Source of the DNA: a virus
Virus record (IMG/VR): IMGVR_UViG_3300025598_000024
Location: 1 to 64,000 of that record
Strand: one strand, 5' to 3'
DNA length: 64,000 bases
The notes under the pieces: generated by a model
Told to the model about the DNA's origin: nothing
The model's database searches: none
What the model saw: only the letters and a program-made list of their open reading frames with translations
Program-made: the position numbers and the translations under genes
Shown here: positions 1 to 64,000 of the stretch, in pieces
Position numbering within the stretch: the stretch's first letter is position 1
How the letters are laid out: each line of letters opens with the position of its first letter

Positions 1-111
1 TGCTTGGCGCACAGATTCCGCGGATCTGATTGAACTGACGCCGAAAAATTTTTTTATGCCCTGGCTACATGTATAGCCTGGGAATCAACCAACCCAACAA
101 GGGAGAGCAAC

Positions 112-447
112 ATGAGCAACAATGACACACTCTGCTACAGAGAGTACTACGATTGCCACTGTCACGGTCACGTACTGACTGTTGACATTGAAGCTTATGA
201 CAATGAGTTTTATGTGTCACTGGTGATGTACGAGCAGAGCTATCGAGATGCTGGACGCCTGGTTCGTGCCTGGCGTGCCTTGCGTGGTAAGGATCAGCTA
301 GTGAGTGATTTCGTGCTTGACTCTATGAGTTCAGCAGCTCTTGCCAATCAGATCCAAGAAGCCCTGCGAATTGCCAACAGTAACAATGGCCTGACCGGTG
401 AAGGTCTGGCCTACATCCACAAGTACCCTGACATCGAACCCATCTAG
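112..447 (+). CDS. hypothetical phage protein
   Basis: ORF with AAGGGAG RBS upstream. Confidence 0.7.
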   Translation: MSNNDTLCYREYYDCHCHGHVLTVDIEAYDNEFYVSLVMYEQSYRDAGRLVRAWRALRGKDQLVSDFVLDSMSSAALANQIQEALRIANSNNGLTGEGLAYIHKYPDIEPI

Positions 448-454
448 GAGACAT

Positions 455-616
455 ATGCAGAGATACTTCTATCGATTCTTGCAGTTCTGGTTGGTATTGA
501 GCCTGGTTGCAGTATGTTTGGACCTGGCTCACCGCAAGTATGTTAACGCTGCATGCTTGTGTCTGGCAACAATAGGGATGGGTTTTTTTACCTATCTGAT
601 GAAAGATGAGGAATAA
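455..616 (+). CDS. small membrane protein
   Basis: AGGAG RBS before ATG 455; two hydrophobic segments. Confidence 0.55.
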   Translation: MQRYFYRFLQFWLVLSLVAVCLDLAHRKYVNAACLCLATIGMGFFTYLMKDEE

Positions 617-617
617 C

Positions 618-1028
618 ATGAAAGCTGTTATCATCCGCGCCAACAACTCCCGTGAACTGGTTGAGTTCACCAAGGAGACCAGCTACGGCATGATCAAAGC
701 TGCTGTTGATGGCATCTTTGACTGTGTTAGTCTGCCCAACTACGGGGTTGACATGTGGTGTAACGATGAGGGTCATATCATTGGCCTGGATCCCAACGAG
801 TTCGCCTCGGATCTGTACCTCAAGCACTACCCCTGGTTGCTCAAAGGGCTCAGCCCCAGCATCTATCAGTACGCTATCCGTGGTGACGTGATCATCACCG
901 GCATGGGTGATGAAGAGGGTTACACCATGGGCTTGACCGATCAGCAGGCTGAAATGCTGTTGAAGGGTGACGACAAATCCTTCTTCGAGCAGGGTCAAGA
1001 AGAAGTCCTGGAACGAGAGGAGTGCTGA
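618..1028 (+). CDS. DUF3846-like protein
   Basis: VDGxFDCV...MWCNDEG...N..AS...IRGDVIITG pattern typical of DUF3846. Confidence 0.7.
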   Translation: MKAVIIRANNSRELVEFTKETSYGMIKAAVDGIFDCVSLPNYGVDMWCNDEGHIIGLDPNEFASDLYLKHYPWLLKGLSPSIYQYAIRGDVIITGMGDEEGYTMGLTDQQAEMLLKGDDKSFFEQGQEEVLEREEC

Positions 1029-1095
1029 TGGTATACTAAGAGTTCACGGATTGTTCACCAACAATCTACCGAAAGGACAGAGAGTGAGATAGCCT

Positions 1096-1608
1096 ATGAC
1101 TATCAACTGGGGGCGTGTTTTTAATCGAGGATCATTCGTACTGATTGTGATGTGGGCTTGGATGAGCCTGGCTGGCAACAGCCCGGTAGCATCAAGCACA
1201 GATCATCCAACTACTACCAGTGAGGCAGTTGTTGTTGTCAGTAGTGTGGTTCACCACCCTGTTCCGCCCAGGTCATTGACCCGGTGGGACACACGCTCAA
1301 CCGATCCACTTGCTAGTTGGCCCAGCAAGTATGACCCTATGTGGAGAGAACCATTCAGGGTACAGCTGGTGTTCGCATGCATCAGGTGGACAGAGTCACG
1401 CAACCACAGCACTGTCGTTGAACCGCACAGTCATGCTGGTGGTTGGTATCAGATCATGCCGCACGAATGGTGGTATGCCAGAAATAATATAGCTGGCTTA
1501 CCTGCTAGTGCTGCACAAGCCACTGGAGATCAACAGAGTACCGTTGCTCTCTGGTACTATCACAGAAACCATGGCTTCAGACCAGAGTGGTCTGACGGCT
1601 GCAAGTAA
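1096..1608 (+). CDS. secreted/membrane-anchored Rpf-like lytic transglycosylase
   Basis: N-terminal hydrophobic segment; CIRWTES (catalytic E), GGWYQI, A..AT..QQ...A, W..C motifs of the lysozyme-like Rpf domain. Confidence 0.75.
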   Translation: MTINWGRVFNRGSFVLIVMWAWMSLAGNSPVASSTDHPTTTSEAVVVVSSVVHHPVPPRSLTRWDTRSTDPLASWPSKYDPMWREPFRVQLVFACIRWTESRNHSTVVEPHSHAGGWYQIMPHEWWYARNNIAGLPASAAQATGDQQSTVALWYYHRNHGFRPEWSDGCK

Positions 1609-1620
1609 GAGGAGAAATCC

Positions 1621-2109
1621 ATGAGTAAGATCACCGACACCATCAAAAAGGTACAGGCCGCTACTGAAGCAGTGCTTGGCCGTGAGGTCAACACCGACGA
1701 GGTTCTCCAGACCATTGAAGCTATCGAGGTCTTGGTGAGTGCCAAAAAGCAGGCGGAGCAGCCTCAGCCTATCCCTACCACCTACGTGGTGACCAAGGGA
1801 ATGCCTCAGCCTGCTGTTGTTGAGCCAGTGATTGAGCATCCAGTTGTCAAGAAGGCTAACAGGTCTCGAAACCGTTCTTACACCAATCCGGTCCGTATCA
1901 TTGATTGGAAAGAACACCAGGAGTTTCTTGACCTGGTTCTCAACGGTCAGGTTCACGTGCTCAGCAACGACAGGCTGGCTGATGTCATGACCAACACCAC
2001 TCAGTTTGCTACCAAGCTGCGCAAGGAAGCCAGCCTGCGTGGTTACAAGATGGTTAACATCTGGAATGACAAGAAGAAGCGCACGGTGCGCATCCACGCA
2101 GTCAAGTAG
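1621..2109 (+). CDS. hypothetical protein
   Basis: GAGGAG RBS, codon usage like neighbours. Confidence 0.7.
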   Translation: MSKITDTIKKVQAATEAVLGREVNTDEVLQTIEAIEVLVSAKKQAEQPQPIPTTYVVTKGMPQPAVVEPVIEHPVVKKANRSRNRSYTNPVRIIDWKEHQEFLDLVLNGQVHVLSNDRLADVMTNTTQFATKLRKEASLRGYKMVNIWNDKKKRTVRIHAVK

Positions 2110-2226
2110 TACTGCGCAGTACCAGTAAATTTCAACGCATTGGAGCAGTGAGCCGCCTGTGCATTGAATCTGGTACCACTCCGGTACCAGTGGGGCACCA
2201 CCCTTATATTATCCTGGAGGATAATC

Positions 2227-3177
2227 ATGGCTGACAACAACACTCCCAACGAGTTGTTGCAAGAGTTCCTCGCTAACCCTTTGGGTATCAGCAAGGACAC
2301 CGCTCAGGCAACTGAGCAAGCAGTGCCAGAATCCGTCTCGACGCACACCGCCGTGACGGCAGCCCCAACCACCCCTACCAAGGAGTACACCATGGAGCGC
2401 ATCTCCTACAACCCCGACGACTTCGGCGGTATCCCCGAGCCCGAGTGCTGGCGTGACCTGCGTGACATCATGAACGCAGGTGTCAACAAGGTCTTCCTCT
2501 CAGGCCCCCCAGGAATCGGTAAGTCCTTCGCTGGCATGTACTTCGGTGATGTCAGCCGTGGTGTCGAGCGCATGAGCTGCACCGAGGACATGACCAGTGC
2601 CGACGTTGACGGCTTCATGGGCATCACCAAGGACGGCACCTTCGACTGGCGTTACGGTGCTGCTAGCCGTGCCTGGATCAACGGCAGCCGTCTCATCATC
2701 GATGAGATCGACAAGGCTGGTAGCGATGTGCTCGCCAAGCTGTTGGCGTTCACCGACTCAGCTATGTCAGCTCGGTTTGTGATCGTTGCCACCGGCGAGA
2801 CCATCGTGCCTGCACCTGGTTTCTCCGTGGTGATGACCGCCAACATCACCAACATTGACGAGCTTGACTCGGACGCGCTCAAGGACCGTTTCCCTGCGCA
2901 CATCCAGATCAACGCTCCTCACCCGTCAGCTCTCATGCAGTTCCCTGAGAGACAGCGGATGTTGGCTGCCACGCTGATCAGCTCTCGTGCTGGTAACCTC
3001 AACGGTTACAGTCAGCGTGTGTCGCTGCGCAAGTTCGAGTACTTCAACCAGCTTCTTGCTGACCCGGCATTCGACCTTGACCGTGCTGCTGCGCTTGCGT
3101 TCGGTCCTCAGCTTGCTGAGGAGATCGTCCGTCACCTGCGCCTCGGCCTGCTCAACACCGGCGAAGTCAGCTTCTAG
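2227..3177 (+). CDS. MoxR/CbbQ-like AAA+ ATPase
   Basis: Walker A GPPGIGKS, Walker B LIIDEIDK, TAN sensor, ALKDRF arginine finger; GGAGG RBS. Confidence 0.9.
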   Translation: MADNNTPNELLQEFLANPLGISKDTAQATEQAVPESVSTHTAVTAAPTTPTKEYTMERISYNPDDFGGIPEPECWRDLRDIMNAGVNKVFLSGPPGIGKSFAGMYFGDVSRGVERMSCTEDMTSADVDGFMGITKDGTFDWRYGAASRAWINGSRLIIDEIDKAGSDVLAKLLAFTDSAMSARFVIVATGETIVPAPGFSVVMTANITNIDELDSDALKDRFPAHIQINAPHPSALMQFPERQRMLAATLISSRAGNLNGYSQRVSLRKFEYFNQLLADPAFDLDRAAALAFGPQLAEEIVRHLRLGLLNTGEVSF

Positions 3178-3179
3178 TC

Positions 3180-4709
3180 ATGGCTAGCGAATCTAACCCG
3201 CAAGAGCCTCGGATCACGCCACTACCCAACGTAGTTGCGTCATACCGTGAGGATCTTGACCCGTCACTGCAGTGGGAAGTTGTTCCCAGTGTAGGTGACT
3301 TCAACACCGGTGTAGACTTCGCTAAGGGAATTGTGTCTGTCCCCCTCTCGGGGGACGACCATTCCCGGCTGGTTCGGCTGCGTGAGATGGTGCGTCTTCG
3401 TATCGCACCCACTGACGACAAGCTGTTCAAGCACATTGCAAGTAAGCATGGGGGTATCGTTACTGAGCACACGCTACGGCTTGCTGACCTCGGTCGTATC
3501 AACGCTGTCACTCGTCAGTATGCTGAAGCATTCGAGATTCCAATCGAGCCTGACGGCAGCGAGAAAGTTCTTGGCAAGCGGTTGGCTACCACCAACACGC
3601 CTCAAGCCTGGAACAAGTGCGTCGAGTTCACCGCTCAATACTTTGGCACCAAGGCGTTCGACAGCTTTGCTTCTGGCGTGCGCAGTGTCAACAGTGACTG
3701 GAGCAGTGGCTTGCGCAAGCTAGCCAAGGAGCTCAGTAGCTCATTCGATGACGACGTTGAGTCCATCGGTAACACTAAGCGTTTGAACTACGGGGATGAT
3801 GTCTACGGTCCTAGTGGTTTCAATCACTCAGTGTACGCAGCCAGTAGTATTGCCAACTACATGGCTGATGGTTATCGTGCTCCGCAACAGATCCGTCAGG
3901 AACTTGCTGAGAGCGAGGACAACCGTGCTAAGAACTACGGTGAACAGGATCCGGAAGAGATCCTGCGTGGTTACGAGCGCATTGATCCCGAGAGCCAGCT
4001 TGACACCAGTGACCTGCCTGATGACTTTGAGTTCATAACAGATCCTGATGAAGATGAAGACAGCGGCGACATATTCGGCCCTCTCATCTTCAATCACGAG
4101 CTGCCTCTCACCGTCGAGGTCAAGGGCTACATGGCACGCAAGCGCCGCGCCAACATCATTGGTCGCAGCATTGTGTACCCCAGCCGTCGTTACACTGACC
4201 CTGAGATGCGCATGTTTGCTAACAAGATGCGTACAAAGGGTGGTATCTACCTGCTGGATGTCAGTGGTAGTATGCACGTGGATCAGGATGACATTGAGGC
4301 TATCGTTGATGTTGCGCCTGCAGCTCTCATCATGGCTTACAGTGATCCTGACAACGGCGGCGGCCTGCCAAATGCACACATCCTGGCCAAGCGTGGCTGG
4401 CGTGTTAAGGGCTTCAAGGACGTGCAGCGTGGTGGCAACGGTGTCGATGGCACTGCTCTTACCTGGGCTATCCGTCACAAGAAGCCTGGCGAGGACATCG
4501 TCTGGGTTACTGACGGCCAGGTGTTCGGCATCCAGGGTTACGGTGGTCACGACCTGTCCATCCAGTGTGCCAAGCTGGTCAAGAAGCACCGGATCATCAT
4601 GATCCCCAGCATGCGCGAGGCCATCGCTGCTTGCAGGACTGGTAAGCCAATGCGTCAGTTCAACAAGCCATCTGGTCGCGTGCGCGACGCCCTGCTCGGC
4701 AAGTACTAA
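3180..4709 (+). CDS. vWA-domain partner of the AAA ATPase
   Basis: MIDAS DVSGSM, GGNG, VWVTDG; directly follows the MoxR-type ATPase. Confidence 0.8.
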   Translation: MASESNPQEPRITPLPNVVASYREDLDPSLQWEVVPSVGDFNTGVDFAKGIVSVPLSGDDHSRLVRLREMVRLRIAPTDDKLFKHIASKHGGIVTEHTLRLADLGRINAVTRQYAEAFEIPIEPDGSEKVLGKRLATTNTPQAWNKCVEFTAQYFGTKAFDSFASGVRSVNSDWSSGLRKLAKELSSSFDDDVESIGNTKRLNYGDDVYGPSGFNHSVYAASSIANYMADGYRAPQQIRQELAESEDNRAKNYGEQDPEEILRGYERIDPESQLDTSDLPDDFEFITDPDEDEDSGDIFGPLIFNHELPLTVEVKGYMARKRRANIIGRSIVYPSRRYTDPEMRMFANKMRTKGGIYLLDVSGSMHVDQDDIEAIVDVAPAALIMAYSDPDNGGGLPNAHILAKRGWRVKGFKDVQRGGNGVDGTALTWAIRHKKPGEDIVWVTDGQVFGIQGYGGHDLSIQCAKLVKKHRIIMIPSMREAIAACRTGKPMRQFNKPSGRVRDALLGKY

Positions 4710-4715
4710 CAACCA

Positions 4716-4759
4716 GTACCCAGTGGGCCTGCAGCAATAACTGTTGGCTCACTGGGTAC
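4716..4759 (+). terminator. stem-loop after vWA gene
   Basis: GTACCCAGTGGGCC...GGCTCACTGGGTAC inverted repeat; no U tract. Confidence 0.4.
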
Positions 4760-4779
4760 ACAACCCGAAAGGTAACATC

Positions 4780-5076
4780 ATGACCACAAGCAAGCAAGAC
4801 TTCATTCGCATTGCTCAGGAAAAGATCGATGCTCACACTGACATCGAACAGCTGCGTGACTTGACAACCAAGTTGGTTACGCTGCTCGGTATTCAGGATG
4901 AGATGATCGAAGCCAACGACAAGGTTGTTACTCAGCTCAATAACCTGATCGACATGCAGAATACCATGATCAACAAGATGATTGGTCTGTGTGAGAGTTA
5001 CGATGTTCCATTGCCTGACAGCACACGGAACATTGCTAAGATGATCGCAGATCGTCCCAAGCAACCACAGCATTGA
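4780..5076 (+). CDS. coiled-coil hypothetical protein
   Basis: GAAAGG RBS; heptad-like pattern. Confidence 0.65.
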   Translation: MTTSKQDFIRIAQEKIDAHTDIEQLRDLTTKLVTLLGIQDEMIEANDKVVTQLNNLIDMQNTMINKMIGLCESYDVPLPDSTRNIAKMIADRPKQPQH

Positions 5077-5079
5077 GGT

Positions 5080-5550
5080 CAAGTGTCTTTGAGCCCAGAC
5101 ACTCACAAAACATGGCTCACACTCACCATCAGGGGAAGCTGATGGAGGTATCCAATACCTACGTACAACATTGGGGCATCTTGTGGCCGGTACAAGAAGG
5201 TGTGATCCTTTCTCACTAATACTTCCTAGTTGGTATGATACAAAGGAACTAGGGTCGCTCTGAGCATAGCGACTGGAATCCTGCTTGAGGTTATGCATCA
5301 TTCGTTTGGTGCATAACCCCTGCTGTATCAGCTAGGCAACCAATATGCCCGCAAGTATGGGTTATCACAACCATCGACGCCGCTCTACGGCTCTGCCTAG
5401 TTGTTACACACTCAACACCAGGGGAAGCTGGTGTAGGCTAACTGTTCCTTTATACAGATCCCAGCGGAGGGTGAGAAGCTAATCTTGTCAGTTGGATGAG
5501 ACATGAGAACTGACTAGGTGCTGGGCATCACCGAAGATAAACTGCCCACC
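5080..5550 (+). ncRNA. putative structured non-coding RNA region
   Basis: no credible ORF; many hairpins including two covarying GGGAAG-loop stems. Confidence 0.5.
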
Positions 5551-5571
5551 CCTACAACCAGGAGGTTAGCA

Positions 5572-6090
5572 ATGGCTGATGACTTCAGCGACCTTAACCT
5601 TGACATGGATGAAGCCTTTACTGTTCGCACACAGTTTGGCATTCACCTTGGCAAGCTCAAGGATTGGATTGTTATGATGGGTCAGTTGCCCATGGCAATT
5701 AACGACATGATGGGTGGATGCATGAAAGATGGCATCGATGGCATGAAGCCATGGACCAATGAAGAAGTTGTGTCTACCTTCTCAGACATGTATGACAATC
5801 TTACCAGAGGACTCGAGGTGCTTGCTGCGATGCTTCAGCAGTCAGCCGTCGATCTGTACGGTGAACCATTCTCAACCGATTCATTTGTGATCCCTGCCCT
5901 TGGCATTGGTCTCACAGTGGGTGGGCTTGAGCTCAGCGTCGACATGGACATCGACAAGGCTATCAATGATCTGCCTGAGGAAGTTCGTGACGCTGCAATT
6001 CGTGCACTCCGTGATGTGGTTGGCGATGATCGCCTGCCAGAGGAGTTTCGCGAGCGTATCCAACAGTTCCTTCGAGAGCAAGGAGAGTAA
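5572..6090 (+). CDS. hypothetical protein
   Basis: AGGAGG RBS before ATG 5572. Confidence 0.7.
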   Translation: MADDFSDLNLDMDEAFTVRTQFGIHLGKLKDWIVMMGQLPMAINDMMGGCMKDGIDGMKPWTNEEVVSTFSDMYDNLTRGLEVLAAMLQQSAVDLYGEPFSTDSFVIPALGIGLTVGGLELSVDMDIDKAINDLPEEVRDAAIRALRDVVGDDRLPEEFRERIQQFLREQGE

Positions 6091-6092
6091 CA

Positions 6093-6527
6093 ATGGAAGA
6101 GATGAACCAAGAGCAGTTCGAGCAGATGCTTGGGTCTGAGTCAATTGATCATATGCAGTACATCGATCTGTTTGAACAATCACGCAAGCATGTCACCATG
6201 GATGCCGTGGTTGGACTCATGCTGCTTCGTACCATTCACGATCTCAATGATCTGTTTGATAAAATGGGTAAAGAGAAAGGGCTGGACATACTTGAAAGAT
6301 TGCTGCGAGCGATCACTGCGATGCACATGTCAGTGAGCAAAGACTTTGCTAGCAATGTGATCACAGAACACTTCAAGTATCTAAATCAGAATGAGATTAC
6401 TGTGGAAGACATGCTGCGACCTGGTGATCGTGAGCTGATCAACAGTGAGTTCAAGCGGCTCCTAGGCTGGGATGCCATGGCACTGTTTGACATGTTGATG
6501 GAAGAATCAGACGAGGAGGAAGAATAG
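6093..6527 (+). CDS. hypothetical protein
   Basis: AGGAG RBS, tight packing. Confidence 0.7.
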   Translation: MEEMNQEQFEQMLGSESIDHMQYIDLFEQSRKHVTMDAVVGLMLLRTIHDLNDLFDKMGKEKGLDILERLLRAITAMHMSVSKDFASNVITEHFKYLNQNEITVEDMLRPGDRELINSEFKRLLGWDAMALFDMLMEESDEEEE

Positions 6528-6528
6528 T

Positions 6529-6954
6529 ATGAGACTGGTAGGTTGGCGTAGGGTAGATGACGGTTGGACAACACGTACCAACCGCATCTTCAACTACACT
6601 ACACGCAAGCGTGATAGTGTTGACATTGCTTTCTACTTACAAGAGGGCAATGAACTGGGTTTGCGCATCAAGTATCCTGTGCTCAATGTTGTTGGCATCA
6701 AAAATGACAGGATCAATCGCAATGATATCTTGATGAGTATCAATTGCAGAAGCAGTTGGCATGCTAAGGAACTGGTTGATTGCATGATGATGCTGGCTGT
6801 CCAACTTCAGACTAATGGCATTTCGGAAGAAGATGTCAGAAAGTGGGTGAATGTTCAACTCAAGTTGATGGATACTAGTATCAGTCATAGGGACAGGGAG
6901 CCAGCAGAATCCATTAATGCTACGCATAATCGTCGCTACTCAAGAACCTTCTAG
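6529..6954 (+). CDS. hypothetical protein
   Basis: tightly packed ORF. Confidence 0.6.
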   Translation: MRLVGWRRVDDGWTTRTNRIFNYTTRKRDSVDIAFYLQEGNELGLRIKYPVLNVVGIKNDRINRNDILMSINCRSSWHAKELVDCMMMLAVQLQTNGISEEDVRKWVNVQLKLMDTSISHRDREPAESINATHNRRYSRTF

Positions 6955-6963
6955 GAGGAACAC

Positions 6964-7248
6964 ATGACTACAAGCATTGACAAGGATTTGATCAGGCCTC
7001 TGCTTGATTACAATCCTGGAGACTGGCGGGATCAAGCAGCCTGCAAAAACATGGACACAAATCTGTTCTTCACCGATACTGGTGATGGCGGTCAGGACCT
7101 GGACAAGATGCGCATTGCCCTGGAAGCCTGCCGCAACTGCCCTGTTGTAGCAGAGTGTTTGAAGTTTGGTCAGTCCAATGATCTCAGGTATGGTATCTAC
7201 GGTGGTCACCGTCGTACCCGCCGTGGTCAGTGGGTCAGCCTGATCTAA
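6964..7248 (+). CDS. whiB: WhiB family transcription factor
   Basis: W...AAC...LFF...C..CPV...C...GIYGG four-Cys Fe-S motif. Confidence 0.92.
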   Translation: MTTSIDKDLIRPLLDYNPGDWRDQAACKNMDTNLFFTDTGDGGQDLDKMRIALEACRNCPVVAECLKFGQSNDLRYGIYGGHRRTRRGQWVSLI

Positions 7249-7318
7249 TAACAACAATCAAGATCCCTGAGTCAGTGAGCCTCTGGGTATCTGTGCAGTA
7301 CCAGATGAAAGGAAAATC

Positions 7319-7519
7319 ATGAACACACTGTTGCCACTCGTGGACCAGCTCATTGCTTATGAGTCTGGTGAACTCGAGTTCTCAGATACTATCAAACTGT
7401 TTCAAGAGTTGATCGATACCGGTCACGCTTGGACCCTACAAGGTCACTACGGTCGTACAGCCATGCGACTGATTGAAGATGGGCTTTGCCATCACCCAGT
7501 GCAAGAAGAGGAAGAGTAA
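7319..7519 (+). CDS. conserved small phage protein
   Basis: [20 protein letters not shown] motif common in phage early genes. Confidence 0.7.
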
Positions 7520-7520
7520 C

Positions 7521-7727
7521 ATGACATACCGTACAGCTATATACATCGAAGCAGACACCAGTCAGTTCTGGTGTGAAGCTTGCGTGAACCAGCGTGAGCA
7601 AAGTAATGTAGATGCGGATGGCTATCCAGTCGATGAATTGTTCTGGACCATCGGTTATCTTACCAACGGTGACAGCATCAACTGCACCCAGTGTGAAAGT
7701 GTGGTTGTAGATGAACTCCTCAGCTGA
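7521..7727 (+). CDS. small zinc-binding hypothetical protein
   Basis: two CxxC motifs. Confidence 0.55.
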   Translation: MTYRTAIYIEADTSQFWCEACVNQREQSNVDADGYPVDELFWTIGYLTNGDSINCTQCESVVVDELLS

Positions 7728-7872
7728 TAGCAAAACCTGCCCGTTGTGCGGTTTAGAATACTCTGGGACTGGCGCCCTGAGTAGAACCGATAACACCACA
7801 GAGATCTGTAGCATCTGTGGTGTTGAGCAAGGGCTCAAGAGTTTCATCATGAACTACAAAGGAGAGCGATGA
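7711..7872 (+). CDS. small zinc-finger protein (below ORF-track cutoff)
   Basis: hand translation gives CPLCG..Y....ALSRTDN.TEICSICG. Confidence 0.6.
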   Translation: MNSSADSKTCPLCGLEYSGTGALSRTDNTTEICSICGVEQGLKSFIMNYKGER

Positions 7873-8025
7873 AAAACAAATACAAGCTCAAGCGTGCATA
7901 CCTGTACAAGGTAACTGACCGACGCTTTCTGTTGCCATGCCTGCGCAAGTATGACAATGATGGTTGGGTACTGGATGGCGTACTGTTTGGATGGTGCTTT
8001 GTATACAACTTCAGAGGTGGATACG

Positions 8026-8289
8026 ATGATCATCGATAATAAGTTTAGAGTCGGAGACAAGGTACGGATCATTGGTGAACCTGATTGGGGTACCTTTACC
8101 GTGACGCAAGTAGATACTGTGTGCACCATTATTGATTCTGTAGGCGTTGATGATGTTATGCTTGCGCATCAGCTGGCGTTCGCACCAGTATGTGGTCACA
8201 TTGATGGTGGAGAAATCCTTGATCCTGATGAAGGTACTAACATCTGGGTGAATTTCAAATACTGTCCAGAGTGTGGAGAGGCAATATAA
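8026..8289 (+). CDS. SH3/KOW-like plus zinc-ribbon protein
   Basis: FRVGDKVRI N-terminus; YCPECG C-terminus. Confidence 0.6.
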   Translation: MIIDNKFRVGDKVRIIGEPDWGTFTVTQVDTVCTIIDSVGVDDVMLAHQLAFAPVCGHIDGGEILDPDEGTNIWVNFKYCPECGEAI

Positions 8290-8446
8290 TGGGATACTAC
8301 TCTGAAAGAACCTGCCCTGAATGTCTGAGCATACCCTGCGCCTGGTACTGTGGTGTTGAGTGCGAGTGCTCTGATGGCAATGAAGGAATTGATCACGATG
8401 AATGCACCGACGATGAGTGCGAGTGCCGACTACACGGAGATGGAGA

Positions 8447-8833
8447 ATGAATCAGTATTCAAGAGACGCACTGCGTCGTGAGCATCATCTGTTTGTCTAT
8501 GAAGACAGGATGACAGGTGATGATGTAGAAGCCTGCGATGTATGTGGTGATGGCTATCCCTGCGATGTTATCTTTGTACTGGATGCTTGGGAGGCAGAGA
8601 AGCCACAAGAGAATGAGTCAGCACCCAAGTACTATCGTTGGGATGATGCCAAGCAGCTTACCGGCATTATGCCTGTGTTTGAAGCATACGAACGTGGTGA
8701 GCCAATCAATTTGGGCAACGGCGCAACACTTGTGAAGTGCGACCACGCCGACTGGACCAGCAATGCCTATTCTGAAGACATCTACGCTGACATGGGTTAT
8801 CGCTACTGCCCCAAGTGTGGAGAGAAACTATGA
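8447..8833 (+). CDS. zinc-binding hypothetical protein
   Basis: CDVC..YPCD and YCPKCG motifs. Confidence 0.65.
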   Translation: MNQYSRDALRREHHLFVYEDRMTGDDVEACDVCGDGYPCDVIFVLDAWEAEKPQENESAPKYYRWDDAKQLTGIMPVFEAYERGEPINLGNGATLVKCDHADWTSNAYSEDIYADMGYRYCPKCGEKL

Positions 8834-9396
8834 ACAACATCATCAGAAACAAGCCCTACTACAAGGGTGTCACAAAAGACCTGAAGTCACCAACACAGGC
8901 CAACAAACTTACCTACACGCCGGGAACGATTGTCGAAGCCGATGACCTCAACCTTGACCCAGACAAGGACTGCGGTGCAGGTATCAACTTCTGCTCAACC
9001 CTTGCCGGTGCGTTGAGGTGGGCTAGGTGTGGAACTGTGGTCACAGTGACGGTGCCGGACGGTGAACCCATCGTGGACACTGGCGACAAGTTGCGAGCCA
9101 AGCGAGTTCTCGTTGGCGAAGTGGTGAGCCTCAGTGGCGCATACCTCGTTGGCGCAGACCTCACGGACGCAGACCTCAGGGACGCAGACCTCAGTGGCGC
9201 AGACCTCACGGACGCAAACCTCAGGGACGCATACCTCACGGTCGCAGACCTCACGGACGCAAACCTCTGGGACGCAAACCTCGTTGGCGCATACCTCAGG
9301 GACGCAGACCTCAGGAACGCACGTGGCAACGACCGCACCATTCTTCCTAAGGGCTACAAGGTTGTAGATGGCTATGTCGTGAGGGAGGCAGAGTGA
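8830..9396 (+). CDS. pentapeptide repeat protein
   Basis: tandem A[DNY]Lxx repeats; N-terminal CGAGINFC domain. Confidence 0.9.
   Translation: MNNIIRNKPYYKGVTKDLKSPTQANKLTYTPGTIVEADDLNLDPDKDCGAGINFCSTLAGALRWARCGTVVTVTVPDGEPIVDTGDKLRAKRVLVGEVVSLSGAYLVGADLTDADLRDADLSGADLTDANLRDAYLTVADLTDANLWDANLVGAYLRDADLRNARGNDRTILPKGYKVVDGYVVREAE
9130..9320 (+). repeat. 15-bp tandem repeats encoding pentapeptides
   Basis: repeating GACGCAGACCTCAGG-like units. Confidence 0.85.
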
Positions 9397-9746
9397 TGAA
9401 CCAGCAAGAGCGAGATGCCCTGCGAGAGAAACACCGTTGCCTTGAGAGCAAGGTTGGCCCGTGGTGTCGTTCCTGTATGCACGGTTGGCCCTGCGACACC
9501 ATCCACGCACTCAACCTCTACGACGACCTCGTGGACAACGCTCGGTTCATGCTCAAAGAGGTCACGCCTAGCGAATACGGTTCCGCCTACGCACACGGCT
9601 ACCGAGTGGCACTCCAAGACATGATTAGTGAGGACGACCTGTATGGGGAGCGTTTAGCCGAAGCAGTTTCCACCACCGGGCCAGCGGAAGTTCACGGCAG
9701 CAGTGAAGTATCCGCTACTCGTGAAGTATGCGAGCGCGTCCAATGA
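9393..9746 (+). CDS. zinc-binding hypothetical protein
   Basis: H..CRSC..WPCD motif. Confidence 0.65.
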   Translation: MMNQQERDALREKHRCLESKVGPWCRSCMHGWPCDTIHALNLYDDLVDNARFMLKEVTPSEYGSAYAHGYRVALQDMISEDDLYGERLAEAVSTTGPAEVHGSSEVSATREVCERVQ

Positions 9747-9810
9747 CAAGCCGAGCAAACACTGACGGCATCAACGACAACGCAGTACAACATAACAAGG
9801 GAGACAAGCA

Positions 9811-10065
9811 ATGAGCAAAGTGAGAAACCTACGAGCATGGCTGGCAACGCTGCCGGACGACGCGGAGATCACCTGTGAGATCCGAACTAGGGCGGACGCC
9901 GACGAGCACTTGGAGGATCTGGCAGCGCGCGACGGCGTTGACTTCGTGCCGCTGACAGACGAGCAGTGGCGGAGCATCGTCGTCCAATACGAGGACACGG
10001 GCGAACTCGATGACTTCTACGAAGTAGTTCGTTGGAAGGTCGGCGGTTGGGAGGTATCAGAATGA
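9811..10065 (+). CDS. hypothetical protein
   Basis: AAGGGAG RBS. Confidence 0.6.
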   Translation: MSKVRNLRAWLATLPDDAEITCEIRTRADADEHLEDLAARDGVDFVPLTDEQWRSIVVQYEDTGELDDFYEVVRWKVGGWEVSE

Positions 10066-10391
10066 ATCAGCAAGAGAGAGATGAATACATCAGTCGGCGC
10101 TGGACTGGCCCAGGCTGGAAGCAACTGATTCTGGACTGTGACAGAGAGATGGCCCAGATAGACCCTGACTATACTATCCTGCAGATCAAGGAGAAGTTCG
10201 GCGGGTTGCGATACTATGTAGAAGGCCACCAGGATCTGTTTGAGATCGAAAGAAAGTACGAGGAATTAAGTTACAGTACTTGTGAAAAGTGTGGTAGCAC
10301 AGAGCATGTGCTTGTTGGTACCAACAATAACAGCTACTGGGTCAAGAGTCTTTGCAACGACTGCAGAGCAGAAGGAGAAAGCAATGAGTGA
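10062..10391 (+). CDS. conserved phage protein
   Basis: GW...QIKEKFGGLRYY...S..TCEKCG..LC..C widespread phage motif. Confidence 0.75.
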   Translation: MNQQERDEYISRRWTGPGWKQLILDCDREMAQIDPDYTILQIKEKFGGLRYYVEGHQDLFEIERKYEELSYSTCEKCGSTEHVLVGTNNNSYWVKSLCNDCRAEGESNE

Positions 10392-10782
10392 TGAACAGCA
10401 CAGTGCAAGCCTGAGCCCCCGGTACAAGCCGGGTGATCGGGTGATGACCAACTGGGGTGAAGAGATAGTTATCGAAGGCATCTCGGTGTACACCAGTATA
10501 ACTTATGAAGCTAACGGTACAATCTGGTCTGACACTGAACTGCGTCCAGTCCCGGACAACTCTGGCAAGACCATTGTAAAGAGCAGGAAGTGCCTGGTGC
10601 ATGAACAGGTTGAGCACGAGTACACCGACTCATTCCGGTGGTGTCCGGAGTGCTGGCATGTTTTCCAGACAACTGACGACATCCGTCTGTTGCTCTGGGA
10701 TGAGATCGGGATCATTCCCGAAGATGAAGGCTGGCGGGTGGAAGACATGAAGAGTTGCCCACTCTGCCAACACGACTGGTAA
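10384..10782 (+). CDS. hypothetical protein
   Basis: AAGGAG RBS; CxxC pairs. Confidence 0.6.
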   Translation: MSDEQHSASLSPRYKPGDRVMTNWGEEIVIEGISVYTSITYEANGTIWSDTELRPVPDNSGKTIVKSRKCLVHEQVEHEYTDSFRWCPECWHVFQTTDDIRLLLWDEIGIIPEDEGWRVEDMKSCPLCQHDW

Positions 10783-10921
10783 AGGAGAGAGATGGACAAG
10801 ACACAACTGGGTGAACGTTTGATTCACCTGCAGACCGAACTCAGCTGGTTGAAGGCACAGCGCAAGGGAGTCAAGCAGGAGATCAAGCACACCATGAGAC
10901 TGATCAAGGAGCTGGGACCAG

Positions 10922-11125
10922 ATGAAACACTGTCCTAGCTGCGGTGCCCCGGAAGACTGGAGAGAAAAAATTGGCTCGAGCATCACTGATGAGCGCACTC
11001 GTTTTCCTTGGAATAGTACATCTGATGAAGAACTGGTAGACTGTTCCAGTTGTGAGTTGCCGGCCCTGTTCCGTGACGAACTGGGCAACCCCACCTGCAT
11101 TGACTGCTGGAAGGATTCAGAATGA
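10922..11125 (+). CDS. zinc-binding hypothetical protein
   Basis: three CxxC motifs. Confidence 0.55.
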   Translation: MKHCPSCGAPEDWREKIGSSITDERTRFPWNSTSDEELVDCSSCELPALFRDELGNPTCIDCWKDSE

Positions 11126-11382
11126 AATATATCATTCAAGACTGGATGAGCAACCGGCTCTGGCCGGAGCAGGTCTTCGATAGTTTTGAACAGGGTTGGG
11201 AATGGATCTACACCAATGATCCTGAGCCGGATCCTGCTAGTGACCTGTGGCTGGACGGTTGGTACGATGATTACTATGTCATGCCCTTGCACGAGTGTAC
11301 CTGTGAGATGGGAACCTGCGCCTATCATGCCGGTTACCAGGATGGTGTTCGTGACAGCACACGTGGGACAACTGCACGATAA
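11122..11382 (+). CDS. hypothetical protein
   Basis: ATGA overlap with upstream gene. Confidence 0.6.
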   Translation: MKYIIQDWMSNRLWPEQVFDSFEQGWEWIYTNDPEPDPASDLWLDGWYDDYYVMPLHECTCEMGTCAYHAGYQDGVRDSTRGTTAR

Positions 11383-11469
11383 GCATTTGCCTGATTGGCG
11401 CTGCGCGCGTGCGGAATCTCTTTGAACAGAGGCCGGGAAAATTTTTTTATATATACTATTAGTATAGGC

Positions 11470-11498
11470 TTGTGTTCAAGTATCAAGTAAGATATAGT
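11470..11498 (+). promoter_or_regulatory. sigma70/SigA-like promoter
   Basis: TTGTGT-N17-TATAGT downstream of an AT tract. Confidence 0.5.
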
Positions 11499-11600
11499 GT
11501 TCTTATCCCACTAGTACAGTGAGTTCCTGTGGGTTGTGAGCATTGGTCATGCTCATGTAATAGAATGACCATGTAGTATATCCATCCCTAGTAAGGAGGC

Positions 11601-12281
11601 TTGGCTGTGAAGCCAATCATCTGGGTTGCCAGACCCGACAAAACTGGCTGGAATGCCACTCGAGCTCGTGATCGTGTGGATTATTCCTTCTGTGTGTATC
11701 GCGAAGACTCTGCTACTGGCAATCCTGCCCGGCTGGTTGTTCGTGAGACCTATACCGATAAACCTGAGGCTCGCGCCAGAAAGGTTATCGGTGAGTTCAT
11801 GTTTGACACCGCCAAGCGTGCCAAGGATGCTGTGGTTAACTCTCTTATTATGTACAATGATGAGGCTCGCTACCCGCCTGCCACGGTTACGCGTGAGGTG
11901 TTGCGTGACAAGTTCTTGCGCACCATGCAGTGGGACAGCGAGCAGGACAGCCTGTTCTACAGCACTATGAACTGGTTTGACAGTCCGGTTAGTGGTGCTG
12001 GTGCTCGTCCTGTGCCAGTTGTCAACCCTGCACCAGAGACTGTCCCGCCAGCCACGTTGATGGATCAGGCCAACAACCAGTTTGCAGCTGATTCTGGGCA
12101 CAACATGACTGGTATTGACTCTATCGCAAGTGATGTGATTGAGGCAATGCAGATGCTTGAGCAGGTTGAGCAGATGGTTGAACCCGTGTTCGACCCCGAG
12201 AACTGGTCACCTGGTGATGCGGTGCCCGCAGGTTGGGCTATTATCGGTGGCAAGCCAGTCCAGTTCAGCTGGCCCAAGTAG
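11601..12281 (+). CDS. hypothetical protein
   Basis: AAGGAGG RBS, TTG start. Confidence 0.7.
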   Translation: MAVKPIIWVARPDKTGWNATRARDRVDYSFCVYREDSATGNPARLVVRETYTDKPEARARKVIGEFMFDTAKRAKDAVVNSLIMYNDEARYPPATVTREVLRDKFLRTMQWDSEQDSLFYSTMNWFDSPVSGAGARPVPVVNPAPETVPPATLMDQANNQFAADSGHNMTGIDSIASDVIEAMQMLEQVEQMVEPVFDPENWSPGDAVPAGWAIIGGKPVQFSWPK

Positions 12282-12347
12282 TAGCACACTCCTGGGCATG
12301 AGTATAAACTGCCCAATCATACAACAACTATCAAAGGAGCTTGTCCC

Positions 12348-12950
12348 GTGGGACTCGACCAATACGCATTTGCTGTACATCCACACCCCGATAACACCGA
12401 TTTTTATATCGGTTGGGATAACAGTGAACGATACGATGGTAAAGACATCCAAGAGAACATGTGCAGGTTCGCTGTGTGGCGTAAGCACCCCAACCTGCAA
12501 GGTTGGATGGAGAAGCTGTTCAATCACAAGGCCAACATGCAGAACTACCGTGGTGAAGTTAAGCCAGGTGGTATGGGTGATGACATTGGATTCACCAGCA
12601 TTGTTCTGGATCCTGAGACAGGTGAGGAACAAGAGATGACTGATGAGATCCGTGAAGCACTAGCAGGATTGCAGAAGGAAATCAACGAGAACATGCCTGA
12701 TGCACTGCGTCAGTCTCTTCTCAGTGCTCCTGCTCAACGAGTGTTCAACTGTCAGCCAATCCGCTTGACTCTTAGTGATCTCGAGCAGCTGGAGACGGCC
12801 ATCAATCGTGGTCATCTGCCCGCAACATCAGGGTTCTTCTTCGGTGACTCTGCCGATGATGAGAACAAGGAATACGACCTGGAGTTCATCACTGCTAGCC
12901 GGGAGGCTATCAAGAACGGACTCGATGTCTACTACAACAGCTGGTGGTAA
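12348..12950 (+). CDS. conserved phage protein
   Basis: MGLDQY...WRKHPNLQGW...GFFFG...YYNSWW widespread phage family pattern. Confidence 0.75.
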   Translation: MGLDQYAFAVHPHPDNTDFYIGWDNSERYDGKDIQENMCRFAVWRKHPNLQGWMEKLFNHKANMQNYRGEVKPGGMGDDIGFTSIVLDPETGEEQEMTDEIREALAGLQKEINENMPDALRQSLLSAPAQRVFNCQPIRLTLSDLEQLETAINRGHLPATSGFFFGDSADDENKEYDLEFITASREAIKNGLDVYYNSWW

Positions 12951-12953
12951 ATC

Positions 12954-13511
12954 ATGCCAAATCACGTATATAACTCAGTCACATTCAATGGTGACGCACA
13001 TGCATTGACCAGGATCATGAAGAAGCTGGGTATGCCACACACACTGAGTGAGGGCATGCCGCAGTTCAACTTCTATAACCTGATCGAGCCCAGCGACATT
13101 GCATGGTACAAGTCAACCGATGAAGGTCATACAGATAACTGGTACAACTGGCGCATTGCGAACTGGGGAACCAAGTGGAATGCTTACGATGTTAACATGT
13201 GCCGTTCTGACGACAATCAGGCGCTTGCCTATGACTTCTCTACAGCCTGGAGTCAACCTACTGGTATCATCATGGCACTGGTAGACTACATGGTTGAAGA
13301 AAGGTTCGATGTCAGCATGGACTGGATCTTCGAAGAAGAGCAGGGATGGGGTGGTGAATATCACTATGACCTGGCTACTGGTATGAGCGTGGTTCAAGAA
13401 TGGGATATACCAGAAACCCATCATGAACTTGTAGAGCGTAAAGGGACCTGCTATTGTGAGGGGGAAAATCCAATATTCTATGACTGCCCAGGAGCACAAC
13501 AAGATGAATGA
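12954..13511 (+). CDS. DUF1281/YubB (Api92-like) ferredoxin-fold protein
   Basis: MPN.V.N...WYNWR..NWGTKW...F.TAWS.P...EE motif. Confidence 0.8.
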   Translation: MPNHVYNSVTFNGDAHALTRIMKKLGMPHTLSEGMPQFNFYNLIEPSDIAWYKSTDEGHTDNWYNWRIANWGTKWNAYDVNMCRSDDNQALAYDFSTAWSQPTGIIMALVDYMVEERFDVSMDWIFEEEQGWGGEYHYDLATGMSVVQEWDIPETHHELVERKGTCYCEGENPIFYDCPGAQQDE

Positions 13512-13737
13512 AGAAGAAATAGCTGAAATGCACAGCAAGTTAGCAGCACAATTCAAGAGTTGGGAAGATGGCAGTTTGTTAGAGCCCAAGATGCTAAAAA
13601 TCTATCAGACCATTATCGATGATGGTATGGAGCACGGCTTGGGCATGATGATAACTAGCACTTGCAATCTGCTGATCCATCATGGGGCTTGCACACCTTA
13701 CAAACCGCGACAACTACCACCAAAAAGAGAGGAGTAA
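13504..13737 (+). CDS. hypothetical protein
   Basis: packed ORF. Confidence 0.55.
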   Translation: MNEEEIAEMHSKLAAQFKSWEDGSLLEPKMLKIYQTIIDDGMEHGLGMMITSTCNLLIHHGACTPYKPRQLPPKREE

Positions 13738-13952
13738 TGCAGTATAACTATGTAATCAGTTGGACCCTGGAAGAAGGATGGAAGATCGACTGGGAGACAA
13801 CAATGGCTAAATTTCCAGAGGGGAACATTTACATTCCCAATATGGATAAATGGATAGACGTGGGGGACACAAGCAGTGAGACTTATGTTACCGAGACCGT
13901 CATTACGGACGACCTTGAAGATGTATTCGAAGGCATGCGGGAGAACTGTTAG
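13737..13952 (+). CDS. hypothetical protein
   Basis: GAGGAG RBS, TAATG coupling. Confidence 0.55.
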   Translation: MQYNYVISWTLEEGWKIDWETTMAKFPEGNIYIPNMDKWIDVGDTSSETYVTETVITDDLEDVFEGMRENC

Positions 13953-14053
13953 CGGACTGCATCCATCAACAATTTTTAACAGGCAAAAAAATGAAGGGAG
14001 GGTATGTTCATCATCAACGGTTCTCAAAGCACAGAAAAATCAAGGGAGGATAA

Positions 14054-14746
14054 GTGGATTCATTGAGCAATATAATCGATAGAATTCAGAAGTGTCTTAA
14101 CCTTGCACACGGCAGCAACTTTCTTGGTGAACGTGAAGCTGCCCAAGCTATGGCCCAACGTCTTATCACCAAGTATCAGATTGACGATCTACAGCTTAAG
14201 GCTCTGAGTAAAGCTGGTAACTCATACGTCACCCAGGACTTTGTCAGTATAAAGACAAACCAGACTATGAACAGTATCTTACTCGATACTATCGCCAAGC
14301 ATAACTTCTGTAGAGTGCTACGTGGCAACGGTTATTGTATTGTGTACGGTTATGACGACGATATTCAGATTGTTATCAGTATGTACTCTATACTATCTCT
14401 ACACATGCAATCAGAGCATGATGAAAAGATAGAATCAGCTACATCTAATAGCAGGTCTGATGCTCGTCAGTGGAGCAAGTCATTCTATATCGGTTATTGC
14501 TCAGGTGTAGACGAGCGTATCCGTGAAGCACGACAGTCAACAATTAATACTATCATATCACATGATAAGTCTGTTGCTATCTATGTCAAGGACAAGCAGC
14601 ATGCAGTAGAAGAATACTTCCAGTCACAAGCTTATGATCTGCGTCCCGGTCCCAACCATGAAGTCAATATGCTCAGCTCAGGTTACATTGCAGGTCATGC
14701 CAGCGGTCGTAACTCAGACATCGGTCAGACACGGATTGAACAATGA
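14054..14746 (+). CDS. DUF2786/DUF7168-like protein
   Basis: RIQKCLNLA....EREAA..MAQRLITKY N-terminus; SF..G, GY.AG...G C-terminus. Confidence 0.8.
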   Translation: MDSLSNIIDRIQKCLNLAHGSNFLGEREAAQAMAQRLITKYQIDDLQLKALSKAGNSYVTQDFVSIKTNQTMNSILLDTIAKHNFCRVLRGNGYCIVYGYDDDIQIVISMYSILSLHMQSEHDEKIESATSNSRSDARQWSKSFYIGYCSGVDERIREARQSTINTIISHDKSVAIYVKDKQHAVEEYFQSQAYDLRPGPNHEVNMLSSGYIAGHASGRNSDIGQTRIEQ

Positions 14747-14937
14747 ACTTAGCTTACGTTCTACAGTATGATACTGGACAGGATAACTATGAGATCTCAG
14801 GTGTGTACTCGAGTCTAAAGTCAGCTATGAATGCTGTTACAGTTGAGTGGAAACAGAATGAAGAGCTGGCTCTTTGGGAAGGCTACCATCCTGAAGGTGG
14901 TATGTGGAGTATTGAAGTTTATCCAATACTAGATTAG
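14743..14937 (+). CDS. hypothetical protein (last + strand gene)
   Basis: GVYSSL..A motif; converges with the - arm. Confidence 0.6.
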   Translation: MNLAYVLQYDTGQDNYEISGVYSSLKSAMNAVTVEWKQNEELALWEGYHPEGGMWSIEVYPILD

Positions 14938-15690
14938 TGATACGTTTTCTTTATCAACTTTTACATTAGTATTGATGTGTTGAATATCTTCTGGGGTCCA
15001 CATTGACCAGTTACCTGGGCTGGTAGGATAGTTATAAAGCCCATTGTATGAGTGCCATCCAACTCGTCTGCCGAGTTCTTCATGATAGCGCTGAGCATTC
15101 TCACGCGTTCGTTGCTGTGGTCTACCCCATTTATCATCGCTGTTTTCACGAGAATAAACTTGTGAATTAATGCCTAAATTATTAGGTGCAAGATGATGTT
15201 TGATTAGTGCATGGTTCATTGCGGTAGCAGCGCCCGGGTGTATTGATGTAGCAGAATTTATAAAGGCTAGCTCTGGCCAATTTTTATTTTGACTAGCTCT
15301 TAATGAACCAACTATATTACCGCCATGCATGGCAAGAATGAACCTAGAGTTTTGTTCTTCTGGATACGAAAGCGTATATGATCCATCACGGTATGCATTT
15401 GATAGTGCTTGCGCGTTAGAGATAGTATTTGCAATAGCCGTTTCATGCGTAGCATCTTTAGGTTTAATTGTTTTTAACGTTGCTATCTGTTTTTCTAAGC
15501 TAGCATGCTTGTCAACATCTGGCTCTTTTATGCTATCCATATCATGGATCTCTATACTGCCGCCGCCTTCGTAAAAGCTATTAGTTTTACCCTGGACGCC
15601 TTCTAGTATTCCAGGGAGCTTTACTCTGCTGTTAGGTTTGTAAACAGCAATAGCATAACGCTCACTAGCGTATCTTATAGACCAGTTCAT
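14929..15690 (-). CDS. possible GNAT-fold protein with MNWxxRY leader
   Basis: ILAMHGGNIVGSL...FINS...PGAATAM..ALI...A.RYHEELG resembles GNAT topology. Confidence 0.45.
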   Translation of the reverse strand: MNWSIRYASERYAIAVYKPNSRVKLPGILEGVQGKTNSFYEGGGSIEIHDMDSIKEPDVDKHASLEKQIATLKTIKPKDATHETAIANTISNAQALSNAYRDGSYTLSYPEEQNSRFILAMHGGNIVGSLRASQNKNWPELAFINSATSIHPGAATAMNHALIKHHLAPNNLGINSQVYSRENSDDKWGRPQQRTRENAQRYHEELGRRVGWHSYNGLYNYPTSPGNWSMWTPEDIQHINTNVKVDKENVSLI

Positions 15691-17108
15691 AGTATATCTT
15701 CAAACCCTTCATAGCCAGGAGCAAGCTGTCGCCATGGGTAAGCCCGTTGAAACTTGTTAGCTATATTAATCAGCCTATTGTCCTGATAGTGCAGCGCTGT
15801 TACCTGCAAACCGAACGGCAAGCCATTAGAACACGCACCGAACGGTATGGATATTGCAGGCACACCTGTGACATTTTGCATTGACTCGTTATAGTCTTTT
15901 GCTGGTGGATTATAGCTACCATCAGCAGCGAAGCCAGGGTTTGGATTGGTTGGCGTAAGCAGCAGTCCATCGCTGCCAAGGAGATCATCAAGATTTTTAA
16001 TATACATAAACCTCTTGCGTCGAAGATCCATGTATTCTTGTAGGTCTACACCCTTACCTATAGTTAAAAAGTCTTTACCAGATTTAGTTAGTTTGTCCCA
16101 GTGCTTGTCTACCCACTGCTTGCCAAATTTAGTATACTGATCTGCTGACACAGCATTGTACCACTCAAGATCCGGATTGCCCTCTGGGAAAACATCCCGT
16201 GGCTCTATCCATATCACTTCGCGCTTCATTAGCTTACCAAATGCTTCTGCTGCCTCTTTAAACTTTTTAGCAGTCTCTGTTGGCAGCTTTCCAAATGGTG
16301 ACGTTCTTTCAGCTGCGTATATCTTACCGACACCATATTCTTTATTGTCCAAGAAGTTAACAGCGTCCAATGGCAAGCTTGCTGGGTCACCAGGAGTAGG
16401 TGTTTTAAGGATGTTATACATTAGTTGTAAATCGTCAGCAGAGTTAGCTAGAATACCATCAGTGGAGTAATCTATCCAATCTTGTGCAGGCCACCGGCCT
16501 ATCATGCCATTGGTTGGCTTCAGCCCAAGCAGCCCACAGTAACCTGCTGGTGTGCGAATAGATCCGCCACCGTCTGTACCTGTAGCTGAAAAGACCAGGC
16601 CAGCAGATAGCGCAGCAGCGCTACCACCACTACTACCACCCGGAGCTAGCTTAATATTCCAGGGGTTAGTTGTTACTCCTGTTAGATCATTGGCTGTGTA
16701 GCCATTGCAACCAAACTCGGGTAGTGTGCTTTTGCCAACAAAAATAAACCCACTAGCTCTCATCTTTGCTGGAGTAGCATCGTCTTGCTCCTCTGGCTTT
16801 GCATTCTTAAATGCAACGCTGCCCTTTTTAGTTGGCATGCCTTTAACATTCTGCAGATCTTTTATCAGTGCTGGTACACCATGGATTGCTCTAGTAGCTT
16901 GACCACTATCAAACATTTTAGCTTGTTGGAGCGCGTCATCATATGCTTCGTGTGCAATGACATTAAGATCTTTGTTATACTTTTCTATATTACTTATACT
17001 TTTTTCTACCAGCTGGGTAGATGTGACTTTGCCAGACTGTAGAGCAGTAACAGCGCGTGTCAATGGACCAGAATTTTTACTAGATGAATAGCGTTGTGAC
17101 CAGTTCAT
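15687..17108 (-). CDS. amidase-signature family amidase (GatA-like fold)
   Basis: IKDL (Lys), GGSSGGSAAA, GTDGGGSIRTPA: intact Ser-cisSer-Lys triad. Confidence 0.93.
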   Translation of the reverse strand: MNWSQRYSSSKNSGPLTRAVTALQSGKVTSTQLVEKSISNIEKYNKDLNVIAHEAYDDALQQAKMFDSGQATRAIHGVPALIKDLQNVKGMPTKKGSVAFKNAKPEEQDDATPAKMRASGFIFVGKSTLPEFGCNGYTANDLTGVTTNPWNIKLAPGGSSGGSAAALSAGLVFSATGTDGGGSIRTPAGYCGLLGLKPTNGMIGRWPAQDWIDYSTDGILANSADDLQLMYNILKTPTPGDPASLPLDAVNFLDNKEYGVGKIYAAERTSPFGKLPTETAKKFKEAAEAFGKLMKREVIWIEPRDVFPEGNPDLEWYNAVSADQYTKFGKQWVDKHWDKLTKSGKDFLTIGKGVDLQEYMDLRRKRFMYIKNLDDLLGSDGLLLTPTNPNPGFAADGSYNPPAKDYNESMQNVTGVPAISIPFGACSNGLPFGLQVTALHYQDNRLINIANKFQRAYPWRQLAPGYEGFEDIL

Positions 17109-17416
17109 TTCTCATCATATCCTTTGATGTTCTCATCTGACCATTTAGTAGCACGCTCGGTTGTTATCTTGCCTACTAAACCAATAGGCAGAATAAACAG
17201 CCAGCCTATCCAGCCCAGGTGCATTAGCTGTACACCTGAACATGAAGCTAGTACTATACTAACCACGTCACCGATGCCATCCATGTTTCCTGCCAGCTTG
17301 TGACGGCCATTAGCTATAGCATCTGTTAGTACAGTGCCGACAATATCTTTAACGACCATGCAGGCACAGCCTAATAAACTATATAATGATGCTTGTAATA
17401 GTATGTTCCAGCTCAT
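17105..17416 (-). CDS. small membrane protein
   Basis: 2-3 hydrophobic segments. Confidence 0.6.
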   Translation of the reverse strand: MSWNILLQASLYSLLGCACMVVKDIVGTVLTDAIANGRHKLAGNMDGIGDVVSIVLASCSGVQLMHLGWIGWLFILPIGLVGKITTERATKWSDENIKGYDEK

Positions 17417-20151
17417 CGCCCACGCCCTCTGTTCATGCCACCGTAGTCTCTTTGGCTGCGTACTGCTCCGAATGTTTTTAATTTATCTCTAGAACTAAGC
17501 TGACCCCATCCGGGTACAGCGCCAGTGTGGTACCCGCCATGAGCACCCAGGTGTAGATCTGTATTCTTCAGGCGCTCGCGCATCTCTATCTTGATAAAGT
17601 TATCCTCGAGCAGAGCATCCACACACACCATCAGACAGTCACTGATATCACTGGTACGGATGGGTCCAAACTTCTGCTTGTCCACACGACCATTAATCTC
17701 CTGGAGGAACTTAAGCTCTTGTTCCAGCAAGCTGGTTCCGTTGGGGCCGTATTCATCCTTGTATGAGTGTACCCAGCCCATGCCCAGAGCACTCTTGAAC
17801 CGTTCGGCACGGCGCATGTTGCTTTCCTTGGTGAACTTGGTTTCCTTTACGGTTACCTTGTGTGGTTGCTTGAGCTGCTTGAGCCTGCGCTTGAGCCGTG
17901 GCAGGGTAACGAATGCACCGTACTGGTCAAAGCTAAACGTCTTGGTGGTACGGTATCGCGAAAGAATATCTACCAGCTCTTCTTCGATCTCTTCATAGTC
18001 TAGTTCCCCATCAGTGTAGTCATCGGGGTTCCAGACCTTCATCCAGTCAACAATAATATGGTACCACTCTTCACCATCATCAGGGTCAGCCATCTTTTCC
18101 ACATGGCAAATCATGCTGGCTGTGTTGGCACCACTCTTGCTGGGGTCACAGTGTCCATAATAAGTTATATTGAACATGCCCTCTGGTTGCATTTCTAGCA
18201 CGCGTGTCTCACCTGTGCTGTCAACGAACGGATCGAACATCCTCTCAACCATCTTGGGATTAAGATAGGCATTGGTTACTTCAGCCCACTGGCTCTTACG
18301 CTCCACCCTAAAGGTGTCAGGCTCACGCTTCTCGAGCAGCTTCATCTCGTTGTCGTACTCCTGTGGAGCACGATTGAACTTAAATCCACCGAAGGTTGCG
18401 CGTGGATCTGCCCAGTCCTCGTATGGCCCCCAGCTGGGCAGCTGTATCATCATCATGTTGGGATAGCTGGGTGTCTTATCATCCTCTAGGCTAAGTGCAG
18501 ATTCATATAGATCGTACGCCTTGCCGATTTTCGTATTATGGCTAAACATGCCAGCTGCAAGCAATGTGCTAGTAGAGGTGCCCAGAGCGACAACATCACG
18601 ATTACCAGCATCCTCTATCGACTCAACAGTAACGTACTTAGAAGTCTTATCATAAATTCTTGTGCCATAGAACTGATCGGTAAATTTAGCAAGCAATCGG
18701 CGTGGGCGAATTGATCCAAGGAACTTCATCTTTTCTGATGAACCACCATTAACAGTAATATCGATGCAGTCTCTACCCTCTTCCTTAAGAGTAGTGCTAA
18801 TATCGCATCCTCGTTCAATCATCATTTCAACTAAGTTATCCAGCACTGGACCTTTGTTCTGAGCAATTCCGAGCAGGCCATGTTTAGAATAATACCCTTC
18901 ACCGTCAAACATACCAGACAGGTATCCTGCATCATATGATTTGTCTATTTCCCATGTATCTGTATAACGGATCATGTCACCAGGCTTAAGATTCTTTGTC
19001 TTTACCCAGTTTAATTGAGAGGCATATGGTTTCTTTGTTAACCAAAGGTGTTCACCCGTGCAAACGACCTCTGGGCCATCTGTTTTTAGTTTAAGCGTTG
19101 GTGCATTAATGATAGAAGTTTCTTCAACAATTGCTTGCCGCCAGCTTCTTCCATTACCCTTGCCGCCAGGTGCGTACTCATCAAAACCAATTAATTTATC
19201 TCCGACCTTCAATGAACCAACAGGGGCCCATGTTAAATCTTCTAGAAGAACTGGTGTTTCTGGTACTAGGCAGAACGGGCTTGTCGGTATATAGATAAAC
19301 CCATCCTTGCCGAATTGGTCAAGGGCAGGAGTGATAGCACTGTATACCTGCTCACTGGTACGGCTACCGTCAGTTCCTACAAGCATGTGTGCGAACTCGT
19401 CAAACATCACACTAAAAGCAGCAGCACCACGACTGGCTTTACTGTTACTGGTCACAGCCATGTTACGGATACTAGCGATCAATCGGTTGGGTCGAATGCC
19501 ACGGCTCTCGAACGTGGCAATCCTGCGAATGTCACTGGGTGTACGCAGTGCCAGGAAGTGGTCCTTGGCGTCAGCAATATATGGCTGGAAGCATGGAGCG
19601 TCAATGATGGTGTTAGAAAGGTCAGCAAACTGATACTGTTTGGCCTGCTGGATGTTGGTGGCCACACAGAACAGGTACATGTCCTTGCTCTTGTCAATGC
19701 CGTAGTGGTACTGTGGGTCATCCAGCATGAGCAGCTGCCAGTTTATATATGCTCCCTGAATGCCACCGATGTGGCCCTTGCCACCACGACGACCAGTGAT
19801 ATTAATAACTTCTTTGAAGTGGTTGTAGCCATCTGCCTTGAGTATCTTGGCACGCTCCATGATGTCAGGGCTAATGCCAATGCATTCGCCGCCATCCTGG
19901 TAGAAGTTTTTCGTCCAGCCTTCTATAACTTCCATGTCATAGTCAGTTAGGTTATCAAGCTCCAGGTTGATGAGCTTTAGCAGGGTGCGCTGGCGTGGGA
20001 ACAGTGGCTTGCCCAAGAACTCTGTGTGCTCTGTGAACGTGACGATATCAGGTATATCTTTATCATCGCGCAGGCTCTTCTTGGCAATCTCAAAAAAATC
20101 CTGTTGCCCCTTCAGGATATTTGCGTTGCCCTTCTTGGTTACTCTTGGCAT
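17413..20151 (-). CDS. terL: terminase large subunit, intein-containing
   Basis: GRRGGKG Walker A, FDEFAH Walker B, HCDPS and DISD nuclease acidic residues. Confidence 0.9.
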   Translation of the reverse strand: MPRVTKKGNANILKGQQDFFEIAKKSLRDDKDIPDIVTFTEHTEFLGKPLFPRQRTLLKLINLELDNLTDYDMEVIEGWTKNFYQDGGECIGISPDIMERAKILKADGYNHFKEVINITGRRGGKGHIGGIQGAYINWQLLMLDDPQYHYGIDKSKDMYLFCVATNIQQAKQYQFADLSNTIIDAPCFQPYIADAKDHFLALRTPSDIRRIATFESRGIRPNRLIASIRNMAVTSNSKASRGAAAFSVMFDEFAHMLVGTDGSRTSEQVYSAITPALDQFGKDGFIYIPTSPFCLVPETPVLLEDLTWAPVGSLKVGDKLIGFDEYAPGGKGNGRSWRQAIVEETSIINAPTLKLKTDGPEVVCTGEHLWLTKKPYASQLNWVKTKNLKPGDMIRYTDTWEIDKSYDAGYLSGMFDGEGYYSKHGLLGIAQNKGPVLDNLVEMMIERGCDISTTLKEEGRDCIDITVNGGSSEKMKFLGSIRPRRLLAKFTDQFYGTRIYDKTSKYVTVESIEDAGNRDVVALGTSTSTLLAAGMFSHNTKIGKAYDLYESALSLEDDKTPSYPNMMMIQLPSWGPYEDWADPRATFGGFKFNRAPQEYDNEMKLLEKREPDTFRVERKSQWAEVTNAYLNPKMVERMFDPFVDSTGETRVLEMQPEGMFNITYYGHCDPSKSGANTASMICHVEKMADPDDGEEWYHIIVDWMKVWNPDDYTDGELDYEEIEEELVDILSRYRTTKTFSFDQYGAFVTLPRLKRRLKQLKQPHKVTVKETKFTKESNMRRAERFKSALGMGWVHSYKDEYGPNGTSLLEQELKFLQEINGRVDKQKFGPIRTSDISDCLMVCVDALLEDNFIKIEMRERLKNTDLHLGAHGGYHTGAVPGWGQLSSRDKLKTFGAVRSQRDYGGMNRGRGR
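18535..19272 (-). mobile_element. intein with LAGLIDADG homing endonuclease (246 aa)
   Basis: SPF|CLVPETP...TGEHLW...GYLSGMFDGEG...FSHN|T splice junctions. Confidence 0.9.
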
Positions 20152-20154
20152 AGT

Positions 20155-20325
20155 TTATCCGTGCTTGTTGGCCATCATTGCAGAGAAAGAAGCATCGGCT
20201 TTTTCTTTGCTGTCATGATGGCTCAGCACGTCACCTTCTTTGTTTAGAACAACCCACTTGTCGCCTTGTTGCTTAACGTATTGATTGGCAGTCTTTTCAG
20301 CAGCATAACGTTCATTGAAGCTCAT
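20155..20325 (-). CDS. 56-aa protein not in ORF track
   Basis: hand translation MSFNERYAAEKTANQYVKQQGDKWVV...; fills the gap before terL, ATGA overlap. Confidence 0.7.
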   Translation of the reverse strand: MSFNERYAAEKTANQYVKQQGDKWVVLNKEGDVLSHHDSKEKADASFSAMMANKHG

Positions 20326-20963
20326 TTCTTATCCTTTGTAGAATCAGGAAACTCCATAATTTTACGAACAGAATCAATAGCTTTTTGTATTGCTTCTCCA
20401 GCTCTTTCATGAGCATACATTTCTTCTTTTTGTTCCATAGCAGCATGCCAACCAGTTCCACCTTGCACTTCTTTGAGCAACTCAGATAAATTACCAAGAT
20501 GGCCTTCCCATTCGCTATTACTAGGCCATGCTCCAGCAGTGACAGCACTGCCTTCCTTCTTCTTGCTCTCGCTGTCCTTGTCACCGTGATCACGCATGAT
20601 ACCGTTGGCCCAGGCACGACCTGCGTCGCCACCCCATGCCAGCCAGGCTACCTTACCGGGGCTGTCGCTATCCCAGTCCTTGCCCTTCTTGTCAACAGCA
20701 TGACGAGCAAAATAGCTGTGCATCTTCTTGATAACAGCCAGACTGACTGCCTCACCATTAGCTAGTTGATGAGCACGACCACGACCTACACTGGTGAAAC
20801 CATCGCCAGCCTTGCCATCCTCAATAAGCTGTAGTGCATGGCGAGCAGCACTCTGCACACCCTTGGGTGGCTTGAATGTTTTCTCTCCGCCTTCGTCCTT
20901 CTTCTCAGCGGTACGCATGTTAACCCAGGGGTTAAACTCTTCTGCTCTAGATACTTTACGCAT
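20322..20963 (-). CDS. phage protein with conserved SYFARH/WGGDAG domain
   Basis: PP.GV..AA..AL...GT.VG..RA.QL...M.SYFARH...AW.AWGGDAG..WA domain, recalled from head-associated phage proteins. Confidence 0.7.
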   Translation of the reverse strand: MRKVSRAEEFNPWVNMRTAEKKDEGGEKTFKPPKGVQSAARHALQLIEDGKAGDGFTSVGRGRAHQLANGEAVSLAVIKKMHSYFARHAVDKKGKDWDSDSPGKVAWLAWGGDAGRAWANGIMRDHGDKDSESKKKEGSAVTAGAWPSNSEWEGHLGNLSELLKEVQGGTGWHAAMEQKEEMYAHERAGEAIQKAIDSVRKIMEFPDSTKDKK

Positions 20964-20974
20964 TGTTTTCTCCT

Positions 20975-22120
20975 TTACATACCTTGGTGCACTTTCATTA
21001 TCTCTTTAACTTTTCCAGACTTTGCTGGGTCTTCATGAGATAATGCTACTTCATTAAGATGGTTACAGAATCCACAGACTGGACCAAAACATGGGCCACC
21101 CATTGTATAATTTATGCCCAGTGCACTGGCTTCTACGCCAGACAGCTTGAACGATGTTCGCTGAGTTGCGCTTGAATCAATAATGCTCTTTATGAATGGG
21201 ATTTGCCCCTCGATGAACACTCTTCCTGCTGCAATAGAGTCATGCAATGCTCGGTGACCACCAGCTTCTATACCATAGTGATCTGCCAGTGATGATAGAG
21301 ACCTGCTGCGTGGATCTAATTCTTTTGGTTGGATAGACTCATCATGCTTGATAACATCTACCAGCCTCATGGAACCAGGGTTCCACCCTGTTATCTGCAC
21401 AGGGCTACCACTGTTCTCTCGCTCCCAGGTATTCTTTATACATTCTGTGTCGTATGTTGGGTTAGCTCCCACAAATACAAAGCCTTGCTTTTGTAAGTTA
21501 GACATGACCCGAACAATCTTGCTTATGCCTATGCCCAGTGGGACAGCAGGAGGCAGATCGATATCTTCCTGAGTTATTGCAGGCGCTATCTGTTTGTGCT
21601 TGATGTCAACGAATGGCTGCCCGTTTCTTATATATGGTGCACCAACTTCGAATCGCGTGTCAAACATCTTTTTCTTGTCACGCTTTGATGCCCACTCGTT
21701 GTATTCATCCTTATGCTTGCCTAGATCTTGCAACCTAACGCTCTGCACAGTTGGCCAGGTTTGTTCTGTTGTATCTGGCTTGATGCCATAGCGGTGCTGT
21801 GAAAGAGCGAGGTCTGTCCAGCCATGTGTTTCAAATGCTCCCAGCTCAACACTCTTGCGTGGATCTATAAGAAAGTGTTGTGACTCTGGCTCTGACAGGT
21901 TTCCGTTCCTGAAAATTGCAAGACCAAACGAGATTGGCTCTGGATCATTCAGCCCAGTTGTTTCCAGGTCGAAGCTTGCGATCATGGGCGGAACATCTGA
22001 CCATAATTTATTGGTAGACTTTTTTATGTTAGGCTCAAGGCTACTAGGATCCCAACCGATGTCAGCAGCACGCCGTGCATCCATTATTGGTTTGGATTGT
22101 TGTGATGCGTTGAAATACAT
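20975..22120 (-). CDS. DEDDh 3'-5' exonuclease (DnaQ-like) with insertion
   Basis: FDLETTGL, GAN..YD, HRALHD. Confidence 0.85.
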   Translation of the reverse strand: MYFNASQQSKPIMDARRAADIGWDPSSLEPNIKKSTNKLWSDVPPMIASFDLETTGLNDPEPISFGLAIFRNGNLSEPESQHFLIDPRKSVELGAFETHGWTDLALSQHRYGIKPDTTEQTWPTVQSVRLQDLGKHKDEYNEWASKRDKKKMFDTRFEVGAPYIRNGQPFVDIKHKQIAPAITQEDIDLPPAVPLGIGISKIVRVMSNLQKQGFVFVGANPTYDTECIKNTWERENSGSPVQITGWNPGSMRLVDVIKHDESIQPKELDPRSRSLSSLADHYGIEAGGHRALHDSIAAGRVFIEGQIPFIKSIIDSSATQRTSFKLSGVEASALGINYTMGGPCFGPVCGFCNHLNEVALSHEDPAKSGKVKEIMKVHQGM

Positions 22121-23376
22121 TATACTTTATGCCTATCAGGATCATATGAGTATGGGAACAAACCACTTTCAGCAACATTGATAGCTGCATCAAGCTTACG
22201 CCTGGTTGATATAAAATTAGCTACAGTGCTGGGAGATACTAGACCTTCTGATATTGGCTGCTTGCCAGGATCATAGCATGAACTAAACAGTTGTGCTGTA
22301 TAGTGATCAATCAATCTGCTTGACATTTTCTGGTAGCAGTCCAATGTGTGCAGGCCATCAGTGCTTCCACAGCTACAGTGAGGAGAACCCAGCAGCTCAT
22401 GTGGGATCATTGATGTTAAACCATTATTCTGATGAAGAAAAGCTATCTGTTTTCTTATTTCTTCTTCATCCGGATCATCAGGCACTTCAACAGTTCTACC
22501 GTATCCTCCGGATACAGCGGACACCCTGTCACCACGGAAGGTTCTCCAGCTGCCCTTGTTGCCATGTTCATCAATAGTATGAGGATCATATGCTCTTATG
22601 TATAGAGAATCATACTTTGGGTGGTGATAAATATAGGTTGGCACAATCGATCTAACACGTGGAGCGAAATCATTATTGCCACGATAAGTTATATCTAGCT
22701 GACCACCATCATTAATTATTTTATGAATGTGCCTGAACAGACCACTGCGGCTATCCCCACTAAGATCTTGTGGGTTTTCAATACCAGGTATGGTCATGAC
22801 ATTGCCAGATTTTATACGTGCTATCTCTGACTGTATCCAGTGGTGAGCACCTGGATAGTCCTTGCTATTCCAATCCTCTACTCTGTCTATTATTCCAAGC
22901 CTGTCAGATGGAGAGAAACCTGAAGAACCAATTACCCTATCGAATAATTGCGATGATTCAGGCAGTGTATCAGGCCTGGATGCCAGATGTTCATGATGGC
23001 TGGACAGGCTATCGCATATAGCATCATGGTCTTCTTGCGACAAAAGACCTGAGAGCATTGTTCTAAAGCTGGATGCATTGTTAACAGTTCTAGACTGTCT
23101 GTGATTCAACTGCGTCTGCAAAAGATCTCTGTCAAGATATGATTCAGCTTCCGGTACAGCATAGTCATAGTCACCATTGTTATTGACCAGGGCGGTTAGC
23201 AGGTGCTCCGGTGGTATACCAACGCCGTGACGCTGTGCATTAGGCTGCATGGCTTCCATGATTTCATCGTGTGAGATGTGTTTGCGCAGCTCTTTGTATA
23301 CAGAGCTATCAAACGTGCCAGGGTCTACGTCAGCAGAGCGAGCTTGTTCAATCTCTGTTGATTTATTTTCAGGCAT
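22120..23376 (-). CDS. WYL-domain protein
   Basis: ITY...R.I.P......Y.RAYD.......RTFR.DRV. Confidence 0.75.
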   Translation of the reverse strand: MPENKSTEIEQARSADVDPGTFDSSVYKELRKHISHDEIMEAMQPNAQRHGVGIPPEHLLTALVNNNGDYDYAVPEAESYLDRDLLQTQLNHRQSRTVNNASSFRTMLSGLLSQEDHDAICDSLSSHHEHLASRPDTLPESSQLFDRVIGSSGFSPSDRLGIIDRVEDWNSKDYPGAHHWIQSEIARIKSGNVMTIPGIENPQDLSGDSRSGLFRHIHKIINDGGQLDITYRGNNDFAPRVRSIVPTYIYHHPKYDSLYIRAYDPHTIDEHGNKGSWRTFRGDRVSAVSGGYGRTVEVPDDPDEEEIRKQIAFLHQNNGLTSMIPHELLGSPHCSCGSTDGLHTLDCYQKMSSRLIDHYTAQLFSSCYDPGKQPISEGLVSPSTVANFISTRRKLDAAINVAESGLFPYSYDPDRHKV

Positions 23377-23379
23377 GCT

Positions 23380-24444
23380 CTAGCTACCACTGTTAAACGA
23401 TGGAACAACATTAGCAGATAATGCTTTCGCAGATGGCTGTTGTATGCCAACTATCCTGCCAGCATTAACATTCCTTGATTGCATATAACCTCTGTTTAAG
23501 AAAAGATCTTCCTGCTCCGCTGGTGAAAGTTCTCTTCTGATTCTATAGGCCTGCTGAGCTACAGCTTGATCTCTTATTGCTTCGTTCCAAAGTGTTGGGA
23601 CTGCACGCAGTTCTCTATCAACAACCTCAGTACCTCTTGGTTTTTCCATCATGTTTCTTGCAAGGAAGCTATGAGGGTCAAGATGCTGTGCTCCGGGATG
23701 CGCTGCTTCAATCTCTGGGCTTGGGTGGCTGAGCAGGTAGTACGTTGTATCCTGGTAGGGTTCGGCTGATCCGGGAGTGAGATTGCGTAGTGTAACAAGA
23801 TGGCCTGGTTGAACAATGCTTTCTGTTCTGAAGGCTTCATTCTGATTAACAACGTAGCTATTATCTATTTTACTTTTTACTTCTTGCAGCTGACTTTTTA
23901 ACTGTTTGCTTTTGTCTTTAGCAATACGATAGTCTTCATCGGTAGGTTCAGAAAGAGGGTCAAGAGGATTTTGGTTCAGGTGGTTCCTCAGCATCTGCGA
24001 TACAACTTCTGATGCTTCTTGATGTTGTTTTTCTACATGTGGTAGAACATTACTCTTCAGATTCTCCAGGTGCGAAGCGGTGCAAAAGAACTTGCGTTCA
24101 TTGGCTCGGGTTCTTGGGGAATATGCCTCACCGTATGTGTTAGGAGATGCAGATGCACGCGCTGCTGCTGCAAGATCCCTGGACGACCAGCCTCCGAATG
24201 TTTTGCTAGGTCTGGTCTGTATGTTTATATTTTTGCTTGGCAGTGGTGGATCAAATTCTGGTTCATAATCTTGATATGCCAATGGCAACAGGGAGTGTTG
24301 TCTGGGAACATCTTCTCCCATGTATCGACTGCGCAGTACCCACTGACCTCCAGTAGTATCAGTAAAAACAGGCTCATTGTCACTGTTCACTGTCATATTG
24401 CTGACAGGAGCTGCTGTTTTGCTATTAAAACGTGGGATGCGCAT
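23380..24444 (-). CDS. divergent GreA/GreB-like protein
   Basis: DPLSE...DY..AK coiled coil then V.PG..VTL...Y.L...P.S.LA..M......V; GGAG RBS before 24444. Confidence 0.55.
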   Translation of the reverse strand: MRIPRFNSKTAAPVSNMTVNSDNEPVFTDTTGGQWVLRSRYMGEDVPRQHSLLPLAYQDYEPEFDPPLPSKNINIQTRPSKTFGGWSSRDLAAAARASASPNTYGEAYSPRTRANERKFFCTASHLENLKSNVLPHVEKQHQEASEVVSQMLRNHLNQNPLDPLSEPTDEDYRIAKDKSKQLKSQLQEVKSKIDNSYVVNQNEAFRTESIVQPGHLVTLRNLTPGSAEPYQDTTYYLLSHPSPEIEAAHPGAQHLDPHSFLARNMMEKPRGTEVVDRELRAVPTLWNEAIRDQAVAQQAYRIRRELSPAEQEDLFLNRGYMQSRNVNAGRIVGIQQPSAKALSANVVPSFNSGS

Positions 24445-24445
24445 G

Positions 24446-24925
24446 CTATCTCCCTGGTATGATAAGTTTCTTTTGAGTGCCCATCTGTGCACGCTTCATG
24501 TCGTAGTATCTGTCAGCAACACCCTTGCCGATCTCGTAACGGTTCTGCTCTGGGTTGTAGTCGTTGCCGCTCAGACGCCCAACGATTGTGATGGTTGGTG
24601 GTTGCTGCTGTTGCATGATGCCTGGTAGCACCCAGTCAACAACAACCTGCAGGCCAATCTTTTCGAACAGCTCATCGGCCTCACCCTTCAGGCTCACCAG
24701 GTTTTCGTGGCTGGCCTTGCGATAGCCATACTTGTTCTGTAGCTGCTCGAGAACCTTCCAGGCACCCATGATCTCTGATTCCATAAGCTCAAGAGGTTCT
24801 TCTTTACCCAGGCGCTCTTCCTCAGCACGTTGCTCTGCCAGGTAGGCATCGATCTGTGCCTGCTGGAATGGCGTGTGCTTTACATCTTCTGGCCTGATGC
24901 CTGGGATTTCATTGGAGTTGGTCAT
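24446..24925 (-). CDS. hypothetical protein
   Basis: packed ORF. Confidence 0.7.
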   Translation of the reverse strand: MTNSNEIPGIRPEDVKHTPFQQAQIDAYLAEQRAEEERLGKEEPLELMESEIMGAWKVLEQLQNKYGYRKASHENLVSLKGEADELFEKIGLQVVVDWVLPGIMQQQQPPTITIVGRLSGNDYNPEQNRYEIGKGVADRYYDMKRAQMGTQKKLIIPGR

Positions 24926-25416
24926 TTGTTTTTATTTCTTTCGATAGAGTCCGCGACGAGTTTTTCTCTCAATTCAGGATACCCCATATCTGTGCGGTTA
25001 ACAACCTTATTCACCGCATGCCCAAGACCAGCTCTTGCAACTCCAGTAGCAGTGCCTGGCTCATAGCCAATAAATTCTTTTGCTTTATTAATAAGCCCTC
25101 TGGCTCCAAGCCCAGCAGCTGCTAGGCCTACTGCATCTGCGCCAGCACCAATGAGACCTTGAGCGTCGTGAGAATGAGTGTTAACATAAGTTGATAGAGT
25201 AGGATCATAATCGATTGACGGTACCTGATTGGCTAGATCAACTCCTTGCTGATAGCTTGTTCCAGGGTCCCAACGATCTTGAAATGGGTGAGCCATGCCG
25301 CGCAGTACATAATGTGCTACGTCCTTTACTGCATCCACACCAGAATTAAGCACGTGTTGTACTGCCTGACCAATGTTTGCTGTCTTTTCATTTTCGTATC
25401 TGTTATTCCAGTTCAT
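24922..25416 (-). CDS. hypothetical protein with MNWxxRY/KTA leader
   Basis: packed ORF, Gly/Ala-rich segment. Confidence 0.65.
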   Translation of the reverse strand: MNWNNRYENEKTANIGQAVQHVLNSGVDAVKDVAHYVLRGMAHPFQDRWDPGTSYQQGVDLANQVPSIDYDPTLSTYVNTHSHDAQGLIGAGADAVGLAAAGLGARGLINKAKEFIGYEPGTATGVARAGLGHAVNKVVNRTDMGYPELREKLVADSIERNKNK

Positions 25417-25424
25417 GATATAAC

Positions 25425-27857
25425 TTATTTCTTTCTAGTCCGATTCGGTTTATTTTTGCCTTTAGCCTGTTGCTTTTCTGTTGGTGTTATTGCCCTTACC
25501 TCTGCATCTGTTGCGCCCAGCAGATCTCGTGGCCCACCGTCTGTAACCATGCCACCAGTACCAATATAGTTACCATTGATATCTGTGTCACCCATGCCTT
25601 CGTTGTATCTGGCTGCAGCTGCGCCCAACTCACGGATGAGACCGGTTCTATCGTCCCTGTACTTTAAAGCATCAATATTTTCCAGGGCTTCATCATATTT
25701 TGCCTGTATCATTGGCCTGTCTTCTGCCTTTAACAGACGAGATCTCCTGGACAGTACGGCAGTAATATTACCTTCACTGTCGAACTCGTGGCCGTCATGC
25801 TCGATGCATTCATGCTTGGTAAGAGGTGAGAAAGAATCACCCTGGGGTACAAGAGGAGTTGTGAAAGCTCTGGATACAACTGACGTTGGCTCACCATCTG
25901 GGCTTTGTTCAGCTACCAGTTCACCGTGGCATGCAACGCTGTCTCTTTGTGACTTGCTGATCGGAGTGCGAATCATTTCATCAATATCAAACCCAGCGCC
26001 CCTCTTTAATATATAAGCATCTCTTCTATTTAATACTATTGGCTGATCTTCCAGAGGCTGTGTTCGAGTGCTGTTCTCTCGAGTTGCATAGTTCTTAGGG
26101 TAAGGAACCCTCATGAAGTGAGTCTGAGGGATCGGTTCACCCTTGGCATTCAGCCGTGTGCGCTGGTGAAATTTTATAAGCTCTTTACCAGTATCGATTG
26201 TGACAATCTCACCAGGATCAATCTTGGACAGGTCAATCAAACGATAGTTATCTTCTACTGTTGGATCGGTACGAGCCTTATCTCTCAGACCTTTAAGAGC
26301 ACGTTCTGTAGCTGCAGGGTTATCCCAGCTGCCAGCAACATGCCAGCCCTCAGAACTTTTATCCGATACAGTCACTCTGGGGAATTCAAGAGCGTTTCTT
26401 TTCTTGCCTCTGAGGCCTGAGTTACCTCTCTTGCATAGGATAGTGCCAGACAATGGCTTGATTTTCTCACGCTTGATCATTCTATCAGCGACGTAACCCA
26501 GACCACTGGCACGAAGCTGATCCTGGTAGTCATACAGCTTGCTGAGATCTACATCAATTGGCTTGTACTCATCTGTATGAACATCGTATTGCCTATCAGG
26601 AATATTAAACTGTGATGCAACATGACTCCATGCCTGTGCAATAGCATCGTCTTGAAAAGTGTCAACAAAGCTTTTGCCACGCAGCTGGATGATTGAACCA
26701 TCTGGCATGCCATTAACACGCTTGTTGTATTCATTGTGCCAGGCCTGTGACTTACGGTTACCACTACCTGGTTCTGGCTCTTCTAGTACTGTTCTAAAGC
26801 CAGCAATTCTAGATTGTTCAGGATCCTCGTGAGCTTCACCGTACATGTGGCCGCTATCACGCCACTCATCCAGCTGTTGAACTGCTCTTTGGATAAAATT
26901 ATGAGCGTTAGAGGGTGGTCTGTAACCAAACCTGTGTCCTTCTTCTGCATCAGACCATTCCTTTAACGCTGCATGCATCTTTTCAGGATCACCGCCAGTT
27001 ATTCTAGAAACAGAATCGTAGTAGCCATCCCATAGTCTTTGCATTTCGTTTTCATGCGAAATACAGGTAGCGCAGTGCGCTTGTGGTTCTTCCTCAACGT
27101 TTTTAACAACCTTAGTATTATCACTCAATGTCTGAAGCGCTGATTGATTGGCTTGCTGTTGGCTGGTGCTATAGTTCTCACCAACTCTTGATGGGTGAAT
27201 GCCCAGCTCTGGTAGAGTTATTCCAGCAGACTTTCTGTGAACATCCAGCATGGTCATGATGTCTCCACCATGTTGTTCTGCCATTTGCTCTAGCATAGAT
27301 AGGCCAGCTGAACGATGCAAGAACGGGTTGGTTTCTGATACTGGATTTCCAGAATCACCTGGCATGCTGGGAGCTGTTCCCAGCTTCATTATAGTATTCA
27401 CCAAAGCATGATGGAAACTCCTGCGGGCTTCACTTGTTTCGCCTGTTGACTTTAGAGTGCCTCTACTGGCAACGATGGTGCGAGTATCGTCATCATGGTA
27501 TTCAGGACCAAGCTCATTAATTTTTTTAGCAATAACGTCTGCACACCCGCACTGCTCATCATGTGGTAGATAAGCTGTTTCAAGTGGTATCCTGGTGGGT
27601 TGTTGGGTTAATGAACCATGAGTACAGGCGCGACCATGGTCTTCAGCACTGTGCCCGCACCAGGTGCAGTTGCTTAGGCCATCAATACCATAAAAATCTG
27701 CAACGCCATTCATAGCGTCAATCTGCTCTCGAGATGCATCACAGTTGCATGCATCGCGATCTACTACCTTTACTGGCTCAGCTGTTCTGAACTGCTCTGG
27801 GAATGCAGTTTCACCGCTAGCTACCTTGGGCTGCTTGAATATATCACTGAGTTTCAT
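25425..27857 (-). CDS. large hypothetical protein (810 aa)
   Basis: long ORF with scattered Cys/His clusters. Confidence 0.75.
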   Translation of the reverse strand: MKLSDIFKQPKVASGETAFPEQFRTAEPVKVVDRDACNCDASREQIDAMNGVADFYGIDGLSNCTWCGHSAEDHGRACTHGSLTQQPTRIPLETAYLPHDEQCGCADVIAKKINELGPEYHDDDTRTIVASRGTLKSTGETSEARRSFHHALVNTIMKLGTAPSMPGDSGNPVSETNPFLHRSAGLSMLEQMAEQHGGDIMTMLDVHRKSAGITLPELGIHPSRVGENYSTSQQQANQSALQTLSDNTKVVKNVEEEPQAHCATCISHENEMQRLWDGYYDSVSRITGGDPEKMHAALKEWSDAEEGHRFGYRPPSNAHNFIQRAVQQLDEWRDSGHMYGEAHEDPEQSRIAGFRTVLEEPEPGSGNRKSQAWHNEYNKRVNGMPDGSIIQLRGKSFVDTFQDDAIAQAWSHVASQFNIPDRQYDVHTDEYKPIDVDLSKLYDYQDQLRASGLGYVADRMIKREKIKPLSGTILCKRGNSGLRGKKRNALEFPRVTVSDKSSEGWHVAGSWDNPAATERALKGLRDKARTDPTVEDNYRLIDLSKIDPGEIVTIDTGKELIKFHQRTRLNAKGEPIPQTHFMRVPYPKNYATRENSTRTQPLEDQPIVLNRRDAYILKRGAGFDIDEMIRTPISKSQRDSVACHGELVAEQSPDGEPTSVVSRAFTTPLVPQGDSFSPLTKHECIEHDGHEFDSEGNITAVLSRRSRLLKAEDRPMIQAKYDEALENIDALKYRDDRTGLIRELGAAAARYNEGMGDTDINGNYIGTGGMVTDGGPRDLLGATDAEVRAITPTEKQQAKGKNKPNRTRKK

Positions 27858-27865
27858 AGCGTTAT

Positions 27866-28960
27866 CTACCGCATTCCTAGTGTGTTCTTACGCTTTGGTT
27901 TGCCTGTGCCAGTTGGAACTTCTGGGAATACTATGCTGTCACGGGTCCAACCCATGGCTGACGTGTCAATGAACTTGCTCTCTCTTACAGCTGCAGGCAC
28001 ACTCTTTAATCTGGAGTGTGTTGCAACCATGATAGGGTCCAGGTGCAAAACCCCTCCCGGCAGGCCAAGCCTTCTAGCATCTTGCCAGTCCATACCAGCA
28101 GAATTTCTCAGAACCTTTGAAGTAAGTTGTAGAAAAGAACTGGCATTATTATGGCCCATACCATGATCGGTAAAGAACGGATGGGCCTTTGTATCTTCGC
28201 TGCTTCCCATTTCCAGCAGGTGTAAACCACCTATATGGCAAGCAGTAATTAAGTTACGAACATGTACTGGTGCTGCTGATGCTACGTGCGGTGTTCGGCG
28301 GCTTGGCAGCAGATGTTCCAGTGAGTTTCCTATTATTCTTCCGACAGAATGGCATACGGCACAGCCGCTATCTTCTACTCCTGAACAGATACCATCATGG
28401 CATGTAGCAAAGAACGGTGAATAGTCTTCTGTTCGTTGATTTTCTCCTCTATGCCAGCCGTGCATGTGGCTGAGTTGTGTCTGGTGCAGATCATTTATTG
28501 CTTTAAGAGTTGGGGTACCAGTTCTGGAAAAGTCTTCTCGTAGCAGCTCATGATAGCTTGGGAATTTATCAGTGATATCTCTTGCGATTCCATCGGCACC
28601 AGTTATTCGATATTTATGCTCGTTTGGGATCATCAAACATCCATTAGGCTGTAGTCCTACGGCTTCATATATCGAGTACAAAGGCATTGCAAGTTGACTG
28701 GTTGCAACGCTTAAGCGTGGTGAGTTGGTCAGGTTAAGCCTGCCTTGATCGTATGAGCTATCAAGTGCTGGGAAGGTTCCCTGCTTGAACTTTCTCATGT
28801 CATCAGCATTCTGAGCTGTGTTAAGAAAAAGATTGATAAGGTGTGGCTTTTCATAGCTTTCATCCGGCAAGGATGCAGCGTTTTCTAGCATCTCGCTAGA
28901 GTCATTAAACAGCTTTTCAATATGACTGTCAGTAAATTTACTGGAGCTAAATCTATTCAT
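27866..28960 (-). CDS. hypothetical His/Cys-rich protein
   Basis: GGAG RBS before ATG 28960. Confidence 0.7.
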   Translation of the reverse strand: MNRFSSSKFTDSHIEKLFNDSSEMLENAASLPDESYEKPHLINLFLNTAQNADDMRKFKQGTFPALDSSYDQGRLNLTNSPRLSVATSQLAMPLYSIYEAVGLQPNGCLMIPNEHKYRITGADGIARDITDKFPSYHELLREDFSRTGTPTLKAINDLHQTQLSHMHGWHRGENQRTEDYSPFFATCHDGICSGVEDSGCAVCHSVGRIIGNSLEHLLPSRRTPHVASAAPVHVRNLITACHIGGLHLLEMGSSEDTKAHPFFTDHGMGHNNASSFLQLTSKVLRNSAGMDWQDARRLGLPGGVLHLDPIMVATHSRLKSVPAAVRESKFIDTSAMGWTRDSIVFPEVPTGTGKPKRKNTLGMR

Positions 28961-29648
28961 CGCTATCTTCTCCAGAATCAGGACGTGGTAGAGCTCTACC
29001 TGCCTTGCAGTATTGTTTATACATGGGGGCACACTGCCAACGCCCTTCGTTCCTGTTCCATTCCACATGCCTAGCAGGGAAGTTACCGCCACACTTATCA
29101 CAGTGTCTTGCTTTACCCATCGAAGCGAGCACGGCACCGGACCAGCGCTGTCTCTTTTCGTTGATGGTCATCATGACTCTGCTCAATCGATCAGAAAAAG
29201 TTTTATATTCTGTGTTTTTTACACGCGTTAGGCTCTGGAATGCTGGGTGCTGTGTGTTCAGGTCATACTGATGGCTGTAGTCATTGATCAGGCCGTTGGT
29301 CTCTCGCCTGATAGATTCATCAGTATCGTTGGGGAACAGCTGGTGCTGCGCACTGTGCCCAGTTCTTTGTATCTGACTGTCTCCAGAGTTTATAGACTCT
29401 ACTGAGTCTGGACCATACAGATAGACGTGAGTTGTTGGTACAATTTTTCTTCTGCTGGAATCAACCAGGCCTACCTCAACTGTCCTGGTTGGCTCAAGGA
29501 TATTTGTTGTTGTAAAAATATTTAGTGGCGTTGACTGACCACTGGCTGGCTCAAGAGGATCTATTCTTGGTTGAGCTGGGGCACCGTAGTTTGGGTCAGC
29601 ACTGTTAAACGGTGCACGCAATGATTCATCGTTTTTTCCGTCAGCCAT
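28953..29648 (-). CDS. hypothetical protein, C-terminal zinc ribbon
   Basis: CDKC...C......C. Confidence 0.65.
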   Translation of the reverse strand: MADGKNDESLRAPFNSADPNYGAPAQPRIDPLEPASGQSTPLNIFTTTNILEPTRTVEVGLVDSSRRKIVPTTHVYLYGPDSVESINSGDSQIQRTGHSAQHQLFPNDTDESIRRETNGLINDYSHQYDLNTQHPAFQSLTRVKNTEYKTFSDRLSRVMMTINEKRQRWSGAVLASMGKARHCDKCGGNFPARHVEWNRNEGRWQCAPMYKQYCKAGRALPRPDSGEDSDE

Positions 29649-29707
29649 ACAGGTCCCTTACACTCACATACTCCTACAAAATAACAGTGTTTTTACATTA
29701 AAATATA

Positions 29708-30436
29708 CTAGAAGTCCTCTTCTAGATCGGCATCAATGTACTCTTCACCGCTCTCCAGTTCAGCCTGACTGGACCGTGAACGCTTCTTTCGGGCACCCGA
29801 TTCTCCCTGGTAATCTTCAATCTTTTTGAACAGTGCTTGCTTCATATCTGGTGGTAGCACATCACGGATGGCCAGCAGAATCATATCAAGCTGTTGCAGC
29901 AGATCTTCTGGGCGGTAGTCGCTGCTCTCTTCCTTCTCGATGGCCCTGAGCATCTCCATGGCATGCATGGTCTGAGTGAGCGTGGGTTTTTCATACCCCA
30001 TTGCCAGCTCTTCCCAGCCCTTGGCCAGGATAACTTCATAGAATGCCTCAGCTGTGAGCATTCTCTGGCTGGCATCCAGGATACTGATGTTCTTTTCCCT
30101 GGCTCTGCGCTCTACTACCTCACGAACCATACGCTTTTCGAACGGCAGATGGTTCTTCTGGTGGTTGCGGATGTTCTCATAGTTAATCCGCTCCTCCTTG
30201 GGCATGTTCAGCTTCTCTTGCAGAGGCTCAATGGCCCGGAGAACTTCCTTGTAGCTCTTTGGGAACAACAGCAGAGAGTCAACTATGCCACGCAGGTCAT
30301 CGCTGGTGTTGCAGATCTTGCATTGTGGAGAACGCTTGTAAAGATAAAGTTCACCATCGATCTCTTCTGTAAGAAGGTCCTCGGTGGTAGGCGTCATCTT
30401 GACTAGCTCTTTGTATTCACGTGTTCTTCTGTCCAT
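29708..30436 (-). CDS. Zn/HTH protein, possible terminase small subunit
   Basis: CKIC...RNH..NH followed by helical region. Confidence 0.4.
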   Translation of the reverse strand: MDRRTREYKELVKMTPTTEDLLTEEIDGELYLYKRSPQCKICNTSDDLRGIVDSLLLFPKSYKEVLRAIEPLQEKLNMPKEERINYENIRNHQKNHLPFEKRMVREVVERRAREKNISILDASQRMLTAEAFYEVILAKGWEELAMGYEKPTLTQTMHAMEMLRAIEKEESSDYRPEDLLQQLDMILLAIRDVLPPDMKQALFKKIEDYQGESGARKKRSRSSQAELESGEEYIDADLEEDF

Positions 30437-30776
30437 CTTCAGTGCCTTTTTCTATATTGTTTCCAGTCAACAGGGTCCTGGGGTCCACATAAGTTCTATA
30501 GAAGTTGCCGCCAGTTGGTGGTACAGTATCCCAACCGTCCAGCTTGCTGTATACCTCACGCCTGCGCCTTCGATCAATCTGATAGTCACTCATGAAGCCC
30601 CACTCCTTGGCGGCTTCGTTGCCATCACGCTGACGGATATCTTCTCTGGTATCCAGCAGCATCCTGTGAGCAAACCACTCTAACTGTTGAGAATAACTTA
30701 GTTCATCCCAGTGCTTTGGCAGCCGCTCGGCGTACAGCTCGAGCAGATCATCAAAGCTGCTGGAGCTGTTGATCAA
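30417..30776 (-). CDS. hypothetical protein
   Basis: GGAG RBS plus TTG overlapping the upstream stop. Confidence 0.6.
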   Translation of the reverse strand: MINSSSSFDDLLELYAERLPKHWDELSYSQQLEWFAHRMLLDTREDIRQRDGNEAAKEWGFMSDYQIDRRRRREVYSKLDGWDTVPPTGGNFYRTYVDPRTLLTGNNIEKGTEDGQKNT

Positions 30777-31147
30777 CTCTCCTCGTAGTTCTTCCACACC
30801 GTCTCGCACAGATTCTTCAGAGCTTTCCTCTTGTACATGCCCACCTGGCTGCTCCACTTCTGGAACCCCATGATCCTGGCCACTTCCACTTCTTTCCTGT
30901 TCTCCAGACATGATAACACCACAGCCTGTTTCTGACGAGGAGGCAGGCTTTCTATACCTTTCATTAGATCATATATATTAACAGTGACACCATTCAACAG
31001 ATGCAAGTCAGGGTTGCCAGTCTTGAGATAGACCTGTTGCCATTCCATATAATTATTCAGCAGGCGTTCCAGGATCTGCCAGGTCATCTGTCCCTGGATT
31101 ACTTCTTGCTTGCGTGATTTTCTAGGCTTTGGTGCCGGTTCTTCCAT
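30773..31147 (-). CDS. sigma-70 region 4-like HTH protein
   Basis: LPPRQKQAV.L......EVARIMG......V....KALKNL. Confidence 0.8.
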   Translation of the reverse strand: MEEPAPKPRKSRKQEVIQGQMTWQILERLLNNYMEWQQVYLKTGNPDLHLLNGVTVNIYDLMKGIESLPPRQKQAVVLSCLENRKEVEVARIMGFQKWSSQVGMYKRKALKNLCETVWKNYEES

Positions 31148-31148
31148 G

Positions 31149-31706
31149 TTACCCTCGTCTATACAATTGGTTTTGTATATAACGCTGCGAGGCCTTCATG
31201 CTCTGAACCTTGTCGTTGATCATACGCCAGGCTGCATACTGTACAAAATAAAACTGTCTGTCACTCTGTGTTTCGATCTTGGCAACAGCTTCAAGATCCT
31301 TTTGTGTTCCACTACTAGGTTTACGCCAGGCAGTCCAGTACTTGTCATCCAGCATGTACCAGGCGTACTGCGCCTTGAGATACCGTCTGGTAACTTCTTC
31401 TTCGATAGCAGTGATAGCACTCTGTAGGTTCAGGAACAAACGGTCCTGCTCATCAACTGTCATGCTCTTGTCGGTGTTGAACCTGGCGATGATAACCTCA
31501 GCCGGGCGCATGTAGTCCGCCATGAACTGATCTACAACCTGTTCGATACTATCTAGCAGTGACAGGTCTTCCTGTTTTGTCTTCCAGGTGAATGCACGCA
31601 CAGCAAACTCATGCATCTCACTGAACCTGTCGTCATGGTTAGAGCCCAGCTCAGGCTCAGGTGCTGTCTCTAGTGGTGCAAGGCCTCTCTTGAAATTATT
31701 GCTCAC
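31149..31706 (-). CDS. hypothetical helical protein
   Basis: AGGAG RBS, GTG start. Confidence 0.65.
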   Translation of the reverse strand: MSNNFKRGLAPLETAPEPELGSNHDDRFSEMHEFAVRAFTWKTKQEDLSLLDSIEQVVDQFMADYMRPAEVIIARFNTDKSMTVDEQDRLFLNLQSAITAIEEEVTRRYLKAQYAWYMLDDKYWTAWRKPSSGTQKDLEAVAKIETQSDRQFYFVQYAAWRMINDKVQSMKASQRYIQNQLYRRG

Positions 31707-31751
31707 AGTTTTTCTCCTAAGAGTTCTCTACATAAAAAGAGTATATCATAT

Positions 31752-32411
31752 TTATATATCCATTACAAATCCATGATGTTGGCATGGAGGATTTTCTAAA
31801 TAATCCGCGGCTTTTCGTAATATATTAGCATCTTCTTTAGCACCACCGAGCACTCTATGATTACATCTTGAGCATAATAAGCCCCGTATTTGCCCTGTAG
31901 CATGATTGTGGTCTACGGCTAGTCTTTTTTTCTTTGGTATCATTGAACAAATCGCGCACGCTCCACCTTGCTCATCAAGCATCATATTGTAGTCGTCAGC
32001 TGTTATGCCAAAAACTCTTTTTAATCTGTTCGAATGCCCCTCAACAGATCTGCACTCTTTACAGTACCCAGATGGCTTGCCTTTCCTGTAATGAAATTTT
32101 GATACTGGCAAATATTCCTGGCATTTAGTGCAAAAATATTTTCCTGGTGGCATTTCCACTGACAAACGAGGATCAGATTTTTTTCTTCTTGTTTCATTAG
32201 AGCTATCCATTGTGGCTCTACGTATATCTTCTCTGCATTTTAAACAATATTTACTTTTGCTAGATGATGATTTTTCACCACAGGAATAGCATTTGTCGTT
32301 ACCAAAAGGCCTATGTCCCCTAATGTATTCAGCATTACGATTAGCAGGACTACCGCCACACCCACATGCACAAATGTTTTTAAAACCCTTAGCCTTTTGT
32401 GGTGTTGTCAT
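31752..32411 (-). CDS. endonuclease VII-family (HNH) nuclease, probable homing endonuclease
   Basis: CACGCG N-terminus; Q.G.CAIC...LAVDHNH.TG.IRGLLC..CN; AT-rich relative to neighbours. Confidence 0.85.
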   Translation of the reverse strand: MTTPQKAKGFKNICACGCGGSPANRNAEYIRGHRPFGNDKCYSCGEKSSSSKSKYCLKCREDIRRATMDSSNETRRKKSDPRLSVEMPPGKYFCTKCQEYLPVSKFHYRKGKPSGYCKECRSVEGHSNRLKRVFGITADDYNMMLDEQGGACAICSMIPKKKRLAVDHNHATGQIRGLLCSRCNHRVLGGAKEDANILRKAADYLENPPCQHHGFVMDI

Positions 32412-33159
32412 TCTCGCTCCATCGTTCGCAGATGCTCTTGGCAGGGCATACAGTGAACTCTTCAGTGGTCGGACCATTGCAGCAGCTCTTCAGCTCTGAC
32501 GGATCATTGTTACGGATTGCTACCCGTACTCTGCTCCACTTATCATATAACTTATTTAGTTCATCAGGATCAGGCTGTACTTCTATCGCACGCAGCCTGT
32601 GAGGATAACTCTTCTCTACAAACAGCAGAGCCATGCGCTCGGGTGCATCCGGGTGAACGTCCTGGTAAACGCGCAGCTGCATGCTGTAGGTGTGGCTGGC
32701 TTCCAGTGGCAGCTTGTTGCAGGTCTTGATATCAACCAGGAATCTCTCACCATTAGGCATGGTCAGTTCCAGGATATCAATAGCTCCGGCAATCATCCGC
32801 TCTTCGTCACGGATGCGCACCTCTACACTGTCCTCACTGGTGAACCCCAGGTGGATAAGCATGCTCTGCATCATGCTGTGCAGTGCGCTGCCAATCTGGA
32901 AGGTCATCTGCAGGGTGGGGCTGATGCGTTCTTCCTTGTAGAAAGCCCTGAGCTCCGGGTGAAACTTATAGTACAGGTGCATCTCACCCTTGGTGATGTC
33001 TGTGCTGGGGTGATACATGTTATCGAACTTGCGTTCTTTGTTGTACACCCGGATAGGGTATTCTTCTGGCCAGTCGGCATGGATCAATGCCTCTTCGATG
33101 TATGGGGTGATGATCTCATTGCGCTGGTAGCTGGCCAGTGTTCTCTCAAGAAATGTCAT
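32389..33159 (-). CDS. Cas4/RecB-like PD-(D/E)xK exonuclease
   Basis: G.ALH...G.ID...VDIKT...QL..Y; C-terminal Cys cluster. Confidence 0.8.
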   Translation of the reverse strand: MTFLERTLASYQRNEIITPYIEEALIHADWPEEYPIRVYNKERKFDNMYHPSTDITKGEMHLYYKFHPELRAFYKEERISPTLQMTFQIGSALHSMMQSMLIHLGFTSEDSVEVRIRDEERMIAGAIDILELTMPNGERFLVDIKTCNKLPLEASHTYSMQLRVYQDVHPDAPERMALLFVEKSYPHRLRAIEVQPDPDELNKLYDKWSRVRVAIRNNDPSELKSCCNGPTTEEFTVCPAKSICERWSENDNTTKG

Positions 33160-33458
33160 TGAGTGCCCTGTCGAACATCTCCGCGATTTCTTCTTCAGAA
33201 GCCATTGGGCCATCCTCCAGAAGGTTCGTTGAGCCGAGCACAACGGGACGCATCTCGTTGGGGTTGTCTACTTCAAACTCTAGTTCAATTTTCTTTTCCA
33301 TGTCTCTCCTTAAAGGTCCACTCGGCGTTCGATGGCTTCGATCTGTCGGTCTGACAGCATCTTGTTTCTCATAAGCTTTTCAATCTTCAGCTGCAGATCC
33401 TCTACCTTGCGCTCGAGAACCTCAATACGCTTTTCAAAGTACTGCGGTGTGCTCTGCA

Positions 33459-33872
33459 TCATGCTTCTCCTTTTAATCTAAGATATTCATCGTAGAACTC
33501 CAGCCAGTCATTCAGCTGCATCACCACAAGGTCTTCAACAACCTCTAGGGATTCAGGGGTATGGACTCGTGTACCCCAGCTTTCTTCAACTTCTGTTTGA
33601 CCATACAAACGCACTGCCAGTATTGGCCTGGCGTTCCAGGATCTGTCCTGGGCATGCTGCTTGATGGTATCCCACACTTCTTTTGTGATGCTGTACGACT
33701 TCTTTTGTGTGCACTTGCATTCGATATCAAAGGTGATATTGTAAAGCTCAGCTGTCTTTACATCACCCTTCTCGTACTTGGCACCGCTAGCGATGGTACG
33801 TTTGCCCGCTGGCCAGAGATCTTCGATATCTTTCTCGTGCCTGTTGCTCATCCTGCGCTGGAATTCACCCAT
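33459..33872 (-). CDS. Holliday junction resolvase-like PD-(D/E)xK nuclease
   Basis: HE...SGA...KGDV...IECK. Confidence 0.75.
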   Translation of the reverse strand: MGEFQRRMSNRHEKDIEDLWPAGKRTIASGAKYEKGDVKTAELYNITFDIECKCTQKKSYSITKEVWDTIKQHAQDRSWNARPILAVRLYGQTEVEESWGTRVHTPESLEVVEDLVVMQLNDWLEFYDEYLRLKGEA

Positions 33873-34059
33873 CTAGCATCGACTCCACCCAGTTGAGCAG
33901 CTTGATGGCATCACAATCTCCCTCGTACGAACTGATCTCAACAGACTTCTTATCTCCCCTGCCCTTGATCTCAAACTTACGGCACACAGGACAAGAATTG
34001 TTGCCGGTATGACGCTTGCGGATTCTATCACGTTCAGCTTTTGTGATTGCCTTGACCAC
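33865..34059 (-). CDS. small zinc-binding protein
   Basis: R.RH...CPVC...CDAIKLL. Confidence 0.6.
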   Translation of the reverse strand: MVKAITKAERDRIRKRHTGNNSCPVCRKFEIKGRGDKKSVEISSYEGDCDAIKLLNWVESMLDG

Positions 34060-34062
34060 TCT

Positions 34063-34389
34063 TTATCCTTTGCTGTACTTCTCTCTGAACAAACACAGTG
34101 CAATGATGCTGTACACAGCCATATCCATTAGTGAATCCTCAACGCTCTCGTTCTTGAGAGAGTCAGGACCCTGACGTGCAGCCTTCTGCAGCCTGCGCAT
34201 CTTGTCATTGGCACGAACGGTAGCTCCAACCCAACCGTCAATGCCAAAGTCTTCGCTGGCTCTTACGTTAGCGAACGGGTCACCCTGTTCAACTCTGCCG
34301 TAGTCTGCCTGCTTCTTGTCATGCAGTGCAGTGATCTCATCGATCACCTTCTGGAACTCAGTCTTCCCAGAACGAGAGTTGGCTGCCAT
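34063..34389 (-). CDS. DUF1599 / nucleotide-modification-associated domain protein
   Basis: KQADYG..DPFAN...RANDK..RL...ESVEDSL.D.AVY. Confidence 0.8.
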   Translation of the reverse strand: MAANSRSGKTEFQKVIDEITALHDKKQADYGRVEQGDPFANVRASEDFGIDGWVGATVRANDKMRRLQKAARQGPDSLKNESVEDSLMDMAVYSIIALCLFREKYSKG

Positions 34390-34561
34390 CTTGCTTCACC
34401 TTTCTAGTCAGTCCTTCAAGAGACCAAACAGGGTCTGCAATGATCTTGAGATTTTTGTTCTCATAGTCAACCATGAATGTCTTGTCAGCAATCCTGACAC
34501 CAGCCAGCTCATCCGGCCAGTCTTCGACACTGATGTTAATTTCTACGCCCTCTTCTTCCAC
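34358..34561 (-). CDS. hypothetical protein
   Basis: AAGGA RBS. Confidence 0.5.
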   Translation of the reverse strand: MEEEGVEINISVEDWPDELAGVRIADKTFMVDYENKNLKIIADPVWSLEGLTRKVKQDGSQLSFWED

Positions 34562-34795
34562 AATTAATCCTTATCAATCTCTCCGCAATGCTTGCAGTGG
34601 TCTTCTCCAAGTATATACCGTTTTCCACAGGTTGCGCAACGGTATTCAACAGGATTTTCTTCTACCATTCTACACCAAATATTTTCTTACCCAGGTTAAT
34701 GTATACACCACGAGATCCAAAGATAGTTCTGTCATTAATGAACTCAAGACCGAACATGTAGCTATCCCGTGTTTCTCTTAACAGATTGATGGTAA

Positions 34796-35074
34796 TCATA
34801 GCACGTCCGTAACACAAATACCCGAAACATAGTTTACCAAGATCGGCTTGGGGATCGCTCTGCCTTGTGGGTCAGCTCGCAAGATGAACTCAGTCTTTCC
34901 ATGCATCTGCTTGCTCGTAGTCTGAACATGACCGTTGGAATACCGGTACCAGGTGACCAGCTTTCCTGCATGACAGGACCGGACTCCATCATTAACCACA
35001 CGTGCTGGTGAACTAGCGCCCACACTGGATGCTGACAATAACATAGCAATTACTGTAACAATAATCTTCTTCAT
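34796..35074 (-). CDS. secreted hypothetical protein
   Basis: MKKII...SSVGA signal peptide. Confidence 0.6.
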   Translation of the reverse strand: MKKIIVTVIAMLLSASSVGASSPARVVNDGVRSCHAGKLVTWYRYSNGHVQTTSKQMHGKTEFILRADPQGRAIPKPILVNYVSGICVTDVL

Positions 35075-35266
35075 GACATCATCTTTCTCTTCCATACTTC
35101 CAGGTCAAGTCCAACAAACAACAGGCCAATCTGCAGACCAAAATGCCTGCGGCTGATGTGCAACTTCGCACCGAGAGTCAATGAGGTTAAGCTAGCCCAG
35201 AAAGTAAAGTCACTTGACCACTTGTTGTGCTGTGTGTACTTGCCCCACTCTAGTGGCTTTGCCATA

Positions 35267-36382
35267 TCATACCTCCGGGTCGTGGATGTCATCCGTATCG
35301 GCTGTAAGCGGCCTGCCGAAGAAACTGTCTGCGGTATCCGCTTCAACAATAGTATTGCCACGCTTGGTAGCTGTAATGATCTCCGCTTCGAACTCTTCAG
35401 TGCGTCCGCTATTCCATACCAGCTCAAAGAAACTGTCACGGCCCTGAGCTCTCAGGTCTTTCCAGCTGAACCATGATCCCTGACGCTGAACAACTCCCAG
35501 CAGGATACCCATCCTGGCAAGATCTCTACGGGTATCAACGCCTGGGTGATCCAGGAAGACACATGGCTGGTTGTAGAAGTCTGTCCAGCCCTCACGGAAT
35601 GGTGGGCCGTAGCTGTTCTTCACAGTCTTCATCACAACAGGGAAACCAACCTGAGTGTTCTCACCGTTGATCTTGTCAAAGTACTTGTCACTGCCAGGGC
35701 GAAGGTAGATGCGCACACTCATGGCATGCTTGACAGCGTGACCACCAGGGGTCATGGGTCTGTTGTATCCATCCATGTCAGCACGCAACTGGTTAAGATA
35801 GAAACAGGTGACACCGTACAGGTTGGCCAGCGGAGCAACGGTCTGAACGTTACGCTTCATCACTGCAGCGTTGCCACCAACTCGGTCACCCTTATCGGTC
35901 AGCTGTTGCATGCTGTGCTTGGTGGCTGCTGCACCAGTGCTATCCCATACGATTGAACAGATCTCTTTGCTCTTGATCAGGCTAACCATCATGTCAGTTC
36001 CTGTCTCAGCATCCGGTGGCTGTACAACAATAATGTCCTTATCGATTCTCAGCCCCAGCTTCTCTGCCCACTCAGGGTTGAATCGGTGCTCAAGATCGAT
36101 ATAAGCTACCATCTTCTCTCCACCGTAGTAGTCGTAGCAGTCTTTAAGAGCCAAAAGCCCAAAGCTACTCTTGCCACTGTGCTCCTTGCCAAAGAACTCA
36201 ATAAGCTTCCCCTCTGGCCAGCCACCGATAGCCAGCAGGTGTGCCAGCGAAGGTGTAAAGCATGGGATGGCAGTGATTCGCTCCAGCTGATCACCGCGCA
36301 GAACCACTGGCTTGTTGCTGCCCTCAGGAGTGAACTTGTTCAGGTCCTTGATCAGCTTATCGATTGCTTCTTGCTTACCCAT
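35267..36382 (-). CDS. recA: RecA-like recombinase
   Basis: GKEHSGKS, IDLEH, WDS, NQLR, TPGG.A.K. Confidence 0.95.
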   Translation of the reverse strand: MGKQEAIDKLIKDLNKFTPEGSNKPVVLRGDQLERITAIPCFTPSLAHLLAIGGWPEGKLIEFFGKEHSGKSSFGLLALKDCYDYYGGEKMVAYIDLEHRFNPEWAEKLGLRIDKDIIVVQPPDAETGTDMMVSLIKSKEICSIVWDSTGAAATKHSMQQLTDKGDRVGGNAAVMKRNVQTVAPLANLYGVTCFYLNQLRADMDGYNRPMTPGGHAVKHAMSVRIYLRPGSDKYFDKINGENTQVGFPVVMKTVKNSYGPPFREGWTDFYNQPCVFLDHPGVDTRRDLARMGILLGVVQRQGSWFSWKDLRAQGRDSFFELVWNSGRTEEFEAEIITATKRGNTIVEADTADSFFGRPLTADTDDIHDPEV

Positions 36383-36477
36383 ATGTTTCCTCTAGTATGT
36401 CGATGATTATTTCTTCTACGGTATATCTACTATTTACTGCTTGCTTCTCCAGGCTGTTGTATAGATAGTCTGGAATG

Positions 36478-36771
36478 TCAATCGTTATTTCCATAGTGCT
36501 CTTCCTCTGTAGCAAAACGGATACAGCACGCATCACAATCGTGATCCATTACAAAGTCACTGATCATTGCATAAGGGTCATCCGGATCAGGGTGCTTGAT
36601 CTCATGCGAGCATACTCTTGCCATGATCTTCTTGTCAAACATATAAAACTGTCTGAAGTTCCTCATGTGGTGAGGTGTGCGCCTGTGAATAGCACACACA
36701 GGTTCAGTGCATTGGAATGATGTGTGAGTATTGATACTCACTTGCGAGTGTTCTAGCTGTGCGTAGCTCAT
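36478..36771 (-). CDS. His/Cys-rich protein (paralog of 50558-50947)
   Basis: CAIH...H.MR...R.C.H...HPDPD...CD.CC. Confidence 0.65.
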   Translation of the reverse strand: MSYAQLEHSQVSINTHTSFQCTEPVCAIHRRTPHHMRNFRQFYMFDKKIMARVCSHEIKHPDPDDPYAMISDFVMDHDCDACCIRFATEEEHYGNND

Positions 36772-36906
36772 ACCTCTTCCTCCCATTGAGTAAAACGGTT
36801 TCTATTCTTGATACATCTGTGAGAGACCTCACTAGCAATAGCCGTGATCTCTTGCTCACACTTAGGGCACTTCCATGTCTTTGGGTTTACAACTTGCTTG
36901 GCCATG

Positions 36907-39900
36907 TCATGCACTTTCCTTTAGTAGATCCAGTCTGAACAGCCCACGCATGCTCAGCCCTTCCTTGAGCTTTTCTACCTCTGCGATCACTGGCTTTCCA
37001 GTCTCAAGATCTTTCTTGATCCTCTTGTAGGCCTCAGGGAACACAACGATCTGTACGCTCTCATCCTTGCTGGAGCTATCGCCATCTTCATCAGCGAAGT
37101 AGTCATCCTCTTCCTGGTGTAGCGGCAACTCTACCCAGACCTGGCACATCTCTGCGCCAGGGTTCTTGCCCTTCTTGGTGATCAGCTTCTTGATCTTGAC
37201 CACGATACCGCCCAGCATAGCACGCTCGCCCTGGAACATCAGCTTCTCTCCGGGGTAGTTGTGTTCGTCCTCAATCACTGCGATGTAGTCAGCGAGCGGG
37301 TCAACACTGACCATAGTACCAAGCAGCTCTTGCTCATGGTATCCACGGTCTTCAATCTTTTCTTGGTAATACGCGTAGCAATCATAGGTACTGACGGTGC
37401 TGCCACAGTGCTGGCATCCTATATTGCACCAGAATTCAGGGTTCTTGATCTCTTTCCTGATCGTACAGAACTCTTTGAGAGCTGTAGCACTATCACCACA
37501 GATGCTGTCAAACACTCCGCACTTGATCATTGCTAGCACAGCTCGCTTGTTCACCTTGCGAGCTGGCACGCGGTCAAGGAAGTCCTGCATGCTGGTGTAC
37601 GGACCCAGGTTACGGATCTCTACCGATGCACTGGCAACGTACTTGACACTGCTCAGGCCGTAGCGGATGCTACCACTCTTGGTGAGAGTGAAGTTGTCAC
37701 CGCTTTCGTTGATGTCAGGACCAAGAACCTTGATGCCCATGCGTCGTGCCTCACGGGTGTATACAACGTTCTCTGCGGGGTTGGTACGGAACAGTGCAGT
37801 CATGTACTCACGGGGGTAGTAGTGCTTCATCCAGGCTGTCCAGTAGGACAACATGCTGTAGCCATAGCCGTGGCTCTTGTTGAATCCATACATACCGAAC
37901 GCTCGCATGTCATCAAAGATTGACTGTGCTGTCTTCTCTTCAATGCCACGCTCCACACACTTGGAGATGAACACTGCTGCTTCTTCCAACATGTCTTCGT
38001 AGTTGGACTTGGATACTGCCTTGCGAACACGGTCAGTCTCAGGGATGGTGTAACCCGCCAGGATATGACAGGTCTCCATGATCTGCTCCTGGTACACAAA
38101 GCTGCCGTAGCTCACACCCAGGATCTTCTCCAGCTCCGGGTGCTTGTAGGTGACCTTCCTACGCCCCTCACGCTTCTGCATGTACATCTCGAGCAGGTTA
38201 AGACCTGTCTCAGGATCGAACGCTCTGGTGATACCCGGACGGTAGATGGCAATCATGGTACACAGGTCTTCGATGCTACGCGGCTGGAACCTCTTGACCA
38301 ATGCACGCAGACTGGATGTTTCGATCTGGAAGCAGCCGATGTTGTGACCAGTACAGATGCTGTCCCATACCGCTGGGTCATCGTAGTACTTGGCCCAGTG
38401 CTTGTTCCATTCATAGAAGTGATCGAACGGCAGTACGCCACCATTGTTCTCTTGAATCAAGCGTAGTGTCTCCATGAGTGTACTAAGAGTGCGCAGGCCC
38501 AACAGATCGATCTTGACAAAGCCCAGCTCATCTACCTCGTTCATATCAAACTGAGTGCGCACATCGTTCTTGGCAAAGCGCAGTGGCATAGAACCAATAA
38601 GTGACTCTTTACTAAGAACAATGCCAGCTGCATGAGCGCTGGTGTGGCGCAGATGGTTGACAAACTCTGGCAGGTTCTCGAACAGATCTGGATACTTGTT
38701 CATCCATGGTGTGTACTCACGGCTGTACTGCTTTACTACCTGTTCCCAGGTTGCACCACGGTTCTTAATGTTCCAATCATCATCGATAATGTCACACATC
38801 TTTTGTGTGTCATCACGATCAATCGCCAGGCCACGACAGATATCCTTGATGGCTTGCTTTGGGCCAAGGGTGTTGATGGTACCAATGCTGGCGATGTTGT
38901 ACTTGCCGTACTTGTTCTCCAGATGCTCACGCACCAGGTGACGCTCGTTCTTTGGCATGTCGATGTCAATATCGGGCATGCTAACCCGTTCGGGGTTCAG
39001 GAACCTCTCGAACAATAGGTTAGCAGGGATGGGATCAACAGTAGTAATGTCAAGACAATAAGCTAGTAGGCTACCACCAACACTGCCACGGCTGGGTCCT
39101 ACCAGGAAGCCTTCCCGCTTGCTCCATGAAATAATATCCTGCACTGTTAAGAAGTAACCAGGGAATCCTCGTGTGATAATAACATCCAGCTCGTAGTCCA
39201 AACGGTCACGGTACTGCTGCAGCATGTCTTCTGGCACACTGCCAACGATCTTCTCCTGAAAGCCAGCCTCTACATACTCTCGCAGCTTGCGCTCGTCCAT
39301 CTCAGGAGTAGAGAAGAACACTGGCATCTTTCTGGCACCAGGGATTCTTGCGTCACACATCTGTGCAATCTCATTGGTCCTGTTGATGGCCTGATCGACC
39401 AACACCTCTGGCAGGTACTCCAGCCGTTGGCGTGTCTCATGCTCTGAGAAGATGCACAGCTGGTTGGGGCCATAGTGGAAGCGTGTGGGATCATGTACAG
39501 TCTTACCCATCTGCACAGCTGTCATAAGTTCGTGTGCGAACCACTGCTCAGGGCGTGCGTAGTGACTGTCACTCACCGCCAGCAGTGGAACACTGAAGTC
39601 AACCGCTGCCTCAGCAACACGACGATTCCATTCAGCACTATCAGGATCCATGTAGGTGTGCAGCTCCAGGTGGAAACGCTCACCAAAGATAGCTTGAAAC
39701 CTGCCAATACGCTCTACTGCCTTCTCGTATCTGCCATCGGTTTGCAGGTGCTTTCCAATACATCCACCCATGCAACCACCGGTGACGATCAAGCCCTCCT
39801 GGTAACGCTCAATAAGTTCCCAGTCAAACCTGGGGTTACCGTAGTAGGTACCCTCGAGGTATGCCATACTGCTGAGTGCCCACAGGTTACGCAAGCCGGT

Positions 39901-40188
39901 GTCGTTTAGAGCGATCACCGTCATGTGATCGTAGAGCTCACCCTTCTTGCCACTCTTATCAAAGCGATCATCGGTGAAGTAACCTTCCATACCAAAGATT
40001 GGCTTGATGCCAGCCTTGTCAGCGGCGTGCTGCAGGCGAAGGTGGCCACCGCATTCTCCGTGGTCAGTGATGGCTACTGCTTCTTGATCAAGCTCAACTA
40101 CTCTGGCAATGACCTGGTCTACTGTGCTGAGCCCGTCCAGGGCTGAGTGCTCACTGTGGGTGTGCAGATGCACGAGCGAGTCTGACAT
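36907..40188 (-). CDS. dnaE: DNA polymerase III alpha subunit
   Basis: HLHTHSEHS PHP domain, RGS, MPDIDID, KIDLLGL, FNKSH. Confidence 0.97.
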   Translation of the reverse strand: MSDSLVHLHTHSEHSALDGLSTVDQVIARVVELDQEAVAITDHGECGGHLRLQHAADKAGIKPIFGMEGYFTDDRFDKSGKKGELYDHMTVIALNDTGLRNLWALSSMAYLEGTYYGNPRFDWELIERYQEGLIVTGGCMGGCIGKHLQTDGRYEKAVERIGRFQAIFGERFHLELHTYMDPDSAEWNRRVAEAAVDFSVPLLAVSDSHYARPEQWFAHELMTAVQMGKTVHDPTRFHYGPNQLCIFSEHETRQRLEYLPEVLVDQAINRTNEIAQMCDARIPGARKMPVFFSTPEMDERKLREYVEAGFQEKIVGSVPEDMLQQYRDRLDYELDVIITRGFPGYFLTVQDIISWSKREGFLVGPSRGSVGGSLLAYCLDITTVDPIPANLLFERFLNPERVSMPDIDIDMPKNERHLVREHLENKYGKYNIASIGTINTLGPKQAIKDICRGLAIDRDDTQKMCDIIDDDWNIKNRGATWEQVVKQYSREYTPWMNKYPDLFENLPEFVNHLRHTSAHAAGIVLSKESLIGSMPLRFAKNDVRTQFDMNEVDELGFVKIDLLGLRTLSTLMETLRLIQENNGGVLPFDHFYEWNKHWAKYYDDPAVWDSICTGHNIGCFQIETSSLRALVKRFQPRSIEDLCTMIAIYRPGITRAFDPETGLNLLEMYMQKREGRRKVTYKHPELEKILGVSYGSFVYQEQIMETCHILAGYTIPETDRVRKAVSKSNYEDMLEEAAVFISKCVERGIEEKTAQSIFDDMRAFGMYGFNKSHGYGYSMLSYWTAWMKHYYPREYMTALFRTNPAENVVYTREARRMGIKVLGPDINESGDNFTLTKSGSIRYGLSSVKYVASASVEIRNLGPYTSMQDFLDRVPARKVNKRAVLAMIKCGVFDSICGDSATALKEFCTIRKEIKNPEFWCNIGCQHCGSTVSTYDCYAYYQEKIEDRGYHEQELLGTMVSVDPLADYIAVIEDEHNYPGEKLMFQGERAMLGGIVVKIKKLITKKGKNPGAEMCQVWVELPLHQEEDDYFADEDGDSSSKDESVQIVVFPEAYKRIKKDLETGKPVIAEVEKLKEGLSMRGLFRLDLLKESA

Positions 40189-40239
40189 GTTGCTCCGTTC
40201 ATACTTACTTGTGGTTTACTAAACAGCATATCAACTAAA

Positions 40240-40310
40240 GGGTGGGTCAGTGGTAGCCAGCACCATTACTGGTTCAAAGTAACTGGCTACCACTGACGGA
40301 TAACCCACCC
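40240..40310 (-). terminator. long stem-loop between ssb and dnaE
   Basis: GGGTGGGT/ACCCACCC and CAGTGGTAGCCAG/CTGGCTACCACTG arms. Confidence 0.6.
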
Positions 40311-40314
40311 AGTT

Positions 40315-41121
40315 CTACCTGTTGGCCATCTTTCGTGCAAGACGCTCAGCAGTAGTTTCCTCATCGATAGTAGCGTAGTCGTCGTCAGCGTACTCTTCAT
40401 CGTCAGAGATAGAAGCAGCCGTACTGGCAGTCTCCTTCTCCTTAACAATGCCGTGCAGCTGTGCGTCGTAATACTCTTGGCTACCAATGCGGTTCAGGAA
40501 CCCCTCAACGTCAGGGGCAAACTTGGCATAACGTTCAGCCATTCCTTCAATCGGCTTTTCCTGCATGGCAATAGCCATGTAGGTGGTGTCGGTGCCAGCA
40601 CCGGTACGCATGATCTCGATCTCACGATCAGCAAGACTACCGAACTTCTCATTGATCACTGCGATCTGGTTCCAGAAGTTGCGCATGCCCTGGCTGACAA
40701 TGCCGACCCAAGGCTTGCGCTTGGTAACAGTCTTGCCATCGACAACTGCTTCGTAGGTGCTGGTCACGTCACGGTATCCGGTGAGCTTGCGCTGACCGTC
40801 AACCTCTTCGTAGACCTCTTCACGCAGCACGGCAACGCCGTACCCCATGTCACGCTTGTATGCCTTGGCTGCACACAGCTCGCAGCTGGCATCGAATGCG
40901 CTACGGCAAACGAACGTCTTGTTCTTGCCATCAACTGCCTTGACATTCTCGTGCACTGGCACAACAAAGATGTCGTTGGCATCAGTCAGGAAGCGGAGAG
41001 CCTTAGTCTCTCCGGCTCGCCAGTAGAACCAGTTGGTTTCGGTGTATGTCTTCGGCCCGCTGCTCCGCTGTGAACGCTCAATGCTTTCACGAACAGCTGC
41101 CATGCCCTTTTTCAGTGCCAT
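40315..41121 (-). CDS. single-stranded DNA-binding protein (gp32-like)
   Basis: LRFL...H..C...C..C Zn site, RTG.GTDT.Y, acidic tail; position in replication module. Confidence 0.7.
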   Translation of the reverse strand: MALKKGMAAVRESIERSQRSSGPKTYTETNWFYWRAGETKALRFLTDANDIFVVPVHENVKAVDGKNKTFVCRSAFDASCELCAAKAYKRDMGYGVAVLREEVYEEVDGQRKLTGYRDVTSTYEAVVDGKTVTKRKPWVGIVSQGMRNFWNQIAVINEKFGSLADREIEIMRTGAGTDTTYMAIAMQEKPIEGMAERYAKFAPDVEGFLNRIGSQEYYDAQLHGIVKEKETASTAASISDDEEYADDDYATIDEETTAERLARKMANR

Positions 41122-41177
41122 TGTTTTGGTTTCCTTGTGTTGTAGGTGTGTTTTGGTTTGGCGGTTACTGCTCTACC

Positions 41178-41206
41178 ATTATAAACGACTGCTGTCGCTG
41201 TGTCAA
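41178..41206 (-). promoter_or_regulatory. consensus sigma70/SigA promoter for ssb
   Basis: TTGACA-N17-TATAAT on - strand. Confidence 0.85.
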
Positions 41207-42234
41207 GCACCAACCGAACTGATTTGCCAGGCCAGTGAACCCACTGATTCTGGCACCTGCTCCAGTGTAGCAGGGTCATGCCCATCGGGTGTGTCAATCA
41301 CTCGCACCCTGGTGTATGAGGATAGCTCACGCACCAAATTCCGTGTAGACTTTCTGCCTGCCTCGTCACCATCCATGAAGATGGTAACACTAGAGAACTT
41401 GCGCAACAAATCAATCTGCTTGCCTTCCACCTTAGCACCAAACGTTGCTACCACGTTGTTAATGCCTCGGCTCTTCAAGACTAGCACACTCATCGGGCTC
41501 TCTACCACATAGATATCTTCCATGCTTTGCACGTTATCCATGTTGTACAGCCATGCTCCGCGAGGGAATCCCTTGCTGTTGCGATACTTGGGCAAGCCTT
41601 CTACATCCTGGATCTTTCTAGCGACCCAGCCGATCAACTTGCCATTCATGAAGTGTGGCAAAACAACCCTGTCCACTCTCACGCTGTGCTCCCCAGCATA
41701 TGAACGAGATACCTCAATCCTGTCACGGTCAACGCCGGTACGCATCTCTGCTTGTACCTGCTCGCTCACGCCACGATCAGTAAGGTAATCACAGGGCATC
41801 ACCCATCTGTTGATAATGGTATCACTATAGACTGGGATTTCTTCGCGCTTAACCGGTTCCTTATCGAAGACCCCCTTGAGGCGATTGGTGAATTCTTCTG
41901 TAGGAACAAGCCTTGATCCTTGCGACTCATTCCGTAGTAGTGCAACGGCATCGCTACGTGGCATTCCGAGCACGTTTGACACCAGCCAAGCCAGATCCCC
42001 TCCTCCGCACGTAAAGCAGTTGAAGAGAAGGCTGGATAGGTTAAGACTAGCTGATGGATTTGTATCTCCGTTTCGGTGGTTACCGAATGGTAGTGGGCAA
42101 CTATGTACGAGCTCGTCTCCTGATGGCGTGATATTTTGAGCACCGATAATATTGACAAGCACACTGTATCCATCCAGACCCGAAAGGTCTTCTTTAGGTG
42201 CTTTATCATATCGGTTACTCGCTAGCGTCTTCAT
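41203..42234 (-). CDS. dnaG: DNA primase
   Basis: CP..H...CFTC zinc finger; VVES, DGDEAG Toprim. Confidence 0.9.
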   Translation of the reverse strand: MKTLASNRYDKAPKEDLSGLDGYSVLVNIIGAQNITPSGDELVHSCPLPFGNHRNGDTNPSASLNLSSLLFNCFTCGGGDLAWLVSNVLGMPRSDAVALLRNESQGSRLVPTEEFTNRLKGVFDKEPVKREEIPVYSDTIINRWVMPCDYLTDRGVSEQVQAEMRTGVDRDRIEVSRSYAGEHSVRVDRVVLPHFMNGKLIGWVARKIQDVEGLPKYRNSKGFPRGAWLYNMDNVQSMEDIYVVESPMSVLVLKSRGINNVVATFGAKVEGKQIDLLRKFSSVTIFMDGDEAGRKSTRNLVRELSSYTRVRVIDTPDGHDPATLEQVPESVGSLAWQISSVGA

Positions 42235-43498
42235 ACTCACGAACCACTCTTAGTGCAGTGCTATCACGAAGCTCGAATGCCATCATCCAGCTCTTTAAGT
42301 TACTACGTCGACTCTTCAGGATATCCAGTACCAGTGCTTCGTTAGCCTTCATCTCCTTGGTGCATCCAATTCCGAATGCCCAGTCAACGATCTGCTCTAC
42401 CTGGCTGCTCAAACCAATGTTCGCCAGGCCACCACGGCCCTTCTTGCTCTTCATGGCTTCACGGTTGAACTGAGCCAGCCAGACACTGGCCATGCCCATC
42501 TCTCGATTCACACTAGCAACATCAGTGATTACCTCTGCCATCTGCAGGCTCTGGAAGTTGTTGGCTGTACCGTAGTTCTTCTCAGTTGTGATCCAACTTA
42601 GCTGGTCACCCACCATCAGGTCAGCTCCCCAGTGCTTGGCCTTGCTGTACAGCTCCATAACACTACGTTCGTTCTTCTTGCTGGGGCTGTCGATCAACAG
42701 GTACTCACCGTACTCCATGACCTCTTCTCGAGCTTCCTTAAGTAACTTAAGTTCAGCAGGAGTAAGTTGTCCTCGCTCGTATCGACCATAGGGTACACCA
42801 CTGGCCAGACAGTCCAATCGCATCAGGGTAAGCTCCTTGCGCAGCTCCAGGCTGGCAAAGTACACACGCTGCTTGCGTCGTGCTGCTTCCAGTGCAATCT
42901 GTGCACCCACCCAGCTCTTACCAACGTTCGGGATACCAACCACCACAGCCAGCTCACCCTTCTGGATGCCGTACATGTGGTCATTAAGTTCATCCCAGCC
43001 AAAGTAGATGCCACGCTTTTCGGTAGAAGAGTTAGCAACGTTGTCGATGTACTCGTTGACCCGTCGCTCGTATCCCTGACCGTAGATCTCAATGCGCTCA
43101 CGGGTGCTGGTGTCGCTCTGGATCTTGGTCAGGCTGCTGAGTGCAATGTTGATGCCCTCTTCTGGACTCTCTTCCAGCGCGTTAGCTGCCTTGAGCAGCA
43201 CGCTCTGTGTCATTGCCTTGCGGTACTTGGCCATTAGTTCTTCGATCAGAACACCCACCAGGTACTCCTGCTCTGGCCATTCGTTCCTGGCAAAGTAGTC
43301 AGCGAACTTGGTCTTTAGGAAATCTTCTGTGATGGTCTGCTTGAACTCGCTACGGATGTAGTAGTCCAGGCTGTAATCGAACAACTCCTTCACTCCTTCA
43401 TCGAAGAAGTGTTCACTGCGCACGCCCTTATTCCAGATATCGTTGAACGATTCCAGGTTGACAAAGTGTCTAACAAGGCTCTTCTCAATGTCTGCCAT
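42215..43498 (-). CDS. dnaB: DnaB-like replicative helicase
   Basis: GIPNVGKS, SLE, AQFNR, K.R. Confidence 0.9.
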   Translation of the reverse strand: MADIEKSLVRHFVNLESFNDIWNKGVRSEHFFDEGVKELFDYSLDYYIRSEFKQTITEDFLKTKFADYFARNEWPEQEYLVGVLIEELMAKYRKAMTQSVLLKAANALEESPEEGINIALSSLTKIQSDTSTRERIEIYGQGYERRVNEYIDNVANSSTEKRGIYFGWDELNDHMYGIQKGELAVVVGIPNVGKSWVGAQIALEAARRKQRVYFASLELRKELTLMRLDCLASGVPYGRYERGQLTPAELKLLKEAREEVMEYGEYLLIDSPSKKNERSVMELYSKAKHWGADLMVGDQLSWITTEKNYGTANNFQSLQMAEVITDVASVNREMGMASVWLAQFNREAMKSKKGRGGLANIGLSSQVEQIVDWAFGIGCTKEMKANEALVLDILKSRRSNLKSWMMAFELRDSTALRVVREYEDASE

Positions 43499-44298
43499 CA
43501 GATAATCTTTCTTACTTGTCCGGTCTTAATCTCATCCAGCGTACGGTTGCGTGCAAACTCTCTGTAGTCCACACCATCCATGTTGTGTACGATCATGCGT
43601 TCCTTGAGCAAGGAGAAGATAGCACTACCATAGCCCTCGTTCAACTCTTCGATGGTCATGTTGGTGGTGATGAACGTTGGACGGTTGTCTAGCGCACGCT
43701 GACGCAACACATGATCAAAGGTTGCTTCGCTCAGGTTGTTCTTGGTACGAAACTCCTTACCAATGTCATCCAGGAAGAACACGTCGCTCTTGACCACCTT
43801 GGCCTCAAAACGCATCTTGTCCTCGTTGCTACCCCAACCACGTGTGAACTCGTCAACCATCTGAGTGAACGTGGCGAAGTATACATCATAGCCAAGCTTG
43901 ACCATCTCCTTGGCAATCAGGCTGCTGAGCAGTGTCTTGCCAGTGCCCCAGCTGCCGGTGTACATTACACCCATACCACCCTTGATGAAGTCACGGTGCT
44001 GGCTAAGGTAAACCTGTGCAAGATCACGTGCCTTCTGGTCACCGTGGAAGTCAGACCATCCCAGGCGCTGGTAGTTCAGGCCAATACCTGCCAGTAGATA
44101 GTGCTTGTACAACTGCAGCTGTGCCTTGCAATCGCCGCAGATTCTGTCCTCACAAGTAGGGCACCCAGCCTTACTAAAACTATCAAACTGTGGGTACTTT
44201 TGCTCTAGGTAATCCTTGTCACCATCGTTCAAGAACTGATACGTGAGATCCACGTAGTCCTTGCCCCAATCAAATAGCGAATCTGTTAAGGAACTCAT
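43498..44298 (-). CDS. DnaC/IstB-like helicase loader ATPase
   Basis: GSWGTGKT, LDDIGKE, ITTN. Confidence 0.88.
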   Translation of the reverse strand: MSSLTDSLFDWGKDYVDLTYQFLNDGDKDYLEQKYPQFDSFSKAGCPTCEDRICGDCKAQLQLYKHYLLAGIGLNYQRLGWSDFHGDQKARDLAQVYLSQHRDFIKGGMGVMYTGSWGTGKTLLSSLIAKEMVKLGYDVYFATFTQMVDEFTRGWGSNEDKMRFEAKVVKSDVFFLDDIGKEFRTKNNLSEATFDHVLRQRALDNRPTFITTNMTIEELNEGYGSAIFSLLKERMIVHNMDGVDYREFARNRTLDEIKTGQVRKII

Positions 44299-44734
44299 CG
44301 GTTGCCATTATCCCTTCTGTACTAACCCTGTTTTCTTTCTTGATCCGGTTCTGCTGCAGCTCGATGTACAGCTTGTCCTGAATCCACTTGCTGCCCTTGG
44401 TGAAAGCTGTGACTGTCAATACCATGTTGTCCAGTTTGCCAGCATGCTTGTCAAACAACAGCTCGATCATTGGCCCAGCGTCAGCGCCGTAGCGTTCGAT
44501 AAAGCTCTTGAAGATAGCGATCTCCTTCACCCACTCTACAATGTACTCGAAGCCGTGTGCTTCCTTGTAGCGGTTGGCAAAATATAGCAGCAGCTCTTTG
44601 GCTGTAGGCGCTGCCAGCGATACTTCAGTTACCAGCTGTTGGATGTTGTCGGGCTGTTCCAGCTCTTCATAGTCATCATAGCTGTCGCTGTCGTAATCGC
44701 CGGGCTGTCCATCAAACGTTTTCTCGCTTACCAC
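44270..44734 (-). CDS. hypothetical protein, possible replication initiator partner
   Basis: immediately upstream of the DnaC-like gene. Confidence 0.6.
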   Translation of the reverse strand: MVSEKTFDGQPGDYDSDSYDDYEELEQPDNIQQLVTEVSLAAPTAKELLLYFANRYKEAHGFEYIVEWVKEIAIFKSFIERYGADAGPMIELLFDKHAGKLDNMVLTVTAFTKGSKWIQDKLYIELQQNRIKKENRVSTEGIMATDEFLNRFAI

Positions 44735-45083
44735 GGTTCGTGCTCCTTACTGCGTTGAACTCACTTGACCTGCCTGCAAACGTACTGATCTTATCATTGA
44801 TCCAGTTGCGCGTCTCACTGTCATAGTCATCCAGGTCACGGCCTGTCGGACCAATCGCTGACACATTACCACGGCTGATCAGCATGAAGCGCCACTTTAC
44901 CTCAGGCACTTCACGGTCTAGCTCTTCGTGCCCATAGATCTGAATCCAGTTCTCGTCCAGCCCACACAAGAAACCCTCGTAGATGAAACCATCGCTGAAC
45001 ACTCTGATCTCTTTCTTGCGTGATGACATGATGGCCAGATTCCTTTCGAACATCTGATCATCGGGTTGTGCTAACTTACTCAT
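44712..45083 (-). CDS. possible Sm/Hfq-like fold protein
   Basis: IRVF.DG..YEG.L.GLD..WI.I...MLISR.NVSAI resembles Sm1/Sm2. Confidence 0.45.
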   Translation of the reverse strand: MSKLAQPDDQMFERNLAIMSSRKKEIRVFSDGFIYEGFLCGLDENWIQIYGHEELDREVPEVKWRFMLISRGNVSAIGPTGRDLDDYDSETRNWINDKISTFAGRSSEFNAVRSTNRGKRENV

Positions 45084-45088
45084 GATAT

Positions 45089-45343
45089 TTACTTTCCTTC
45101 CGGGTTTTCCCAGTTGATGTTACCGAACCACTTGTCGAATACATCTGGACCAAGATCAAAGTCCAGCTTTTTTACTCTGCTGTTTGTTTGCTTTGGCTTG
45201 TAGATGTGCTCAACAAGATTGTATGCAGCTACAAATGGCAGCACAACAATGAACACTGGCAGAGTGATGATGAATAGCAACGTCATAACCACCACCAACC
45301 ATACCTTGATTATTGCACTGTTCTTTTCTAGCATCTTAAGCAT
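45089..45343 (-). CDS. membrane protein
   Basis: long hydrophobic N-terminus. Confidence 0.65.
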   Translation of the reverse strand: MLKMLEKNSAIIKVWLVVVMTLLFIITLPVFIVVLPFVAAYNLVEHIYKPKQTNSRVKKLDFDLGPDVFDKWFGNINWENPEGK

Positions 45344-46387
45344 CTATTCCTCCTCATATTTTACATAGATTTCAAAATCATCAACAATATCATACTGTTC
45401 AAAAAAGTCTGGGAACTGCATGTCACCGATCTCACAAACTCTTGGCAACATCATATCACACACCTCATCGAATGTATCGTCATCATCGTAGTGCACTGCA
45501 ACAGTGCTGATACTGTCCCTGTATTTTACAATGAACTCTTTGATTTCTTCAAGGTCATTCACCTGTACCAGCCTGACATCACCATATAGTGGTTCAAACA
45601 GATCCTTATCACTCAACCTGCTGACTCTCAAATAGTATGACGCATACTTGGAGTTAATATATTTTTCTGTGAAGTCGCTCTTACGAGTAAATGGCAGCTT
45701 ATCTCTGTACTCTTCTACAGCAGTAGAAAATACTGTGACCATACATCCGCTTATCATCTTGATAATATCTTTTGTTATGGGTCCAATGACAAAATAAAAC
45801 TTTGGAGCAAGACGACCATGGCCATAGTAAGCCACGAAATCAAAACAGATCTCAGCAGATAGAACGTAACTTATATCCTCAGACTTGATAATGCCAAACG
45901 AAAATCGCTCCGGGTATTCCCACACAGCTCTGTCAACTGTTTCATAATCACGGTACATGCTTACAGTATTTTCATTACCATAAACAATAATATCTGTCGC
46001 ACGCTGCAGAGCGTTGAACCATCTGTCACTCAGGGCCATGCCTTCGAAGAATGGTGTGTGAACATTATATTCTATTCCATCAGCATGATGCTCTAGAACA
46101 TTCTGTGCCAGGAACATATCATCCAGGTGAGGGCTTCTGATGTCAATGCTCTCAGCACCAGATAACTTAGCACAAAGAAAGATGCTCTTAGCGAATACGC
46201 CTGGGTTCTCGTCGCCACCAACAATAACAAATCTTCTGCCTGACGGGGTGAGGTCCTCTTCAAAGATGCTTGGTACTTCTAAGCTTTCAAAAAGCACGCG
46301 GTAGTCAGACGAAAGAAACCTGCCATACTGTTCTAAGACAGTTGCCATGTCTAGTGAAGGGTTGACGACCCAGCTGCTATTCAGCAT
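45344..46387 (-). CDS. divergent LuxC/acyl-CoA reductase-like protein
   Basis: IIVYG.ENTV...RFSFGI...D...Y.G.G(R)LAP; C-terminal IG.MQ.P. Confidence 0.5.
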   Translation of the reverse strand: MLNSSWVVNPSLDMATVLEQYGRFLSSDYRVLFESLEVPSIFEEDLTPSGRRFVIVGGDENPGVFAKSIFLCAKLSGAESIDIRSPHLDDMFLAQNVLEHHADGIEYNVHTPFFEGMALSDRWFNALQRATDIIVYGNENTVSMYRDYETVDRAVWEYPERFSFGIIKSEDISYVLSAEICFDFVAYYGHGRLAPKFYFVIGPITKDIIKMISGCMVTVFSTAVEEYRDKLPFTRKSDFTEKYINSKYASYYLRVSRLSDKDLFEPLYGDVRLVQVNDLEEIKEFIVKYRDSISTVAVHYDDDDTFDEVCDMMLPRVCEIGDMQFPDFFEQYDIVDDFEIYVKYEEE

Positions 46388-47360
46388 CCAGGTGGCCTAG
46401 CTCACGAAGGAACCGGTCACGTGACAGGTTCTTTGCCTTGCTCTCTGTCTGGATATCGAACTGTGGCATGAAGGTGCCAGCCCACTGGACCAGCGCACTG
46501 TTGGTGTAGTACTGGCTGTGTGCTCGCATTGCCATGCGGTTGTGACCATCGCTGAGCATTTGTGCGTGGTCTGGAAGAGCATCGGCACGGTAGTTATCAA
46601 GAATGTTTTCACGAGGCGAGCTGAAGTGGATCACTGGTCGTTGACCACGCCAGCTATCGATAACCATCTGCACACGTGGGTCATCCGGCTGAATGAACTC
46701 TGCTTCCTTGACCCAGTGGTGGTGGATATCCAGCACCAGTGCGCAGTGCTCTGCCAGCTTGAGCGATTCGTCAAGACCCCAGCTGATCTCGTCATTCTCG
46801 ATGGTGATCACGTTGCGTGCTTCTGTTGACAAACGTGGGAGAACATCGATAATGCCCTGTGCACCCTGCGCGCCGCTGATGTGCACGTTGCACTTGAAGT
46901 CCTGGAACTTTTGTCCGTATCCCATCCAGCGGATCATGTCACAGTGGTACTCGAACTCATGGATGGAACGCTCTACCACATCTTGCTTGTCACTGGCAAG
47001 CACGGTGAACTGACCTGGGTGGAATGACAGGCGAACGTCAAGCTCACGTGCCAGGTCACCGATCTGCTTGAACCTGTCAGCAAGAATGACTTGAATGTCT
47101 GGCTTCTGCCAGAACTTCTGCCAAACCTCGTGAGTATACATGGGCAGAATGTCACTGCCCAGGCGAACCATACGGGTGATCTCTGGCCCTGCGCCAACGT
47201 TACGGATCAGCTTCTCAATGGCTGCCAGGTTGTGGTGCATGATCTCACGCATACGGATCTCAGCATCACGCATGGTCTGGCGGTTAAGCCAGGCAACTGT
47301 GGTGGAGCGCATGTTGCACTCGTCGTCACCGATGTACTTACAACAGAATCCTACTCGCAT
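46377..47360 (-). CDS. uvsE: UV damage endonuclease
   Basis: RLSFHPGQF.VL.S, IENDE, LDIHHH, H.S, AHS, ESK.K. Confidence 0.93.
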   Translation of the reverse strand: MRVGFCCKYIGDDECNMRSTTVAWLNRQTMRDAEIRMREIMHHNLAAIEKLIRNVGAGPEITRMVRLGSDILPMYTHEVWQKFWQKPDIQVILADRFKQIGDLARELDVRLSFHPGQFTVLASDKQDVVERSIHEFEYHCDMIRWMGYGQKFQDFKCNVHISGAQGAQGIIDVLPRLSTEARNVITIENDEISWGLDESLKLAEHCALVLDIHHHWVKEAEFIQPDDPRVQMVIDSWRGQRPVIHFSSPRENILDNYRADALPDHAQMLSDGHNRMAMRAHSQYYTNSALVQWAGTFMPQFDIQTESKAKNLSRDRFLRELGHLDAE

Positions 47361-47365
47361 GTCCT

Positions 47366-47716
47366 CTACTCCATCACGTTCCGGCCCTTGCGGTAACGCA
47401 GTCGGTGTTTCTTGACTGGTTCCTTGAAGGCATCTACTCTTAGCACTATCAGCCTGAGCTGTCTGTCCGTCATCTTATCAGCTCTTCGCAGAGCGTGTGC
47501 AATCCTGAGGATATCGTTCAGACTGTACCTACGGCGATTGCTTTCGGTGCGGTGAGCGACAATGGGATTGGCCTGATTATCAAACAGGTACTTCTCTTTC
47601 TTTCTGAGGGCGTTGGCTGTCATGTCAAAGAATGCAGCAGCCATCGTGGTGTTGAACAGCAGTTCATCATCCCGAATGGGGATGACCCTCTTTCTACTAC
47701 TTGAGCTTTCTGACAT
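47366..47716 (-). CDS. MerR-like HTH DNA-binding protein
   Basis: AA.FF......LR..E......R...N.RRYSL.DI. Confidence 0.7.
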   Translation of the reverse strand: MSESSSSRKRVIPIRDDELLFNTTMAAAFFDMTANALRKKEKYLFDNQANPIVAHRTESNRRRYSLNDILRIAHALRRADKMTDRQLRLIVLRVDAFKEPVKKHRLRYRKGRNVME

Positions 47717-48371
47717 ACACAGCCGTCTTGATCTTGCCAGGCGTAGCTGCCTTGACAATCTGCTCCATGCCAACTGTGCCCAGGGCCAGTTGCTTTTCCA
47801 GAGCTTCTTCATTGAGCTCGTACGTGGTGGTCTTGCTCATCTCAACACTACCATCAGCGAACTCAGTGGTGGTGTGAGTAGTGACCATATTGGTCACGCT
47901 CTTGAACTGTTCTGCATCCAGCACGGTCTTGAGCAGATCAACATCCACAGTAAGCTTGCCACCGCTGACTTCCTTGCTGATCTTGATACCGTTATCAGGA
48001 CTGACCAGAAAGCCACTCTTCTCTGATGGGTCATCTCCGGTAGCACTGATGCGGTAGTTGATAATATCAGTGGCATACGCCTTGAGTGCGCTCTCACGGC
48101 CTTCGATTAAATCCTTGGCATTACGCACTGCGACAAGTTCTTCTGCCATGAGATCGATCTGCACTGGCGTGGCATTGCTGACAATGGTGGTATCAGTCAT
48201 GCCGATGATCTCGTACACGCTGGTAAGCACACCATCAATGTCAGCCAGGTTCACGTTCTCTTCGCTGAGCTTGCGGTTTGCAGCACGACTGGTGAGTGTT
48301 GATTCTTCTGGTACCAAGCTTGGGATCAGCGACAGCTTTTCGTCCTTGCGCTTTGGCATGATGTACTTCAT
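47697..48371 (-). CDS. hypothetical protein
   Basis: AAGGAG RBS. Confidence 0.7.
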   Translation of the reverse strand: MKYIMPKRKDEKLSLIPSLVPEESTLTSRAANRKLSEENVNLADIDGVLTSVYEIIGMTDTTIVSNATPVQIDLMAEELVAVRNAKDLIEGRESALKAYATDIINYRISATGDDPSEKSGFLVSPDNGIKISKEVSGGKLTVDVDLLKTVLDAEQFKSVTNMVTTHTTTEFADGSVEMSKTTTYELNEEALEKQLALGTVGMEQIVKAATPGKIKTAVYVRKLK

Positions 48372-48381
48372 TGTTTTCTCC

Positions 48382-48951
48382 TTACTGGATTTGCTCTACT
48401 TGTAGAGACCTTGTAGTAGTAACCCACAACGGGCCACCAACTCCTAGTGCTGTCAGTGTAGCACGTCTTGCTGCTTCAATCACATCACCCTTGGTCCATG
48501 GCCCGGTGTTACCCAGGCTTCCAAGGGCTTCGCTGATGCCACTACCGATAGCATAGCGCCCACTGGCAGGGATTGCAACACCAAAGGAATCATCAATCAC
48601 TGCCAGGTTGTTTTGCCAGGCCATGATGATGCTACCATCAAAACTCTCGGTGCGCTTGCTCACTGACATAGCTCCATGATACTGCAGTGCTTCACGCATC
48701 CTGGTGACAACTTCTTTCACCATAAACTCTTCAACGTCATGGTCATCACGGAAGTGTGGCCAGTCTACCCAGTGCTTGATCACCTGCATGGAACGTACGT
48801 TACCACAGCCACCAAAGATAAACCGATGCTGCGGTGCTACCCACAGCTTGCTCGAACCATCATCATCCTTGGTGTAGTCCCAGGTTAGTTCGGAATCACC
48901 AACGATAACAACACCATCTTTACGCGTGATTGCAGCAGCGATAACAGTCAT
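48382..48951 (-). CDS. Ntn-hydrolase, HslV/proteasome beta-like peptidase
   Basis: M-T N-terminus, GDS, K, AIGSG...ALG.L. Confidence 0.8.
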   Translation of the reverse strand: MTVIAAAITRKDGVVIVGDSELTWDYTKDDDGSSKLWVAPQHRFIFGGCGNVRSMQVIKHWVDWPHFRDDHDVEEFMVKEVVTRMREALQYHGAMSVSKRTESFDGSIIMAWQNNLAVIDDSFGVAIPASGRYAIGSGISEALGSLGNTGPWTKGDVIEAARRATLTALGVGGPLWVTTTRSLQVEQIQ

Positions 48952-49784
48952 AGGTATTCCTTCTTTAACCTTTCCAGGTATACTCTACAATAGTCTACGT
49001 TTTCTTCTTTAGCAGTCAGGCAACCGTACACCCTACGGTTATCAATGATCTGTGGTATGCCATAGATTCTCAGATTGTAAGCAAACGTTATGTACTCGCA
49101 ACCTTCGGGATGACCATTCTGGTAGCTGACTCTGTCAAACACATCACTGCGTATAAGATATGTACAGTGTACTATACCCACCTCGAACAGTCCAATAATC
49201 TGCCGTTGCAAAATAGTATAGTAAAACGTATCAAAGTCACCGTTTGTATTGTGGGTATCCCCACAGTCCATCACAGTTACATCAAAGTTGCTGTATGTAG
49301 AGTTACTGGGGAACGGGCCGGACGCTTCATTCTCATCGCATGCATAGCTTAGCATGGGAGCGATCACAGGCATGTTGGCTTCTACCATAGCATCCAGGGT
49401 TTCTGGAACCAGGAAATTGTCAACGTCGCTAGTAAAATAATAATCACAGCCTTCTTCTACAGCTGCGATAAAGCCTTTGGTACGCACGGCTCGCATAACA
49501 CGCTGCCTGTCAGCATTCCATTCATGAGTGGTGTATTTAGTTATAGGAGCTTGTAGATCATAGTCTTCAAATATAACTTTTTTGTACAGGTCAGACACTT
49601 TGGCTGTCCACTCTGACAGGATCTCACGACTTCTATCCTGGTTGTTATTAGTCTTAACATAGAGAATGATCCTATCCTTAGGATAGGACCACTGCTCTAA
49701 TGTTTCCAGGTAGAACGGTAGTGTATGTTCCTTGTCCTTCACTAGGACATGGACAAGCACTAACGGTTTAGTACTCATAGTCAT
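48948..49784 (-). CDS. GT-A glycosyltransferase (PLOD/collagen galactosyltransferase-like)
   Basis: YPKDRI...NN.D...DVD...IAPML...VHCTYLIR. Confidence 0.75.
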   Translation of the reverse strand: MTMSTKPLVLVHVLVKDKEHTLPFYLETLEQWSYPKDRIILYVKTNNNQDRSREILSEWTAKVSDLYKKVIFEDYDLQAPITKYTTHEWNADRQRVMRAVRTKGFIAAVEEGCDYYFTSDVDNFLVPETLDAMVEANMPVIAPMLSYACDENEASGPFPSNSTYSNFDVTVMDCGDTHNTNGDFDTFYYTILQRQIIGLFEVGIVHCTYLIRSDVFDRVSYQNGHPEGCEYITFAYNLRIYGIPQIIDNRRVYGCLTAKEENVDYCRVYLERLKKEYL

Positions 49785-50070
49785 CCGTCACTGGTGCCAG
49801 GTCACTGTCGGGGTTGCGTTCGACGGGAGCTGGTTCGCTAGCAACAGCTGGCTGCTGCTCACTTATAAGTTCTTTGACAACGCTGGCGAACTGTGGCCCA
49901 ACAACGTCATCCCACATGGCAGAGAACTGGTCTTGCAAAGCATCGACTACGATCTCACCATCAACCAGCTTGATCTCACAGCCAACCTCTGGCTTGATCC
50001 AGTCCCACTCACCTTTGGAGTTGCGCACCTGAAGAGTTGCGCCAATACTTACATTAAGCTTCAGTTCCAT
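49768..50070 (-). CDS. hypothetical protein
   Basis: GAGGA RBS before MELKLNV. Confidence 0.65.
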   Translation of the reverse strand: MELKLNVSIGATLQVRNSKGEWDWIKPEVGCEIKLVDGEIVVDALQDQFSAMWDDVVGPQFASVVKELISEQQPAVASEPAPVERNPDSDLAPVTDDYEY

Positions 50071-50437
50071 TTTCTTCCTCTGTTCCTTTGACGTAGTTGA
50101 TGAGGCTAAGGGCATACAGTGCCCTGTCGATGATATCACCATCAGGGGTAGGACAGTGCTCAAGGTATCTATCCAACAGTTCTGAGAGTGAACTCTCCAG
50201 CTTTTGGATGCCTGCCTCATAGAAAACGTATTCGTTAACAGTAACTATCTGCTGGTCTTCTGGTAGTTCAGAAAAATCTTCTGGCTCTTCCAGAAGAAAT
50301 TCTTTTTGGTTCTTGCTCATCTTTCTGATCTTGTTGAATAAATAGATGCCAGCAATGCTTTTGCCAATGCCTTCCATCTTGCCCTTCACGTCAGCTGGCT
50401 TGTAATCCATGTCCAGCTCATACTTGTATGGTTCCAT
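50054..50437 (-). CDS. hypothetical protein
   Basis: AAGGAG RBS. Confidence 0.65.
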   Translation of the reverse strand: MEPYKYELDMDYKPADVKGKMEGIGKSIAGIYLFNKIRKMSKNQKEFLLEEPEDFSELPEDQQIVTVNEYVFYEAGIQKLESSLSELLDRYLEHCPTPDGDIIDRALYALSLINYVKGTEEENGTEA

Positions 50438-50462
50438 GTTGCTCCTTACTTGTTGTTAATGC

Positions 50463-50552
50463 TGGCGGAAGCAGTGGGATTCGAACCCACGGAGCGCTTG
50501 CACACTCAACGGTTTAGCAAACCGTCCCATTAGGCCACTCAGGCATGCTTCC
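50463..50552 (-). tRNA. tRNA-Ser(GCT)
   Basis: cloverleaf with long variable arm, GGTTCGAATCC, encoded CCA. Confidence 0.92.
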
Positions 50553-50557
50553 AGACT

Positions 50558-50947
50558 TTAGTCGCAGCAGCTGTCCCGCCAGCCACATCCACCACACTTG
50601 TAGTGAGCATGCTCTGGCTTGAGGTCTGAACCACACTGTGGACAGTCCATGAAAACTGCGAGGGGGTTATGCTGCTGCTTGTCCCACTCTACACTACCAC
50701 AGCACCCATCGCAACCGTGCACGCTGGTCTCTTTGAGCTCTGTGATCCTGTACTCATCTGGATCAGGATGACCAATACCATGAGTGCAGATGCGTTCCAT
50801 GATACCACGGTCAGTTCTCCAGTGCTGTGGAAAAGACCGCATGGAATGATCAGACATGTTGTGAATGGTGCACTGTTGCCCATTGCACTGATCGCTGTCA
50901 TGAACCATCAAGTAGACATCAGAGTTTTCTAACTGAACACGTTCCAT
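50558..50947 (-). CDS. His/Cys-rich protein with C-terminal zinc ribbon
   Basis: CTIH...ERIC.HGIGHPDPD...HGCDGCC; CPQCG. Confidence 0.65.
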   Translation of the reverse strand: MERVQLENSDVYLMVHDSDQCNGQQCTIHNMSDHSMRSFPQHWRTDRGIMERICTHGIGHPDPDEYRITELKETSVHGCDGCCGSVEWDKQQHNPLAVFMDCPQCGSDLKPEHAHYKCGGCGWRDSCCD

Positions 50948-50965
50948 ACTAATCCTTTTTACTGC

Positions 50966-51034
50966 AGTGGACATTGAGGGACTCGAACCCCCGACCCTCT
51001 GGATGTAAGCCAGATGCTCTAACCAACTGAGCTA
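50966..51034 (-). pseudogene. 69-bp duplicate of tRNA-Val lacking a matching 5' acceptor strand
   Basis: identical to 52544-52612. Confidence 0.85.
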
Positions 51035-51051
51035 CCAAGGCCTATAGTTCT

Positions 51052-51080
51052 AGTATAGTGGTTACCTTGTTCGAGTGCAA
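51052..51080 (-). promoter_or_regulatory. sigma70-like promoter upstream of the pseudo-tRNA
   Basis: TTGCAC-N17-TATACT. Confidence 0.6.
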
Positions 51081-51154
51081 CTCTTAGCAAGAGTAGAGAT
51101 TGACCACTATGCCATTGACCTTAAGGATTTCCACGGCCTTGTTTGATGAAGCCG

Positions 51155-52423
51155 TTAAATCGACAGAATGCCACCTTGCCTCGGGCCATCCTTGATTGCG
51201 ATCAAGTTGGCGTTCACGTAGCTTATGTCGTGTTCACGGTGCCAATCATTCGGGAAGAACGTAATCAGGCGACTTACCTGGAATCGGCACGTGATCTGGG
51301 GCACGAAGTTGGCGTAGTTGCGATCCGTGAAGTACCAAAAGCTGTTCTCGTTGTAGAACGCTACGTGGGTGGGGTCTTGGAATGCACCACGACCGTCCGT
51401 GCTGGGAGTCAAGGAGAGCAGGATGCCACCGTGTGCGAGCACTCGGTAAAGCTCGTTGAACAACGTCACCTTGTCGGGAATGTGCTCGAGGAAGTCACGA
51501 GCTCGAATGACGCCGACCGAGTTATCAGGCAGCGGGATGCCCTTCGTCACATCAGCCACGATGTCGACACCCGGCCGCTCGTACTGATCCACACCGACGT
51601 ACTGGGGGTGCTTGTTGTGGGCCGCACCGAGGTCGAGGGCGAGCAGGCCCTCACGCTTCGCCCACGCCAGCGCATTGCCTTCGACGTAGGAGTCATACAG
51701 GGCAACCGTGTCGGTTTGGATCGCCTGGTTGATCGTGGGGTCAGACTGGGTATTCCTCGAGTGGACCCGCTGGAGGTAGAGGCACTGGTCGATGAGGTGG
51801 AACGCCGTGTGCTGGAACAGCCGGCACATCAGGTCTTGGTCGTCAAGCACCGTCAGCTCAGGGTTGTACCCACCAGCTGCGTCGTAGGTGGTCTTGCGAA
51901 AGGCTCGGAGGTGGTTCGGTGCGTACCAGATGTAACTAACGTTTTGTGGATACGGCAACATTGAGTTGCACTGCAACACTGATTGGCCGTTCACCTCGAC
52001 TTCGGTGTACTCCCAACCGTGGGCCGGGTTGAAACGCTGATCGTTTCGTGAACCATCTTCATTAATCTGTGCACATTGGCTATAGACGAAACCAACCGAT
52101 GGGTTGGCATCAAAAGCAGCGACCACTTCAGCCAAGGCTTCTTGAGCCAACAAGTCATCGTGGTCGAGTTCCAACAAGAACTCACCACGAGTTTGCTCGC
52201 AGGCATAACGCTTTGCTGCTCCAACACCATGCAGATCGTTGTTCTGCAACACTCGAACCCGAGGATCAGCAACCGGCGGACGCCAGTTGGCTCCATTGTT
52301 CATCACAACAACCCACTCCCAATCGGAGAAGGTCTGAGCTACGAGGCTGTCAAAACATTCATTCAGGAACGTTGGACGGTGGCTCGGCGTGAAGACGCTG
52401 ATGCGCGGTTCGGTGGGGCTCAC
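51155..52423 (-). CDS. GT2 glycosyltransferase fused to class I SAM methyltransferase
   Basis: ISVFTP...LDHDD...DQDL; LDLGA..DFLEH..ELYRVL..GG..DPTH. Confidence 0.88.
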   Translation of the reverse strand: MSPTEPRISVFTPSHRPTFLNECFDSLVAQTFSDWEWVVVMNNGANWRPPVADPRVRVLQNNDLHGVGAAKRYACEQTRGEFLLELDHDDLLAQEALAEVVAAFDANPSVGFVYSQCAQINEDGSRNDQRFNPAHGWEYTEVEVNGQSVLQCNSMLPYPQNVSYIWYAPNHLRAFRKTTYDAAGGYNPELTVLDDQDLMCRLFQHTAFHLIDQCLYLQRVHSRNTQSDPTINQAIQTDTVALYDSYVEGNALAWAKREGLLALDLGAAHNKHPQYVGVDQYERPGVDIVADVTKGIPLPDNSVGVIRARDFLEHIPDKVTLFNELYRVLAHGGILLSLTPSTDGRGAFQDPTHVAFYNENSFWYFTDRNYANFVPQITCRFQVSRLITFFPNDWHREHDISYVNANLIAIKDGPRQGGILSI

Positions 52424-52524
52424 TTCTTCGGACGCAGAATGGCCGGCTTAATCCAGTCCCACTCTCCTTTGGCATTCTTGACCTGGAGAGTTGCTCCTAT
52501 ACTGACGCTGAGTTTAATTTCCAT
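52420..52524 (-). pseudogene. truncated divergent copy of gene 49768-50070
   Basis: MEIKLSVSIGATLQVKNAKGEWDWIKP versus MELKLNVSIGATLQVRNSKGEWDWIKP. Confidence 0.8.
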
Positions 52525-52545
52525 GTTTTCCTTTCTTACTTGGAG

Positions 52546-52619
52546 TGGACATTGAGGGACTCGAACCCCCGACCCTCTGGATGTAAGCCAGATGCTCTAA
52601 CCAACTGAGCTAAATGTCC
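52546..52619 (-). tRNA. tRNA-Val(TAC)
   Basis: cloverleaf, loop CTTACAT. Confidence 0.92.
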
Positions 52620-52802
52620 TAAAAATTGCTACTCTTCAGGTGGAGAAAAGAGATACAATTCTTCTGTGTCATAAGCCTGTAAATCATCTGGGAATGATGA
52701 AAACTCTACTACTGCTTTACCATCAGAAGTAAAGCCAATAATCTTTCCAATTTCGATTGCTACGTAATCACCAGCTTTTAATGTCATTTGTTTGCCTTTC
52801 TT

Positions 52803-53027
52803 TTAGTTGACGTACGTGATCTTACCACGTTCTGCATCAGTGTCAAACTCTAGTGGGATCTCTGTGAGCAGGTCCCAGATCTGCACTGCATCGCATGGCC
52901 ATGAGATATTGTACACGCCGTTTGGCCCTGCGCAACCACGGCACAGGCTAACGCTAGTGCCAGCGCCTTGTGCCTGGATCATTGGTGAGTGCTTCATTAC
53001 CAGTTCGTATGGTGCATAGTTGTTCAT
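52803..53027 (-). CDS. small zinc-binding protein
   Basis: KH...CRGC...WPCD. Confidence 0.6.
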   Translation of the reverse strand: MNNYAPYELVMKHSPMIQAQGAGTSVSLCRGCAGPNGVYNISWPCDAVQIWDLLTEIPLEFDTDAERGKITYVN

Positions 53028-53701
53028 GGTGCGACCCTACCATTCTCGTTCCATGCCTCGTATGTTACCGGCATGGCTTGTTTAAAAAACTCTTCGACAG
53101 CACGAGCATAGTCCTGAATCTCCTGTTGTGCATGCCGCTCTGCTCTAAGGCTCAAGAACGCCATCAATGACCTGGCGTTCACTGTCCAGATCCATTCAGT
53201 GTATGCGTTCACTGGCAGTACAATGCGTGCCAGCTCTGGTGCTACCCCACATGCTAGCAGAGTTTTGTAGCCCTGGAATGCACTGCTTGACGCTGAGTCA
53301 ATCAGCCCTGCGATAGCAGGTTCATTCATGACTTCGTACTCGTAGGCTCCTGGCTTGCCAACACGCTTGCGGATGTGATCACGGTCAGGAACATAGTAGC
53401 CCATGTCGATCTCGGTGTAACGACCGCTCACCTCATTGAATGAGTTGCCAATACGATGACGGATCCATTCCCTGGCCACAAAGATTGGCAGGCGAACACA
53501 GAACTTGAAGTAGGTGTGTTCGAATGGTGAACCATGCCGGTTACGCATAAGGTAACCGATCAGTTTGTCATCGCCAGGTTCCATCTGTTCATGGCTGGTA
53601 TGGAAAGACACGCGTGCAGCGTTAACCACGTCCAGGTCACTGGCACTGCTGTCTAACAGTGTGACGAACCCATCGTTATGTACTTTGATTGTATTTTCCA
53701 T
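53024..53701 (-). CDS. thyX: flavin-dependent thymidylate synthase
   Basis: H.SPFEH, REWIRHR...NEVSGRY, ARIVLP, HAQ.EI. Confidence 0.95.
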   Translation of the reverse strand: MENTIKVHNDGFVTLLDSSASDLDVVNAARVSFHTSHEQMEPGDDKLIGYLMRNRHGSPFEHTYFKFCVRLPIFVAREWIRHRIGNSFNEVSGRYTEIDMGYYVPDRDHIRKRVGKPGAYEYEVMNEPAIAGLIDSASSSAFQGYKTLLACGVAPELARIVLPVNAYTEWIWTVNARSLMAFLSLRAERHAQQEIQDYARAVEEFFKQAMPVTYEAWNENGRVAP

Positions 53702-53777
53702 GGAGCCGAGAGTGGGATTCGAACCCACGACATCTTTATTACAAGTAAAGCACTCTGACCAACTGAGCTATCTCGGC
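53701..53777 (-). tRNA. tRNA-Thr(TGT)
   Basis: cloverleaf, loop CTTGTAA, encoded CCA. Confidence 0.92.
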
Positions 53778-53782
53778 GGGTG

Positions 53783-53855
53783 TACCCCTGGCACGAATCG
53801 AACGCGCAACCTAGTGGGTAGAAACCACTTGCTCTATCCATTGAGCTACAGGGGC
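53783..53855 (-). tRNA. tRNA-Arg(TCT)
   Basis: cloverleaf, loop TTTCTAC. Confidence 0.88.
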
Positions 53856-54039
53856 ATATTCTAGTGGGTGATGTCATGCTCCTTGTCGAACTGCTTGTGA
53901 ATCTTCTGCCAGATCCGTTTACGACCCAGGTAGTAACCCAGTGTGAACACAATGATCTCTTCTATCACACTCACAATGCTTTCCGCAATCAGATGATTGG
54001 GATCGGTGAGAATGCTCCACCAGGTCTCGTGATGCATGG

Positions 54040-54279
54040 CTAACTCCCTGTGTCGTAGATGTTATCGCTGATCCCGTTCTGCCGCAAGATCTCGATTGCC
54101 TCATAGTAGTACGGGTTGCTCATCACACTAGCAGCCGGTGCTGCTGTCTTCAACACACTCTTCACCCACATCTTGTTAGCGTCATAGTTTACGAATGCAT
54201 CGATCAGCTTGGGCTGTACCGGTACCTTGGCCAGTTCCAGGATGATCCTTGCTGCCCATCGTATATCTTTAGTTGTCAT
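54040..54279 (-). CDS. hypothetical protein
   Basis: GGAGG RBS. Confidence 0.65.
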   Translation of the reverse strand: MTTKDIRWAARIILELAKVPVQPKLIDAFVNYDANKMWVKSVLKTAAPAASVMSNPYYYEAIEILRQNGISDNIYDTGS

Positions 54280-54290
54280 TGTTACCTCCG

Positions 54291-54333
54291 TACCCTGAGG
54301 GGGACTTGAACCCCCACCCCATGGAGTATACCA
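54291..54333 (-). pseudogene. 3' half of a split tRNA (Leu-type)
   Basis: variable arm, T-arm GGGGG-TTCAAGT-CCCCC, acceptor TCAGGGT-A. Confidence 0.8.
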
Positions 54334-54783
54334 TTATTTTTTCTTGTGTGCTGCTGTTTTCAATGCATGGCAGTTAGGGCACAAAATTTGTAAGTTCTCC
54401 AAAGAATTATCAAAATGATCACTGTTGATATGGTCTAGCTCTAGCGGTGCTGGTTGCCCCAACCATTCTGTTATCCCACAGACCTCACAAATGGCTTCTT
54501 TAATACCCTCCTTGATAAGTTTTAACCTTAACTTCCCAGAATGGATTGGCTGCCTATTAGATAGGTACTCTTCGATATCAACTTTATTCCTGGCTGGTCT
54601 TCCTTTTGTAAAGCTTTTGCCAACAAAATGTGAGTAATCAATACCTGCTTTTACAGCCCTATTTTTTAAATGGGTTTGTGACCCAGTCATTGGTTTTACG
54701 CCTATTTTTCTGCATGTATCAGCCCATGTAGTAGATGAAGCCACTGCATCAGCCAACTGTTGATCTGTATATCTATGTTTCAT
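54334..54783 (-). CDS. HNH homing endonuclease
   Basis: CEVCG..W...PLELDHI...DN..ENL..LCPNCH. Confidence 0.9.
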   Translation of the reverse strand: MKHRYTDQQLADAVASSTTWADTCRKIGVKPMTGSQTHLKNRAVKAGIDYSHFVGKSFTKGRPARNKVDIEEYLSNRQPIHSGKLRLKLIKEGIKEAICEVCGITEWLGQPAPLELDHINSDHFDNSLENLQILCPNCHALKTAAHKKK

Positions 54784-54837
54784 GTATACTATAACACCAC
54801 GTATACACTTTTACATTGTTTACATTGTTTTATATTG

Positions 54838-54921
54838 TGCCCCCGGTCAGACTCGAACTGACAAGACCTTACGGTCATTACCTCCTAAGGGTAACGTGTT
54901 TACCTATTTCACCACGGGGGC
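54838..54921 (-). tRNA. tRNA-Leu(TAG)
   Basis: cloverleaf with long variable arm, loop CTTAGGA. Confidence 0.9.
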
Positions 54922-54926
54922 ATATC

Positions 54927-54961
54927 AAACCTGGCGCGTCTGCCTATTCCGCCATCAGGGC
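54927..54961 (-). pseudogene. 5' half of a split tRNA (Leu-type)
   Basis: GCCCTGA-TG-GCGGAATAGGCAGACGC-G-CCAGG-TT; acceptor complements the 54291-54333 fragment. Confidence 0.8.
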
Positions 54962-54965
54962 TCTG

Positions 54966-55039
54966 TGCCCCAGGTGGGATTCGAACCCACACTACAAGGA
55001 TTTTAAGTCCTCCTCCTCTGCCTGTTGGGATACTAGGGC
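54966..55039 (-). tRNA. tRNA-Leu(TAA), short variable arm
   Basis: cloverleaf, loop CTTAAAA. Confidence 0.88.
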
Positions 55040-55044
55040 TTCTG

Positions 55045-55126
55045 TGGGCCAGGTAGGATTCGAACCTACGTAGCTTTACGCGGCGGTTTTACAGACCGCT
55101 TCCTTTGGCCGCTCGGACACTGACCC
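55045..55126 (-). tRNA. tRNA-Tyr(GTA)
   Basis: cloverleaf, loop CTGTAAA. Confidence 0.92.
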
Positions 55127-55137
55127 ATTCTACTGCG

Positions 55138-55211
55138 TCGGAATGACAGGATTCGAACCTGCGACATCTGCGTCCCAAACGCAGCGCTCTACCAAGCTGA
55201 GCTACATTCCG
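55138..55211 (-). tRNA. tRNA-Pro(TGG)
   Basis: cloverleaf, loop TTTGGGA. Confidence 0.92.
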
Positions 55212-55221
55212 TATACTGTTG

Positions 55222-55292
55222 TCCTCCTGGAGGGTACCGCCCCCTCTTTTCAGGATTAAAAGTCCCGTACATCACTTTAATGTTTCAGGAGG
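55222..55292 (-). tRNA. atypical tRNA-Lys(TTT)
   Basis: all four stems pair, loop CTTTTAA; non-canonical T-loop GGCGGTA, A8, no D-loop GG. Confidence 0.65.
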
Positions 55293-55770
55293 TTAAATAT
55301 TCTTCTATTGATTCTTTCTTTTTTTCATACCATCCTAGTCTGATGTTGCAACTATAGCACAGTAACCCTCTAACGCTACCAGTTTTGTGATCGTGATCAA
55401 CACAAAAGTTTTTACCAGTAGAGCACCTATCGATCTTGCATATTCCACAGCGATGGTTTTGACCCTCTAGCATACTGTAGTAATCAGCAATAGTCAAACC
55501 AAATTTTCTAGTAGCAGATTTTATATTAAAACAATTTCTACAATATGCATTTTTATTGTTATCACCTTTGTAGGCACCACAGTATAAACATGGTTTTGGT
55601 GATGGTACATAACTGGAGTACCTAACTGAATGCTGTGCTCTAGCTGCGCAGCTTTGAGAACAGTATAATCCTATATTCTTTTTTACTTGATAGGCATATC
55701 TTTTATATACATTGCTACAGTCAGTTCTACTGCATATTACTTGCTCTGATGTTCTAGTAGTCATAGTCAC
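55285..55770 (-). CDS. endonuclease VII-family HNH nuclease, probable homing endonuclease
   Basis: YCS..C N-terminus; Q...CGIC...VDHDH.TG.VRGLLC..CN..LG; AT-rich. Confidence 0.85.
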   Translation of the reverse strand: MTMTTRTSEQVICSRTDCSNVYKRYAYQVKKNIGLYCSQSCAARAQHSVRYSSYVPSPKPCLYCGAYKGDNNKNAYCRNCFNIKSATRKFGLTIADYYSMLEGQNHRCGICKIDRCSTGKNFCVDHDHKTGSVRGLLCYSCNIRLGWYEKKKESIEEYLTS

Positions 55771-55810
55771 TCTCCTGTGGCTACTAGTGCAAGTACAAGT
55801 ATGAATTAAA

Positions 55811-55837
55811 TCACTCTACCAACTGAGTTACAGGGGC
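55811..55837 (-). pseudogene. orphan 5' tRNA fragment (acceptor strand plus D-arm)
   Basis: GCCCCTG-TA-ACTCAGTTGGTAGAGT. Confidence 0.7.
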
Positions 55838-56145
55838 ATGTAATCGTACTCCCAATCATCCATGCTACCCAACCTTACCAGATGCATGCAAGGATCGTCA
55901 CCTCTATCCCAGGCCTGCTCTTCAGTGGGATGCACAGGGTACCCATCGTGTGTGTTGCAGAACTGCTCACTACAGTAGCCGTTCTCCACGCCATAGTTCA
56001 ACCACTGCTCAAAGTCCATCCTGGCATCTCGCTGCTCTTGACAGGTGCAGTACCAGTCAAAGTGAATACGGAATGCCTGTCGCCTGCAGTTCAGGCAGTG
56101 CTTGACGCCTTCGCTGTCTGTGTCTACTTCAGTCTTGTGTACCAT
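55828..56145 (-). CDS. hypothetical Cys/His protein
   Basis: WL.YG..NG.CS...C.THDG.P...DPC; start uncertain. Confidence 0.55.
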   Translation of the reverse strand: MVHKTEVDTDSEGVKHCLNCRRQAFRIHFDWYCTCQEQRDARMDFEQWLNYGVENGYCSEQFCNTHDGYPVHPTEEQAWDRGDDPCMHLVRLGSMDDWEYDYMPL

Positions 56146-56147
56146 TT

Positions 56148-56783
56148 CTACCAACGCCCCGGTTCATAATAGTTAAAAAGAACTGCGATATCATCACAGT
56201 ATATCACGTTCTCTTTGGTTTGATAAGCAATAACCTCATCTATAAATATACCATCACCCGATGGGTGAAGCGGTACCCTGAACTGTTTGAGAATCTTTCC
56301 AGTCAGAAAGATCTGTTCAATACTAACATGATCTCTCCTGGCCGACTCAGGGGTTGCGTTAAGACGTGTCGGAGGGTGAGCGCTCTCTGGTGCATGACCT
56401 TCAGGCAGCCTGTACCCTCTTTCCATTGCTGTGATAATAACGTCAGATGCTTTACCCTGTGACTTGACAAGATTTATTCTGTCTGCTAGGTCTTTGAAAA
56501 ACGTAGGGTCGTATGCATCATCATCATTTAAAAAGCACCAGTACTCATCGTCTTTAACATGATTAGCAATAAACCAATTTAATGACGTGTTGCTACGCGC
56601 CCAAAATTCTGTTGCATCATTGGGGCAACGATACGATATAATCCAGTCCTCATCGAACTGAAGACCAAATCCAAGATCATCATCAACTATTACGTGCCAG
56701 ATAACGTCATGCATACTGAGCATATGTTTTAGAAGAGGTATGTTTTTGAACCTCATCATTGGCGTTACAACATTAAAACGCAT
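56148..56783 (-). CDS. GT-A (GT2-like) glycosyltransferase
   Basis: VVTP..R...W.V..D...FLNDDD...DG.F. Confidence 0.7.
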   Translation of the reverse strand: MRFNVVTPMMRFKNIPLLKHMLSMHDVIWHVIVDDDLGFGLQFDEDWIISYRCPNDATEFWARSNTSLNWFIANHVKDDEYWCFLNDDDAYDPTFFKDLADRINLVKSQGKASDVIITAMERGYRLPEGHAPESAHPPTRLNATPESARRDHVSIEQIFLTGKILKQFRVPLHPSGDGIFIDEVIAYQTKENVIYCDDIAVLFNYYEPGRW

Positions 56784-58003
56784 CAGTGCCCGATGATCTC
56801 AAACTTTGGGCAAGGCACAATAAACTTGCCACCATCCCGCAAGTAATCCTGTTCACGCGCCACAAATTCATTGATGAAGTGCCATGGTAATACCAGCAGG
56901 TAGTCGGGCTTGGCTGCTCGCATCTCTTCTTCACTGTAGATAGGGATCTCAGTGCCTACCGTCTTCAGGCCAAACTTGTAGTGGCTACGCTCAGCGATAC
57001 CATCAATAAGAGTGTGATCTAGACCAAAGTATTGTAGAAGGGTGTTACCCTTGGTGCTTGCACCATAACCCCAGACGGTCTTGCCCTCAGCTTTTGCCTG
57101 CTTGATAAAGCTATAGGTCTGCTCCTTGAGATCCAGCAAACGCTGATAGAACTCGCTCCATACTTCAGGAGTGTTATACCCCTTTGCTTCTTCATACTCT
57201 AGCAATGAGTTGACACGGTAGTTGCACACATCACGGTATGGTTGAGTACCAAAGCGTGTGATATCAGCTCCACTCTTCATGGCATAAACACGGAAAGAAC
57301 CACCGTTGATATCATTCAGCTGAGTATCTATGATCTGAAAACCGTTCTCATTAAACAGTTTCTTTATCGATGCTAGCGAATGATAGTACAGGTGCTCATG
57401 ACAAATATTATCAAAAGCCATCTGCTCAATCATGAGTGGTGTGTAGCTCATCTGCACAACCAGCAGTCCATCATCATTCATGACGCTGGCAAGGTCCTGT
57501 AGAAATACGTCAGGGTGCTCCAGGTCATAAAACATTGCAATGATAGTAACCACGTCAGCCTTGGTGTGACCAAGGGGCGAGTTGCGATATGCTTCAGCAG
57601 AAAAATAATCCTGAATAATCAGATCAGCATGATGTGAGGACTCTGCCTTGAACGTGTCATCTACCGGATCGATACCAATTCGGGTATATCCACCAGGAAC
57701 AAAGCTGAGCAGGGTGCCATCATTACAAGCGATATCTAGCCACACAGGTGATTCAGGCATCTTGTATGTTGAATGAATAGACTCTACAATGCCCTTAAGC
57801 TCATTAGTCATTGTTGCATTAATGCCAGACCGGTACCAGTAGCGACCATACATAAACTCGCCGGGTGTTACTTCTTCCAGCCGTGCAGCCTTACGTTGTT
57901 CATCAAACACCATCTTTAGACCGACGCGACCAGCACGGTAGTCTTCACCAGGCTTGACGAAGTCTGATACGTACAATTCACCTAGGTCGAATAGTTCTTT
58001 CAT
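56783..58003 (-). CDS. NDP-hexose C-methyltransferase
   Basis: LDIACNDGTLL, FDNICHEH, GGS.R, YGASTKGNTLL, LPWHF. Confidence 0.9.
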   Translation of the reverse strand: MKELFDLGELYVSDFVKPGEDYRAGRVGLKMVFDEQRKAARLEEVTPGEFMYGRYWYRSGINATMTNELKGIVESIHSTYKMPESPVWLDIACNDGTLLSFVPGGYTRIGIDPVDDTFKAESSHHADLIIQDYFSAEAYRNSPLGHTKADVVTIIAMFYDLEHPDVFLQDLASVMNDDGLLVVQMSYTPLMIEQMAFDNICHEHLYYHSLASIKKLFNENGFQIIDTQLNDINGGSFRVYAMKSGADITRFGTQPYRDVCNYRVNSLLEYEEAKGYNTPEVWSEFYQRLLDLKEQTYSFIKQAKAEGKTVWGYGASTKGNTLLQYFGLDHTLIDGIAERSHYKFGLKTVGTEIPIYSEEEMRAAKPDYLLVLPWHFINEFVAREQDYLRDGGKFIVPCPKFEIIGH

Positions 58004-58617
58004 ATGTTAACTTCTCCTAATATATCGGTACGAACGTACCAGTCTTCATACGGCTTCTGATAATATAGAGGGTTTGTATCCAGGCATGGTGCATCTTCTA
58101 CAACACGAGTAAACCCATTAGTGGTTAAAAGATCATATAGTTTATTTTTGTTTGTGTCTCCCCAGCAGTACAGATTGTGTTCTACCGTTAATGCTCCGAT
58201 CTTCCAGCGATAGAAGTCAAAGCACTTTAATATATCATACTCATGACCCTCTACGTCAATAGATAAATAGTCAATAAACTCAGGAGCATCATACTGTTCG
58301 AGTACAGTATTCAACATCATGCATGGAACTTCTGATCCATACTCAGAGATAGAATCACTACCAAAACGTATGGTGCCATCATAATCACTTACGGCTGCAA
58401 ACACATTTTGACTGGTTCTATTCCCAACAAGCCTGTCGTAGGCACCACGATTCGCTTCGATACAGATACCAGTCCAACCTAGTTCTTTTTCTAGGAAAGC
58501 TGTGTTGCTGCTCTGCAAACCATCATATGCACCAATGTCTAAGAACGTACCTCTACGTTTTCCATTGAATATCTTATTTACCCATTCATCCTGACCGGAC
58601 TGAGCGTAGTATGTCAT
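58000..58617 (-). CDS. FkbM-family methyltransferase
   Basis: Q.GQD...FLDIGAYDG..SNT...IDYLSIDVEG.E. Confidence 0.9.
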   Translation of the reverse strand: MTYYAQSGQDEWVNKIFNGKRRGTFLDIGAYDGLQSSNTAFLEKELGWTGICIEANRGAYDRLVGNRTSQNVFAAVSDYDGTIRFGSDSISEYGSEVPCMMLNTVLEQYDAPEFIDYLSIDVEGHEYDILKCFDFYRWKIGALTVEHNLYCWGDTNKNKLYDLLTTNGFTRVVEDAPCLDTNPLYYQKPYEDWYVRTDILGEVNI

Positions 58618-59534
58618 AATAGCTCCAGCACTCTGTTAACAGTAGAGCAGACAGACTCATCGCTCCACTCAGATTTTAGCACTTCGTTCACTGTCGTTCC
58701 CTGATTGATGATTGATTCAAGGCTGAAATTATCACAATTAATCTCTGGGAATCTGTTGTTGATATGCCTGAACATGTCAGAACTATTAACAGCAAATGGT
58801 GAAGTTGTCCTTGGCATATAATCAATAACTGATGACAATCCATTGCCAGGAAGTGGATGGTATGTGAATACATTAATATCATTAGCACATAGAAAATCCA
58901 TAAGCTGCTGATCTGTAACGAACTCAGTATTGATGTTTAGCTGAATGCCTGGTTTGATAATCGCAGCACGACAACTATCAATCACTGAAGAAAGCAGGCT
59001 ACCATTAGGATCAATAAATTCTGACCGTGTCATGTGTAAGTTAATAACTGCCTCATCGTACTGGTCTTGCACAAGATTGCATAGATCATTAAAGCCCTTG
59101 TGGTGGAACGCCAGACCAAAGCTACCAATATTTATAATGCTATTCTTTACTCTTCGGTTCTCTAATGTTACATCTGGCATTGGTCTTGGCAGTGCGAACT
59201 GCATGCTCGATTCGTTCGCAGTCATATCAGTCATCAAGAATGCATCATGCTTCAAGTGCACTGGCAGGCCAGCATCATGGTAAACATAGACCTGCTTGGC
59301 ATTGATCTGGTTTGTTAATGTGGTTGTTACCCAGTTAGCAGTAATATTGTTATAGTTATAGATGACCACATCAGGTTGATAAATATTTAATTCTTCAAGA
59401 AAAAAATCTTGCGACTGTGTCTCAATAAGATAGAAACGGTCTTCATCAGAGTTACACAGTATTTCAAAAAGCCTGTTTCCATACTGATATACACCACAAC
59501 CTTTCTGGTAGTGGTTGACTAGCATCACCTTCAT
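58614..59534 (-). CDS. GT-B-like glycosyltransferase
   Basis: CGVYQYG...IGSFG....KGF...D...F.Y. Confidence 0.6.
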   Translation of the reverse strand: MKVMLVNHYQKGCGVYQYGNRLFEILCNSDEDRFYLIETQSQDFFLEELNIYQPDVVIYNYNNITANWVTTTLTNQINAKQVYVYHDAGLPVHLKHDAFLMTDMTANESSMQFALPRPMPDVTLENRRVKNSIINIGSFGLAFHHKGFNDLCNLVQDQYDEAVINLHMTRSEFIDPNGSLLSSVIDSCRAAIIKPGIQLNINTEFVTDQQLMDFLCANDINVFTYHPLPGNGLSSVIDYMPRTTSPFAVNSSDMFRHINNRFPEINCDNFSLESIINQGTTVNEVLKSEWSDESVCSTVNRVLELL

Positions 59535-60298
59535 TACAAACCTTTAATAAGATGTTTTAATATGTGTTGATTATTACGAATGTACTCAGGGTATCTCTCA
59601 TCGATTGGCACAACCTCGAGAACATTGTTTCGACCAAAGATATCGGCATTGTTATTAATATTATCTTCTATACTGTTCAACACACCGTCATGGTTGAACT
59701 CACTATGGGCATAAGAAATGATCTTTTTTCTGACGAGATCTTTACCACCCAAAAATGACCAGTGCCAGCCAGCATCTTGCACCATAATCGGATGATAGTT
59801 AATGATACCCCAATCTCCTCGTAACGACTGCAGGTCTATAGAGTTATAGTTGCTTATGCTTAGAGCTCGAGTGCCTGACCACTGTTCTGTTGTATTCACA
59901 TTGTTTAAATAGTACTGATGCATGGTCTGTTCAAAAGCATAGTAATATTGTGGGTCCCAAAGCTCATCTCTGATAATCTTTAGCTTTACAGGGTCAGGCA
60001 CCTCATCAATATCACTGATCATAACCATATCATCATGGCTGTATTCACTAAGATCAACCTTGTATTGACGTTGATAGTTTTCTCTACCCCAGTTGTCCAG
60101 GCCGTCAGGGAATCTTATTGTAATCAGATGGACACGATCATCAGGGTATGATTGTAAGCATCCCTTATCATCACCCTGGTGAGTCTTATCTGCTTGGATG
60201 ATGTAAAAAGCATCAACGATATCATTCAATATATTAATCCTGAGATCAAGCATCTCAATCTCATTATTGAACATTGCAACATCAATGATCTTTGGCAT
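59534..60298 (-). CDS. GT17-family (beta-1,4-GlcNAc transferase-like)
   Basis: FNNE..ML..R...W.RE..QR...SDIDE.P...GWH.SF...K..SYAH.E. Confidence 0.85.
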   Translation of the reverse strand: MPKIIDVAMFNNEIEMLDLRINILNDIVDAFYIIQADKTHQGDDKGCLQSYPDDRVHLITIRFPDGLDNWGRENYQRQYKVDLSEYSHDDMVMISDIDEVPDPVKLKIIRDELWDPQYYYAFEQTMHQYYLNNVNTTEQWSGTRALSISNYNSIDLQSLRGDWGIINYHPIMVQDAGWHWSFLGGKDLVRKKIISYAHSEFNHDGVLNSIEDNINNNADIFGRNNVLEVVPIDERYPEYIRNNQHILKHLIKGL

Positions 60299-60301
60299 GA
60301 T

Positions 60302-61573
60302 CTATCGCTTTTTAAGCAGGTTAGCAGTCTTTGACTTGTTTGCAGCACGGTTGAATACATCGATCCACTGCTTGCATACCTCTTGCCAGGTGTTATGCTT
60401 GACCCACTTGTATGCATTCTCCGCACGCTGCTTGGCTTGAGCAGGATTGTTCTTGATGAACTCGATTGCATCAGCTGCAGCCTGTACATCCATGAGCGGA
60501 CGCATGCGCTCGTTATCATTCTCCTTGATGATCCAGTGGCTGGGAGTATGTCCACTGGGTACTCGCCAGCCTCTGTCATCGCCCAAGATCTCAGGAACAC
60601 TGGTGTTATCTGGTGCTACTACTGGCAGCTTGGTTGCCATGGCCTCAGTGATTGTAAGGCCCCAACCCTCACCGTGTGTTGTAGTCAAGAAAACATCACT
60701 GGAATTATAGATGCTGTTCAACATCTCTATAGGGAAACCACTGTGCGCACTGAACTGCTGAGGGTTAGGGATTGTGAAGTCCTGCTCGAACTGAACACCA
60801 ATAGACCTTGCCATCTCCAGCACGCTACCGCCAAAGTCTGTCTCCTGCATGTGCATGTAGAAGTAGATATCTTCGTGTCCACGATCCTTTAGCTCCTTTA
60901 AGATCATGAGGGTTCGTGAGATGTCCTTGCGCCCCTGGTTGCGGTTCACGTTTGTAACAATAAACTTGTCCTGAAGCTGTGGTGGGAACACTGTGCTGCG
61001 GGCTGTGCGCTTTTGGACATCATGCAGAACGTAGAAGTCGCTGATGTTGGTGCCATGGTAGATTACATCCTGCTTGTCCGCCAGACTGCCAATGAACTTT
61101 CTGCTCTCTTCCTTGGCATACTCTGTGTATGCGACTGGGAAGTCAAAGGCAGCGACACACTGAGTTACCCACTCTTCCCTGGGAGCACAGTCAAACGGGT
61201 AGTAGAAGATGGTGCTGAACGAATGTTGCTTGGTGCGCTGCAGCTCGAGTAGGTGCTGTACGATTGGTAGCACAATGAATGTATCCTGAACAATGAACAC
61301 AACATCGTAGTCGCCCTGGTTCAACAGGTCCAGGAACACCTGTCGGCCAAACACATCGCCGTATGGTCCCTGAGTGCGTAGTGCACTGATTGCTGGCCAC
61401 AAACGGCCTGGCCACTTGTTTGTGTCATAAGGTCCACCATCATAGTTAACACCAACCACATCGATATCGTACTTGCCCGTAGCGTTAAGGTTGGTCATGA
61501 TGTTACGCATGACCGTACCAAACCCGGTGCCACATGCATAGTCACCCCATGCAAGCACTCGTGTTTTACTCAT
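60302..61573 (-). CDS. GT4-family glycosyltransferase
   Basis: TGFG.V, NRNQ.RK, EGWGLTITEAMA. Confidence 0.9.
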   Translation of the reverse strand: MSKTRVLAWGDYACGTGFGTVMRNIMTNLNATGKYDIDVVGVNYDGGPYDTNKWPGRLWPAISALRTQGPYGDVFGRQVFLDLLNQGDYDVVFIVQDTFIVLPIVQHLLELQRTKQHSFSTIFYYPFDCAPREEWVTQCVAAFDFPVAYTEYAKEESRKFIGSLADKQDVIYHGTNISDFYVLHDVQKRTARSTVFPPQLQDKFIVTNVNRNQGRKDISRTLMILKELKDRGHEDIYFYMHMQETDFGGSVLEMARSIGVQFEQDFTIPNPQQFSAHSGFPIEMLNSIYNSSDVFLTTTHGEGWGLTITEAMATKLPVVAPDNTSVPEILGDDRGWRVPSGHTPSHWIIKENDNERMRPLMDVQAAADAIEFIKNNPAQAKQRAENAYKWVKHNTWQEVCKQWIDVFNRAANKSKTANLLKKR

Positions 61574-62280
61574 AGTTGTCTCCATTCAATCGGGCTAAGG
61601 TCAGGACTATTATATGGTGTTTTGTATAGCTCATTCAAGTTCTTGTTAGCACTACCCCATTTTTGGATGTAGTAGTTACCACTTTTGATTGAGTTGACAG
61701 GCTGTGTCAGCTTCTTGGTTGTCTGGTGTCTGCGGTGAACGTATGGGATCTGTGTCTGCACAGCGTTCAACCCCAGCAGGTGAATACGGTACTTCATGTC
61801 CGTGTCTTCCCACCAGGCTGGATCAAAGTTCTCATCAAAGGCTCCGCACCTATCAAAGAAATCGCTCTTGATGATAAAGCAAGAGTAACTCTGATCTTCG
61901 ATGGCCTGAGTGGTGAACTCTTGACCTTCTACAAACAAAATATCATAGTCATCTGTCAGGTCATCTTTCACATCCACCGGGTACATCATCACAGTGGATC
62001 TATCGACGTGCTTTGTGAACCTGTCAACCAGATCATCTATGGTTTGTGGAGCAAATATAACGTCATCATTGCTCACAATGATATAGTCACAAGAGCCATC
62101 CAGTGCCTGGCGGATGCCATTGTTCCAGGCTGCTGCTAGTGGGACCTGGAACAGATACTGTGGCTGAATATAGATCCTTAGATCATGTCGTGTCTTGGCA
62201 GAGTAGATCAGATCTATCGCCTGATCAAAGTTATTCAGCACTGGTACTACCAGGCCAACGCGCAGTGCTCCGTCAGTCAT
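61570..62280 (-). CDS. GT2-family glycosyltransferase
   Basis: VVPV.N...AWN.G...NDD...G.FDE.F..AW.ED.D. Confidence 0.88.
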   Translation of the reverse strand: MTDGALRVGLVVPVLNNFDQAIDLIYSAKTRHDLRIYIQPQYLFQVPLAAAWNNGIRQALDGSCDYIIVSNDDVIFAPQTIDDLVDRFTKHVDRSTVMMYPVDVKDDLTDDYDILFVEGQEFTTQAIEDQSYSCFIIKSDFFDRCGAFDENFDPAWWEDTDMKYRIHLLGLNAVQTQIPYVHRRHQTTKKLTQPVNSIKSGNYYIQKWGSANKNLNELYKTPYNSPDLSPIEWRQL

Positions 62281-62773
62281 AGTAAAACATATCCTCAAAA
62301 GTTATTTCATCAGGATAGTAATAGTTACTAACCAATTCGCTAGTGTTCATTATAGTTGGTAGCGCCGAACGAGTCAAGGACTGTTGCAACATAGCTTTTT
62401 CTAGCAGGTTCTGACGCTCCAGGAAATCAAAGTTAATTGGCTGAAGTTGTACGCCTGTCTCCTTGCGGATCTTTTCACGCTGTACAGGGTTAGTGCCAGC
62501 CCAGTATCCGTACTCTTCATGCTCAAGCGCATGCTGAAGGCAATCAGGCTTTACCGGGCAAGATAAGCATGCATCAACAACTTGCTGGCATACCTTCTGA
62601 CCACGACCAACATAGAACTTGTCGGTATCAAGATCCTTACAGGCTGACAGATCGTGCCAGTCGTAATCAATGGAGCTGGAAGGGCCTCGGGAGGAGTCTA
62701 GGTCAGACGCCGACTGCAACTCCCGAGGAAGACCAGGCCCTTCGAGGAGGGGGAACCCCTCGTTACTTGGCAC
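62273..62773 (-). CDS. whiB: WhiB family transcription factor (second copy)
   Basis: W...SAC...C.SCPV...CL..AL..E.YG.WAG...QR. Confidence 0.88.
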   Translation of the reverse strand: MPSNEGFPLLEGPGLPRELQSASDLDSSRGPSSSIDYDWHDLSACKDLDTDKFYVGRGQKVCQQVVDACLSCPVKPDCLQHALEHEEYGYWAGTNPVQREKIRKETGVQLQPINFDFLERQNLLEKAMLQQSLTRSALPTIMNTSELVSNYYYPDEITFEDMFYYD

Positions 62774-62981
62774 GGGTCTTACCCATCTTTACATTGCTGC
62801 GCCGGTAATTTTCAGCAGATTTAATCAGGTCAACAATGTACTCTGCGTACTGTCTTGCCTTATGCTCATCATCAGGCTTGTGACCAACAGTGAACTGCAT
62901 GCCTACCAGAGTACTGTGTGTTTGACCACTGGTGATGTACTCCGTGATGTCATCAACGATCTGCTGCTGTGTCTTGTTCAT
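62763..62981 (-). CDS. hypothetical protein
   Basis: AAGGAG RBS. Confidence 0.6.
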   Translation of the reverse strand: MNKTQQQIVDDITEYITSGQTHSTLVGMQFTVGHKPDDEHKARQYAEYIVDLIKSAENYRRSNVKMGKTRAK

Positions 62982-62991
62982 TGCACTCTCC

Positions 62992-64000
62992 TTAGAACAG
63001 TAAACCTTGTGGGGTCATGTCAACTGTATCATCCATGTCTACCAGCTCGTCAACCACCCCACGGATGGCTGCTGCTTCTGCTCTGCGACGCAGCACCTTG
63101 CTGTCAACACGCTCTTCAATGGTATCACTCGCAACTGCACGGTATGTCCAGGTGTGACTGATGCCTTTGCTCTTGCTGTCTGCACGATTGATCCTGTCCT
63201 TGCGCTGCTTGTATTCAGCATAAGTCCTGGGAATCTCAATGTTCCACAGATATGGTGCATACAGGTTAGCACCCTCTTGTAGAACATCACTGGTGATCAG
63301 GATAGCACCACCACGGGTCTCATTAAACGTCTTGATATTTCTGGCAGCTGTTTCAGTATCCATACCAACTCCCCAGATTGCCAGCACCGGGATGTCACCA
63401 CCAAAACGACGCTTGAGCTCTTCATAGTAGGGGAACAGTGTGCCGTTGGTCCAGAAGCTGAACAGCACTGCCTTTTCACCATTCTCGATATAGCTCTCCA
63501 TGCTGTTCTCAATCAACTGGTACTTGGCACTGTGCTGAATATCCAGCTGATCACCAAACTGTGCATGAATCTCTTTGGCAAACTTGCCATCACTGGTCTT
63601 TAGTCCAGCTGTGGTGTTACAGATCATTCTGAGCGTATCAATGCTGGACCAGCTGGCAGCAACGTTATCAGGGTTGTAACGCTCACGTGCAACACGTTCT
63701 GCCCAGTCGTAAATCTCGCGGTCACTATCGCTGAGATCGTAAATAACACGCTTGGCAATGTTTTCTGGGAACTGAGCACGGATTGTTGGATCACTCTTCA
63801 TTGCGATGTGTGTCCAGTCTTCATGCTTTTTACCGAGCAATGGAAGCTTGGCACGATCCCATTCCTTTACGTACATCTCATTAACATAACCATTTCGGTA
63901 ATAGCTGATTTCTTTACCGTAAAAGAGTTTGAAAGCATCTCTTGAGAGGTTACTAACGTCTGGAATACCAGGAGCGATAACTTCAAAAATGTTCCTGATG
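62992..64000 (-). CDS. SNF2-like helicase, C-terminal part (runs off the window)
   Basis: K.VLFS, EG.NL, QR..RI.R, TIEERV; frame open to the window edge. Confidence 0.85.
   Translation of the reverse strand, partial: IRNIFEVIAPGIPDVSNLSRDAFKLFYGKEISYYRNGYVNEMYVKEWDRAKLPLLGKKHEDWTHIAMKSDPTIRAQFPENIAKRVIYDLSDSDREIYDWAERVARERYNPDNVAASWSSIDTLRMICNTTAGLKTSDGKFAKEIHAQFGDQLDIQHSAKYQLIENSMESYIENGEKAVLFSFWTNGTLFPYYEELKRRFGGDIPVLAIWGVGMDTETAARNIKTFNETRGGAILITSDVLQEGANLYAPYLWNIEIPRTYAEYKQRKDRINRADSKSKGISHTWTYRAVASDTIEERVDSKVLRRRAEAAAIRGVVDELVDMDDTVDMTPQGLLF

What the first reader, a model, noticed from the sequence alone, without database searches (positions are those of the whole stretch)
5080..5550. 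Candidate new structured RNA with a duplicated, covarying GGGAAG-loop hairpin
This is the largest ORF-free gap in a densely coded arm. Two copies of CACACTCA-[7-bp stem]-GGGAAG-[stem]-AGG sit about 290 nt apart. Their stems differ but both pair perfectly (CCATCAG/CTGATGG at 5126-5145; ACACCAG/CTGGTGT at 5415-5434), which indicates compensatory change. Other hairpins lie nearby: AGTGTCT/AGACACT, CCTAGTT/AACTAGG, GTCGCT/AGCGAC, GGTTATGCA/TGCATAACC, AGCTAGGCA/TGCCTAGTT. Downstream CTTCCT (5222) and TTCCT (5445) could pair with the loops as pseudoknots. I do not recognise an Rfam family. It may be two tandem sRNAs, a protein-sponge RNA or a ribozyme/riboswitch.
Basis: partly seen in the sequence, partly recalled or inferred. 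Interest (0 to 1): 0.7.

Follow-up and report, generated by a model that had tools for sequence, protein, structure and literature searches.

The report
Modular hairpin-pseudoknot RNA array in phage
The gene-free gap holds a real, densely folded RNA built from repeated hairpin and pseudoknot modules; related uncultured lake phages carry it at the same spot in 1 to 6 copies, it matches no catalogued RNA family, and its job is unknown.

Summary
The two hairpins with a GGGAAG loop (5126-5145 and 5415-5434) belong to a family found in about 60 syntenic loci of related uncultured phages. The hairpin is always on the + strand, occurs only in this one intergenic region, and is present 1-6 times per genome.

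A selection that ignored pairing gave 49 distinct copies with 32 different stems. These had 310 Watson-Crick pairs, 33 G-U pairs, and no A-C pairs or mismatches, so the structure forms in + strand RNA.

The gap is a chain of modules:
- a pseudoknot starting 5 nt after the upstream stop codon
- the loop-invariant hairpin (H1), each followed directly by a covarying short helix (H2)
- further hairpins and a pseudoknot that have homologues in relatives
- a terminal H-type pseudoknot (5517-5547) ending 24 nt before the next start codon

The terminal knot covaries in both stems. It is widespread at gene junctions of unrelated phages and resembles the plant-virus coremin (Xrn1-resistant) motif.

There is no Rfam match and no conserved small ORF. 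The closest relative lacks the array, so it is accessory.

Function is untested. My best guess is a nuclease- and ribosome-resistant RNA scaffold that displays several docking hairpins. This scan had already noted the family on another lake phage.

The parts
4744..5076 (+). Upstream ORF (110 aa, coiled-coil-like, no family). Its stop codon is 5 nt before the first pseudoknot.
   Evidence: The orthologue in L133 abuts the downstream gene with no array between them.
5082..5119 (+). PK1, a predicted H-type pseudoknot. S1 is AGUGUCU (5082-5088) with AGACACU (5097-5103). Loop UGAGCC (5090-5095) pairs with GGCUCA (5114-5119). The A-rich linker is CACAAAACAU.
   Evidence: Read directly from the sequence. 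No homologue is close enough to test covariation, so this is inferred from the sequence and from the same architecture in other modules.
5118..5125 (+). Conserved 5' flank CACACUCA of hairpin H1a. CUCA is nearly invariant in the family.
   Evidence: alignment A2: C5 is invariant; T6, C7 and A8 are at least 90% conserved.
5126..5145 (+). H1a: 7-bp hairpin CCAUCAG/CUGAUGG with hexaloop GGGAAG.
   Evidence: (48 bits with model R1).
5146..5160 (+). H2a: hairpin AGGUAU-CCA-AUACCU, directly abutting H1a.
   Evidence: At family level 53 of 63 modules have a helix of 4 bp or more here: AGGU/ACCU 19, AGGA/UCCU 14, AGGU/GCCU 9, AGUG/CACU 3, AGGC/GCCU 2.
5180..5196 (+). Predicted hairpin CUUGU...ACAAG.
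   Evidence: Minimum-free-energy fold only. No comparative support.
5202..5216 (+). Pa: hairpin GUGA-UCCUUUC-UCAC.
   Evidence: Covaries in homologous blocks (UUGA/UCAA, GCAA/UUGC, GUAA/UUAC).
5225..5253 (+). Pb: hairpin CCUAGUU / AACUAGG.
   Evidence: 97% of cells paired and 3 pairs changed on both sides (CCUGGUU/AACCAGG, CUUGGUU/AACCAAG, UUGUGUU/AACACAA).
5254..5287 (+). Pc pseudoknot. S1 is GUCGCU/AGCGAC. Loop UGAGCA (5261-5266) pairs with UGCUUG (5282-5287). The linker is UGGAAUCC.
   Evidence: S1 is 93% paired and S2 97% paired in 7 homologues, but S2 shows only invariant or one-sided (G-U) changes. The pseudoknot is therefore plausible but not proven.
5289..5318 (+). P-long: 9-bp hairpin GGUUAUGCA / UGCAUAACC with loop UCAUUCGUUUGG.
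   Evidence: The same position in relatives holds GCCUAUGCA/UGCAUAGGC, GCCUAUGUAUC/GAUACAUAGGC, CCCAUAUAAC/GUUAUAUGGG and CCCGUACA/UGUACGGG.
5330..5402 (+). Long-range stem AGCUAGGCA / UGCCUAGUU enclosing a 55-nt domain. It ends 4 nt before the flank of H1b.
   Evidence: (I1). Relatives have an analogous closing stem before the next hairpin. No direct covariation for the window's copy.
5407..5434 (+). Flank CACACUCA plus H1b: 7-bp hairpin ACACCAG/CUGGUGU with loop GGGAAG.
   Evidence: (43 bits).
5435..5449 (+). H2b: AGG-CUAACUGUU-CCU, followed by UUA.
   Evidence: Family-level covariation of this helix. The window's own copy has only 3 bp.
5484..5517 (+). Hairpin CUUGUCAGUU / AACUGACUAG.
   Evidence: (I8). 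No comparative support.
5517..5547 (+). T-PK, the terminal H-type pseudoknot. S1 is GGUG (5517-5520) with CACC (5529-5532). S2 is GGGCA (5523-5527) with UGCCC (5543-5547). The linker is GAAGAUAAAC.
   Evidence: Alignment A3 (37 copies): 97.4% paired, and 8 of 10 pairs changed on both sides. Model R2 scores it 38.7 bits. Widespread in other phages and genomes.
5560..6090 (+). Shine-Dalgarno AGGAGG (5560-5565) and the downstream gene (ATG 5572, 172 aa, no family).
   Evidence: Orthologue in L133 is 49% identical. In relatives the gene after the array belongs to one of two unrelated families.
12287..12331 (+). Second copy of the T-PK pseudoknot, outside the array. It lies 5 nt after the stop of gene 11601-12281 and about 20 nt before GTG 12348.
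   Evidence: (48.8 bits).
2164..4709 (+). Conserved upstream gene pair: an AAA_5 (MoxR/CobS-like) ATPase (2164-3177) and a roughly 500-aa VWA-type protein (3180-4709). It served as the synteny anchor.

Best explanation
The 495-nt gap encodes a compactly folded RNA segment on the + strand. It is one member of a family of arrays 0.5-1.6 kb long. Related large uncultured phages carry one such array per genome at the same place in what looks like their early arm. A WhiB gene and a phage Hfq-like gene suggest actinobacterial hosts.

The array is a chain of small modules. Each H1 hairpin has a freely covarying 7-bp stem but a nearly invariant loop (GGGAAG) and invariant flanks (CUCA, AGG). A short helix follows it directly. 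Further hairpins and H-type pseudoknots make up the rest. The last pseudoknot is a motif that very many unrelated phages place at gene junctions.

Most likely working (inferred):
1. The array is transcribed together with the flanking + strand genes.
2. Its pseudoknots, like the similar plant-virus coremin knot, act as mechanical roadblocks to a 5'-to-3' exonuclease (RNase J in Actinobacteria) and/or to ribosomes. This would make the array long-lived and shield or insulate the message behind it.
3. The invariant GGGAAG loops are repeated docking sites for one trans-acting partner, a protein or an RNA. The stable RNA would then work as a multivalent decoy or scaffold.

Shown: the RNA-level structure, the strand, the family, the modular make-up, and the accessory nature of the array. 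Inferred: transcription, stability, and the partner.
For: Structure and strand: 49 distinct pattern-selected hairpins gave 310 Watson-Crick pairs, 33 G-U pairs, 0 A-C pairs and 0 mismatches across 32 stems, all on the + strand. All 7 pairs change on both sides. The + strand folds with z = -3.9 against -2.5 for the - strand.

Specificity: model R1 hits only this intergenic region in 181 kb plus 357 kb of loci and in six whole phage records, 140 hits in all, every one on the gene strand.

Family and copy number: 1-6 hairpins per array. Synteny behind the MoxR-type ATPase and VWA protein holds throughout.

Invariant loop: GGGAAG in 55 of 63 modules, and the A at loop position 5 is never changed.

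Pseudoknots: the terminal knot is 97.4% paired, with 8 of 10 pairs covarying. Of 100 distinct hits in other viral contigs, 97 keep the unconstrained stem, using 12 pair combinations. The median position is 6 nt after a stop codon and 29 nt before the next start. Its sequence GUC..GAC-GUUAAAC matches coremin GUCCGAAGACGUUAAACUAC. Coremin stalls Xrn1 and scanning ribosomes (PMC10520033), and a Watson-Crick pseudoknot variant of it has been described (PMC10321173).

Not a leader tied to one gene: the closest relative, L133, joins the same two genes with 15 nt and no array. In other relatives the array precedes either of two unrelated gene families.

No promoter or terminator signal above background. 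The first knot starts 5 nt after the stop codon and the last ends 24 nt before the ATG, which fits co-transcription.
Against: Resistance to a bacterial nuclease has never been tested for this kind of knot, and the coremin motif needs a second hairpin directly behind it, which I do not see after 5547. No partner for the GGGAAG loop was identified, and the hairpin was not found in 151 sampled actinobacterial genomes, so it does not look like a mimic of a host RNA. The window's own copies of PK1, the 5180 hairpin and the 5484 hairpin have no comparative support. The array is missing in the closest relative, so whatever it does is dispensable there.
Confidence: 0.4

Rival explanations
1. The array is purely cis-acting. 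It is an intercistronic insulator and leader whose only role is to set the stability and translation of the gene(s) behind it, and it has no trans-acting partner. In that case the repeated hairpins would be structural spacers.
For: The terminal knot sits 24 nt before the ATG. This is typical of the widespread knot, which has a median distance of 29 nt to the next start. The array lies exactly between a stop codon and a Shine-Dalgarno sequence, and there are no promoter or terminator signals of its own.
Against: The orthologous downstream gene in L133 has neither the array nor the knot. Arrays precede two unrelated gene families. A spacer role does not explain a hexaloop that stays invariant while the stems change freely, or why copy number varies from 1 to 6.
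Confidence: 0.27
2. The array is processed into separate small RNAs, one per unit. Each would be capped at its 5' end by a pseudoknot, and each would act on its own as a set of tandem sRNAs.
For: Units in relatives are bounded by copies of the terminal knot.
Against: The window's array has only one terminal-type knot, and it is at the 3' end. No terminators separate the units. The units differ in content, and helices abut across unit borders.
Confidence: 0.12
3. The hairpin loops present a codon-like triplet to tRNA anticodon loops. Loop positions 2-4 would be the triplet (GGA), A5 would pair with U33, and R6 would pair with the pyrimidine at position 32. The array would then bind, sequester or shield particular tRNAs (Gly-UCC). 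This would resemble the terminal specifier loop of the ultrashort Stem I in actinobacterial T-boxes.
For: All loop variants keep A5 and a purine at position 6, and vary only at positions 1-4: GGGAAG 55, AGGAAG 2, GAGCAG 2, GAGAAG 1, GAGCAA 1, GGAAAG 1, GAACAG 1. Each variant would match five bases of a standard anticodon loop. These phages invest heavily in tRNAs: 9 in the window and odd tRNAs next to the ATPase gene in relatives.
Against: There are only 8 variant loops, so the pattern could equally reflect what a protein tolerates. The T-box model in Rfam does not match. A UGGN element for the tRNA 3' end is not conserved: UGGA in the window reads GGGA or AGGA in relatives. The host and its tRNAs are unknown. 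The T-box analogy rests on my own recollection of the literature, not on a test here.
Confidence: 0.07
4. The region holds a riboswitch or a self-cleaving ribozyme, possibly in tandem.
For: Compact pseudoknots with A-rich linkers are typical of small aptamers.
Against: No Rfam family comes near threshold in the window or in four relatives. The best overlap was the fluoride model at 11.7 bits against a gathering score of 34. The modules are heterogeneous. The downstream genes are not related by function. The terminal knot occurs at hundreds of unrelated gene junctions, which does not fit a ligand-specific switch.
Confidence: 0.05
5. The repeats act in DNA (replication origin, packaging site or protein-binding iterons), or the gap hides small protein genes.
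For: Repeats in a large non-coding gap near a contig end. Two ORFs of 45-48 codons can be drawn.
Against: There are 33 G-U pairs and no A-C pairs, so the helices exist only on the + strand. Protein-binding repeats conserve sequence, not pairing. The two small ORFs find relatives only across the 9-22 residues that overlie the hairpin motif.
Confidence: 0.03

Closest known systems
Coremin motif (xrRNA-C) and its Watson-Crick variant xrRNA-WCC of plant, fungal and invertebrate RNA viruses (PMC6546385, PMC10520033, PMC10321173)
   Same: The terminal knot's family consensus, GUC-CUGGGUAU-GAC-GUUAAAC-UGCCC, shares with coremin (GUCCGAAGACGUUAAACUAC) the short first hairpin, the GUUAAAC linker, and pairing between the loop and the stretch after the linker. 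Both sit in intergenic or untranslated RNA.
   Different: Here the loop has 8 nt and stem 2 has 5 covarying Watson-Crick pairs. I see no obligatory second hairpin behind it. The window's copy has GGUG/CACC instead of GUC/GAC and a longer linker (GAAGAUAAAC). The host is a bacterium without Xrn1, and nuclease resistance is untested. The cited papers do not mention phages (0 occurrences). The knot accounts for only about 31 of the 495 nt.
Flavivirus 3' UTRs (tandem xrRNA and dumbbell modules giving sfRNA)
   Same: Both are strings of duplicated, pseudoknotted modules whose number varies between related viruses. This is the model for a nuclease-resistant stable RNA that then binds host factors. 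(From my own knowledge.)
   Different: No sequence or fold relationship. Here the virus is a DNA phage, the array lies between genes rather than at a 3' end, and no decay product has been shown.
GOLLD (RF01998) and ROOL (RF03087), large ornate RNAs of phages and prophages
   Same: All are large, structured, phage-borne RNAs of unknown function with variable modular parts.
   Different: The Rfam models do not match. This array is a chain of small repeated units of variable number, not one large fixed fold.
Sponge RNAs with repeated hairpin-loop motifs (CsrB/RsmZ for CsrA) and type III antitoxin repeat RNAs (ToxI; phage pseudo-ToxI)
   Same: Both carry several copies of one short recognition element on a single RNA, and copy number varies. 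This is the model for multivalent docking. (From my own knowledge.)
   Different: The loop is GGGAAG on a 7-bp stem, not the CsrA consensus, and as far as I know Actinobacteria lack CsrA. The units are 150-300 nt and heterogeneous, not near-identical 36-nt repeats. No toxin gene follows.
Lambda nut sites (boxA plus boxB hairpin) and the phage T4 gene 32 pseudoknot operator
   Same: The nut site pairs a conserved 8-nt box with a hairpin whose loop is purine-rich and invariant. The gene 32 operator is a pseudoknot followed by UUAAA-type sequence upstream of a start codon. (From my own knowledge.)
   Different: No sequence match. The copies here are tandem within one gap. No N-like or gp32-like partner was identified.

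Membership tests
Any Rfam 15 family | Score at or above the family's gathering threshold | tested here: not met
   The window at gathering threshold gave only 9 tRNAs elsewhere. In 4900-5750 at E up to 10, the best overlap was Fluoride at 11.7 bits against 34. Four relatives at E up to 1 gave nothing in their arrays.
GGGAAG-hairpin array family of lake phages (this report; also scan note e1-5937657) | CUCA, a 7-bp covarying stem, a GGGAAG-type hexaloop, then AGG, on the gene strand | tested here: met
   Both window copies score 48 and 43 bits with model R1. Covariation.
GGGAAG-hairpin array family of lake phages | A single array per genome, downstream of the MoxR-type ATPase and VWA gene pair | tested here: met
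   Window. Relatives.
Coremin / xrRNA-C (for the terminal knot only) | Short first hairpin (3-4 bp; GUC/GAC in the type sequence, other Watson-Crick pairs allowed) | tested here: met
   GGUG/CACC in the window. GUC/GAC is the commonest form in the family, with covariation. Definition from PMC10520033.
Coremin / xrRNA-C | Loop consensus YGAD or YGNNAD (longer loops tolerated) | tested here: inconclusive
   The loop is CUGGGCAU (8 nt). It starts with Y and ends with A-D, but its second base is U, not G.
Coremin / xrRNA-C | Conserved linker GUUAAAC(UAC) after the first hairpin | tested here: met
   The family consensus is NUUAAAC. The window's copy reads GAAGAUAAAC, which is longer and keeps only the 3' AUAAAC.
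Coremin / xrRNA-C | Loop-to-linker interaction (three Watson-Crick pairs in xrRNA-WCC) | tested here: met
   Five pairs (GGGCA/UGCCC), 99.5% paired, with compensatory variants GAGCA/UGCUC, GGUCA/UGACC and AAGCA/UGCUU.
Coremin / xrRNA-C | A second hairpin directly after the linker | tested here: not met
   5548-5571 (ACCCCUACAACCAGGAGGUUAGCA) holds no hairpin. Gene-proximal copies in relatives are followed by an unstructured CA-rich leader.
Coremin / xrRNA-C | Stalls a 5'-to-3' exoribonuclease | not testable with these tools
   Needs an in vitro digestion assay.
T-box riboswitch (actinobacterial ultrashort Stem I type) | Match to the T-box model, and a conserved UGGN bulge for the tRNA 3' end | tested here: not met
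   No RF00230 hit. UGGA at 5275-5278 is not conserved and reads GGGA or AGGA in relatives.
Ro60/Y-RNA system (considered because of the roughly 500-aa VWA protein upstream) | TROVE domain in the protein | tested here: not met
   No Pfam or PDB sequence match. The nearest Atlas clusters are VWA, CobT_C and VWA_CoxE types.

The most novel reading that the evidence does not exclude
This is a DNA-phage counterpart of flaviviral sfRNA. Coremin-like pseudoknots would stall the host's 5'-to-3' exonuclease (RNase J) on the early transcript. The array would then survive as a stable non-coding RNA whose 1-6 invariant GGGAAG hairpins capture a host or phage partner. The partner could be specific tRNAs, bound by codon-anticodon-like loop kissing, or the phage's own Hfq-like protein. 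That would make exonuclease-resistant RNA a strategy shared by eukaryotic RNA viruses and bacterial DNA viruses.
Probability: 0.15. Interest if true: 0.9.

Novelty: new variant of a known kind. Interest (0 to 1): 0.68.

Why it matters
Large, conserved, structured RNAs of phages are rare, and nearly all of them (GOLLD, ROOL) still have no known function. This family adds one with an unusually clear grammar. Stems vary freely, one loop is kept invariant, copy number changes between close relatives, and the array ends in a knot that hundreds of unrelated phages use at gene junctions.

The invariant loop gives a concrete handle for pull-downs. The knot gives a direct, cheap test: RNase J digestion of wild-type, broken and restored stems. 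That test asks whether bacteria-infecting viruses use exonuclease- or ribosome-blocking RNA knots as plant and animal RNA viruses do.

The phages are uncultured and probably infect abundant freshwater Actinobacteria, which have no Hfq of their own. The phage brings an Hfq-like protein, so the array is also a candidate substrate for that chaperone.

Tried and rejected
- **Rfam:** tested at the gathering threshold and at permissive thresholds, on the window and on relatives. Nothing.
- **tRNA/tmRNA scan:** nothing in the gap.
- **Isolate phage collection:** blastn and tblastn found no match.
- **Downstream protein as anchor:** found no relatives. The VWA protein worked instead.
- **Ro60/Y-RNA idea for the upstream VWA protein:** rejected. 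No TROVE domain was found, and the nearest clusters are VWA/CobT-like.
- **Host mimicry:** the hairpin model found nothing in 3 plus 151 sampled actinobacterial genomes. This means "not found in those searched", not "absent".
both partners are already used in covarying helices, and variant loops show no matching change in cis.
- **CUCA pairing with UGAG:** the idea that the CUCA flank always pairs with a UGAG in an upstream loop holds in several units but not all, so I dropped it as a general rule.
- **UGGA in the Pc linker as a tRNA 3'-end binder:** not conserved.
- **Small ORFs 5073-5219 and 5345-5482:** only the hairpin motif is conserved.
- **Riboswitch-like domain beside the terminal knot in MAGs:** withdrawn. 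The conserved sequence upstream of the knot there is a tiny ORF.
- **Literature searches:** searches for the array, the motifs and phage coremin-like knots found no description.
Full report
**1. What is in the window**

The gap runs from 5077 to 5571. The upstream ORF stops at 5074-5076. AGGAGG is at 5560-5565 and the ATG at 5572. The window is the first 64 kb of a 105-kb viral metagenome record estimated to be 71% complete. It carries a WhiB gene at 6964-7248, nine tRNAs at 50-55 kb, and a Pfam Phage_Hfq protein at 44712-45083 on the - strand. An actinobacterial host is therefore likely, but this is inferred.

Only these two copies exist in the whole 105-kb record.

**2. The hairpin is a conserved RNA element**

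An exact-pattern scan of viral contigs found the same flanks and loop with different, perfectly pairing stems. A looser scan found more. I then anchored on the conserved roughly 500-aa protein upstream, which brought in 14 viral and 45 metagenome loci.

A covariance model of the hairpin (R1) gave 39 + 101 hits in these loci. All are on the gene strand, and all lie in the one intergenic region behind that protein. In five relatives' whole records (54-133 kb), all hits cluster in a single stretch per genome, with 1-6 copies.

To avoid selecting for pairing, I collected every CTCA-N7-GGGAAG-N7 in these loci:

| Measure | Result |
|---|---|
| Distinct instances | 49 |
| Different stems | 32 |
| Watson-Crick pairs | 310 |
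| G-U pairs | 33 |
| A-C pairs | 0 |
| Other mismatches | 0 |

Every one of the seven pairs changes on both sides. G-U without A-C means the helix exists only in + strand RNA, the same strand as all flanking genes.

The loop is GGGAAG in 55 of 63 modules. The variants are AGGAAG, GAGAAG, GAGCAG, GAGCAA, GGAAAG and GAACAG, and all keep the A at position 5. Stems that drift freely beside a fixed loop and fixed flanks argue for sequence-specific recognition of the loop. That step is inference.

**3. The gap is an array of modules, not two hairpins**

Directly after each hairpin comes a short helix, found in 53 of 63 modules. It covaries: AGGU/ACCU, AGGA/UCCU, AGGU/GCCU, AGGC/GCCU, AGUG/CACU. It is often followed by UAA.

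The block 5198-5322 has homologues in about ten distinct relatives:

| Element | Support (unless stated) |
|---|---|
| Pa (GUGA/UCAC) | Covaries where the block is present |
| Pb (CCUAGUU/AACUAGG) | 97% paired, three pairs changed on both sides |
| Pc (GUCGCU/AGCGAC) | 93% paired; its loop UGAGCA can pair with UGCUUG (UUGAGC/GCUCAA in relatives), 97% paired but without compensatory changes |
| 9-bp hairpin 5289-5318 | Replaced in relatives by other perfectly pairing sequences |

The first hairpin of the gap (5082-5103) can form the same kind of H-type pseudoknot. Its loop UGAGCC pairs with GGCUCA at 5114-5119, across an A-rich linker. This is read from the sequence only.

Relatives carry further module types and arrays of up to about 1.6 kb.

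**4. The terminal pseudoknot**

The last element (5517-5547) aligns with 36 other copies. Stem 1 flanks a loop, and the loop forms stem 2 with the sequence behind an NUUAAAC linker. Across the alignment 97.4% of cells pair and 8 of 10 pairs change on both sides. A second copy lies at 12287-12331, 5 nt behind a stop codon.

This knot is not specific to the clade.
- Its consensus pattern hits 64 loci in prokaryotic genome contigs, where about 35 hits are expected by chance for the bare pattern. However, 49 of 65 keep the stem that the pattern does not constrain.
- Of 100 distinct viral hits, 97 keep that stem, with 12 pair combinations. In 76 a long ORF ends within 60 nt upstream (median 6 nt after the stop). 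In 80 an ORF starts within 150 nt downstream (median 29 nt).

Earlier notes of this scan (e1-370971 and others) had likened such a knot to the plant-virus coremin motif. I checked the papers.
- The coremin sequence is GUCCGAAGACGUUAAACUAC.
- It needs a short first hairpin, a loop of YGAD or YGNNAD type, the linker, and a second hairpin.
- It stalls Xrn1 and scanning ribosomes (PMC10520033).
- A variant with Watson-Crick loop-linker pairs exists (PMC10321173).
- Neither paper mentions phages.

The resemblance (GUC..GAC-GUUAAAC plus loop-linker pairing) is real. The second hairpin is missing here, and nuclease resistance is untested. So the knot may work like coremin, but I do not file it as a member.

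**5. Context**

The array is accessory. The closest relative, L133 (62% identity in the anchor protein), has orthologues of both flanking genes separated by 15 nt, with no hairpin and no knot. In other relatives the gene behind the array belongs to one of two unrelated families.

In all six larger records the array lies 3.5-10 kb from a contig end.

Promoter- and terminator-like sites are no more frequent than in shuffled sequence. Together with the tight fit between a stop codon and a Shine-Dalgarno sequence, this suggests co-transcription with the neighbours. That is inferred.

The upstream pair is an AAA_5 ATPase plus a VWA-type protein. I found nothing that links them functionally to the RNA. 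The phage Hfq-like protein is conserved in the three most complete relatives.

**6. What it is not**

- No Rfam family matches.
- There is no tRNA or tmRNA in the gap.
- There is no conserved small ORF.
- It is not a DNA-level repeat, given the strand asymmetry.
- The hairpin was not found in the actinobacterial genomes sampled.

**7. How it most likely works**

What is shown: a family of + strand RNA arrays with covarying helices, an invariant hairpin loop in 1-6 copies, and several pseudoknots. One of these pseudoknots is a pan-phage gene-junction element.

What is inferred: the knots make the RNA hard to degrade or to translate through, by analogy with coremin. The array therefore persists, and the loops recruit one partner in several copies.

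I put about 0.4 on this scaffold or decoy reading, 0.27 on a purely cis-acting insulator, and 0.12 on separate processed sRNAs. Smaller odds go to tRNA kissing, a riboswitch or ribozyme, and DNA-level or coding readings. That the region encodes a functional structured RNA at all I hold at about 0.95.

**8. Novelty**

Neither the array nor a phage coremin-like knot appears in Rfam 15 or in the papers I could search. This scan has already noted the same array family on another lake phage (e1-5937657) and the knot on many genomes. This window is therefore a further member, not the first sighting within the scan.

Noticed in passing
window 12287-12331 (+): A second copy of the terminal pseudoknot lies outside the array. 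It starts 5 nt after the stop of gene 11601-12281 and ends about 20 nt before GTG 12348. A weak third candidate sits at G000 85859-85926 (13.5 bits), outside the window.
   Followed up: partly
window 44712-45083 (-): A 123-aa protein matches Pfam Phage_Hfq (PF23874, 37.4 bits against a cut-off of 24.2). Homologues at 51-55% identity are present in the three most complete related phage records. It is a candidate RNA chaperone for the array, but no link is shown.
   Followed up: partly
L133 1600-2060: The closest relative lacks the array. The orthologues of window genes 4744-5076 and 5572-6090 are 15 nt apart. This is a clean presence/absence polymorphism.
   Followed up: yes
L123 136-208, L124 546-616, L125 3584-3656, L126 3478-3549, L127 3584-3655, L128 3586-3657: Relatives carry one tRNA-like gene just upstream of the MoxR-type ATPase gene. 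ARAGORN gives it unusual or unreadable anticodons: tca 'SeC', ata, att, and a 2-base anticodon. These could be suppressor or remodelled tRNAs. The window has none at that place.
   Followed up: no
L128 8080-8120; L117 1290-1345: Sequences resembling a tRNA T-arm (GGUUCGAACCCACC; UUAGGUUCGAUUCCUAA with a 7-bp acceptor-like closing stem) stand at the end of one array and just behind a terminal-type knot. ARAGORN does not call them. An earlier scan note (e1-5362877) describes a phage pseudoknot RNA that ends in a tRNA-like element.
   Followed up: no
L210, L211, L220, L229, L234, L237 (Rrf2 downstream); L189, L225 (GRDB-like downstream); also L178, L182, L227, L232: In MAGs of Omnitrophota, Planctomycetota, Deltaproteobacteria and others, the same knot overlaps the end of a tiny conserved ORF of 22-27 codons (...AHC[KS][ED]GC...SWV*). 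The knot's UCC-UGG-GUA-UGA encodes SWV plus the stop. The ORF lies upstream of Rrf2 regulators or GRDB-like genes. The micro-ORF is unexplained.
   Followed up: partly
L206 5124-5146; L207 875-897: The knot also occurs inside very large tRNA arrays (more than 15 tRNAs in 8 kb). In L207 it sits 8 nt upstream of a tRNA. A drum RNA (RF02958) lies nearby in L206.
   Followed up: no
L061 232-298 (-): A sub-threshold Hammerhead_II match (28.6 bits against a gathering score of 37), about 7 kb downstream of that phage's array.
   Followed up: no
window 5572-6090 (+): The protein behind the array has a faint hit (E = 0.17) to VMAP-M1, a vWA-MoxR-associated protein region. The hit is below any threshold. 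I note it only because a MoxR-type ATPase and a VWA gene lie just upstream.
   Followed up: no

Follow-up and report, generated by a model that had tools for sequence, protein, structure and literature searches.

A phage tRNA-Leu gene probably split after U34 by an intron-less module of tRNA-Leu(UAG) and an HNH homing endonuclease

How a tRNA-Leu gene came to lie in two halves, on either side of a complete second tRNA-Leu gene and an endonuclease gene, is the question raised by a phage locus within the stretch of 64,000 nucleotides analyzed here (the window), which is part of a 105-kb IMG/VR virus record that is ∼71% complete. The locus belongs to a tRNA array on the minus strand, in which tRNA-Pro (55211-55137) and tRNA-Tyr (55126-55044) are followed by an intact 75-nt tRNA-Leu(UAA) with a short variable loop (55039-54965; ARAGORN and Rfam) and then by the 35-nt 5' half of the split tRNA-Leu, which runs from position 1 to U34 (54961-54927; ARAGORN joining and a 27-nt pattern). 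The 5' half is succeeded by a junction filler of 5 nt, GATAT (54926-54922), a complete inner tRNA-Leu(UAG) of 85 nt with a long variable arm (54921-54837), a spacer of 53 nt (54836-54784; this and the filler were read from the sequence), a full-length, free-standing HNH homing-endonuclease gene of 149 aa (54783-54334) and, directly after its stop codon TAA, the 43-nt 3' half of the split tRNA-Leu (54333-54291; pairing and ARAGORN). Beyond the 3' half, the order on the minus strand continues with a 79-aa ORF, tRNA-Arg, tRNA-Thr, and thyX. A whole tRNA and the full-length ORF take up the space between the halves, and a 27-nt tRNA fragment (55838-55812) and an Endo VII ORF are also present in the window. 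A sequence-only reading of this DNA had placed the elements of the locus on the minus strand, and all of its positions were confirmed; likewise, ARAGORN, Rfam (59 bits for the inner tRNA), and Pfam PF01844 agree with its description of a complete tRNA-Leu(TAG) and an HNH gene whose stop codon abuts the 3' half.

The two halves come from one Leu-type tRNA and do not owe their likeness to chance. The 5' half consists of the acceptor strand GCCCTGA, TG (U8), a 3-bp D-stem, a Leu-type D-loop typical of bacterial-type tRNA-Leu, G26, CCAGG, and TTT, and the 3' half of TGG (the end of the anticodon stem), a 15-nt variable region, the T-arm GGGGG/TTCAAGT/CCCCC, the acceptor strand TCAGGGT, and A73. 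The complementarity of the acceptor strands GCCCTGA/TCAGGGT, already remarked on by the sequence-only reading, extends to seven of seven pairs (six Watson-Crick and G1-U72), and a run of ARAGORN that permits long introns calls a single tRNA from the two halves, interrupted after base 35 by 599 nt. The acceptor stem and D-arm are intact and the T-stem is a perfect 5 bp; the anticodon arm is broken by 593 nt and its 3' strand is incomplete. The partial pairing of the anticodon stem (CCA/TGG) seen in the same reading is upheld at three of five pairs if a long variable arm is assumed, where about six bases (positions 35-40) are missing at the right junction, and becomes four of five in the short reading of ARAGORN. 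When 480 junction combinations of the halves were tried, ARAGORN accepted 169 with many different anticodons, so that this test supports the cloverleaf frame and the anticodon is not recoverable from it; the best “spliced” form is a 73-nt chimera with the anticodon UAC and a G-A mismatch.

Comparison with other tRNA genes gives the same picture. A degenerate pattern of the first 27 nt of the 5' half matched at least 120 metagenomic stretches, nearly all of them intact tRNA-Leu genes, and the GCCCTGA/TCAGGGT pair including G1-U72 recurs in several metagenomic tRNA-Leu among the matches listed. The same acceptor 5' strand and T-stem are combined in one gene in a tRNA-Leu(CAG) of a Treponema MAG (genome scan; one found). 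G1-U72 also occurs in phage tRNA-Leu(UAA) genes at four loci of the HNH family described below (L004, L006, L148, and L151), and because of this recurrence it is regarded as a family trait rather than a sign of decay. The 4-nt spacer CAGA precedes both the intact tRNA-Leu(UAA) and the 5' half, which is therefore in its native place in the array. The 5' half ends with ..CCAGGTTT, after U34, which is the insertion site of the group I introns of the HNH family; the broken gene thus retains U34 and, judged by this family context, was most likely a tRNA-Leu(UAA) originally.

The ORF between the halves matches PF01844 at residues 99-143 (E 1.1e-7; 32.3 bits against a cut-off of 21.4). C99, C102, H118, N130, C135, N137, C138, and H139 are invariant across 25 family members, the catalytic His/Asn/His and the two zinc-binding CxxC pairs are conserved in the window HNH, and its C-terminus (NCHALKT..) is native to the family. 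The gene is intact, and its product is predicted to be a site-specific nuclease. The 53-nt spacer ahead of it contains a tandem AACAATGTA repeat and two GTATAC palindromes, the second immediately 5' of the ATG, and no Shine-Dalgarno sequence; a search 5' of the HNH gene for a promoter, terminator, or hairpin gave none above chance, and the hairpin fold of the spacer is no stabler than that of shuffled sequence (z -0.27). Homologues are numerous: the size range covered by the search contains 726, and relatives in IMG/VR exceed 522. An identical HNH (P0001) is encoded on 10 contigs, and the homologue P0002 is 69% identical.

A census of 69 distinct loci besides the window, for which the best 80 of the more than 522 IMG/VR loci were taken, ties this family to one kind of gene, as ∼60 of the 69 directly adjoin a tRNA-Leu gene or its halves. 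The HNH gene starts 49-126 nt downstream of an intron-less tRNA-Leu(UAA) at 28 loci, lies just downstream of a tRNA-Leu(UAA) with a ∼200-nt ORF-less group I intron at 12, and has a stop codon that touches or runs into the 5' end of an intact tRNA (a tRNA-Leu in most cases) at 13; some loci count in more than one category. In ten it is found within the intron of tRNA-Leu(UAA) itself, either in the sense orientation ahead of the core of a group I intron (6/69) or antisense between two core halves (4/69). In total, 22 loci thus have the HNH gene either within or immediately downstream of a group I intron that follows U34 of tRNA-Leu(UAA). For example, the exons of L004 join as ..AGGGACTT|AAAATCCCT.., that is, U34|A35 (GACTT|AAAATCC), with 67.8 bits for Rfam Intron_gpI, and the introns of L148, L205, and L206 are also above the Rfam cut-off. 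HNH-bearing group I introns are therefore common in phage tRNA-Leu genes. The cultured Synechococcus phage S-CRM01 has the layout of an intron-less tRNA-Leu(UAA) followed by HNH. The commonest arrangement of the family is a tRNA 4-126 nt upstream of the HNH gene, which the 53-nt spacing in the window fits, and a tRNA and an HNH gene that travel together, as the sequence-only reading had supposed, are for this reason a plausible unit. Its view of the element as selfish is likewise borne out, and the family is attached to tRNA-Leu genes and to the intron site in their anticodon loop.

The split arrangement is not confined to the window. Orphan T-arms were sought that have, ahead of an HNH gene, a 5' half complementary to their acceptor strand in 7 of 7 pairs; apart from the intronic loci, this gave three ribozyme-less split tRNAs, namely the window, L002, and L201. 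The order half, tRNA, HNH, half, a search for which had been suggested as a check, is found again in L002, where a 5' half (2773-2809) is followed after 98 nt by a complete inner tRNA-Gln (2908-2979), an HNH gene (3001-3708; TAG read as sense), and a 3' half (3707-3741) overlapped by the HNH stop codon, with no Rfam intron at E<=1. L201 has the simpler order half, HNH, half: 45 nt separate the 5' half from the HNH gene, the last 13 codons of which run into the 3' half, and it has no inner tRNA and no ribozyme at E<=10. Its exons look complete and form a tRNA-Leu(CAA) with a proper anticodon loop and a break that separates position 33 from 34. Isolated remnants are found as well. L172 has an orphan 3' half, beginning at A35, whose anticodon is at the same time the HNH stop codon TAA; in L183 an orphan 3' half abuts the HNH stop, and in L003 and L197 orphan 5' fragments lie upstream of HNH. 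Split tRNAs and lone remnants together indicate that breaking, displacing, and resupplying tRNA-Leu sequence is a habit of this HNH family. At L003, the end of the ORF supplies the acceptor 5' strand of the next tRNA; a similar interpretation of the window, with TGGTATAC after the stop codon as the D-loop remnant of a downstream tRNA, was not adopted, since the ORF end there gives no acceptor strand complementary to TCAGGGT.

In a maximum-likelihood tree of 67 HNH sequences, the window HNH falls in a supported clade (97/90) with L145, L146, L150, and L174, to which L185 is sister. All five are free-standing, non-intronic HNHs squeezed in between tRNA genes, and an HNH gene followed immediately by an intact tRNA-Leu is common in the clade. 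The L002 HNH groups with the free-standing L005 (100/98), and that of L201 has no resolved placement among the intronic members.

A group I intron can be ruled out in the window. With the Rfam model (RF00028), neither 53500-55500 (E<=10) nor the 105-kb record as a whole gave a match, and a custom profile of intron cores, built from four introns of the HNH family, had no match in the window as against 33 other loci at E<1e-5. The window exons do not rejoin as a functional tRNA, in contrast to the intronic family members, where all five anticodon-stem pairs are restored with ..CTT|AAAATCC... The proposal that the insertion took place without splicing is thus sustained, with no group I ribozyme at the locus or in the record.

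The sole close relative of the window represents one lineage, seen in IMGVR_UViG_3300025381_000016 (L022) and the metagenome contig Ga0007819_1000003 (L030), and a search with the neighboring proteins (the 79-aa ORF and ThyX) also yielded one lineage only. This sister phage is 99.9% identical to the window over 1345 nt upstream and keeps the same 5' half, filler, inner tRNA, and 3' half, and the split therefore predates both phages. It lacks 436 nt (window 54800 to ∼54365), so that the start of the ORF is gone and its last 31 nt are left. Its HNH-less state is accordingly an internal deletion and not an empty target site, and the loss indicates that the HNH gene is dispensable and is being lost. 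The 3' half of the sister phage differs at four sites in 10 nt, with AT>GC at 54322-54321 and GG>AA at 54314-54313, and only one further difference occurs in the 800 nt that follow. The GG>AA change turns the T-stem strand GGGGG into GAAGG and breaks the stem. These changes imply that selection does not maintain the 3' half as a tRNA, and the shared split and the broken T-stem together argue that the split tRNA is dead. An uninterrupted tRNA, for which the sequence-only reading had looked to related phages, did not emerge from four IMG/VR patterns (the exact gapped pattern, a 24-mer of the 5' half, a 37-mer of the neighboring tRNA, and a loose acceptor/T-stem pattern), which returned nothing or only the sister phage, and no metagenomic tRNA-Leu with the same acceptor had the anticodon stem CCAGG among the matches listed. 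As no relative with an uninterrupted tRNA was found, insertion is argued here from parsimony and from the family.

On this evidence, the locus is probably a dead tRNA-Leu gene that was split after U34 by the insertion of an intron-less module of tRNA-Leu(UAG) and HNH. A single module insertion takes fewer steps because a tRNA followed by HNH is already the standard free-standing module of the family. During co-infection, the HNH nuclease would cut an intact tRNA-Leu gene near the anticodon loop, and repair templated by the HNH-bearing genome would place a copy of the module at the cut, at the expense of about six bases (positions 35-40). Once interrupted, the locus would be safe from renewed cutting, and the phage would tolerate the damage, phage tRNAs being dispensable and both the cargo tRNA-Leu(UAG) and the adjacent tRNA-Leu(UAA) being kept. 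Such an element would resemble in its behavior a mobile intron whose splicing part was either lost or absent from the start. The intact tRNA-Leu(UAA) of the window shares ∼75% identity with the short tRNA-Leu(UAA) genes found ahead of this HNH family in other phages and carries the consensus intron site GGACTTAAAATCC (GGACTT|AAAATCC) uncut, which is awkward for this account, since the HNH nuclease must then either favor a different sequence or be held off that gene. Some further details count against insertion: the ∼six bases are missing at the right junction, the GATAT filler is unexplained, and the break coincides with the intron site, which would also fit descent from an intron.

That coincidence is the starting point of the main rival, a decayed mobile intron, in which a tRNA-Leu(UAA) with an HNH-bearing group I intron after U34 would have had its core deleted and a tRNA-Leu(UAG) placed in the former 5' part. 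The 5' half ends exactly at the intron site of the family, ten family members are intron-encoded, and L201 resembles a core-less allele, since its 5' half and HNH gene are 73 nt apart, a spacing shared with the intronic loci; for L201 itself, a decayed intron may well be the right reading. In the window, however, no trace of a core is found and the HNH groups with free-standing, non-intronic genes, and the scheme needs both a core deletion with its end precisely at the stop codon and, as an independent event, the arrival of a tRNA at the 5' splice site, which leaves it an unlikely account of this locus.

A second rival, which is decidedly improbable, would treat the halves as remnants of two gene copies, such that tRNA-Leu(UAG)-HNH once stood between two complete copies of tRNA-Leu, each of which suffered a cut at the anticodon loop that was mended by deletion. 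Orphan 3' halves (L172 and L183) and orphan 5' fragments (L003 and L197) are what such repair could leave, and an HNH gene followed by an intact tRNA-Leu is common in the clade of the window, but a duplication and two deletions are needed here against one insertion, and neither the window nor the sister phage has a tandem copy.

The remaining alternative concerns joining at the RNA level. No match to RtcB or an Rnl2-type RNA ligase was found in the record, a search of the record for Rnl1 was without a match, as was its control, and no complementary leader and trailer of the archaeal split-tRNA type was seen by inspection, the 5' half being followed by GATAT and the inner tRNA and the 3' half being preceded by the A-rich end of the ORF. 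Rescue of the split tRNA at the RNA level is unlikely given the partial loss of the anticodon arm, the lack of matches to RtcB and Rnl2 and of a complementary leader and trailer, and the broken T-stem of the sister phage. A working split tRNA, in which the halves or the whole transcript are joined as RNA, for instance with the inner tRNA as a processing signal, can draw on the intact acceptor, D-arm, and T-arm of the window and on the complete-looking exons and proper anticodon loop of L201, but it is scarcely credible where positions 35-40 and part of the 3' strand of the anticodon stem are gone, the best join is the mismatched UAC chimera, and neither ligase, leader, trailer, nor the T-stem of the sister phage offers it support.

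If insertion of a tRNA and HNH module is accepted as the probable origin, it may be asked what the carried tRNA contributes. The sequence-only reading saw in it a replacement for the broken gene. One part of this stands, in that a complete tRNA-Leu is carried next to HNH; the other does not, as the cargo reads UAG (CUN) and the broken gene was probably UAA, so that the exchange is not like-for-like and the claim is only partly supported. The cargo differs by locus (tRNA-Leu(UAG) in the window and tRNA-Gln in L002), and a separate tRNA-Leu(UAA), 75 nt in length, lies 4 nt upstream of the 5' half. The cargo tRNA may nevertheless lessen the cost of the element. More broadly, and with the chances put at somewhat under even, the window could represent a recurrent and undescribed ribozyme-less “cut and replace” class, in which HNH and a cargo tRNA home into the anticodon loop of phage tRNA-Leu genes as siblings of the HNH-bearing tRNA-Leu(UAA) introns, with the cargo, instead of splicing, offsetting the breakage of the target.

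The usual view is that homing endonucleases survive in introns or inteins, where the insertion is masked, or else in the gaps between genes. In the window, an endonuclease sits inside a gene with nothing to splice the module out and a spare tRNA adjacent. One family shows every stage, as its members lie beside an intron-less tRNA-Leu, beside an intron-bearing one, inside the intron in both orientations, and inside a tRNA without an intron, and this series opens to direct test the long-debated way in which free-standing endonucleases and introns come together or separate. A 2014 review placed all phage introns known by then in protein-coding genes (PMC3984707), and an incomplete literature search found no paper on phage tRNA genes that contain HNH-bearing introns or HNH genes inserted without an intron. 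What is new is a large phage HNH family tied to tRNA-Leu that includes ribozyme-less split tRNAs. Phage tRNA arrays counter tRNA-cleaving host defenses (PMC13096335; PMC11464382), and elements that reshuffle, break, and resupply tRNAs therefore bear on the conflict between phage and host.

Among known systems, the intron of cyanobacterial and plastid tRNA-Leu(UAA) shares the gene and the site. This group I intron lies between U34 and A35 (Xu 1990 and Kuhsel 1990, as cited in PMC3984707), and the gene type and site are the same as for the introns of L004, L148, L205, and L206 and for the end of the 5' half in the window. The cyanobacterial and plastid intron splices and carries no endonuclease gene, whereas the window has an endonuclease gene and no ribozyme and cannot splice. 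A bacterial intron-encoded homing endonuclease that is directed at the anticodon region of a tRNA gene differs in another way, as it belongs to a functional intron and to another enzyme family, whereas the window endonuclease is phage-borne and has no intron. S-PM2 psbA is one case of collaborative, or trans, homing. Another is the free-standing T4 mobE beside the ORF-less I-TevIII intron (PMC2790892). Collaborative homing matches the 12 family loci at which an intron-bearing tRNA-Leu(UAA) has HNH just downstream, where interruption of the target amounts to immunity. In the window, by contrast, the target is interrupted by the endonuclease module itself, and immunity therefore costs the gene.

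The nearest precedent is SegB of T4, a free-standing GIY-YIG homing endonuclease in a phage tRNA cluster, which recognizes a conserved tRNA-gene motif (the T-psi-C region), cuts at the 3' ends of tRNA genes, and spreads with neighboring tRNA genes (PMC2330249). The window HNH is similarly a free-standing endonuclease gene among phage tRNA genes. SegB, however, is of the GIY-YIG type, lies between tRNA genes, and splits none, whereas the window module is of the HNH type and lies inside a tRNA gene. The endonuclease ORFs of another phage tRNA cluster have a similar setting and are set apart by their descriptions, which report them neither inside a split tRNA nor as carriers of a tRNA. Homing-endonuclease modules in phage tRNA arrays are therefore already known, and what the window adds is a module inside a tRNA-Leu gene, at the intron site and without the intron.

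A group I intron was found to interrupt phage tRNA-Leu(UAA) after U34 at 22 of the 69 examined loci that carry homologues of the window HNH gene in other phages, and in these cases the HNH is located either within the intron (in the sense or antisense orientation) or immediately downstream of it. Introns of this type were identified with Rfam at loci L004 (2914-3672), L148, L205, and L206, and with a profile at L151, L167, L204, L208, and L220, among others. According to a review, the phage introns known by 2014 were all in protein-coding genes (PMC3984707).

The tRNA-Leu(CAA) at L201 (1921-2846) is broken between positions 33 and 34 into two apparently complete exons, the 3' half being overlapped over 13 codons by an HNH ORF of 273 aa, and no ribozyme was found in this split gene (E<=10); the split could reflect a recent insertion, an intron that has decayed, or a gene whose transcript is spliced by some other means. 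At L172 (2700-2756), an orphan tRNA-Leu 3' half starts exactly at the intron site (U34|A35) and its anticodon TAA serves as the HNH stop codon, with no matching 5' half within 700 nt. A 24-nt 5' fragment of a tRNA-Leu sits upstream of the HNH at L003 (2896-3487), where the next tRNA-Leu(UAG) takes its acceptor 5' strand and positions 8-10 from the 3'-terminal 10 nt of the HNH ORF, stop codon TAG included.

The HNH ORF of the window is flanked by three GTATAC palindromes (54326-54331, 54784-54789, and 54801-54806), one of which abuts the ATG and another of which lies 2 nt past the stop codon; the motif occurs 16 times across the 64-kb window. The HNH insert at L003 has GGTATAC on each edge. In the HNH genes of L002 (3001-3708), L005 (3001-3711), and L060, in-frame TAG codons occupy conserved positions, which fits TAG recoding in these phages, and a tRNA-Gln-like gene is present ∼20 nt 5' of each HNH gene. 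At L010, a phage tRNA array contains a full-length ROOL RNA (896-1476; Rfam RF03087, 324.7 bits), and a below-cut-off match to an HDV-like ribozyme (34 bits) was observed at 2050-2118.

The window tRNA array contains a second nuclease cassette, made up of an Endonuclease VII-family ORF (55770-55285, minus strand) and a tRNA remnant. A 27-nt tRNA 5' fragment, GCCCCTGTAACTCAGTTGGTAGAGTGA (55812-55838, minus strand), lies shortly upstream of this ORF, and an odd tRNA-like sequence follows it (ORF and tRNA-like stretch together, 55222-55770, minus strand). Compared with the sister phage L022, a 211-aa ORF of the window (56148-56783) is swapped for 1.6 kb of unrelated sequence (window 56146-56798 versus L022 953-2570), and identity falls to 81% further upstream; this mosaic boundary adjoins the tRNA array.

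The window also encodes a tRNA-Leu(UAA) of 75 nt (54965-55039), in which the intron-site consensus of the HNH family is uninterrupted. This gene differs from canonical bacterial tRNA-Leu in its short variable loop and shares ∼75% identity with short tRNA-Leu(UAA) genes located 5' of family HNHs in other phages, an arrangement that is also found in S-CRM01.
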